A stretch of DNA of 32,000 bases from Candidatus Methanophagaceae archaeon (GCA_003194425.1 PQXB01000001.1:280444-312443); one strand, 5' to 3'; shown: positions 1-32,000, counted from the stretch's first letter. A program made the numbers and translations. The notes: generated by a model not told the origin, from the letters alone.

Positions 1-333
1 CTCGTAGTTTGCCTTAGTCTCGGCACCAGAAACCGCTTTTACCTCTGGAACTTCGCTGCGGTCTTGGCTCTCTACTCTTTTGAAGTCTTTCTGCTCAACA
101 CCGCAGGGAGCGTGCTGCACGAGGTTGCGCTAGCGGGAGCAAGAGCTGGGGTAGGGGCAGAGGGAGGAGGAGTGGGTGCAGCAGAGGGTTGGAAATATTT
201 TGGCTACTTGTTTGTGCTGTTAGTCCCCTTCACCGTTCTTTTCGCACGCTACGAGGAGAGCGAAGAGGGGCAGAGGAGACTAAAAAAGTTTTACGCGGGG
301 CTGCTTGAGTTAGTTGATCGTTTGTTTCAGTGA
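1..333 (+). CDS. 3' end of a membrane-protein gene (5' end outside window)
   Basis: Frame 1 is open from nt 1 to TGA at 331-333. There is a hydrophobic segment YFGYLFVLLVPFTVLF. It contains a G/A/E low-complexity stretch (AGARAGVGAEGGGVGAAEG) like those in neighbouring genes. No family recognised. Confidence 0.4.
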   Translation, partial: LVVCLSLGTRNRFYLWNFAAVLALYSFEVFLLNTAGSVLHEVALAGARAGVGAEGGGVGAAEGWKYFGYLFVLLVPFTVLFARYEESEEGQRRLKKFYAGLLELVDRLFQ

Positions 334-527
334 AACTACTTAAAGACGTAAAAGAAACTTTTAATGAAGGAGAAAAAGCAGAGAAAGAAAAATGTCAGGC
401 TCGTCTGTTTCAAGTTGGATGAGAGCGTCTGGGGGGAACGCCGTGGGAAAAATAGAAATAAGAGAGGAAAACCGAAGCGGAGAGGAAAGACGCTTTACAA
501 GTAAAAACCCTCTAAAGTCAAAAAAAA

Positions 528-542
528 ATTAGGAGGTGAAAA
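528..542 (+). promoter_or_regulatory. Shine-Dalgarno block attaggaggtgaaaa, identical to the one before the papain-like gene
   Basis: The 15-nt string attaggaggtgaaaa lies 8 nt upstream of ATG 551. The identical string occurs at 2947-2961, 6 nt upstream of ATG 2968. Both are followed by aaaaatgaaaac. Confidence 0.6.
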
Positions 543-550
543 AAGAAAAA

Positions 551-2266
551 ATGAAAACCAAAAGACTACTAAGCCTTTTAATAGTTTTTACAGTGGTGCT
601 GAGTGTAAGCGTGAGTGCAGGAACGGTCTCGGCAGCGACGCCGAACGACGGGCCAGGTTCGAGCACGAGCAGCGGTGCGTTTTCTGGAGCAGAGGTGTTG
701 GGTTTGCCGAGGAGTTTCACGCTCGAGGACAGCTTTGGCTACACTTGGGATTTGGACATCGTTTTTGGATGCGTGCTGTACGGCACAAAGACCTCGAGCA
801 TTGGGACCTACCCAGCGTACGGGTACGTATTCGGGAACGAGATGGTTCTGTGGGCTGACAACCCCGGTTCTCCCTACTCGGACAGCTTTGCCTACACCGG
901 AATGTGGAACTACAAAACAATGAAATTCGACGGAAAATGGGTCGGCTACCCAAAAGGGTCAGGCAATGTCTCAATGTGGTTTGCTAAGAGTGCGGTAGGC
1001 GAAGGAGAAGAAAAGACCTGGACGAGCGAGAATGTAGAAGAAGGACCTGACGCGGCGGCAAGTGCAGGCACAGAGACAGCGGTTGCACAACAAGCGGTTG
1101 CACAACAAAACCTCGATGCTGCGCCGAGCACTGAAGGTAGCGCTAGTGCTAGTGCGACATTCTTGATTGACGGAGAGAACGCGGAAGAAGAGATTAGCGG
1201 TCTGTTTAGTCGCGGTGCGATTTGCCTCGAAGACAGCTTTAGCTACACCTGGGATTTGGACATCCTCTACGGCTGCATCTTGTACGGCACAAAGACCTCG
1301 GGTATTGGAACTCATCCCGCGTACGGCTTCGTATTCGGCGACGAAATGTTCCTCTGGGCTGACAATCCTGGTGGGGAATATTCAGACAGCTTCGTCTACA
1401 CCGGGAAGTGGAACGCCGCGGTAACGCTCTTCAACGGAACCTGGATTAACTATCCGATGGGGTCTTCAGGCACGGTCGAAGTGTGGCCCTGCGGTGGTGG
1501 ACCAACTGAGACAGAGTACTACGCCGTAATCGCGGGCGAGGGTTACGGTTGTAGTTACGCCGACAGCGACGCCTACGATATGTACGGACTTCTTACGAGC
1601 GAGTTCAACAACAACTGGAAGAAGGAGAACGTCAGGCTGTTAGTGAGCACCGCGGACGGGACGAAACACGACTGCACACGGACAAAGATTCGGAACGGGA
1701 TTTCGTGGATGGCGAGCGAAGCGGACGAGGACGATGTTAGCCTCTTCTTCTACGCGGGGCACGGCGGTTACCAGACGGATGTGACACCACTCGACGAAAG
1801 CGACGGCAACGACGAATACATTTGCCCCGAGGGCGGGAACATTCTTGACGACGAACTCAACAACTGGTTGTCTGCGGTGCCTGGGTACAAGCTGGTCGCA
1901 CTCGACTCCTGCTTCAGCGGCGGGTTCATTAAAGCCGACGGAGCAGAGGTTAGGAGCGTGCCGGGACTGCCGAGAATTGACCGAACCGACGGTTTCAGAG
2001 AAGACCTCTGCAAGAAGGGGTTCAACGTGCACACCGCCTGCGACGAGGACGAGAGTGCCTACGGCTACGCAGCACTGAACAACGGCGTCTTCACTTACTA
2101 CCTCGTGCAGGGTCTTTACGGACCCGCAGACTCGGACAGCGACGGAGACATAGACTCGTTTGAAGCACACACCTACACAAGACCAAAAGTAATTTCGTAC
2201 ACTGGCGGCGACCAGAACCCCTGGCGCTGCGCTGGCACAACTGACCCGCTGATTTGGGTGCTGTAA
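551..2266 (+). CDS. secreted caspase-fold cysteine peptidase (C14/C13-like) with a duplicated N-terminal domain
   Basis: ATG 551 is preferred over GTG 536, which lies inside the SD. The N-terminus MKTKRLLSLLIVFTVVLSVSVSAGTVSA is a signal peptide. The C-terminal domain has the caspase-type His and Cys motifs SLFFYAGHGG and KLVALDSCFSGGF. It also has GVFTYYLVQGL..ADSDSDGDIDSFEA, typical of prokaryotic caspase-like proteins. Confidence 0.8.
   Translation: MKTKRLLSLLIVFTVVLSVSVSAGTVSAATPNDGPGSSTSSGAFSGAEVLGLPRSFTLEDSFGYTWDLDIVFGCVLYGTKTSSIGTYPAYGYVFGNEMVLWADNPGSPYSDSFAYTGMWNYKTMKFDGKWVGYPKGSGNVSMWFAKSAVGEGEEKTWTSENVEEGPDAAASAGTETAVAQQAVAQQNLDAAPSTEGSASASATFLIDGENAEEEISGLFSRGAICLEDSFSYTWDLDILYGCILYGTKTSGIGTHPAYGFVFGDEMFLWADNPGGEYSDSFVYTGKWNAAVTLFNGTWINYPMGSSGTVEVWPCGGGPTETEYYAVIAGEGYGCSYADSDAYDMYGLLTSEFNNNWKKENVRLLVSTADGTKHDCTRTKIRNGISWMASEADEDDVSLFFYAGHGGYQTDVTPLDESDGNDEYICPEGGNILDDELNNWLSAVPGYKLVALDSCFSGGFIKADGAEVRSVPGLPRIDRTDGFREDLCKKGFNVHTACDEDESAYGYAALNNGVFTYYLVQGLYGPADSDSDGDIDSFEAHTYTRPKVISYTGGDQNPWRCAGTTDPLIWVL
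722..1483 (+). repeat. internal duplication of an ~86-aa domain (copies 722-979 and 1226-1483)
   Basis: LEDSFGYTWDLDIVFGCVLYGTKTSSIGTYPAYGYVFGNEMVLWADNPGSPYSDSFAYTGMWN aligns with LEDSFSYTWDLDILYGCILYGTKTSGIGTHPAYGFVFGDEMFLWADNPGGEYSDSFVYTGKWN. The copies are 504 nt apart and clearly similar at nucleotide level. They are separated by an acidic/Ala-rich linker containing AVAQQAVAQQ. Confidence 0.9.
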
Positions 2267-2316
2267 GGCAAGAGAGTAGAACAGCAGAGAAGAGTAGAAA
2301 GGACTGTAAAAAAGAA

Positions 2317-2351
2317 GCCCGGCGTTTTTAGTTTTACTGCGCCGCGCCGGG
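2317..2351. terminator. hairpin between convergent genes
   Basis: cccggcg (2318-2324) pairs with cgccggg (2345-2351). A T5 run directly follows the first arm, and T-runs follow on both sides. It sits between the stop at 2266 (+) and the stop at 2355 (-). Confidence 0.4.
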
Positions 2352-2354
2352 TGG

Positions 2355-2861
2355 TTATTTTTTTTTGTATTTTTGGTTTTTGTATTTTTGGTATTTTTGG
2401 ATTAGAATTATTGCCGCGGTTAGGGCAGCAACTGACAAAACCGAGATTAAAACGACCTTTTTAAACTTTGTTTTAGACTCTTCCGACGGCGGTGAGGGAA
2501 TTGGGTAGGCTACTTCTACTCCCTCTGCTCCTCCTGCTCCTCTCGGGACGGCGCTGGACAAAATGCGCCCGCTCTCTTTAGCTACCCAGACTCGCACGTT
2601 CGGGTACTGCAGCCCCCGCTCCAACTGCTCGTTCGTCCACCAGTCAACCGCCCAGCAGGGAGTTGAGTTGAAGGACTCTTCGGAGACGACCGAGAAGGCG
2701 TCGGGGTGCTTTGAGAGGAGGGCAGCAGCCTCGGCAGTACTCTTCGAAATCTCCTCTGCTTCGCTCTCGGTTACCGCTGCAGCCGAGACAACTGCAACAG
2801 CGGTCGCCGCTAAGAAAATAAGGGCGAGGCACAAGACTATTTTCTCTCTTCTTTTCGGCAT
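2355..2861 (-). CDS. membrane-anchored hypothetical protein (N-terminal signal/anchor, C-terminal TM, Lys-rich tail)
   Basis: The N-terminus IVLCLALIFLAATAVAVVSAAAV is hydrophobic. The C-terminus VVLISVLSVAALTAAIILI is followed by QKYQKYKNQKYKKK, encoded by a short tandem repeat. The gene lies between two secreted peptidase genes. No family recognised. Confidence 0.55.
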   Translation of the reverse strand: MPKRREKIVLCLALIFLAATAVAVVSAAAVTESEAEEISKSTAEAAALLSKHPDAFSVVSEESFNSTPCWAVDWWTNEQLERGLQYPNVRVWVAKESGRILSSAVPRGAGGAEGVEVAYPIPSPPSEESKTKFKKVVLISVLSVAALTAAIILIQKYQKYKNQKYKKK

Positions 2862-2946
2862 AATTTTTGTAACCCTTTTTATAAAGAAGGTTCTTGCTTA
2901 AAAATATAGTTAAAGCAAAAGGCAAAACAAAAGGCAAAATAAATGC

Positions 2947-2961
2947 ATTAGGAGGTGAAAA
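2947..2961 (+). promoter_or_regulatory. Shine-Dalgarno block attaggaggtgaaaa (second copy)
   Basis: Identical to 528-542. AT-rich TATA-like sequence (aaaaatatagttaaag) lies about 50 nt upstream. Confidence 0.6.
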
Positions 2962-2967
2962 CCAAAA

Positions 2968-4971
2968 ATGAAAACAAAACAAGATGAGAAAAATAAATCA
3001 AAAGCGAAGACAAAGACAAAGGCGATTTACGCGGTGCTACTGCTGGTAGTTTTGGCGCTCGGAGTTTTAGTCGCAGTGCCAAGCGGTGCGGCAGCAGAAG
3101 AGCAGACAGCAGAAGAAAAAACGATTGCGGAGTTGCAGCAAGAGATTTACGAGCAGGGCTACAACTACACGGTCGCCGAGAACAGGATTACGAGACTTCC
3201 GGCAGAAGAGAGAGCGGCAGTCTGCGGCTACAAACCGCTGAAAGCACCCGAAGATCCTGTTCCAGACGAAAATATCAGGTTCGTTGCTGACGCACCGAGC
3301 AGTCAAGGAGCGAAAACAGAAGCAGAGGCAGAAGTCAGGGCGCCAAGTTCTTACGACGCGATGGCACTCGGATTTGTGACGCCTGTAAAAGACCAGAGTT
3401 ATCCTATTCCGTGTGGCAGTTGCTGGATCTTCGGAGCGACCGCGGAATTCGAGTCTGATGTCGCGATCGGCGAAGGAACGCTGCTTGACTTCGCGGAGCA
3501 GGAGGTCGGGGACTGCAACATTTGGTCAAGCGTCGGCGGCTACGACTTCTGCGACGGCGGGAACGCGTTTATGACCACTAACTTCTTTACCAAGCACGGC
3601 GCAGCGGACGAAGCCTGCCACCCCTACGCAGCGACACCGCAGACCTGCCAAGACTGCCCTATTCTAAAGAAAGTGGACAACTGGCGGATGATTACGGGCA
3701 GCAGCGGGGAAAGCCAAATAACGACAATCAAGAACGCGATTCTGAACTACGGACCTGTCTACTCAACAATCTACGCAAACGCAGGATTCAAGGCTTACAA
3801 CAGCGGCGTCTACGAGTACTGGGAAGCAAACGAGACGAACCACGCGATAGAAATTATCGGCTGGGACGACTCGAAAGTGCACTCGCACGGAACCGGAGCG
3901 TGGCTGATAAAGAACAGTTGGGGAACAGATTGGGGAACAGCGGGACCGTACCCGGGCTGCGCCTGGGTAGCGTACGGAGCAGCAAACCTCGGGGACTACA
4001 CGAGTGCAGTCACAGGCTACAACGACTTCAACACGGACGACGAGATTTTCTACCACGACGAGTGCGGCTGGATGGGGTGGTGCACGGGTTACGACACGCC
4101 AACAGCCTACGGAGCGGTGCGTTTCACGCCAACGCAGGACACGACACTGACCGCGGTTGACTTCTGGGCTGTTGACCCAGGAATGCAGTACGAGATAAAA
4201 ATATTCGACACCCGAAATGCAGTAGGCAGCGGAAAATACACCTTCAGCAGCCAACTCGGCATTACTCAAACAGTAACCACAAACGAGCCGGGCTACTACT
4301 CCGTGCCACTCACGACAACAGTGCCACTAACAGCAGGCGACGACTTCATCGTGCAGGTGAAAGCAACGACTACGACCGGCTGGGGCTACCCAGCACCGAT
4401 CGACTACTGCACTGACTCAGACCTGAACTGGGCGGGAATTGCAACCTCTTCAGGCGAGAGTTACGTGAGCCCTGACGGGACGGAGTTTGAGAAATACGGC
4501 ACCGGCGGGAAAGACCTCGGAATAAGAGCCAGAGCAGAGCGAGAAGCCCCGGAAGAACCAGAAATCAGCGTAGAGACAGACAAGTTCGAGTACTGCCTCG
4601 GCGAGACGATGGAAATTAAAATAGCAGTCTCAAACCCGACGAGCAGCCCAGTAACTTTGAAATGGTTCTTTGGGTCGCCCACGCTGGGAGTTTGGCTGCC
4701 GATGTACGTAGGCTCGCTGCCTGCAGGCTACGCGAACACTTTTGTAGTGCCGCTGCCCGTCGAGAAGTGGAGCGAGACGCCGTTCAGTGCGGTCTGGTAC
4801 GTGGACTTGCAGGACCCGGAAACAGGAAAAGAGTTAGCAGCGGACTGTGCGTGCTGGTCGTACGCCTACCCGTACTGCCCGAAGTGTGAGTCAGAGCCAA
4901 AGCTAACGCAGCCTTTAGAAAAAATAGCAGCAGGAAGAGAAATAGGAGAACAAATAAAAGGCTCTGCGTAA
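2968..4971 (+). CDS. secreted papain-family (C1) cysteine peptidase with large C-terminal extension
   Basis: Signal/anchor AIYAVLLLVVLALGVLVAVPSGAAA. Catalytic Cys motif DQSYPIPCGSCWIFG, His motif NHAIEIIGWD and Asn/Trp motif LIKNSWGTDWG are present. About 320 further residues are beta-rich and look like Ig-like or lectin-like domains. Confidence 0.9.
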   Translation: MKTKQDEKNKSKAKTKTKAIYAVLLLVVLALGVLVAVPSGAAAEEQTAEEKTIAELQQEIYEQGYNYTVAENRITRLPAEERAAVCGYKPLKAPEDPVPDENIRFVADAPSSQGAKTEAEAEVRAPSSYDAMALGFVTPVKDQSYPIPCGSCWIFGATAEFESDVAIGEGTLLDFAEQEVGDCNIWSSVGGYDFCDGGNAFMTTNFFTKHGAADEACHPYAATPQTCQDCPILKKVDNWRMITGSSGESQITTIKNAILNYGPVYSTIYANAGFKAYNSGVYEYWEANETNHAIEIIGWDDSKVHSHGTGAWLIKNSWGTDWGTAGPYPGCAWVAYGAANLGDYTSAVTGYNDFNTDDEIFYHDECGWMGWCTGYDTPTAYGAVRFTPTQDTTLTAVDFWAVDPGMQYEIKIFDTRNAVGSGKYTFSSQLGITQTVTTNEPGYYSVPLTTTVPLTAGDDFIVQVKATTTTGWGYPAPIDYCTDSDLNWAGIATSSGESYVSPDGTEFEKYGTGGKDLGIRARAEREAPEEPEISVETDKFEYCLGETMEIKIAVSNPTSSPVTLKWFFGSPTLGVWLPMYVGSLPAGYANTFVVPLPVEKWSETPFSAVWYVDLQDPETGKELAADCACWSYAYPYCPKCESEPKLTQPLEKIAAGREIGEQIKGSA

Positions 4972-5027
4972 CGCGCAGGCGTGCAGGCGTGCGTAGCCTT
5001 GACAAAGAAACGGACTATAAAAAGTTT

Positions 5028-5061
5028 GGGGGGTTTCATTTTCCCCCTGTTTTTATTTTTT
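5028..5061 (+). terminator. hairpin plus oligo-T tract after the papain-like gene
   Basis: gggggg (5028-5033) pairs with ccccc (5043-5047), followed by tgtttttatttttt. Confidence 0.55.
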
Positions 5062-5110
5062 ATAAGAACTTCAGATTAGAAAAACAAGAAGAACTGCAGG
5101 AGAGATAAAA

Positions 5111-5983
5111 ATGACGAAAGAGGTAGAACAGGAGAAGAGGAGAATTTTGGTGACGCTTACGCCGTCGGAATCGAAGCGGCTAATTGCGAAAGGCGTGAAG
5201 AATTTGGAAGTGGTGCAGCGAGCGTTGAAGGACGGAACGGTCGTAGTCGGGCTGGGGACTACAAACGCGTTTGTGGCAGAGGAGATTTTGAGAGGGTTAG
5301 GCGAAGAGGCGAAAATAGAAATAGAGAAGCAGCGGTACGCAGCGGGCGTCGTAACAGCAAGAGGCACCTGCATCGTCGCGAAAGCAGAGCGAGAGCGAGA
5401 TCTGATAATAAAAAAGGGCAGGGTCAGTGAAATAAGCAAAGGAGACAGGGGCGAAGAAATAAAGAACGCGGTAGAAGAGTTGTCCGCTGGCGATGTTTTT
5501 ATAAAAGGTGCGAACGCGCTGGACGCAAGCGGAACCGCAGGCGTGCTCCTGGCTCACCCCACAGGCGGCACAATCGGCTCTGCGTTGGGAACGGTACTCG
5601 CACGGGGCGTTAATTTTGTCATTCCTGTTGGCATTGAGAAGACGATTCCTTTTCCTGTTGCAGAGGCTGCGAAGCGGGTTGGAATCGAACGGTTCTACAA
5701 GTCGGCGGCAAGTGGCGGCGGTAGCGGCGTGCCCGTTGGGTTAATGCCTGTGCACGGGAAGGTGGTTACCGAGGTGGAGGCACTCAAGATTTTGGGGGCA
5801 GAGGACGCTTTCCCGTTCGCAGCGGGCGGAGTGGACGGCGGCGAGGGGTCGGTCGTCCTTTGTGCCGAGAGCGGTGAAGAGAATGCGGAGAAGTTGGAGG
5901 CGTTGGCAGCGCTCGTAGCAGAAATAAAAGGTGAACCGCCCGTGAAATTAGAGGGAGTCGCGGTGGACTGCGGTCTGCAGTAG
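5111..5983 (+). CDS. conserved-looking hypothetical protein
   Basis: 290-aa ORF with globular composition and a purine-rich SD-like sequence (gcaggagag) upstream. Motifs such as VVVGLGTTNAF, FIKGANALD and HPTGGTIG are present, but I cannot assign a family. Confidence 0.65.
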   Translation: MTKEVEQEKRRILVTLTPSESKRLIAKGVKNLEVVQRALKDGTVVVGLGTTNAFVAEEILRGLGEEAKIEIEKQRYAAGVVTARGTCIVAKAERERDLIIKKGRVSEISKGDRGEEIKNAVEELSAGDVFIKGANALDASGTAGVLLAHPTGGTIGSALGTVLARGVNFVIPVGIEKTIPFPVAEAAKRVGIERFYKSAASGGGSGVPVGLMPVHGKVVTEVEALKILGAEDAFPFAAGGVDGGEGSVVLCAESGEENAEKLEALAALVAEIKGEPPVKLEGVAVDCGLQ

Positions 5984-6001
5984 AGGAGGAAAGAGGCGAA
6001 G

Positions 6002-6580
6002 GTGAAAGAAGAAAAGACGATTGAGAGCAGGCAGATTTACGGGGGGAGAAGACTTACCCTGCGGGTTGACACCGTCTCGTTGCCGAACGGCGAGACAAGA
6101 AGGCGAGAAATTGTCTCGCATCCGGGTGCGGCGGCTGTCGTTGCTTTGGTGGGCGGCGAGGGCGAGGACGAGGGCGAGGGCAAGGACGAGGGCGAGGACA
6201 AGAGCGAGGGAAGGGAGGAGGCGAAAGTGCTGTTAGTGGAGCAGTACCGAAAGGCGGTTGAGAGCAGCACTTTGGAGATTCCCGCAGGCACGCTTGAGGA
6301 GGGCGAGTCGGCGCAGGAGTGTGCTGAGCGGGAACTGGTTGAGGAGACGGGTTTTCGTGCAGGGAAAATGGAGAGGTTGGTGGAATTTTATCCGTCGCCG
6401 GGTTTTAGCAGCGAGCTAATCTCGATCTTCAAAGCCACAGGGCTGAAGCAGGTTTCTGGGGTGGAAGCAGAGCTGTCGGTAAAGTTTGAGGGGGTGAAGG
6501 AGTTGTTGGCGAAGGTGAGGAGGGGGGAGCTAAAAGACGGCAAGACAATTGTTGGGGTTCTGAGCGTTTTATGCGAGTGA
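6002..6580 (+). CDS. NUDIX hydrolase (ADP-ribose pyrophosphatase-like)
   Basis: Complete Nudix box GTLEEGESAQECAERELVEETGF (G-x5-E-x7-REUxEExGU). GTG start with gaggagga upstream. Contains a repeat insertion GGEGEDEGEGKDEGEDKSEGREE. Confidence 0.85.
   Translation: MKEEKTIESRQIYGGRRLTLRVDTVSLPNGETRRREIVSHPGAAAVVALVGGEGEDEGEGKDEGEDKSEGREEAKVLLVEQYRKAVESSTLEIPAGTLEEGESAQECAERELVEETGFRAGKMERLVEFYPSPGFSSELISIFKATGLKQVSGVEAELSVKFEGVKELLAKVRRGELKDGKTIVGVLSVLCE
6152..6220 (+). repeat. in-frame tandem repeat (about 18-nt unit, ggcgag-based) inside the NUDIX gene
   Basis: ggcgagggcgaggacgag / ggcgagggcaaggacgag / ggcgaggacaagagcgag, encoding GEGEDE GEGKDE GEDKSE. Confidence 0.85.
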
Positions 6581-7806
6581 GGGTCGTAGTGGTGGGCTGC
6601 GGGTTTGGTGGCGTGGAGGTCGCAGGCGAGCTGCGAAAACGGGCGGCGGCACGAGGAAAGAGGAAGGAACTTGAACTCGAGGTTTTGATGCTTGATCGTA
6701 GAGCGAGGTTTGAGTACTTGGCGGCACTTCCCGAGATTTTAAGCGGGAAAGTTACGGGGGGGGAGATCTCCGCCGACTTAAGCAGATTCGCAGCGAAAAT
6801 AGGTGCGGAATTCGTGAACGAGGAGGTTGTAAATATTAATTTTGCGGCGAAGACGGTAGAGACAAAGGGAAAAAGAGCAGAAGCAGGAGAAGGAGTAGGA
6901 GAGGGAGTAGGAGAGGGAGTAGGAGAAGGAGTGGGAAGACAAATTCCCTACGACTTTCTCGTGCTCTCCGTCGGTGCAGAGCAGACATTTTTCGGAATTC
7001 CGGGGGCAGAAGAGCGGTCGCACTCGGTTAACTCCTTGAAGGGCGCGGTAGAGACGAAGAACGCACTCGACCGTCTCAAACTCAAAGGCTCAAAGAAAGT
7101 CCGCGTGGTGGTCGTGGGTGCGGGGCTGACCGGGGTTGAGGTTGCAGGAGAGTTGGTCGATTATTTTGAGGGAGTGGCTGCGGAGATTTTTCTCGTAGAG
7201 GCGGCACCGAGAATTCTGCCTGCTTTTCCCTCCGCGAATCTCGCCAGGCGTGTAGCGAAATTCCTGTCTGGCAGGGGTGTTGAAATACTGACAGGAGAGG
7301 AGGCGCAAGAAGTAAGCGAGAAGGAAGTAACCTTTAGAGACGGGTCTAAACGCCACTACGACCTGCTCCTTTGGACGGCGGGGGTAAAGCCGAACCGCCT
7401 GCTTGAGCGTCTCGAACTTCAAAAGGAGAAGGGCTGGCTGAAGGTGGATTCTTGTCTTCGCGTGGCAGGTGGCAGGGTGAAAAATGTTTTTGCGGTTGGG
7501 GACGCGGTGTGGTTCGAGAGAGGTGGTCTTCGTTCAGGTCAGAATGTAGAAGAAGCAGAGAGGCAGGGCAGAGTCGCAGCCGCGAATATTGTAAGAGCAG
7601 TAAGAGGAAGAGGAAAAGGTGGAAGAAAAGGAGGAGGCGAAAAATTGAAGCCCTACAAGCCAAAGAACACGACGCAGAACCCGCGAGCGTTTATTTCGCT
7701 TGGCGGCGACAAAGCAGTGATTTTTTTTCGCGGGCTGGCATTCGGGGTCGTTGCCTACCGGTTGAAGAAGTTCGTTGAGCGGCGGTATTTGAGGAGATTT
7801 AAGTAG
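6571..7806 (+). CDS. FAD-dependent pyridine nucleotide-disulfide oxidoreductase (type II NADH dehydrogenase-like)
   Basis: Two Rossmann motifs, VVVVGCGFGGVEVAGEL and VVVVGAGLTGVEVAGEL, plus FAVGDAV near the C-terminus. The start overlaps the NUDIX stop by 10 nt. Contains a (GEGV)4 insertion. Confidence 0.8.
   Translation: MRVRVVVVGCGFGGVEVAGELRKRAAARGKRKELELEVLMLDRRARFEYLAALPEILSGKVTGGEISADLSRFAAKIGAEFVNEEVVNINFAAKTVETKGKRAEAGEGVGEGVGEGVGEGVGRQIPYDFLVLSVGAEQTFFGIPGAEERSHSVNSLKGAVETKNALDRLKLKGSKKVRVVVVGAGLTGVEVAGELVDYFEGVAAEIFLVEAAPRILPAFPSANLARRVAKFLSGRGVEILTGEEAQEVSEKEVTFRDGSKRHYDLLLWTAGVKPNRLLERLELQKEKGWLKVDSCLRVAGGRVKNVFAVGDAVWFERGGLRSGQNVEEAERQGRVAAANIVRAVRGRGKGGRKGGGEKLKPYKPKNTTQNPRAFISLGGDKAVIFFRGLAFGVVAYRLKKFVERRYLRRFK
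6886..6936 (+). repeat. in-frame 12-nt tandem repeat x4 encoding (GEGV)4G
   Basis: ggagaaggagta ggagagggagta ggagagggagta ggagaaggagtg gga. Confidence 0.95.
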
Positions 7807-7831
7807 CACCTTATTTTTTTAAATATTATTT

Positions 7832-9292
7832 ATGCCGTCTAATTCTAACCAAACGTTTGCGAGAGTGGTTGTAGTTGCTGCGGTCTGCGTCTTTAGCACG
7901 CAATTTGGCGTTACTGTGGTCGCGCCACTGCTCGGCGGGTGGGTGGCGGCGTCAGAAACACCGTTCCTCGTGGCAGCGTTGATTTTCTCGGCTTTTACAC
8001 TCGTTAGCGCACCGCTTGGAGTTCCGGGCGGCGTTCTTTCAGACAGGCTCGGGCGGAAACCGCTGGTCGTGGCAGGGCTGCTGCTTTACGCTGCGGCGTC
8101 GGTTCTCTTTCCGTTTTCGGACGACCCTTACGACTGGATTTTTGTGCGGGCGCTGCAGGGAGCGGGTGCGGGCTTGTTCTTCCCTGCGGTTAGTGCTCTG
8201 CTTGCGGAGGTTACGAGCCAGGACCACGAGGAACGAGGAGAGGAACGAGGAGGAGAGCAGGGAGAGGAGCGGGGGCGTGCGTTCAGCGTGTACAACATCG
8301 GGCTGGGCGTTGGTTTAGCAGCGGGACCGATTTCAGGCGGGCTTTTATTTGAGGCGTTCGGGATTTTCGTGCCGTTTCTGTTCTGCGTTGGGTTTGCGGT
8401 TCTGAGTGCGGTCTTGGTGGCGGTCTTGGTGCAGGAGCCGAGAGAGAGGTCAGAGCGGAGGAGGGGCGGCGGGTTGGCGTTGGGGTTGGCGTTAGGCGAG
8501 CGGGAGAGGCGGGCGTTGGGGACTGCTTGCGTGGTGATTTTTTTTGGAATCGGAGTTGCAGCGATTATGGAATCGCTGTTCTCTCCGTTTGCTACAAACG
8601 AACTGAGGCTCTCTACAGGCGTCGTCGGAGCGGTTCTTTCCGCGATGCTCGGTGTGTTTGCAACGCTCCAACTCGGCTTCAGCCGACTGATGCAGAAGGT
8701 TGGGGAGGTGGGGATTTCTGCTTTTGGGCTTTTTCTGTGTGCCGTTGGTCTGCTTATGCTTTACTTCGTAACCAGCGTTCCCAGCGTTCTGGGGCTGCTC
8801 TTGGTGAGTGCTGTTCTTGGTGCGGGTCTGGGTGCGGTCTCGCTCGGAACGCTGACGCTGGCGTCAGACGCGGTGGGAGCAGGCGGCGGAGTTCGCGGAG
8901 TAGGGGAGGAGAGAGGAAAAGGGGAGGAGAGAGGAGTAGGAGAGGAGAAAGGAGAAAGGGAGGAGAGAGGAAAAAGGGAGGAAAGAGGAGAAAGGGAGGA
9001 AAGAGGAGCAGGAGAGGAGAGAGGAGAAAGGGAGGAGAGAGGAGTAGGAGGAGGAAAAGTGATGGGAATTTACTACACTGCGTTTTACGCAGGTCTTGGT
9101 GGCGTTCCGCTTGTCTGCGGGGTTTTTTCAGATATTTTAGGTGCGAGGCGGCTGTTCTTGGGCTACGCGGTGCTGCTCTTTGTCTTAGCGTTTGCAGTGT
9201 GGCAGGGCAGAGTGTTACGGAGGGGCAAGACACCGGCACCGTTTAACACAGAGGTTGCAAATAAAACACAAGAAGAAAAATTATGTTTGTAG
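7832..9292 (+). CDS. MFS-type transporter
   Basis: About 12 hydrophobic segments. MFS loop motif GVLSDRLGRKPLVVAGLLL (G-x-L-x-D-R-x-G-R-K/R). Two EERG-type repeat insertions. Confidence 0.8.
   Translation: MPSNSNQTFARVVVVAAVCVFSTQFGVTVVAPLLGGWVAASETPFLVAALIFSAFTLVSAPLGVPGGVLSDRLGRKPLVVAGLLLYAAASVLFPFSDDPYDWIFVRALQGAGAGLFFPAVSALLAEVTSQDHEERGEERGGEQGEERGRAFSVYNIGLGVGLAAGPISGGLLFEAFGIFVPFLFCVGFAVLSAVLVAVLVQEPRERSERRRGGGLALGLALGERERRALGTACVVIFFGIGVAAIMESLFSPFATNELRLSTGVVGAVLSAMLGVFATLQLGFSRLMQKVGEVGISAFGLFLCAVGLLMLYFVTSVPSVLGLLLVSAVLGAGLGAVSLGTLTLASDAVGAGGGVRGVGEERGKGEERGVGEEKGEREERGKREERGEREERGAGEERGEREERGVGGGKVMGIYYTAFYAGLGGVPLVCGVFSDILGARRLFLGYAVLLFVLAFAVWQGRVLRRGKTPAPFNTEVANKTQEEKLCL
8225..8275 (+). 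repeat. in-frame imperfect repeat encoding HEERGEERGGEQGEERG
   Basis: gaggaacgagga units, read directly from the sequence. Confidence 0.8.
8897..9055 (+). repeat. in-frame 18-nt tandem repeat x8 encoding G-x-(G/R)-E-E-R
   Basis: GVGEER GKGEER GVGEEK GEREER GKREER GEREER GAGEER GEREER GVGGG. It is almost pure purine on the coding strand and generates spurious long ORFs in other frames and on the other strand. Confidence 0.95.
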
Positions 9293-10296
9293 GTGTAGAC
9301 CACGGGACCAGTGGAATCCGTTTTGCGGGGCTAAAGAAGGAAAGAAGAAAAAGAGGAGTAGGAGAAGCGGAGGTCTGTGAGTTGTCGCGGGAGAGGGCGG
9401 CGGAGCTGAGCGGCGAGGAGATTTTAAGCGAGGTGGAGGGGGAGCTGAAGATTGAAAGAGACGGGATAAATTTGCTTGCACTGACCTACTCGATGGGAGA
9501 CGGCTTCTCCAAGATAAAAAGCGTTGAGAAGGTGCCGAACAGGGGTGTGAGGAGCGGAGAAGGAGCAGGTGCAAGAGTCGGCGGCGGGACAAAGGTCTTT
9601 GACGCCCTGAAGGACGCAGGCGTTCCTGCGATTTTGATTCCGGGCATTCACGCTGGGAGCGAGAAGTTGGACCGCAGAATGAAGTTCTTCTCGCACGGGG
9701 CGAGTCCCGAGAAAGTCGGCGTTGCGTACCACCTTTACAAGAAAGGCTTTGAGAACTTCATTTTTTCAGACATTAGTTCTAACACCGTTACGGTGGCGGT
9801 CGCGAGCGGGGTGGTAGTGGGGGCGGTGGACGCTTGCTTGGGCGCTCCTGGGTTGTTTCAGGGTCCGCTTGACCTTCAGCTGTTGCGGGAGATTGAGAGT
9901 GGGCGGGTAAGCGCGAACGAAGCGTTCTCAAACGCCGGCGTCCTGCGTAAGAGGTGGGTGGGCGGAGTAAGGGGCGGAGTAAGGGGCGGAGTAAGGAAAG
10001 AGGGAGAGGAGGAGTTGGTGCTCGACGCTCTCGCTTTGTTTGCGGCGATGGAAATCTCGGCGATGCAGGTTCTTATGCGAGATTGCGGCGTGGGTGTAGA
10101 AGCGTCTCGTGTTTTCCTTACAGGCTCGGTGGGTGAAAAGGAGGAGGTGAAGCGGAGGATCGAGAGGCTCTTGGACAGCGGCGACGGCGAGACCGAGACT
10201 TTAACGAGGTGGAGTGCGGCAGTAGGGTGTGCGGAGATTGCAAAGGATGTTTTTTACGGCGAGAGGGAGATATTGGGGATCGAAGTGGAGTTGTGA
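9283..10296 (+). CDS. ASKHA-fold (actin/Hsp70/sugar-kinase-like) protein, resembling the archaeal UPF0285 / methanogenesis-marker-12 family
   Basis: The N-terminus MFVGVDHGTSGIRFAG looks like a phosphate-1 motif of ASKHA ATPases. The start overlaps the MFS stop by 10 nt. Contains a (GGVR)3 insertion. The family assignment is from memory and not verified. Confidence 0.5.
   Translation: MFVGVDHGTSGIRFAGLKKERRKRGVGEAEVCELSRERAAELSGEEILSEVEGELKIERDGINLLALTYSMGDGFSKIKSVEKVPNRGVRSGEGAGARVGGGTKVFDALKDAGVPAILIPGIHAGSEKLDRRMKFFSHGASPEKVGVAYHLYKKGFENFIFSDISSNTVTVAVASGVVVGAVDACLGAPGLFQGPLDLQLLREIESGRVSANEAFSNAGVLRKRWVGGVRGGVRGGVRKEGEEELVLDALALFAAMEISAMQVLMRDCGVGVEASRVFLTGSVGEKEEVKRRIERLLDSGDGETETLTRWSAAVGCAEIAKDVFYGEREILGIEVEL
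9961..9996 (+). repeat. in-frame 12-nt tandem repeat x3 encoding (GGVR)3
   Basis: ggcggagtaagg repeated three times exactly. Confidence 0.95.
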
Positions 10297-10333
10297 GTGT
10301 TCCTAAGATGGTTATTGTGGGGGAGAAGCCGTT

Positions 10334-10768
10334 GTGAAAAAAGAGGACGCAAATAAAGCTTTATGGGACTATTATAAAATATTGTCAGAACAATGCATAC
10401 ATGTAGGAACACAATTACATCGGAGTCTTTCTTTGAGTATCATGTGTATGATGTTATTTTTAACATTTACAGGGCTTTTGATAACTCAAAAGGTAAATTT
10501 TTCTTTTAATTTAGTTACTATAGGAATAGCTATTATCGACTTTGTAATTTTTTTGTTTTTCATTTCATCTGTTGGTTATTATCTTCACCTACGAATTCAT
10601 CTGCACAATATTTTTGGTACTGTTATGAAGATGGAAGAATTACAACGCGATATCCTTTTCGATAAAGTAAGTGAAGATGAATTAGAAATGAGATTTGAAG
10701 GGGTTTATCCTTTTTTAAATGCCTCTAGATATAAAACAAAATGGAAAATTTTGTTTAGGAGATGGTAA
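10334..10768 (+). CDS. small 2-TM membrane protein in an AT-rich islet
   Basis: GTG start. Hydrophobic segments are LSLSIMCMMLFLTFTGLLI and LVTIGIAIIDFVIFLFFISSVGYYL. Composition is much more AT-rich than the flanking genes. No family recognised. Confidence 0.5.
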   Translation: MKKEDANKALWDYYKILSEQCIHVGTQLHRSLSLSIMCMMLFLTFTGLLITQKVNFSFNLVTIGIAIIDFVIFLFFISSVGYYLHLRIHLHNIFGTVMKMEELQRDILFDKVSEDELEMRFEGVYPFLNASRYKTKWKILFRRW

Positions 10769-10842
10769 ATGGCGTAATGATACAAAAATTAGTAAATATT
10801 CTTTTATTTAAAAGAAAGGAAATATTAAAAAGGTGGTTGAAA

Positions 10843-11012
10843 ATGAAAGGCGCTAAAAAAGTTCATTTCCCTGTTCTCGTGGAGAGGGATGAAAATGGTT
10901 TTTTGTGGTTGAATGTCCTTTTCTTCAAGGGTGCTACATACAGGGCAAAACGCTGGACCAGGCGTTGAAAAACAGAACATGCATGAAGAGAAGAAAAAGA
11001 GCAAAAGAATAA
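10843..11012 (+). pseudogene. HicB/UPF0150-like small gene, frameshifted in a T6 run
   Basis: Frame 1 reads MKGAKKVHFPVLVERDENGF from ATG 10843, with ggtgg SD upstream. Frame 0 continues after T6 (10899-10904) as FVVECPFLQGCYIQGKTLDQALKN. Together these match the HicB N-terminal consensus (..E.DE.G...V.CP.L.GC.TQG.TL.EAL.N). The stop TAA at 10010-10012 of the local numbering, i.e. 11010-11012, overlaps ATG 11012 of the methyltransferase. Confidence 0.5.
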
Positions 11013-12448
11013 TGGAACTAAACCGATTGTACTACGGCGACAACTTAACGATTCTCCGAAGATACTTTCCTGACGAGTCGGTAGACCTGATTTATTTAGA
11101 CCCGCCGTTCAACTCCAACGCCTCTTACAACATCCTTTTTAAAGAGCCGGGGACAGGCGGCGAGCAGTCAGCCGCGCAAATTACCGCCTTCGACGACACT
11201 TGGCACTGGACAAGCGAGAGCGAGCAGACGTTCCAAGAGATTGTTAAGACCGCTCCTGCGACGGTTGTTAATTTAATGACCGCGTTGAAGGACGCTATTC
11301 ACAGAAACGACCTGCTGGCTTACCTCACGATGATGTGCATTCGGCTTCTTGAGTTGAAGCGAGTTTTGAAGCAGACTGGCTCTCTTTATTTGCACTGCGA
11401 CCCGACCGCGAGTCATTACTTGAAGATCCTTCTAGACGCTATCTTTGGAAAGGAGAATTTCAGGAATGAAATAATTTGGAGTTATCGAAGATGGCCAGCA
11501 AAGCAGGAAAATTTTCAGAGGATGCACGACACGATTTTGCGTTACTCAAAAACAGAGAAAGTCATTTGGAACCAACTTTTTGAACCACTCGCAAAATCGA
11601 CTTTAAAAGCGGATGGCGGAAATAAAATTCTTAATGTTTTTGATCCAGATACAGGAAAACGGATTCGTGGTAAAAAAACGGGCGAAAAATCTCTGGGCGC
11701 ACCGTTGCGAGATGTGTGGGAAATTTCAGTAATCGCACCAACTGCCAAAGAGCGTGTTGGCTACCGAACGCAGAAGCCCGAAGCCCTCCTTGAACGCATC
11801 ATAAAAGCGTCCTCAAACGAGGGCGACGTGGTCTTAGACCCGTTCTGCGGCTGCGGGACTGCAGTAGCAGTTGCCGAGAGACTCGGTCGCCGCTGGATTG
11901 GAATTGACATCACGCATCTCGCTATCAATTTAATAAAAGGGAGATTAAAAGACAATTTCCCAGAGATTGCGTTTTCGGTCGTCGGCGAGCCAGTAGATTT
12001 AGCAGGTGCCGAAGCGTTAGCAAGACAGAACCGCTACCAATTTCAGTGGTGGGCACTCTCGCTAGTCGACGCCAGACCGTTCGGCGATAAAAAGAAAGGT
12101 GCTGACACTGGAATCGACGGCTTCTACTACTTCAACGACGGCGGGACGACAAAGAAGGCGGTCGTCTCTGTTAAGAGCGGGAAAGTAGGCGTAAGCCAAA
12201 TCCGAGAGCTAAACGCGGTCGTAGAACGCGAAAAGGCGGAAATGGGCTTCTTCTTGACTCTAAAAACTCCAACAGCAGCAATGAAAGAAGCAGCCACTGG
12301 TGAAGGCTTTTATTTAGATTCCTTCGGGAATAAATATCCGAAGCTGCAACTCTTTACAATTGAAGAACTTCTTAACAATAAAAGTCCAGACACGCCGCAA
12401 AAAGTCGGTCTCTTTGAATCTTACCGAGCAAAAAAATCAAAAGGATAA
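11012..12448 (+). CDS. beta-class N6-adenine/N4-cytosine DNA methyltransferase fused to a C-terminal Mrr-like (PD-(D/E)xK) nuclease domain
   Basis: Motif IV DLIYLDPPFNS precedes motif I VLDPFCGCGTAVAVAERLGRRWIGIDI, which is the beta permutation. The C-terminal ~140 aa read GADTGIDGFYYF...AVVSVKSGKVGVSQIRELNAVV...MGFFLTL, resembling the restriction-endonuclease Mrr_cat core. ATG 11012 (MELNRLYYGDNL) is preferred over ATG 10913, which overlaps the HicB-like frames. Confidence 0.85.
   Translation: MELNRLYYGDNLTILRRYFPDESVDLIYLDPPFNSNASYNILFKEPGTGGEQSAAQITAFDDTWHWTSESEQTFQEIVKTAPATVVNLMTALKDAIHRNDLLAYLTMMCIRLLELKRVLKQTGSLYLHCDPTASHYLKILLDAIFGKENFRNEIIWSYRRWPAKQENFQRMHDTILRYSKTEKVIWNQLFEPLAKSTLKADGGNKILNVFDPDTGKRIRGKKTGEKSLGAPLRDVWEISVIAPTAKERVGYRTQKPEALLERIIKASSNEGDVVLDPFCGCGTAVAVAERLGRRWIGIDITHLAINLIKGRLKDNFPEIAFSVVGEPVDLAGAEALARQNRYQFQWWALSLVDARPFGDKKKGADTGIDGFYYFNDGGTTKKAVVSVKSGKVGVSQIRELNAVVEREKAEMGFFLTLKTPTAAMKEAATGEGFYLDSFGNKYPKLQLFTIEELLNNKSPDTPQKVGLFESYRAKKSKG
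12023..12427 (+). repeat. direct repeat copy A (nuclease-domain coding block)
   Basis: Colinear with 13200-13604 at a constant offset of 1177 nt. Long near-identical stretches (e.g. agacagaaccgctaccaatttcagtggtgggcactctcgctagtcgacgc) are interspersed with more diverged patches. Confidence 0.9.
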
Positions 12449-12476
12449 AGGCAGAATAAGTTAATGAGGAAAAAGG

Positions 12477-13184
12477 ATGTTTGAAAATCTGCCGGGGATA
12501 ATTCCCTCATTGGATGTTGAGATTGGAGAGGCGAGAAGGGTAGTAGAAGAGATCAAGGATTTGAGGCGGGAGATTTGCGGATTGAAAATAGGCTCGCTCC
12601 TTGCTTGGAAATATGGGTTGCAGAGGGTGGTGGAGGAGATGAAAAAAACATCTGATTTCAAATTCCCGATAATTTTTGACGCACAGAAGGCAGGAACAGA
12701 CATTCCAGAAATGACACGGAAACAGGTGAAAGTCGTTGCTGACGCTGGCGTAGACGCGTTTATCGCGGCTCCGCAAGGCGCTGGCTCGGCGACGCTTGCT
12801 GCTTTTGTGGACGCCTGCCTTGAACACGAAATAATTCCAATCGTGGTCGTAGAGATGACGCACCAGGATTTTGACGCTTTTCTGTCGGGCGACGCTTCGG
12901 AGAAGATTTTGGAAGACGCGTTGGAGCGGGGTGTTGAGGACTTTGTGGCTCCTGCCAACAAGCCCGAGCGTTTGAAGTTTTATAAAAATTTTGCTGAAGA
13001 GAAGAAGAAAGGGATAAAAATATTCTCGCCTGGGGTGGGTCCTCAGGGCGGCGGTCCCGATTCGGCTGTTGCGGCGGGTGCGGATTTTGTGATCGTTGGC
13101 AGAGCGATTTACGAGGCGGAAAATCCGCGAAGAGAAGTGATTCGGATTTACGAGAAGATTAAGAAGGTTAAGAAGGCGGTGTAA
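12477..13184 (+). CDS. orotidine-5'-phosphate decarboxylase family protein (PyrF-like, atypical catalytic loop)
   Basis: Archaeal ODCase-like blocks are present: VVVEMTH, VAPANKPERL, FSPGVGPQGG and FVIVGRAIYEAENP. The expected D-x-K-x-x-D motif reads D-A-Q-K-A-G-T-D (IIFDAQKAGTDIPEM). Confidence 0.65.
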   Translation: MFENLPGIIPSLDVEIGEARRVVEEIKDLRREICGLKIGSLLAWKYGLQRVVEEMKKTSDFKFPIIFDAQKAGTDIPEMTRKQVKVVADAGVDAFIAAPQGAGSATLAAFVDACLEHEIIPIVVVEMTHQDFDAFLSGDASEKILEDALERGVEDFVAPANKPERLKFYKNFAEEKKKGIKIFSPGVGPQGGGPDSAVAAGADFVIVGRAIYEAENPRREVIRIYEKIKKVKKAV

Positions 13185-13187
13185 AAA

Positions 13188-13643
13188 ATGGAACTAAACA
13201 GACAGAACCGCTACCAATTTCAGTGGTGGGCACTCTCGCTAGTCGACGCACGACCGTTCGGCGATAAAAAGAAAGGTGCTGACACTGGAATCGACGGCTA
13301 TTTCTTCTTTAACGACGCTGGCGAGACAAAGAAGGCAGTGGTGCAGGTTAAGAGCGGTAAAGTCGGAGTCAGCCAAATCCGCGAACTAATCCAAGTCGTA
13401 GCGAGAGAGAAAGCGAAAATGGGCTTCTTCTTGACTCTAAAAACTCCAACAGCAGCAATGACCGAAGCAGCCACAGGCGAGGGATTTTATTCTGATTCCT
13501 TCGGTAATAAATATCCAAAGCTCCAAATCTTTACGATTGAAGAACTTCTTAACAATAAAAGTCCAGACACGCCGCAAAAAGTCGGTCTCTTTGAATCTTT
13601 CCGAAATACCAAAAGGAGAAAGAATAAAAGAAACAAAAAATGA
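13188..13643 (+). CDS. stand-alone Mrr-like nuclease-domain protein, a deletion derivative of a methyltransferase-nuclease paralogue
   Basis: It starts with MELN, and the 13 nt aatggaactaaac are identical to 11011-11023. It then joins directly to RQNRYQFQWWALSLVDARPFGDKKKGADTGIDG...VVQVKSGKVGVSQIREL, homologous to the C-terminus of the 11012-12448 product. Its stop overlaps ATG 13640 (ATGA). Confidence 0.7.
   Translation: MELNRQNRYQFQWWALSLVDARPFGDKKKGADTGIDGYFFFNDAGETKKAVVQVKSGKVGVSQIRELIQVVAREKAKMGFFLTLKTPTAAMTEAATGEGFYSDSFGNKYPKLQIFTIEELLNNKSPDTPQKVGLFESFRNTKRRKNKRNKK
13200..13604 (+). repeat. direct repeat copy B
   Basis: Homologous to 12023-12427; see copy A. Confidence 0.9.
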
Positions 13644-14797
13644 AAAAGCCGATATTTGACGATGTTGGGAGTTACCCACTGCCCGAGGGAACGACGAAGG
13701 AGTGGCTGAAAGAAGCCTTCTCCAGTGCTGCTACCAATTCCCAACTCTACGAAATAATAAGAGAAGCGATGTGGCAGAAGATAAACGCGGGCGTTGAAGT
13801 CCCGAACTACCCGCAGTTTCAAAATATGATTTCGCAGTTCAGCGAGCCGATTTTGGACGACAGCCGCACAGAAGCACCGCTGCTCGTAAAAGAAGAAGAG
13901 GCGAGGCTGGTCGAGCTGGACGCTTTAGAGGGGCTGGCTGCGGAGTACAGGGAAGAGCGAGGGGGAGGAAGAGGAAGCGGAGAGGGAGGAAGAGGGAGCG
14001 GAGAGGGAGGAAGAGGGAGCGGAGAGGGAGGTGGGGAAGGGGAGAAATTGAAAATCAGAATTTGCGTTACCGGCCCTGTAGAGTTGTACTACAGCCTCTT
14101 TCCACCGCCGGTTTACACAGACGTCCTCTCAAACATTGCGAAATCAGTGGGCAGGTTCGTAAAGCACGCGGTGGAAGGAGCGAGGAAAGGAGCGAAGAAG
14201 AGGAATTACGAGGTGAGTTGCGTCTCAATTGACGAGCCGAGCATTGGGTTAGACCCTCGCATTGAGGTAAAGGAAGACGAGGAGAGCGTAGTCACCGCAC
14301 TCGAACTCGCCACCGAGTACGCGTCTCGAACCGCGGGCGTTGACACGCAAATTCACCTGCACTCGCCGATTTTTTACGAGACCGTTTGTCAGGTGGAGGG
14401 GATAAAAGTGATTGGGCTGGAGTCTGCGGCTAACCCGTCCCTCCTTGCTCTAATTGACAAAAAAGAACTCGAGCAGCACGACAAGTTCCTCCGCATCGGC
14501 GTCGCGAGAACTGACATCTTCAGAATGGCTGCCGAGTACGACGAGAGGCACAACACGAACTCCTTCGGGAAAAGCGGGAAGGAGAGAAGGATTTTGGAGG
14601 CAGTGGTTAACGAGTACAACAGCCCTGCCCTCGTAAAAAAGCGGTTGGAGAAAGCGTCTACGATTTTCGGCGAGCGGGTGCTGTACGCTGGTCCTGACTG
14701 CGGACTTGGGGCGTTTCCCAGTCAGGAGTTGGCGTCTTTGGTCTTGAAGAACACTTCTCTTGGGCTGCGGGGGCTGCGGGAGCGGGATTTTCGGTGA
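13640..14797 (+). CDS. UROD/MetE-like (cobalamin-independent methionine synthase family) protein
   Basis: N-terminal DDVGSYPLPEG and C-terminal VLYAGPDCGLG resemble MetE-type catalytic-domain motifs. Contains a 21-nt x3 repeat insertion. The family call is from motif memory only. Confidence 0.55.
   Translation: MKKPIFDDVGSYPLPEGTTKEWLKEAFSSAATNSQLYEIIREAMWQKINAGVEVPNYPQFQNMISQFSEPILDDSRTEAPLLVKEEEARLVELDALEGLAAEYREERGGGRGSGEGGRGSGEGGRGSGEGGGEGEKLKIRICVTGPVELYYSLFPPPVYTDVLSNIAKSVGRFVKHAVEGARKGAKKRNYEVSCVSIDEPSIGLDPRIEVKEDEESVVTALELATEYASRTAGVDTQIHLHSPIFYETVCQVEGIKVIGLESAANPSLLALIDKKELEQHDKFLRIGVARTDIFRMAAEYDERHNTNSFGKSGKERRILEAVVNEYNSPALVKKRLEKASTIFGERVLYAGPDCGLGAFPSQELASLVLKNTSLGLRGLRERDFR
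13964..14044 (+). repeat. in-frame 21-nt tandem repeat x3 (+partial) encoding (GGRGSGE)3GGGEGE
   Basis: ggaggaagaggRagcggagag repeated three times. Confidence 0.95.
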
Positions 14798-14820
14798 AAT
14801 TCTAAAATTCTAAAATTCTA
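14797..14820. repeat. 8-nt tandem repeat x3 (aaattcta) filling the gap between convergent genes
   Basis: aaattcta aaattcta aaattcta. The last base of the + gene stop (14795-14797) and the entire - gene stop (14818-20) lie within it. Confidence 0.9.
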
Positions 14821-15582
14821 AACCCTCCAGAGCAGCGGCATAAGCAAAAAGAGGACGACATTTGTCATGCCGTGTGAAATGCTGACGCCGATGATCGAGC
14901 CTGTGAACTCCTTTATGTAGGCGTAGAAGCAGCCGATTAGGAAGACGAAGACCACATCGAGTGGCGACAAGTTTCCAATGTGCATTACAGCGAAAAGGGT
15001 CGTGGTAAAAAGAATTCCTGTGTGCCGAGCGGGACTGAAATATTTAGTGGCGTTGTGTTGAATAATTCCCCTAAAAAGAAGTTCCTCGATGAACCCGGTG
15101 CAGACCATAAAAATCACAACCGGAGCAAAAAGCGACCTGAAGGAGAGCTCCTCTAACAGCGGACCGGGCTCCAAAATTAAATACTCAACAACTCCAAAAG
15201 GAACGCCTGTAAAACTTATTGCAAGTTGCGAGGGGATTTGCCGCAGTTTGAGCACGAGACCAACATCCTTTTCGTTTAAGTGCTGAGAGAAGATCAAAAT
15301 TGCAGAAGCGAAAAAAAGCGGGATGCTCAGTAAAAAAAACCACTGCACAAAATGAAAAAGGTAAAGAGGGGCGTAAAGAGTAAGTATTCTGATTAGGGGA
15401 ACGAGCGCGAGAGAAGTGAGGAGGTGCGAGCTATTTTTGTCTGTGGGGTACGAAAATGCTGCGTGTCCGAGGAGGGTAAAGAGAAGGAGACCGTGGCAAA
15501 AGAGCCCCCAATCTGATTTGAGTAGAGCTGTAATTCCCTCGGCAGCGGTGATGAGAAAGAGGTAAATAAATTCTTTTTTCAC
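14818..15582 (-). CDS. CPBP-family intramembrane glutamic endopeptidase (CAAX protease / Abi family)
   Basis: Multi-TM protein with the three CPBP motifs: FIEELLFRG (EExxxR), LFAVMH (FxxxH) and SISHGMTN (HxxxN). The GTG start overlaps the upstream gene's stop (GTGA). Confidence 0.85.
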   Translation of the reverse strand: MKKEFIYLFLITAAEGITALLKSDWGLFCHGLLLFTLLGHAAFSYPTDKNSSHLLTSLALVPLIRILTLYAPLYLFHFVQWFFLLSIPLFFASAILIFSQHLNEKDVGLVLKLRQIPSQLAISFTGVPFGVVEYLILEPGPLLEELSFRSLFAPVVIFMVCTGFIEELLFRGIIQHNATKYFSPARHTGILFTTTLFAVMHIGNLSPLDVVFVFLIGCFYAYIKEFTGSIIGVSISHGMTNVVLFLLMPLLWRV

Positions 15583-16451
15583 TCAACTTCTCCTTCCTTT
15601 CTCCTTCTCCTAACAAACGGAAAAATAATATAGCCAACTGGCGCCAAGACCAGAACCGCAATTACCGCGGAGCCCAGAACTCCGTGCTCACTGACCAACA
15701 TCTCGGCGACCATTTTCTCCTTCGGCTTCACCTCAAACATCTCGGGGAAAGAGTCCGCAGCGAGTTTTTTCACCGGCTCTAAAACCGCCTGGGGCGACCC
15801 GCTTAAACTTAAAGGTGCTAACGCGGAGACCCGAACCATTGTCACCTCCTTTGGCAGCGACATTCGCTCGTCCTTCACAAAGTAGTACAACACAACCCTC
15901 CTTTCTGTTATTTCGCCGTCCTCGCCGCGTTTTACCACTACCAGCTTCTTTGCACTCAACTCGCCCCGAAACAGAAGCCCCTCCTTCTCCGACCGCCACG
16001 GTCCTTTAGCCCACGAGGCGTTGGCGACCGGAATCTTGACCTTCCCCTCTTCCTCTATTTCGTAGCCCAACGCGGGGTAGCAGACCACGGGCGGGTGGAA
16101 CGAGGACAGGTTCGAGCCTTGAACGATGACGAAAAAGACAGGGCTTGAGTAGTTGGGCGACCGGTAAGCACGAGAGAGGACAAGGTCAGCACCCAGAGTC
16201 TGTTTCACTCCTGACCAGTCGTAGCTTGTGCTGTGCCACTCGCCGATTTTCTGCGGGAAATTTTTCATCTGCTCGGGGTCAGCGAAGTCGAGTTTTGTCT
16301 TGACAAAAATCCCCGTGCCCGAAGAGCTTTGAATCTGCGTGTCAATCAGAGAGAGACCGCTGGGCGAAATCATTCCGGGCGTTGAGAGCAGCGGAGTTAA
16401 GACGCAGACCAACGCGATTATTCCGACGGTCGTCCGAAACGTTTGTCTCAT
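15579..16451 (-). CDS. EpsI-like exosortase-associated protein
   Basis: N-terminal TM, then FPQKIGEWHSTSYDW...LGADLVLSRAYRS...VFFVIVQGSN..SFHPPVVCYPALGYEI. This matches the EpsI pattern (P..iG.W........ad....r.Y....v.l.i......H.P..C....G). There is a C-terminal TM plus a basic tail. Confidence 0.7.
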   Translation of the reverse strand: MRQTFRTTVGIIALVCVLTPLLSTPGMISPSGLSLIDTQIQSSSGTGIFVKTKLDFADPEQMKNFPQKIGEWHSTSYDWSGVKQTLGADLVLSRAYRSPNYSSPVFFVIVQGSNLSSFHPPVVCYPALGYEIEEEGKVKIPVANASWAKGPWRSEKEGLLFRGELSAKKLVVVKRGEDGEITERRVVLYYFVKDERMSLPKEVTMVRVSALAPLSLSGSPQAVLEPVKKLAADSFPEMFEVKPKEKMVAEMLVSEHGVLGSAVIAVLVLAPVGYIIFPFVRRRRKEGEVE

Positions 16452-16493
16452 TCTCTCATTCTTATCTTTATTATGATATTTATTACCTCCTTC

Positions 16494-17330
16494 TTAAAGG
16501 GGTCTTAACTTTAACCTTAACTTCAACTTAAAAACCCCCGCAGCCGCGAGAATCAGCACCAACGCGACCAAAAAGAAAAGGACGCTTGAGCAGTCGTGAG
16601 CAAAGCCAACCGCAACCTCCACTCCGAACCAAGTGCCGATGAGGAGTGTTACGAAGAGCCGAAGTATGTTTGACGCCAGTGCAAACGGAACAACGAGGGC
16701 TAACAGCGAAATCCGAGCAAGCAGGCGTCCGCTTCCGAGCAAGTACGCAACGACCGCGGTGAGCGCGAAGAGCGGCATAATTCGGTTTAAGCCACTGCAC
16801 GCCGGTGCGATCCAGTAAGTGTTTCCTGCGAGTGTAACGCAGTTCCCGGAGGTTGAGGTGGGCGTTCCCAAGACCCCAAAAATCGCAGAGACCGCAGAGG
16901 CAGAGAGGTTCTGAAGCGGTACTTCTAAAGCTTCAAAAGCCTGGAACGGAATCGCGGTCGCGAGAAGGAAGACTGGAAAGAGAAGGGGCTTCGCCCTCTT
17001 TCCCAAGAAGACTAACGAAAATCCAGCCAAGACCGGCAAGAGCGAGAAGGCAAGCAGTGTCGGCAAGTGCAGGACAGTGCCGAGAAGGTAAAGAGAAAAC
17101 CCGAAGCAGAGCAAGCAGAGCGGCAGGAAAAGCCAGTCTTCCGGCTCGGCACGATAAATTTCCTTCCGCTTGAGCCAAACAAGAAACGCTCCCGCGGGCA
17201 GCAGCAGAAGACCGTGGCTGTAGTACGGGTCGTCGAGCCAAGCACGGAACAGCCAGCGCACGACTTCGTGGTAAAGACCGGCTACGAGCAGTGCTGAGCA
17301 GAGCAGAACGAGGGTTTCAGTTCTCTTCAT
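16494..17330 (-). CDS. exosortase/archaeosortase family transpeptidase
   Basis: Polytopic membrane protein with N-terminal DDPYYSHGLLLLP, the catalytic Cys motif IAPACSGLNRI, the Arg motif ASNILRLF and the His motif GFAHDCSS. The start overlaps the stop of the Zn-ribbon gene (ATGA). Confidence 0.85.
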   Translation of the reverse strand: MKRTETLVLLCSALLVAGLYHEVVRWLFRAWLDDPYYSHGLLLLPAGAFLVWLKRKEIYRAEPEDWLFLPLCLLCFGFSLYLLGTVLHLPTLLAFSLLPVLAGFSLVFLGKRAKPLLFPVFLLATAIPFQAFEALEVPLQNLSASAVSAIFGVLGTPTSTSGNCVTLAGNTYWIAPACSGLNRIMPLFALTAVVAYLLGSGRLLARISLLALVVPFALASNILRLFVTLLIGTWFGVEVAVGFAHDCSSVLFFLVALVLILAAAGVFKLKLRLKLRPL

Positions 17331-17506
17331 TTATCATTTTGCTGCCTCTCTCCTCTGCCTGCTACGGCGTCCTTCAGTGCCTCCGCCATCTCGCCGTCCT
17401 CCACTACAAGCGCCCCTCGGTAACCGCAGTCCCGGCACTCGTAAATCTCGCCAAGCCAAGGCAGGTAGTTCAAGTTATTAGAACCGCACTTTGGACAAAA
17501 TTTCAT
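17327..17506 (-). CDS. 59-aa zinc-ribbon protein
   Basis: MKFCPKCGSNNL...YECRDCGYRG has two CxxC pairs. The internal ATG at 17506 was chosen because the longer 110-aa ORF overlaps the TIM gene. Confidence 0.55.
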   Translation of the reverse strand: MKFCPKCGSNNLNYLPWLGEIYECRDCGYRGALVVEDGEMAEALKDAVAGRGERQQNDK

Positions 17507-17508
17507 CT

Positions 17509-18240
17509 CTACAACCCCCGCATCAAGTCCAGCAGCGCCGCCCGCGGGTTCTCCGCCTTCACCACCCCAGAAGCCAGCAAGACGCCGTCTGCACCCAGTT
17601 CTAACGCTGCACGCACGTCCTCGCCGTTCGTAACGCCCGCACCGCAGAGTACGAGGCACTTTTCGTGCACCCGCTTCACCGCTTTTACCGTCTCCTCCAC
17701 AATTCCGGGGTCCACCTTCGAGACCGCCCGTCCGCTGCCGATCAACTCCGGCGGCTCAACCGCAACCGCGTAGGGCTTCAATTCCGCAACCGCCCTGCTC
17801 ACCGCGGTGTTGTTCGTGCAGACGATGGTCAAGAGCCCCAGCCGCGCCGCCTTCTGCACTAAAAAATCAATCTCCGAAATCTTCAGCCGACGCTCGGAGT
17901 GGTTCACGAGCGTCCCCACAGCTCCCGCCTCTTTTACAGACTCCAGAGTTACGGAGCCGGTGTGGCTGCCCGGTTCCACCGCGTCGGCGTGCTGTGCAAA
18001 GCAGGGAATGCTCACCACCGACGCAATCAGCCCAAGCTCGGCTTGCTGCGGGCAAATAACAACGCTCACCCCTTTCTCAACCGCCACCTCCTCGCAAATC
18101 TCGGCAAGTTCAAAACCCCGCTCCCCCACCGACTCCGCGTACGCCTTCTCGTTCAAGACCACCACCGGCGTCTCTATTTCTACCCGCTTTCCTGCTCCTG
18201 AACCTATTTTCATTCTTTCCTTCTCCAACACCATTTCCAT
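17509..18240 (-). CDS. tpiA: triosephosphate isomerase, archaeal type
   Basis: VVLNEKAY, TLVNHSERR, EPPELIGSG and VLCGAGV match archaeal short TIM motifs. Confidence 0.9.
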   Translation of the reverse strand: MEMVLEKERMKIGSGAGKRVEIETPVVVLNEKAYAESVGERGFELAEICEEVAVEKGVSVVICPQQAELGLIASVVSIPCFAQHADAVEPGSHTGSVTLESVKEAGAVGTLVNHSERRLKISEIDFLVQKAARLGLLTIVCTNNTAVSRAVAELKPYAVAVEPPELIGSGRAVSKVDPGIVEETVKAVKRVHEKCLVLCGAGVTNGEDVRAALELGADGVLLASGVVKAENPRAALLDLMRGL

Positions 18241-18241
18241 T

Positions 18242-18973
18242 TTACAAAATCCCCTCTAAATCCTCTACTCCCCCTACCAAAAAAGTAGGCTCACAATTCC
18301 AATTTTCTCGGAGTTCCTCCGCCTTTCCCCCTCTAAAGATAAAAACCGAGTCAATTCCTGCCCTCTTGGCTGCTAAAATCCCGACAGGACTGTCGTCCAC
18401 CAAGACCGCACTCTCCCGCCCCCGCTCGCTGCTCAGCCCCAACTCGCTCAAGACCCGATTTATGTAGAACGGGCTCGGCTTCCGCTTTGCGAGGCTCGCC
18501 AACTCGCTCTGCCTGCCGTACCAAATCTTGAAGTAAGGCGTCAAGCCGAAATGCTCCAACGCGTAGTCCACGCACTCCTGCTGCGAGTCGCTAACTACAG
18601 CGAGCCAAGCCGCATTTTGGCTGAGATATTTTATCACCGCCTCCGACCCCTTGCAGAGCGTTATTTCGCCACGCTGAATCGCATTTATCTTCGCTTCAAT
18701 CACATCCTGCTCACGCCGCGCCCAAAACTCCTCGCAGTCCAGCCCGAACCGGTTGCAAAACCCTCTCACTTCTCTCACTCCCACCTCCCCCTCGGAATGC
18801 AGGGGAGCGAGGAAAAGGTCGTCTATTTCTTTAATTGTGAGCGTTATTCCGTAGTGCCTCAAAGTCTTCTTGAACGCCTCGTAAGCCCACTCGTAAGGGG
18901 TTTCGCCCACGCCACGCGAGTCCAGAAATGTCCCGTCCATATCAAAAATGACGACCTTGTATTTTTTTCGCAT
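18242..18973 (-). CDS. HAD-superfamily phosphatase (phosphoglycolate phosphatase-like)
   Basis: Motif I VVIFDMDGTFLDS, motif II LAVVSDS, and a motif IV-like VLVDDSPVGILAAKRAG. Confidence 0.8.
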   Translation of the reverse strand: MRKKYKVVIFDMDGTFLDSRGVGETPYEWAYEAFKKTLRHYGITLTIKEIDDLFLAPLHSEGEVGVREVRGFCNRFGLDCEEFWARREQDVIEAKINAIQRGEITLCKGSEAVIKYLSQNAAWLAVVSDSQQECVDYALEHFGLTPYFKIWYGRQSELASLAKRKPSPFYINRVLSELGLSSERGRESAVLVDDSPVGILAAKRAGIDSVFIFRGGKAEELRENWNCEPTFLVGGVEDLEGIL

Positions 18974-19019
18974 CGTTTTAATTACAAATGCAAGTTATAA
19001 ATAAAGTGGTGAGAAGAGG
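18974..19019. promoter_or_regulatory. AT-rich divergent promoter region
   Basis: The sequence ttttaattacaaatgcaagttataaataaagtgg lies between divergent starts 18973 (-) and 19020 (+) and contains TATA-like ttataaataaa. Confidence 0.4.
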
Positions 19020-19439
19020 ATGAGCGTTGTAACGAAGGAACTGCACCTTGAGACGAGGGGCGAGGTAGAAATTCTCGACCTCACCGAGAAGGTGAACCGC
19101 AAGTTGAGCGAATCTGGGATTGAAGACGGCGTCGTGACGATTTTCGTGCCCGGCTCAACCGCGGCGGTGACCACGATTGAGTACGAGCCGGGTCTGCTGC
19201 TGGACTTGCCGAACGCGTTGGAGCGGCTCTTTCCCAAGCGGATCGGCTACGAGCACGAACTCAGGTGGCACGACGGGAACGGGCATTCACACGTGCGAGC
19301 CGCGTTTCTCGGTCCCTCGCTGACGGTGCCTTTTCGGGGCGGGAAAATGTTGTTGGGGACTTGGCAGCAGGTCGTGTTCGTCGAGCTGGACAACAAGCGA
19401 AGGTCGAGAAGGGTAATTCTGCAGGTCGTGGGCGACTAA
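19020..19439 (+). CDS. YjbQ/UPF0047 family protein (secondary thiamine-phosphate synthase)
   Basis: VPGSTAAVTTIEYEPGL, GHSHVRAAFLGPSLTVP and LLGTWQQVVFVELD are characteristic of YjbQ. Confidence 0.85.
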   Translation: MSVVTKELHLETRGEVEILDLTEKVNRKLSESGIEDGVVTIFVPGSTAAVTTIEYEPGLLLDLPNALERLFPKRIGYEHELRWHDGNGHSHVRAAFLGPSLTVPFRGGKMLLGTWQQVVFVELDNKRRSRRVILQVVGD

Positions 19440-19468
19440 GTGTGCAGACTAAGTGGGTTAATTAAAGG

Positions 19469-20956
19469 ATGGACAGGCGGATTGTTTGCGGCAGCGTCGG
19501 GAGCATCTTAAAATATCTCGGTATTTTAATGCTCGTCCCGCTTGGAGTGGCGGTTTGGTACGGGGAGGAGACGCTGCCGTTTCTGATTTCACTCGCTGCA
19601 ACCACCTCGTTTGGAGTGGTTTTAGAGCGGCTCGGGGCGACGGAGGGGGTGATAAAAAGGAGAGAGGGTTTTGCGATTGTCGCGTTGGGCTGGCTCGCAG
19701 TTGCAGCCTTCGGCGCCCTGCCCTTCCTCTTTTCGTCTGAGTTGGGGGCAGGGGCAGGGGCAGGAGCAGGGGCAGGGGCAGGAGTAGGGGAAGAGTTAGG
19801 AGTGAGGGCAGTGGACGCTTTCTTTGAGTCAATGTCTGGCTTTACGACTACAGGAGCGACGGTGCTTCGGAATTTAGAGCAGGTAGACCGCAGCGTTCTT
19901 CTGTGGCGTAGTTTTACGCAGTGGATTGGCGGAATGGGTGTCATTCTGCTTTTTATTGCGATTCTTCCGACTTTTGGCGTCGCAGGCAGTCAGCTCTTTG
20001 ACCGCGAGTTCCCGGGTCCGATGGCAGAGCGGATTCGACCGCGGGTTCAAATGACCGCCCGAATGCTGTGGTCGATTTACCTGATTTTGACAGTCGCCGA
20101 GATTCTTGCTCTCCTCTTTGCAGCGAAGATGCCGTTGTACGACGCTCTCTGCACCGCGTTCTGCACGATGCCTACAGGGGGGTTCTCACCGCACCCGGAA
20201 AGCGTCGGCGGCTACCTCAACCCTGCCGCGGAGTTAATTGTCGTGGTCTTTATGTTTCTCGCGGGGATGAATTTCGTCCTGCACTACGCTTTGCTAAGGA
20301 ATCCGCGACGCGTTCTCGAGAACAAGGAATTTCAGGTCTACTGCCTGCTGCTCGCGACTGCGGTCCTCTTAATTGCCGCGGATTTGGCTCTGCACGAGTT
20401 TGAGATTCAGGAGGCATTTCGCTACGGCGGGTTTCAGGCGGTCTCTTTTATGACGACTACAGGGTTCGTGACTGCGGATTTTGAGGCTTGGGGAGGCTTG
20501 TCCAAGACCGTTCTCTTCGCTCTGATGTTTGTCGGCGGGTGCGGCGGCTCAACAGGCGGAAGCATAAAAGTCGTCCGAGTTTTTGTTCTGCTAAAAATCG
20601 TGAAGCAGCGGATTCGACACATTCTCTACCCGCACGCTATTTTTGTTTTGAAGACAGGGGACAAGCCGGTTTCGGAGGAGATTCTGCAGGGAATTAGCGC
20701 CTTTTTTATCTGCTACATTTTTATCTTCGCACTCGGCTCGGTTGCGATGGCTGCGGTGGGCTTGGACTTGGTTAGTGCAGCGTCTTCGGTAGCCGCGACG
20801 CTTGGAAATGTCGGACCGGGGTTTGGTCTCGTCTCCGTCGACTACGCTGCGGTTCCCGTGCTGGGAAAGCTCGTCCTGTCTTTTTGTATGTGGGCGGGCA
20901 GGCTGGAGCTCTTTACGGTCTTGGTTCTGCTGACGCCTGCGTTTTGGCGGGGCTGA
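19469..20956 (+). CDS. trkH: TrkH/KtrB-family potassium uptake protein
   Basis: Multi-TM protein with TrkH-type pore-loop motifs SGFTTTGATV, MPTGGFS, TTTGF and GGCGGSTGGSIKV. Contains a (GA)6GV insertion. Confidence 0.9.
   Translation: MDRRIVCGSVGSILKYLGILMLVPLGVAVWYGEETLPFLISLAATTSFGVVLERLGATEGVIKRREGFAIVALGWLAVAAFGALPFLFSSELGAGAGAGAGAGAGVGEELGVRAVDAFFESMSGFTTTGATVLRNLEQVDRSVLLWRSFTQWIGGMGVILLFIAILPTFGVAGSQLFDREFPGPMAERIRPRVQMTARMLWSIYLILTVAEILALLFAAKMPLYDALCTAFCTMPTGGFSPHPESVGGYLNPAAELIVVVFMFLAGMNFVLHYALLRNPRRVLENKEFQVYCLLLATAVLLIAADLALHEFEIQEAFRYGGFQAVSFMTTTGFVTADFEAWGGLSKTVLFALMFVGGCGGSTGGSIKVVRVFVLLKIVKQRIRHILYPHAIFVLKTGDKPVSEEILQGISAFFICYIFIFALGSVAMAAVGLDLVSAASSVAATLGNVGPGFGLVSVDYAAVPVLGKLVLSFCMWAGRLELFTVLVLLTPAFWRG
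19745..19801 (+). repeat. in-frame 6-nt repeat encoding GAGAGAGAGAGAGVGEELG
   Basis: ggggca / ggagca units, seen directly in the sequence. Confidence 0.9.
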
Positions 20957-20993
20957 GAAAAGGAGGGGAAAAGAGGCGGCTGGGAGGTTGGGA

Positions 20994-21062
20994 GGGGGTT
21001 TGGAGGTTTAGCGGTTGGGGGTTTGGAGGTTTAGCGGTTGGGGGTTTGGAGGTTTAGCGGTT
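20994..21062. repeat. intergenic 23-nt tandem repeat x3
   Basis: gggggtttggaggtttagcggtt repeated three times exactly (20994, 21017, 21040), with a degenerate partial copy upstream. It lies between convergent trkH and MTAP. Confidence 0.95.
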
Positions 21063-21071
21063 TGTTTAGAT

Positions 21072-21848
21072 TTAGAGAAGGAGAAGACACGCAAGCACCT
21101 TCTCCAAGTCCGCCCTGATTTTTGACGCTGCCTCAACGATTTTCTCGTAGTCTAACTCTTCGTCAGAATCAGAAATGCCGTGTGCGTAGTTGTCTACGGT
21201 ACTCAAGTTCGCGTACTCAAGCCCCAGTTCCCTCGCAAGCGTCGCCTCCGACGCCATATTCATTCCAACGATGTCTGCGTAATTTTTTATAAAATTTATC
21301 TCTGCCCGCGTCTCGAGCCGCGGTCCGCTCGTCTGGAAATAAACACCACTCTCAACGAGCTCAATGTTTAAATTTAAACCTCTTACCACTTTTATTAGTG
21401 CGACCCTCAAATCCTCCGACAACCCGGGCGTAATGTGAACAAGTTGGTCGTCGTAGAACGAGGGCGTGCCGCAGAGATTTATGTAGTCGTGGGGAACGAC
21501 AAACGACTGCGGTTTTATGCCGAGTTTTAAACTGCCGACTGAGGTAACGCCGATGATTTTGCGAACCCCGAGTTGCTTGAACGCTGCGATGTTAGCTCTG
21601 TAATTTATCTTGTGCGGCGGGATGTTCTTCGCTCTTCCGTGCCGCGGGAGGAAGTAGAAAGAGTCCTCAGCCTTGGCTTTAGAACTAAACAAGAGGTAAG
21701 CAGTGCCGTACTTCGTCTTAACCTCTCTCGGCTCTGCACTCGCACCCTCAACTGCACCCTCAACTGCACCCTCAACTGCACCTTCAACTGCACCCTCAAG
21801 CAGTTTCGTTCCGAACAGACTCGTCCCGCCGATGATTCCGAGCGACAT
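21072..21848 (-). CDS. mtnP: S-methyl-5'-thioadenosine phosphorylase (PNP family 2)
   Basis: N-terminal LGIIGGTSL, FLPRHGR, INYRANIAAFKQLGV and VGMNMASEATLARELG. Contains an (EGAV)4 insertion. Confidence 0.85.
   Translation of the reverse strand: MSLGIIGGTSLFGTKLLEGAVEGAVEGAVEGAVEGASAEPREVKTKYGTAYLLFSSKAKAEDSFYFLPRHGRAKNIPPHKINYRANIAAFKQLGVRKIIGVTSVGSLKLGIKPQSFVVPHDYINLCGTPSFYDDQLVHITPGLSEDLRVALIKVVRGLNLNIELVESGVYFQTSGPRLETRAEINFIKNYADIVGMNMASEATLARELGLEYANLSTVDNYAHGISDSDEELDYEKIVEAASKIRADLEKVLACLLLL
21740..21796 (-). repeat. in-frame 12-nt tandem repeat encoding (EGAV)4EGA
   Basis: The + strand reads caccctcaactg repeated. The coding (minus) strand is G-rich: gagggtgcagtt. Confidence 0.95.
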
Positions 21849-21932
21849 TTTATTTTACTAAAAGATTTGTTCGGTTATCAAATTTAAAAATCAAATCTGC
21901 AGAAATAAGGTTGCAGAAACAAGGAAGGACAA

Positions 21933-23417
21933 ATGATAACAGCAACAGAGGTCGTAGCAGGGGTAAAAAGCGGAAATATCTCGTGTGAGGAGTTAGTGTG
22001 GCGGATTTACGAGCGGATTGAGCGGAGCGAGTTAAACTGTTTTATCACGCTGAACAAAGCCGCTGCACTTGCAGAAGCACGAGAGGAGGACAAGCGAAGG
22101 AGGAAGAACGAGAGGGAGTACGAGAAGGAGAACGGGCGAAAGAAACTACTTGGCGTGCCCGTAGCGGTGAAAGACAGCATTTCAACGCAGGGAATTCAGA
22201 CCACCTGCGCGTCAAAAATTCTTACGGGCTACGTTCCGCCTTACGACGCTACGGTGGTGGAGGCGTTGAAGCGCGAGGGTGCGATAATTTTAGGAAAGAC
22301 AAATATGGACGAGTTCTGCATGGGAACTTCAACGGAGACGAGTTTTTACGGACCGACGAAGAACCCGCACGACCTCAGCAGAGTGCCAGGAGGCTCTTCA
22401 GGCGGCAGTGCCGCCGCGGTCTCGCCGGCAGCGGGCGAGGCTGTTCTTGCTCTCGGCTCTGACACTGGTGGCTCGATTCGCTGCCCCGCCTCGTTCTGCG
22501 GCGTCGTCGGGCTGAAGCCAACTTACGGGCTCGTCTCGCGCTACGGGCTAATTGCCTACGCAAACTCACTCGAGCAAATCGGACCGCTGGCGTCGAACGT
22601 GTCGGACGCCGCGCTGCTCCTTGAGGTGCTGGCGGTGAAGGACGAGCGGGACAGCACAAATTTTTCTTTAGAAAAGAAAAACAACAGGGAAAAGGAGGGG
22701 GTAAAGGGAATGAAAATCGGAGTTCCGAGGGAGTTTCTTGAGGGTGAAGGTGTCTCACCGGAGGTTAAGAAGGCGGTGTGGAACGCGGTGCAGCGGTTCG
22801 AGGAGTTGGGCGCCGAGTGCGAGGAGGTGAGCCTGCCGAACCTGAACCTGAAGCACGCACTCGCGGCGTACTACATAATCGCGGTCTCAGAGGCGTCCTC
22901 GAACCTTGCGAGGTTCGACGGGCTGCGTTACGGGCTTAGAACCGGGAAGGACGAGGACTGGCACACGACCTTCTCGCGGATTCGCGGCGAGGGGTTCGGC
23001 GAGGAAGTGAAGCGTCGGATTATTCTCGGCACTTACGCCCTCTCCGCAGGCTACTACGGGAAATATTACTTGAAGGCTTTGAAGGTGCGGACGCTGGTAA
23101 AGAACGAGTTTGAGGTGGCGTTGAAGCGGTACGACTTGTTAGCGACGCCGACGATGCCTTTTGTCGCGTTTCGGCTTGGCGAGCGGATAAAAGACCCGCT
23201 CTCGCTCTACCTCGCGGATGTTAACACGGTGCCTGTAAATTTGGCGGGCGTTCCTTCGCTCTCTCTCCCCTGCGAGTCTTCGGGTGCGGGTGCAGGTGTG
23301 GGTGCGGGTGCGGGTGCGGGGAAGTTGCCGATTGGTTTGCAGCTCGTTGGCGGGCATTTTGAGGAGTGGAAGATTTTGAGGGCGGGGTTGGCTTTTGAGC
23401 AGGCGACCACTCTTTAG
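21933..23417 (+). CDS. gatA: Asp/Glu-tRNA amidotransferase subunit A
   Basis: Amidase signature GGSSGGSAAAV...GSDTGGSIRCPASFCG plus GatA-like N- and C-termini. Contains a GAGAGVGAGAGAG insertion. Confidence 0.9.
   Translation: MITATEVVAGVKSGNISCEELVWRIYERIERSELNCFITLNKAAALAEAREEDKRRRKNEREYEKENGRKKLLGVPVAVKDSISTQGIQTTCASKILTGYVPPYDATVVEALKREGAIILGKTNMDEFCMGTSTETSFYGPTKNPHDLSRVPGGSSGGSAAAVSPAAGEAVLALGSDTGGSIRCPASFCGVVGLKPTYGLVSRYGLIAYANSLEQIGPLASNVSDAALLLEVLAVKDERDSTNFSLEKKNNREKEGVKGMKIGVPREFLEGEGVSPEVKKAVWNAVQRFEELGAECEEVSLPNLNLKHALAAYYIIAVSEASSNLARFDGLRYGLRTGKDEDWHTTFSRIRGEGFGEEVKRRIILGTYALSAGYYGKYYLKALKVRTLVKNEFEVALKRYDLLATPTMPFVAFRLGERIKDPLSLYLADVNTVPVNLAGVPSLSLPCESSGAGAGVGAGAGAGKLPIGLQLVGGHFEEWKILRAGLAFEQATTL
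23283..23321 (+). repeat. in-frame 6-nt repeat encoding GAGAGVGAGAGAG
   Basis: ggtgcg / ggtgca / ggtgtg units. Confidence 0.9.
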
Positions 23418-23466
23418 AAAAGACTTGCAAAAAAACCTTTATTTATCAAAATTCAATTTACCTTTC

Positions 23467-23756
23467 GGGGAGAGAGGAAGGGCAGCTGCCGGCCAACCTT
23501 TAAAAAAGCGTTTTTCTTGAAGGGCAGGCTGAGGAAAGTCCCCCCACCGAAAAAGCACGAACGTTGAGAGGGCGTAAGGCGAGAGTCTTGGCTCTGGGAT
23601 AGAAACGAACCGTGCCACACAAAAGCGATGATTCCGTGAGGAAGAGGTCGTGTGGTTCTGCGGATGGAACGACCAACCTCGTGGGTGCAAGCCTCAAGAG
23701 AAGGTGCAAAGATGAATGCTGCCGAAACAGAAGGGGGCTTACTCTCCTCACTCCCC
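23467..23756 (+). ncRNA. rnpB: RNase P RNA (archaeal type A)
   Basis: CR-I GAGGAAAGTCC at about 23533 and CR-V ACAGAAGGGGGCTTAC at about 23727. A P1 helix forms between GGGGAGAGAGGA (23467-23478) and TCCTCACTCCCC (23745-23756) with one A/A mismatch. No plausible protein frame; length about 290 nt. Confidence 0.85.
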
Positions 23757-23782
23757 AAACTTTTTGAAAAGTTTGATCAAAA

Positions 23783-23944
23783 CTAAAACTCCTCAAACTT
23801 TATCCTAACGCTTTTTTCTGAATTAAAATGCGAAGCCGTCTCTAAAATTGATAGATCATAAGTTCCAAAGCTGGCATTTAGAGTTGCCTCTTCTGTTTTT
23901 ATAGACAAACCTTCTCTAATAACTTCAAAGACCGAACCACTCAT
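23783..23944 (-). CDS. possible 53-aa small protein in an AT-rich spacer
   Basis: MSGSVFEVIREGLSIKTEEATLNASFGTYDLSILETASHFNSEKSVRIKFEEF. This is the only part of the long antisense ORF 23783..24874 that does not overlap nadX. No SD or family support. Confidence 0.25.
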   Translation of the reverse strand: MSGSVFEVIREGLSIKTEEATLNASFGTYDLSILETASHFNSEKSVRIKFEEF

Positions 23945-24008
23945 AAGAGCAAAAATAATCGGTGTTGCGAAGTTTTTCGTGGCAGCAGCGCAATTAAAAA
24001 TTAAAAAA

Positions 24009-24902
24009 ATGGCAGGAACAAAAAGAATAAGAGTAGGCGTAGTCGGCTGCGGTGCAATCGGGAGTGAAATCTGCAAGGCGATTGACGGCTCGAAATTGGA
24101 ATCAGAGTTGGAGTTGCGGTTTCTGGTAGACAACCACCCTGAGAGAATCGAGAGGCTCTGTGAAAGTCTGAAGAGGAAGCCTGAAATAATAAAATACGAC
24201 AGCACGGGGCTGGAGGAGATTTTAGAGGCGGTGGATTTGGTGGTCGAGTGTGCGTCGCAGGCTGCAGTTCGCGAGTTCGTGGTGCCGGCGTTGAGACAGG
24301 GTAAAGACGCAATGATTTTGAGCGTTGGTGCGCTGCTCTGCGAACCGGGTCTTTTTGAGGAGGTTGAAAGGCTGTCAGGGACAAAAGGGTGCAAGGTGTA
24401 CATTCCCTCGGGTGCAGTGGCGGGAGTAGACGGGCTGAAATCGGCTGCGGGTCTTGGTGACACTGGTGGTGGTGGCGACGGCGGGAGCGGGGTTCGGTCG
24501 GTGGAACTGACGACGAGGAAGCCGCCTCGGGGGTTTGAGGGGAACAAATATGTAAAGCAGCAGGGAATAAATTTGGCTTCGATAAAACAGGGGAAGCGGG
24601 CAGAGACGCTCTTCGAGGGCTCAGCGAGAGAAGCGGTTCGGCATTTTCCAGAGAATGTGAATGTGGCAGCGTCGCTGAGCCTTGCCGGTCTTGGTCCGGA
24701 GGCGACGCGGGTGCGGATTGTCGCGGACCCGTCTGCAGTGAGGAACGTGCACGAGGTTGAGGTGCTGGGAGAGTTTGGCAGGCTGTTTGTTCGGGTTGAG
24801 AATGTCCCGTCTCGAGCGAACCCGAAGACGAGTTTTTTGGCTGCTCTCTCCGCGATTGCAACACTGCGGGGCATTTTGTCTCCTCTGCGGGTCGGGACGT
24901 AG
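24009..24902 (+). CDS. nadX: L-aspartate dehydrogenase
   Basis: RVGVVGCGAIGSEI (Rossmann), IPSGAVAGVDGLKSA, FEGSAREAVRHFPENVNVAASLSLAG, and HEVEV.GEFG....VEN.PS..NPKTS. ATG 24009 was chosen over 23979. Contains a GDTGGGGDGGSG insertion. Confidence 0.85.
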   Translation: MAGTKRIRVGVVGCGAIGSEICKAIDGSKLESELELRFLVDNHPERIERLCESLKRKPEIIKYDSTGLEEILEAVDLVVECASQAAVREFVVPALRQGKDAMILSVGALLCEPGLFEEVERLSGTKGCKVYIPSGAVAGVDGLKSAAGLGDTGGGGDGGSGVRSVELTTRKPPRGFEGNKYVKQQGINLASIKQGKRAETLFEGSAREAVRHFPENVNVAASLSLAGLGPEATRVRIVADPSAVRNVHEVEVLGEFGRLFVRVENVPSRANPKTSFLAALSAIATLRGILSPLRVGT

Positions 24903-24967
24903 AACAGGTAGTCGTAACCTTCTCCGCCTGTGTGCTTGTGTTAAATCTGAGCAAACTGGAGACGCAA

Positions 24968-25003
24968 TAAAAAAAAACGTGGGTGGGTTTTTTTCTCCCA
25001 CCC
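24968..25003. terminator. bidirectional hairpin terminator between convergent genes
   Basis: gggtggg (24981-24987) pairs with cccaccc (24997-25003), with a T-rich loop. An A-run sits 5' on the + strand, so the - strand reads hairpin followed by a T-run. Confidence 0.55.
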
Positions 25004-25049
25004 GCCACACACTGTTCTTTCTTTTGGTTCTGTTAGTGCTGTGTTTGAC

Positions 25050-25466
25050 TCACTTCCAGAATCCGCAGCCACTTCCGCCCCAGCGTCCGCCGCGGACGCC
25101 CCAGTTGTCGCAGACCCCGTCGCCGTCCTCGTCCACAAATCCCGGGCAGTCCTGCCAGGAGAGGTTGTAGTTGGCGAACAACTGCTGTCTGAACTCCAGC
25201 GCTTCCTGTCTCTGCTTCTCTCTGAACTCCTGCAGCTCTTGAACCGCCTCTTCTCTCTGCTCCTCTGTTAACTGGTTCATCAAACACCAGCACCCCGAAG
25301 GCTGAGAAGGCGAGGCGCCGGGACCACCGGGACCACCGGGACCGCCGGGACCACCGGGACCGCCGGGACCACCGGGACCGCGGGCACTCACTACGCTGCC
25401 GACCGCTGTCGCTACCACTGCCAGAACAAATATTCCAGCAACCAATTTCGTCTTCTTTCTGTCCAT
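25050..25466 (-). CDS. secreted LTXXQ (CpxP/Spy-like) protein with a (GPG)7 tract and a Cys-rich acidic C-terminus
   Basis: Signal/anchor LVAGIFVLAVVATAVGSVVSA; GPGGPGGPGGPGGPGGPGGPG; LTEEQ followed by a helical E/Q/R-rich segment; C-terminus CPGFVDEDGDGVCDNWG...GCGFWK. Confidence 0.6.
   Translation of the reverse strand: MDRKKTKLVAGIFVLAVVATAVGSVVSARGPGGPGGPGGPGGPGGPGGPGASPSQPSGCWCLMNQLTEEQREEAVQELQEFREKQRQEALEFRQQLFANYNLSWQDCPGFVDEDGDGVCDNWGVRGGRWGGSGCGFWK
25317..25379 (-). repeat. in-frame 9-nt tandem repeat x7 encoding (GPG)7
   Basis: The + strand reads ccgggacca / ccgggaccg units. Confidence 0.95.
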
Positions 25467-25521
25467 TTTTCTGTGGGAGTAGGAAGGCTCTAATCCTCCT
25501 TAAGCCTTTCGTTTCGCCCGG

Positions 25522-25543
25522 ATTAGACCTAAATTAGACCTAA
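25522..25543. promoter_or_regulatory. 11-nt tandem duplication attagacctaa x2 upstream of the LTXXQ gene (candidate operator or promoter element)
   Basis: An exact tandem copy lies 56-77 nt upstream of start 25466, in the 115-nt gap inside the ArsR-led gene string. Its function is inferred from position only. Confidence 0.3.
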
Positions 25544-25581
25544 ATCACACCCAAATTTCTTCCAAATCTCACCCTCTCAAA

Positions 25582-25890
25582 TCATTCCCGACTTATGTAG
25601 AGCAGCACCAACAACGCCACAAACTCAAACAGATCCGGCAAGACCGCAAACAGCCCCAACGCGTACATCCGACGGTAACCGCAGGCGTACGGCAGAAACG
25701 GGTTTGAGGTGACCGCGTGCATAATTAGGAGAACAATGAACGCAATCAGCCCCAACGCGAACTTCGATTTTATCTGCCCGTAGCTCCTCGCGTAAATGAA
25801 AAGCAAGCACAACAGCAGAACAAGGTTTCCAAGCGTCACCACAGCCTTGAGATTTACGAGCCACAAGTCCTGCACAACCGCTGCCTGCAT
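25582..25890 (-). CDS. small 3-TM membrane protein
   Basis: 102 aa with three hydrophobic segments. The start lies 2 nt after the ArsR-family gene's stop. No family recognised. Confidence 0.6.
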   Translation of the reverse strand: MQAAVVQDLWLVNLKAVVTLGNLVLLLCLLFIYARSYGQIKSKFALGLIAFIVLLIMHAVTSNPFLPYACGYRRMYALGLFAVLPDLFEFVALLVLLYISRE

Positions 25891-25892
25891 TT

Positions 25893-26273
25893 TTATCCCC
25901 TTTTCCCTTTCGCTCCTTCTTTTATTTCCCCTTCACTTTTTTCACTCTTAACTTTAAACTTATTCCAAATTCTCTCCAAAAACTCCGCAAAGACTTCGTA
26001 CTCCGCTTCCGCGTAAGAAGACAAGAAATACACAGTGCCGTACCGCCTCTCCAACCTCTCCTGGCTGTCGCCTACGGAGTCAATTATTTTGTTCTCTTGC
26101 AGGATTTTGAGGTGGTGCCGCACGGTCTTGTAGTCCAGCCCCAGCAGCTCGGTCAGTTGGTTGGCGTTGTAGGGTCGCTCCTTCAGTGCTCGAATTATGC
26201 GAGCGCGGTTCGTTCCTCCTTTCGTGCCGACGAGCAGCCACCAAATCACTCGTTGCAGGGACATTCTCAACAA
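25893..26273 (-). CDS. ArsR-family winged-helix transcription regulator
   Basis: RARIIRALKERPYNANQLTELLGLDYKTVRHHLKILQENKIIDS is a typical ArsR/SmtB HTH. Confidence 0.8.
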   Translation of the reverse strand: MLRMSLQRVIWWLLVGTKGGTNRARIIRALKERPYNANQLTELLGLDYKTVRHHLKILQENKIIDSVGDSQERLERRYGTVYFLSSYAEAEYEVFAEFLERIWNKFKVKSEKSEGEIKEGAKGKRG

Positions 26274-26301
26274 TTTTAATAAGAACCGCCAAAGTTATTT
26301 T

Positions 26302-27114
26302 ATGAAAGCCGTAGAATTCTCGCCAGTCTCGGAGAGTCAAATTACGAGGGCGATCGTCTCGGAGTTTGCGATCGAATTTGAGGAGTACGCGGAGAGTGAG
26401 GTAGTCGTAGTTGGCGGCGGTCCGTCGGGTTTAATGGCAGCGAAAGAGCTGGCGACCCGCGGCGTGAAGGTGCTGCTCGTCGAGCGGAACAACTACTTGG
26501 GCGGAGGATTCTGGCTCGGCGGGTTTCTGATGAACAAACTCACGGTCAGGTCGCCTGCAGAGAGCGTCCTCGACGAACTCGGCGTGCCTTACAAGGAGTG
26601 GAGCGGGAAGCAGAGTAGAGGGAAGCAGAGGAGCGGGCTCTTCGTCGCGGACGCAGCGCACGCGTGCTCGAAGTTAATTGCTGCGACTTGCGACGCGGGT
26701 GCGAAAATATTAAATATGACGGCTCTGGACGATGTAGTTCTGCACGGCGGGAAGGTGAGCGGAGTAGTGGTGAATTGGACTGCGGTCTCGTCGTTGCCGC
26801 GGGAAATCGCTTGTGTTGATCCTGTTTCGCTTGAATCTCAGGTCGTGATTGACGCAACCGGGCACGACGCGGTGGTGGTCAGGAAATTGGAGGAGCGGGG
26901 GCTGGTAAAAACAGAAGGGCAGGGAGCGATGTGGGTCGAGCGGTCCGAGAATTTAGTGGTTGAGAAGACTTCGGAGTTCTTTCCGGGGCTCGTCGTTACC
27001 GGAATGGTGGTCTCCGCTGCTTACGGGCTTCCGAGAATGGGTCCTACTTTTGGCGCGATGCTCGTCTCGGGGCAGAAGGCGGCGGAGGTTGCGGCTGAGA
27101 AATTAAGGCTGTGA
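26302..27114 (+). CDS. thi4: thiazole synthase Thi4 (archaeal type)
   Basis: VVVVGGGPSGLMAAKELA, LVERNNYLGGG, VIDATGHDA and PGLVVTGM. ATG 26302 was chosen because ATG 26197 would overlap the divergent ArsR gene. Contains an SGKQSRGKQRSG insertion. Confidence 0.9.
   Translation: MKAVEFSPVSESQITRAIVSEFAIEFEEYAESEVVVVGGGPSGLMAAKELATRGVKVLLVERNNYLGGGFWLGGFLMNKLTVRSPAESVLDELGVPYKEWSGKQSRGKQRSGLFVADAAHACSKLIAATCDAGAKILNMTALDDVVLHGGKVSGVVVNWTAVSSLPREIACVDPVSLESQVVIDATGHDAVVVRKLEERGLVKTEGQGAMWVERSENLVVEKTSEFFPGLVVTGMVVSAAYGLPRMGPTFGAMLVSGQKAAEVAAEKLRL
26602..26637 (+). repeat. in-frame ~15-nt duplication encoding SGKQS RGKQR SG
   Basis: agcgggaagcagagt agagggaagcagagg agcggg. Confidence 0.8.
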
Positions 27115-27138
27115 AAGTTGTGAGAATATTGGGTCGCA

Positions 27139-28080
27139 ATGAACACCGCGATTTATCTGGTCAAAGCAGTAATTCTCATCACCGCAGGCGTTACGATTGC
27201 GAACCTCGTGCTCGAAAGCAGTCTGATGAGGCGGCTGTCGGTTCTAATAACGCCGTTTTGCCGTGCTTCCAACCTGCCGAAAGAATGCGTCTTCTCGCTT
27301 GTTGCAGCGTTTTTTAACCCCACCGCGGGCAAGTCGGCACTCGCGGGTTTTTACCGAAACGGAAGGATTAGCGAGACGGAGACGACGCTAACGGCGGTGA
27401 TGAGCACTTTTCCGATTGTCGTCGGCGAATCGCTGTTCAGGGTGCAGGCGCCAATCGCACTCGTACTTTTGGGTCCCTTCGTAGGCGGTATTTACATCTT
27501 CCTCAATCTCTTCTCCTCCTTTCTCCAGTCCTTCGCCGCCTTTCTCTACTCCAAATCCCACTTCCCTGCTCAACCCGAAGCCAAAAAAAAAGCCGAAATC
27601 GAAGCAGGAGCAGAAGCCGAAGTCGAACCCAAGAGCGAAAGAATGCGGAGGGCATTGAAAAAATCTTTTGGCTCGCTGAAAAAGGTAATTCCGATAACGG
27701 TGGTCGCTTTTTTAGTCGTAGACCTGCTCTTCAGGTCCGAAATCATAAACTACATCGGGCTTCTCTTCGACCCTGCTTTGAGAGTCCTGGGTCTGCCCGG
27801 CGAGAGCGTAACAGTGCTAATTGCGGATTTAGCACATTTCTCTGCGGGCTACGCCACTGTCGCTGCTCTGCTGGCTAACGGGGTGGTGACCGCGAAACAA
27901 GCCGTCTTGACGCTGCTTGTTGGCAGTCTCTTAATCATAACGCTAATTTATTTAAAATTCAGCCTCTCAATGTATATTTCGCTGTTTGGACGACTCGGCG
28001 TCAAGATAAGCGTCGTAAATTACCTCTCCAGTCTGCTTTCGAAAGTCGTCGTGATTCTTTTGGTTCTAATATTGATGTGA
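27139..28080 (+). CDS. polytopic membrane protein (possibly a nucleoside-recognition/Gate-domain type)
   Basis: Multiple TM segments with a central charged loop (AEIEAGAEAEVEPK). The family is suggested only by general resemblance. Confidence 0.55.
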   Translation: MNTAIYLVKAVILITAGVTIANLVLESSLMRRLSVLITPFCRASNLPKECVFSLVAAFFNPTAGKSALAGFYRNGRISETETTLTAVMSTFPIVVGESLFRVQAPIALVLLGPFVGGIYIFLNLFSSFLQSFAAFLYSKSHFPAQPEAKKKAEIEAGAEAEVEPKSERMRRALKKSFGSLKKVIPITVVAFLVVDLLFRSEIINYIGLLFDPALRVLGLPGESVTVLIADLAHFSAGYATVAALLANGVVTAKQAVLTLLVGSLLIITLIYLKFSLSMYISLFGRLGVKISVVNYLSSLLSKVVVILLVLILM

Positions 28081-28092
28081 TTTTAACGAATT

Positions 28093-28980
28093 ATGAGCGA
28101 GCGTCAGGAGCGTCGGGAGCGTCGGGAGCGTCGTCCAGTCGGAGAAGTGTGTGTGCTGAAAATCGGCGGTAGCGTGCTGACCGAGAAGGGCACGGCTGAT
28201 AAGGGCACGGAGAAGAGAGCCCGCAAGAGCGAGATAAAACGAATCGCTGAGGAAATCGCACTTGCACTCTCTTGCCACGAGCAGAGAGGAAAGGGTCTGG
28301 TTCTTGTGCACGGTGCGGGGTCGTACGGGCACCCGCAGGCGAAGCGGTATTTGGCGAGCCGCGACCCGAGAGACGCTTTAGTCACGCACGAGTCTGCGAA
28401 AGAACTGAACAGAATGGTTGTGGGTTCTTTGGTGCAGGCGGGGCTGAAAGCGGTCCCAATTCACCCTCTGAGCGGGGTCGTCTCGAAGAGGGGGGCAAAG
28501 GGGAGGGAACTAAAATATAAAATAAAAGAGCAGATAAAAATGGCGTTAAAAATGCGAATTATTCCCGTCCTGCACGGCGACATTATTTTTGACGAGGAGC
28601 AGGGGTTTCGGATTTTGAGCGGCGACCAGGTGGTAGTGTACGCAGCGAAAGAGGTGGCGAAGGAGTTCGGAGCGAGGGCGGTAAAGGTCGGCGTGGGCAG
28701 CGATGTCGACGGCGTTCTGAGTGGGGGAAGGGAAGGGGAAGGAGAAGTGGTGAGAGAGTTAACGCCTGCCGACGCGGAGAGGGAGAGGAAAAGAAAGAGC
28801 ATAAAAGGGTCGGGGCATTTGGATGTGACTGGGGGGATGAGAGAGAAGGTTCGTCTGTTGGCAAAACTCGCGGACGAGAGTAAGATTCCGTCTCTGCTTT
28901 TCAATGCCGCGAGAGAAAGGAATGTTTATAAATTTCTGACCGACGACGAGACCCTGCTCGGCACGGAAATAATTAAATAA
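28093..28980 (+). CDS. isopentenyl phosphate kinase
   Basis: Amino-acid-kinase fold motifs VLKIGGSVLTEKG and LVLVHGAGSYGHP (the IPK His motif), plus ILSGDQVV and DVTGGM. The N-terminus carries an (ERx)4 repeat. Confidence 0.85.
   Translation: MSERQERRERRERRPVGEVCVLKIGGSVLTEKGTADKGTEKRARKSEIKRIAEEIALALSCHEQRGKGLVLVHGAGSYGHPQAKRYLASRDPRDALVTHESAKELNRMVVGSLVQAGLKAVPIHPLSGVVSKRGAKGRELKYKIKEQIKMALKMRIIPVLHGDIIFDEEQGFRILSGDQVVVYAAKEVAKEFGARAVKVGVGSDVDGVLSGGREGEGEVVRELTPADAERERKRKSIKGSGHLDVTGGMREKVRLLAKLADESKIPSLLFNAARERNVYKFLTDDETLLGTEIIK
28099..28134 (+). repeat. in-frame 9-nt tandem repeat x4 encoding ERQ ERR ERR ERR
   Basis: gagcgtcag gagcgtcgg gagcgtcgg gagcgtcgt. Confidence 0.95.
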
Positions 28981-29001
28981 GAGTGACAAAAAAAGAATTC
29001 A

Positions 29002-29820
29002 ATGCGTAAATTCAAACTTAGATCTAGATTAAAGATTCCCGAAACACACCCCAGGTACGCGTCGTTAATGCGGCGGGAAAAACTCGTTGCAGGCGTAGAA
29101 GCAGGAATAACGAGCAGACAGGGCTTAATCGCACACGGACGGGGCGAGGCGTTTGACTACTTAATCGGCGAGCGGAGTTTGGACTCGGCGAGGAGAGCGA
29201 CGGAGGCTGCGGCGTCGTTGTTGCTTGCTGCGAAGAAGCCGGTGGTTTCTGTTAACGGGAATGTTGCGGCGCTGGCGGCTGCGGAGGTTGTAGAGCTGGG
29301 CGGGTTGTTGAACGCACCGTTGGAGGTGAACCTCTTTTACAGGACCGAGGAGAGAGTGAGGCGAATAAAAACGCTGTTAGAGAGGGAAGGGGCTGAAAGA
29401 GTGCTTGGTCTCAGAGCAGACGCGAGAATACCTGAAATCGAGCACGAGCGTGCGAAGACCGACCGCGAGGGGATTTACAGCGCGGACGTGGTTCTCGTCC
29501 CTCTGGAGGACGGAGACAGGTGCGAGGAACTTGTCAAGATGGGAAAGAAGGTCGTTGCGATCGACTTGAACCCTTTTTCGAGAACTTCCCAGCAGGCGAC
29601 GGTGAGCATCGTGGACGACCTGGAACGGGCGTTGAAAAATCTCATAAATCTCATCTCCGCGGTTAAAGAGCAGAAGAGGAGCGGGGAGAGTGCTGCGGAC
29701 CTGCTGGGTGCGGTGCTGCGAGGTTACGACAACAAAGCCAACCTGAGAGAAGCGGTTAAGGAAATCGTGAAGAGGCTGAAAGAAGATGCAGAAGGAGTAC
29801 AAGCAGTGCCTGGTTCTTAG
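29002..29820 (+). CDS. archaeal 4-phosphopantoate--beta-alanine ligase (phosphopantothenate synthetase, COG1701-type)
   Basis: IPETHPRYASLMRREKL....GLIAHGRGEAFDYLIGE matches my memory of this archaeal CoA-pathway family. Not verified by search. Confidence 0.7.
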   Translation: MRKFKLRSRLKIPETHPRYASLMRREKLVAGVEAGITSRQGLIAHGRGEAFDYLIGERSLDSARRATEAAASLLLAAKKPVVSVNGNVAALAAAEVVELGGLLNAPLEVNLFYRTEERVRRIKTLLEREGAERVLGLRADARIPEIEHERAKTDREGIYSADVVLVPLEDGDRCEELVKMGKKVVAIDLNPFSRTSQQATVSIVDDLERALKNLINLISAVKEQKRSGESAADLLGAVLRGYDNKANLREAVKEIVKRLKEDAEGVQAVPGS

Positions 29821-30136
29821 AGCGGATTTAAGGCTGTCAAAGGGAAAGACGGCGGTGCAAGCCGCTCACGCCTCGGTTCTGTCTTACAACCTTGCTACGA
29901 CTCGCGAGAGACGGAAGTGGAAGGAGCAGGGGCAGAAGAAGGTCGTGCTAAAGGTTAGCGGTCTTGAGGAGATTTACAGACTGCGGGACGAAGCCGTGCG
30001 GCTGGGGCTGCCGTCTGCTGTTGTAGAGGACGCGGGGCTGACCGAGGTCCCGCCGGGAACGGTGACTGCAGTTGGAATCGGTCCTGCGAGTGCCGAGGAA
30101 ATCGACAAGGTTACGAAGGATTTGGAGTTGCTGTGA
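29786..30136 (+). CDS. pth2: peptidyl-tRNA hydrolase, archaeal Pth2 type
   Basis: KQCLVLRADLRLSKGKTAVQAAHAS...VVLKV...AVVEDAGLTEVPPGTVTAVGIGP, a full-length Pth2 pattern of 116 aa. Confidence 0.9.
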   Translation: MQKEYKQCLVLRADLRLSKGKTAVQAAHASVLSYNLATTRERRKWKEQGQKKVVLKVSGLEEIYRLRDEAVRLGLPSAVVEDAGLTEVPPGTVTAVGIGPASAEEIDKVTKDLELL

Positions 30137-30143
30137 AATTCAT

Positions 30144-30182
30144 AAAAAATAAAAAAAGAGGGAGAAGAAAATTCACTCCCTC
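30144..30182 (-). terminator. hairpin plus T-run terminator for the surface-protein gene
   Basis: gagggag (30158-30164) pairs with ctccctc (30176-30182). On the minus strand the hairpin is followed by tttttttatttttt. The alternative-frame stop (30173-30175) sits in the loop. Confidence 0.5.
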
Positions 30183-32000
30183 TTCCTCATCGCTACTGCA
30201 AGCACAGCGCTCAAAACTCCGACCAAATAAAGCAGTCCTACAGCACTGAACTCCGGCACTGGCACTGGTGGCGGCGCTGCTGGTGGCGCACCCGGACCAC
30301 CAGGGTCAACGATTTTTCCGTCTCCAACAGTCTTGTCCCCTCTCTTACCTTCAACAACTTTCCGTCGTACATAAATTTGTACCAGTGGTCCGTTGGGTTG
30401 CTTAGTGTGGGTCCGTATTTCCAGTATTCCGAGCCTGCAGGCAGGTCACCAGGCAGTTCGATCGTGACCTTCACTGTTTCTCCTACTGCAAGCCCGGCTA
30501 TGTTGAATTTGAAGAACCCGTGCTTGAAGACGAGGTTCGGCTTTCCTGCTTTCTCTGTTGGCTCTGCAACCGCCACAAGATCCTCAAACCCTCCTGCGCT
30601 GGTCTTAAACTTTGCAGTTCCCGTGCCTGTGTTTGTGTCTACCGAAGCCTCTGTTGGTGGTAGTGGTTTTGTTGTTCCTCCAAAGCCAAGCAGTGTTCCT
30701 GTGTACTCGCTCTCTTGCAAATTCGCCCAGACGTAGTTCTCGGCGGTGTTAACGCCAGTGTTGCTGCACCTGTGCCACGCTCCGTCTGTGTTGTTGTAGT
30801 AGTAAAATCCCATCGTGCTCTCGTCCTTTCCCGCTACCTCTGCGTCCGTGTAGTGCATCTCAACGTAAATCGGCCAGCTCACGTTCTCTTTGTCGCTGAC
30901 TGCGACGTCAACGAATTTCTCAAGCATCTCTGCAGGCTTCTCTGCTTCCGGGTGCGGGTTCTCCTCGTAGTACGCCACGGTCGCCGTAACTTCTCCTGTT
31001 GTCGTAATTTCTACGGTTGTGCCCGATTCTGACGGACCCTCTACTGTCTCGGTCTCTCCTGCTGGAATCGTCTCGTTCTCGGTTGAGGTCGTTTTTGTGA
31101 TTGTGAAGACCGCGTCGCTCGTGTCCTCACCCGTGTTTCCTTCAACGTCCCGTGCCTCCACTTTTACGAGACTCTTGTTTGAGGTTGCAGCAGGGTTCGG
31201 CACTGTCCACGAATATTTTCCGTCGTTCGGCTCGTTCGTCGCGATTTCTGTCCAAGTGCCTGGGTTTCCGTTGTTCGTTGAGTACGAGATGTTTATCGGG
31301 TTCGCTGCCAAGTTGTGCGTTCCTTTCGCCACGCTCCATTTTATGTCGTAGACCGAGTCGCCGGGAATCTCCTCGCCTCCGTCTGGCTGCGTTACTGTCG
31401 GTGCTGGCGGCACTTCTGGAACTGTTCCAAGCGGAGCGAAGACGCAGAACTCGGTGATGTTTGCGTAAACGTAGTTTTCAGCCGTGTTCACGCCGTTTAC
31501 TCCCGAGCCGTCCGCCAGCTCCCAGTCCGCGGTGGTTTCGTTGTACTTGTAAATTCTGAGTGTCGCTTCGTCAACGCCGCCCAAGTCGCCCTCCTCGTAA
31601 CTCACGTTCAAGAAAATCCACGAGTCCCCGGTCACGTTCGTTGCGTTCACGAACTTACTGATGTTTGCCTTTCCTGCAGGGTCTGGCGGTGCAGTTCCCG
31701 TTTCCACGCCTTTCACCCCCACTCCGTTCTCGTAGTTGAACGAGACGGTTGTCGAGTAGCTGCGAAGGGCGAGGTTTTTTACGGTGTTGTTCTGCGAGCG
31801 GTTGCCTGAGTAGAAGCTGTAGTTGGTGTTGTTTGCGGCGGTGTTGTCAGTCAGCGTGTTGTTGGAATTCCCTACCTCTTCCCAGTCAGGGAACATGCAA
31901 ATCAGTGCGAATCCTTTGTCGGTGTTGTTGCAGGCTCGGTTCTCCGAGAGCGTGTTGTAGTCGCAGGCGTCGTTGAGCAGAATTCCGACCTTGTTCGCTT
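30173..32000 (-). CDS. large N-glycosylation-sequon-rich surface protein with beta-helix repeats and a PEF-CTERM sorting signal; frameshifted near the 3' end; 5' end outside window
   Basis: The frame is open to nt 32000, upstream of the tracked ATG 31896 (..ANKVGILLNDACDYNTLSENRACNNTDKGFALIC..), which looks like parallel beta-helix repeats. There are many N-x-S/T sequons. The tracked frame ends at 30238 in the nonsense-looking RVRHQQRRHQCQCRSSVL. Another frame reads VVEGKRGDKTVGDGKIVDPGGPGAPPAAPPPVPVPEFSAVGLLYLVGVLSAVLAVAMRKRE*, which is PEF + TM + basic tail. Confidence 0.75.

Follow-up and report, generated by a model that had tools for sequence, protein, structure and literature searches.

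The locus described here lies within a 32,000-nucleotide stretch of DNA (the window) from an ANME-1 (Methanophagales) methane-oxidising archaeon. It is best read as a strain-variable pair of tandem paralogues, each a DNA methyltransferase fused to an Mrr-like domain, in which the downstream copy has decayed by in-frame deletion into a short gene, B, and a PyrF-like gene lies between the two; we put the probability of this reading at about three in four. The ancestral copy 2 would have been full length here, as its orthologue P0005 is in contig L007 (all comparison contigs come from related Methanophagales strains). The deletion removed the methylase and recognition modules and left the start codons joined to the nuclease-like domain, so that at this locus the strain would now encode type-1 methylation alone. 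B is in all likelihood a remnant of recent origin, probably functionless or dispensable. The locus as a whole represents ordinary strain-level turnover of methylase genes, not a new defence system. It illustrates cleanly, in nature, how uncultured ANME-1 strains differ in their methylase repertoires and, presumably, in their methylomes. Three processes can be seen: paralogues in tandem whose recognition segments differ, recombination in blocks, and the loss of one specificity through a frame-preserving deletion.

Gene content and domain architecture

Table 1. Features of the methylase-Mrr locus, in positions of the window
Feature	Position	Strand	Remarks
Methanogenesis marker 12 gene	9283-10296	+	TIGR03281, 347.8 bits
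Gene A (copy 1)	11012-12448	+	478 aa from ATG at 11012
Central variable region of A (type 1; presumed target-recognition domain)	11473-11754	+	Delimited by blastn homology break
Direct repeat, copy 1	12023-12427	+	Mrr-like domain of A, motif D...SVK
PyrF-like gene	12477-13184	+	Between both methylase copies
Gene B	13188-13643	+	151 aa
Deletion junction in B	13199-13200	+	AAAC|AGACAG; one codon later, after AGA, equally possible
Direct repeat, copy 2	13200-13604	+	Within B
MetE-like gene	13640-14797	+	PRK06052 (methionine-synthase-like), 403 bits

Open reading frames were found where the first-pass annotation had placed genes A and B (Table 1). The methanogenesis marker 12 gene provides a conserved upstream anchor, being syntenic in L001 and L005 at ~98% DNA identity. 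Just upstream of the locus, a HicB-like fragment lies within a strain-specific insert. As had been proposed, B is translationally embedded among its neighbours: its ATG lies 3 nt past the TAA of the PyrF-like gene, and its TGA overlaps the ATG of the MetE-like gene as ATGA. The reading frame of B is intact, with a Shine-Dalgarno-like GGCGGTG upstream. The final 4 nt of the full-length methylase gene in L005 and L007 overlap the MetE-like start in the same way.

Gene A encodes a beta-class N6/N4 DNA methyltransferase with a type-1 recognition segment and, C-terminally, an Mrr-like domain. Residues 24-308 match Pfam PF01555 (N6_N4_Mtase) with E = 2.7e-48 and 165.3 bits (cut-off 26.7). In beta-class enzymes, which are circularly permuted, motif IV (DPPF/Y) lies towards the N-terminus and motif I (FxGxG) towards the C-terminus, with the variable recognition region separating them. 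A has this order, motif IV (DPPF, residues 30-33) preceding motif I (DPFCGCGT, residues ~276-283), and family-wide conservation is low in residues 155-245 between them. Sequence matches of A in the PDB include M.RsrI, M.MboIIA and CcrM, and two relatives, P0001 and P0002, share 90-92% identity with it. By itself, A is not notable.

The C-terminal domain matches Mrr_cat (PF04471; cut-off 21 bits) in both proteins, with E = 2.8e-8 and 34.3 bits in A and E = 3.7e-10 and 40.4 bits in B. It also matches NA-iREase1 (cut-off 27 bits), with E = 1.5e-10 and 41.4 bits in A and E = 3.2e-11 and 43.6 bits in B. The Pfam profile search returned no N6_N4_Mtase match in B, in keeping with its earlier description as an in-frame derivative without the methylase, and B also lacks any recognition module. 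The AlphaFold2 model of B (mean pLDDT 83, pTM 0.77, core pLDDT >90) has the element order H-E-E-H-E-H, and its Foldseek matches include MspJI (E = 7e-4), AspBHI, EcoO109I, BamHI, NucS and AF1548, at TM-scores of only 0.4-0.5, with the catalytic domains of MspJI and AspBHI best. The Mrr-like domain of A and B is accordingly modelled as a restriction-endonuclease-like alpha/beta fold, and the initial domain assignments hold both in the Pfam profiles, above cut-off for A and B, and in the predicted PD-(D/E)xK fold.

DNA cleavage by this domain is uncertain. Five of its residues are invariant in the family (D365, D369, K388, R406 and E407 in A numbering), and D32, D36 and K55 of B occupy the invariant columns equivalent to D365, D369 and K388. 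The (E/Q) position is Q in 64/121 full-length relatives, as in the QVK of B, and S in 57/121 (47%), as in the SVK of A. The first-pass annotation had concluded from this difference that the free domain is the better preserved, an argument that fails because both residues are so frequent among full-length relatives. At the helix-1 position, where such nucleases are expected to have a conserved Glu, 118/121 family members have Gln, and the best-matching Pfam model, NA-iREase1, is named for an "inactive" REase. The helix-1 Gln, the frequent Ser and the inactive model together leave cleavage activity in doubt.

Gene B and its full-length orthologue

A and B share an ungapped 405-bp direct repeat with 356/405 identical positions (87.9%, inside the 85-90% estimated at first) and, as claimed, a constant offset of 1177 nt and a common 13-nt start, AATGGAACTAAAC, at 11011-11023 and 13187-13199. 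Similarity at the start reaches 17/19 nt when the Arg codon is counted (CGA vs AGA). By sequence comparison, the repeat is leftover homology between two paralogues. B consists of 4-5 start codons fused in frame to the Mrr-like domain (D...QVK), with a copy-2-specific tail, RNTKRRKNKRNKK, that is common to P0005. The supposed origin of B from A did not withstand comparison with other strains: at the DNA level, the identity of B is 96.7% with the 3' part of P0005 and 86.9% with A, which indicates that B is the orthologue of the second full-length paralogue and not derived from A. The earlier figure of 999 nt, or 333 codons, is correct as arithmetic against A only; relative to the full-length orthologue P0005 (495 aa), the true loss is 344 codons (1,032 nt).

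From 13203 onward, L007 matches the window at 98.9% identity, and its gene order is the 3' end of copy 1, the PyrF-like gene, full-length P0005, the MetE-like gene, a CPBP protease gene and EpsI. P0005, itself a methylase-Mrr fusion, occupies the position of B: it begins 2 nt past the PyrF-like stop, and its own stop overlaps the MetE-like start. The full-length copy 2 is seen complete in this one contig, and four shorter contigs (L002, L003, L006 and L008) give only a full-length-type start, running from copy 1 through the PyrF-like gene into a methylase-type copy-2 start (MDLNTLYYGDN...). Another copy-2-type gene, P0007, has independently lost 32 codons, also in frame, from within its Mrr-like domain. 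B would be kept in frame because ribosomes reading it bring translation to the overlapping MetE-like start, and the deletions tolerated upstream of the MetE-like gene would be those that preserve the frame; we infer this coupling from two deletions, those in B and P0007.

The sequence across the junction in the window is AACTAAACAGACAGAACC, and the junction was found in no other public contig. Direct comparison of the sequences revealed no microhomology between its two sides, either in A or in copy 2 as other strains have it. The first 13 nt of B (GAACTAAAC) and its AGA codon match A and not the copy-2 start of other strains, GATTTAAACACA, so either copy 1 must have converted part of the parent allele, or events were more complicated. 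We consider it very unlikely that the junction was created in assembly or binning, or that the consensus fixed a rare population variant, and that the real genome has two full-length copies. Such an error would be in keeping with a repeat-rich locus at whose repeats the assemblies of relatives break exactly (L002-L004, L006 and L008 end inside methylase copies), and with the confinement of the junction to a single contig. However, the result is exactly in frame, and since the junction sides share no sequence, a graph assembler would have had no k-mer path from which to invent it. The window, moreover, crosses the locus unbroken, as would be expected only if the copy-2 N-terminal repeat (~470 nt, ~96% identical) is truly absent.

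That B is instead maintained as a functional free-standing nuclease or regulatory subunit strikes us as unlikely. It could pair with the Mrr-like domain of A, to which it is 86% identical, and so either complete or inhibit a dimer capable of cleavage; the two genes could then work as a split methylase/nuclease system. A role of this kind would suit an intact reading frame that is translationally coupled on both sides, the retention of the three invariant residues, a canonical D...QxK motif with the Q of the MspJI-family PD-QxK site, and the confidently predicted fold of the core. The dN/dS of B against P0005 is 0.24, which might suggest constraint, but this value derives from only ~11 substitutions and equals the one obtained for two full-length genes (0.23); it is therefore uninformative about the time since the deletion. 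The free form also appears strain-specific, since L007 has the full-length gene and four contigs have a full-length-type start, and B has no recognition module. A database search found no exact or near-identical free-standing protein on record and no recurrent free-standing B-like family; most of the other short homologues are truncated genes or fragments at contig ends.

Recombination, recognition segments and the PyrF-like gene

The 49 mismatches within the repeat fall in clusters. Together, the four longest stretches free of mismatches (64, 50, 48 and 45 nt) span 207 nt, a value matched by 0/20,000 random placements of the mismatches, and the same test on third codon positions alone gave p = 1.5e-4. 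This patchy identity reflects repeated recombination or gene conversion among paralogues and alleles. The mosaic structure and gene conversion proposed at the outset are supported both by this clustering and by haplotype blocks shuffled among strain contigs, the N- and C-terminal haplotypes being re-assorted among gene A (W_A), L001, L005, L006, L007 and L008.

The central segment of A stands apart from these blocks. Matches of type-2 genes to A in blastn stop at 11472 and restart at 11755, and in 60-nt windows the segment is 41-55% identical to type-2 alleles vs 98-100% to other type-1 alleles. Its GC content (41.8%, with GC3 of 34%) is below that of its flanks. The central recognition segment of P0005, the copy-2 paralogue, differs from that of A. 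Because the copies have near-identical ends but different central segments, type-1 and type-2 copies presumably methylate different motifs.

Two related copies with patchy differences, and alleles that vary in the recognition segment, might also bring to mind a device programmed for diversification or switching, for example a diversity-generating retroelement or a specificity system that works by inversion or shuffling. We give this almost no credence: the mismatches fall at all four bases (A 17, C 14, G 12 and T 6 in the A copy) and are not adenine-specific, the repeats are direct, without inversion, the neighbouring genes scanned include no reverse transcriptase or recombinase, and B has no recognition segment to donate.

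The PyrF-like gene encodes a member of the OMPdecase superfamily (Pfam OMPdecase, E = 7.6e-25, 88.5 bits). We rejected its identification as orotidine-5'-phosphate decarboxylase proper, since both PyrF models fall below their equivalog cut-offs (PRK13813, 128 bits with 208 needed; TIGR01740, 82 with 92.3 needed) and its subfamily has an invariant DxQKxxxD, not DxKxxD, the canonical motif of OMP decarboxylases. The gene differs at 0-2/708 nt in six related contigs. L005, from the same species, has a single full-length methylase gene between the marker 12 and MetE-like genes, no PyrF-like gene, and flanks that are ~98% identical. This state makes the earlier suggestion of a pop-out by recombination between the repeats plausible, and it could be an assembly collapse, not a true allele.

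The tandem pair may have arisen through a Campbell-type single crossover, in which a small circular element carrying a homologous methylase gene and the PyrF-like gene entered a resident single gene; homologous recombination via the conserved methylase ends would then have carried the cassette from strain to strain. This origin is compatible with the main explanation, and we hold it as a tentative, rather unlikely possibility. The single-gene state of L005 fits it, as does the contrast between the near-invariant PyrF-like gene and flanks that differ from the window by 1-2% and methylase copies that differ by up to ~15%; the GC of the type-1 recognition segment looks foreign, PyrF-like homologues elsewhere never adjoin such a methylase, and the methylase-Mrr family is common on plasmids and viruses. 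Yet the analysis found neither a circular form nor an integrase or replication gene, the L005 state may be the collapse noted above, and a tandem duplication followed by an insertion fits the data equally well. An integrative element that duplicated the 3' end of its target was rejected: no integrase lies between or beside the repeats, copy 2 is full length in L007, and the full-length-type starts in L002, L003, L006 and L008 also counter this reading.

In L001, a different cargo, an AliA_AliB gene, follows the methylase. Together with the near-invariance of the PyrF-like gene, it fits a reading in which the tandem methylases act as portable homology arms for the capture and spread of cargo among ANME-1 strains, with B, additionally or alternatively, a trans-acting partner of the Mrr-like domain of A. 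We regard this as unlikely; if true, the locus would be more than simple decay, namely a cassette hotspot driven by recombination and containing a split methylase/nuclease module.

Comparison with known systems

Under the preferred reading of a decayed second copy at a strain-variable locus, the components are familiar ones, and the initial description of an unusual restriction-modification or defence arrangement was overstated. Protein matches to A comprise at least 8,000 candidates, all with E < 1e-5, and the best 120 of these are all fusions (120/120), at 51-92% identity and across phyla. The methylase-Mrr fusion is found in bacteria, archaea, plasmids and viral contigs (232 viral-contig loci) and, judging from these matches, is a very common single-gene architecture and a stand-alone methylase. 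Two plasmid homologues, 40% identical to A, are annotated as DNA methyltransferases, and on these two plasmids no neighbour annotated as a restriction endonuclease lies beside the fusion gene. Single-chain proteins with N6_N4_Mtase and Mrr_cat/NA-iREase1 domains share the domain order of A and are similar in length (~480-570 aa), while B differs as a shortened derivative of the architecture. They are annotated as "site-specific DNA-methyltransferase" or "restriction endonuclease", examples being P0004 (from a Methanophagales MAG) and WP_044552088.1 (from Mesorhizobium japonicum plasmid pMLa). A literature search found no paper characterising the activity of this family, and its biochemistry is read here from sequence. 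The locus points to a very large, apparently uncharacterised methylase-Mrr family in which the nuclease-like domain is strongly conserved.

Type IIG/IIC enzymes such as MmeI and BpuSI have an N-terminal nuclease and a gamma-class methylase. They resemble A in that one chain unites methylase, recognition region and nuclease-fold domain, but the order in A is reversed (methylase, recognition, nuclease-like) and its methylase is beta-class, an architecture that excludes A from this group. For BpuSI, the N-terminal nuclease and gamma-class methylase are described in PMC3185434. The MspJI-type nucleases, for which a PD-QxK site has been described (PMC12707154), are matched by the D...QVK of B and by the Mrr_cat hits of both proteins, but differ in that TM-scores against B are low and that the A/B family has Gln in helix 1 and frequently Ser at the (E/Q) position.

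Another counterpart is domain movement, in which methyltransferase specificity changes by moving or replacing target-recognition domains, as in Helicobacter pylori (PMC3077401, PMC3983042, PMC3575425). The ANME-1 locus likewise combines conserved flanks with alternative central segments at one site and blocks re-assorted among strains, and it qualifies as a case of recognition-domain replacement between methylase alleles. It differs in its archaeal host, in its beta-class genes, each fused to a nuclease-like domain, and in the tandem placement of both alleles on either side of a cargo gene; a change of specificity would follow from the divergent segments. In ANME-1 itself, structural variants at variable hotspots are reported in adenine-methyltransferase, hsdRSM and hicAB genes, those in the first and last being typical, according to the accessible portion of the source (PMC13385816). 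Clade and gene classes agree with what we find, namely methylase indel variants and a nearby HicB-like fragment; that portion reports variant gene classes and not the A/B locus or a tandem arrangement, and the present analysis fills in, for one locus, the reported association of variable hotspots in ANME-1 with methylase and toxin-antitoxin genes.

Tandem methylase paralogues and the remnant gene

Gene A (a beta-class N6/N4 DNA methyltransferase fused to a C-terminal Mrr-like domain), the PyrF-like gene, and gene B (an Mrr-like domain alone) occupy the coordinates assigned to them by the first-pass annotation. Nucleotides 12023-12427 form an ungapped alignment with 13200-13604, offset throughout by 1177 nt, with 356 of 405 positions identical (87.9%; repeat D1). 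The common 5' start of A and B, AATGGAACTAAAC, matches at 17 of 19 nt when the following Arg codon is included (repeat D6). B begins 3 nt past the stop codon of the PyrF-like gene, and the B stop (TGA) overlaps the ATG of the next gene, again as first described. Pfam identifies N6_N4_Mtase (E = 2.7e-48), Mrr_cat, and NA-iREase1 in A and only the latter two in B. PADLOC yields only generic Type II/III methylase models for A and one weak match for B, and PHROGs labels A as "DNA methyltransferase" and returns no match for B. Exact-protein look-ups retrieved no record for the A and B proteins as defined here, nor for the entry P0020.

Features of the window and arrangements on related contigs
Sequence	Feature	Position	Strand	Remark
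Window	ORF A	11012-12448	+	
Window	PyrF-like ORF	12477-13184	+	
Window	ORF B	13188-13643	+	
Window	144-aa ORF	10334-10768		Hydrophobic by eye; no family match
Window	HicB-antitoxin-like fragment	10762-11011		Frameshift needed at T-run near 10896-10901; stop overlaps ATG of A
Window	Purine-rich tandem repeats (GGAGAR-type, periods 6-54)	6155-6221, 6885-6936, 8897-9059, 9960-9996, 13951-14045, 19745-19808		Inside ORFs
Window	Archaeal RNase P RNA	23470-23753	+	Rfam RF00373, 189 bits
L007	3' end of upstream copy, PyrF-like, P0005 (495-aa methylase-Mrr), MetE-like, CPBP protease, EpsI			
L002, L003, L006, L008	Copy 1, PyrF-like, methylase-type second-copy start			Start reads MDLNTLYYGDN...
L005	One full-length gene between marker 12 and MetE-like, without PyrF-like			NCBI Methanophagales MAG, 140-kb contig
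L001	Type-1 methylase gene after marker 12, then AliA_AliB-family gene and 349-aa ORF	9482-11405		

The locus is flanked upstream by methanogenesis marker 12 and downstream by a PRK06052 methionine-synthase-like (MetE-like) gene. The closest named relatives of A belong to Methanophagales (ANME-1), and PXF51119.1 of a "Candidatus Methanophagaceae archaeon" has the same sequence as the PyrF-like protein. Species-representative genomes scanned with the PyrF-like protein gave no match, indicating that the species is absent from that set. Strains were compared using public same-species contigs, whose flanks are ~98 to 99% identical.

These contigs show that the locus holds tandem methylase paralogues, a copy 1 upstream and a copy 2 downstream of the PyrF-like gene. 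Contig L007, which matches the window at 98.9% identity beginning at position 13203, carries copy 2 at full length (P0005). At the DNA level, B is 96.7% identical to the 3' part of P0005 versus 86.9% to A, and B and P0005 have the distinctive tail RNTKRRKNKRNKK in common. Sequence comparison thus identifies B as the local orthologue of the second tandem paralogue, a deletion remnant of copy 2 lacking 344 codons. The first-pass annotation had derived B from A by loss of 999 nt, or 333 codons; this arithmetic is correct relative to A, but the real loss, measured against P0005, is 344 codons. With copy 2 complete in L007 and starting as a full-length gene would in four other contigs, a classical integrative element leaving a displaced 3' gene fragment was rejected.

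At the junction of B, the window reads AACTAAAC followed directly by AGACAGAACC, in contrast to full-length copy 2, which opens with ATGGATTTAAACACATTGTAC... past the PyrF-like stop. The first 13 nt of B and the AGA codon resemble copy 1, unlike the copy-2 start of other strains. No microhomology was found at the junction among the A-type and copy-2-type sequences compared. A CATTG repeat of copy-2-type genes was dismissed as the junction source, since it would yield MDLNTLQNRY and the observed start is MELNRQNRY.

The PyrF-like gene and its surroundings

The PyrF-like gene falls within the OMPdecase superfamily, yet below the PyrF equivalog cut-offs. Its subfamily is small (163 database matches), with named members from Methanophagales, Methanofastidiosia, Woesearchaeota, Nanoarchaeota, and candidate division WOR-3. 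DxQKxxxD is invariant in this subfamily (alignment A1) at the site where the canonical motif is DxKxxD, and the protein is possibly something other than a standard OMP decarboxylase. A JGI metagenome scan with the PyrF-like alignment recovered 80 loci (best identity, 68%), none of which contains a methylase-Mrr fusion gene or synteny with marker 12 or the MetE-like gene; one of them, L033, has only a weak 56-residue match to the methylase region of A. The neighbor also differs on contig L089, which has a 75%-identical homologue from another lineage. With no such fusion gene adjoining these homologues, the pairing of PyrF-like gene and methylase is lineage-specific and uninformative on function. 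On L089 (2-658), the PyrF-like gene is preceded by a 218-aa ORF with an N-terminus that is TIR-domain-like by eye.

Among six related contigs, the PyrF-like gene shows 0 to 2 differences in 708 nt; compared with the window, the flanks of the same contigs differ by ~1 to 2% and the methylase copies by up to ~15%. This near-invariance fits the recent spread of a cassette, with strong constraint as the alternative. Recombination between the 405-bp repeats could excise the PyrF-like gene, and the single-gene state of L005 represents either a preinsertion state, a post-pop-out state, or a collapsed assembly. Different genes follow the methylase on L001, so the downstream position seems to accept varying cargo. 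The AliA_AliB-family gene and the 349-aa ORF of L001 are absent from the window. L001 derives from the same sample as L007, and its methylase has a third, more divergent type of C-terminal haplotype.

In L001, L005, L006, and L008, marker 12 and the methylase gene are separated by a 67-bp spacer; upstream of A, a 709-bp segment of 32% GC (10290-10998) takes its place, and the marker 12 C-terminus of the window is unlike that of other strains. Purine-rich repeats in the MFS transporter, marker 12, and the MetE-like protein encode G/E/R low-complexity inserts, as read from the translations; other arrays lie in or near a NUDIX gene and further ORFs. Gene lengths differ slightly in related contigs, suggesting possible strain-to-strain variation in the inserts.

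The nuclease-like domain

B is predicted to fold alone (pLDDT, 83; core, >90), and its best structural matches are the PD-(D/E)xK nucleases MspJI, AspBHI, EcoO109I, BamHI, NucS, and AF1548, at modest TM-scores of 0.4 to 0.5. In the 121 full-length family members compared, residues D365, D369, K388, R406, and E407 show no or almost no variation. The QVK of B had been proposed to be better preserved than the SVK of A, but the variable position is Q in 64 and S in 57 of these members and is therefore uninformative about preservation. Gln occupies the helix-1 position in 118 of the 121, a position that we take to be the expected place of the conserved glutamate in PD-(D/E)xK nucleases. The Pfam model that best matches the domain is named for an inactive REase, and the domain would either cleave DNA or only bind it. 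In the upstream copy on L007 (3-671), 10 inserted codons form a Gly/Lys-rich stretch in the loop directly ahead of the GADTGIDG motif (Mrr-like domain).

Recognition types and the methylase-Mrr family

The 49 mismatches between the repeats of A and B are clustered, leaving identical runs of 64, 50, 48, and 45 nt as the longest. The sum of these four runs was never attained in 20,000 random placements, and third codon positions alone give p = 1.5e-4, indicating that the mosaic is real and reflects more than protein constraint. A diversity-generating retroelement or phase variation was rejected from the spectrum of mismatches and the orientation of the repeats and because no reverse transcriptase or recombinase was found among the neighboring genes scanned.

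Type 1 genes (A, P0001, and P0002) and type 2 genes (P0003, P0004, P0005, and P0007) differ in a central, family-variable segment, which lies between motifs IV-VIII and X-I in the beta-class enzyme and is presumed to be the target-recognition domain. Identity here, in 60-nt windows, is 41 to 55% between types and 98 to 100% within a type. The N- and C-terminal haplotype blocks are reassorted among contigs: in some windows, the N-terminal part of A matches type-2 genes perfectly (100%) but other type-1 genes at only 65 to 78%, and L008 has a type-2 center in the upstream position. The type-1 center of A is poorer in GC (41.8%; GC3, 34%) than the N-terminal part of the gene (GC3, 64%). Blocks recombine between copies and alleles, and the recognition segment exists in two types; together with the clustered mismatches, this bears out the mosaic and the gene conversion initially suggested.

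The two types presumably methylate different motifs, and the strain of the window would have lost type-2 activity. The remnant B would be recent and is probably dispensable. The deletion may be in frame because translation of the B ORF feeds the overlapping MetE-like start. Two in-frame deletions fit this coupling, that of B and one of 32 codons in P0007. The latter, a copy-2-type methylase-Mrr gene on a 1,549-bp JGI contig, has its deletion inside the Mrr-like domain, a second and independent frame-preserving deletion in the copy-2-type lineage. An intact frame, a Shine-Dalgarno-like sequence, and a canonical D...QxK motif argue against a purely "dead" B. A dN/dS of 0.24 was also counted against it but reflects only ~11 changes, and post-deletion substitutions are too few for dN/dS to inform on B function.

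A database search with A returned at least 8,000 candidates, all with E < 1e-5; the best 120 are all methylase-Mrr fusions (51 to 92% identity), which span archaea and many bacterial phyla. Full-length homologues are also plasmid-borne, and in two plasmid regions inspected, the fusion is annotated as a DNA methyltransferase with no neighbor annotated as a restriction endonuclease. The fusion is further present at 232 viral-contig loci. It is thus common, contrary to the initial view of an unusual restriction-modification or defense arrangement. Most short B homologues are truncated genes or fragments at contig ends, and they form no free-standing family. Our literature search found no paper that characterizes the fusion, and the locus serves mainly as a worked example and a pointer to a very large, uncharacterized family.

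Structural variation in adenine-methyltransferase and hicAB genes at ANME-1 hotspots has already been described in the literature, in general terms (PMC13385816). Recognition-domain swapping is likewise already known from bacteria, and the pattern at this ANME-1 locus is that of the recognition-domain movement described in Helicobacter methylases (PMC3983042, PMC3077401).
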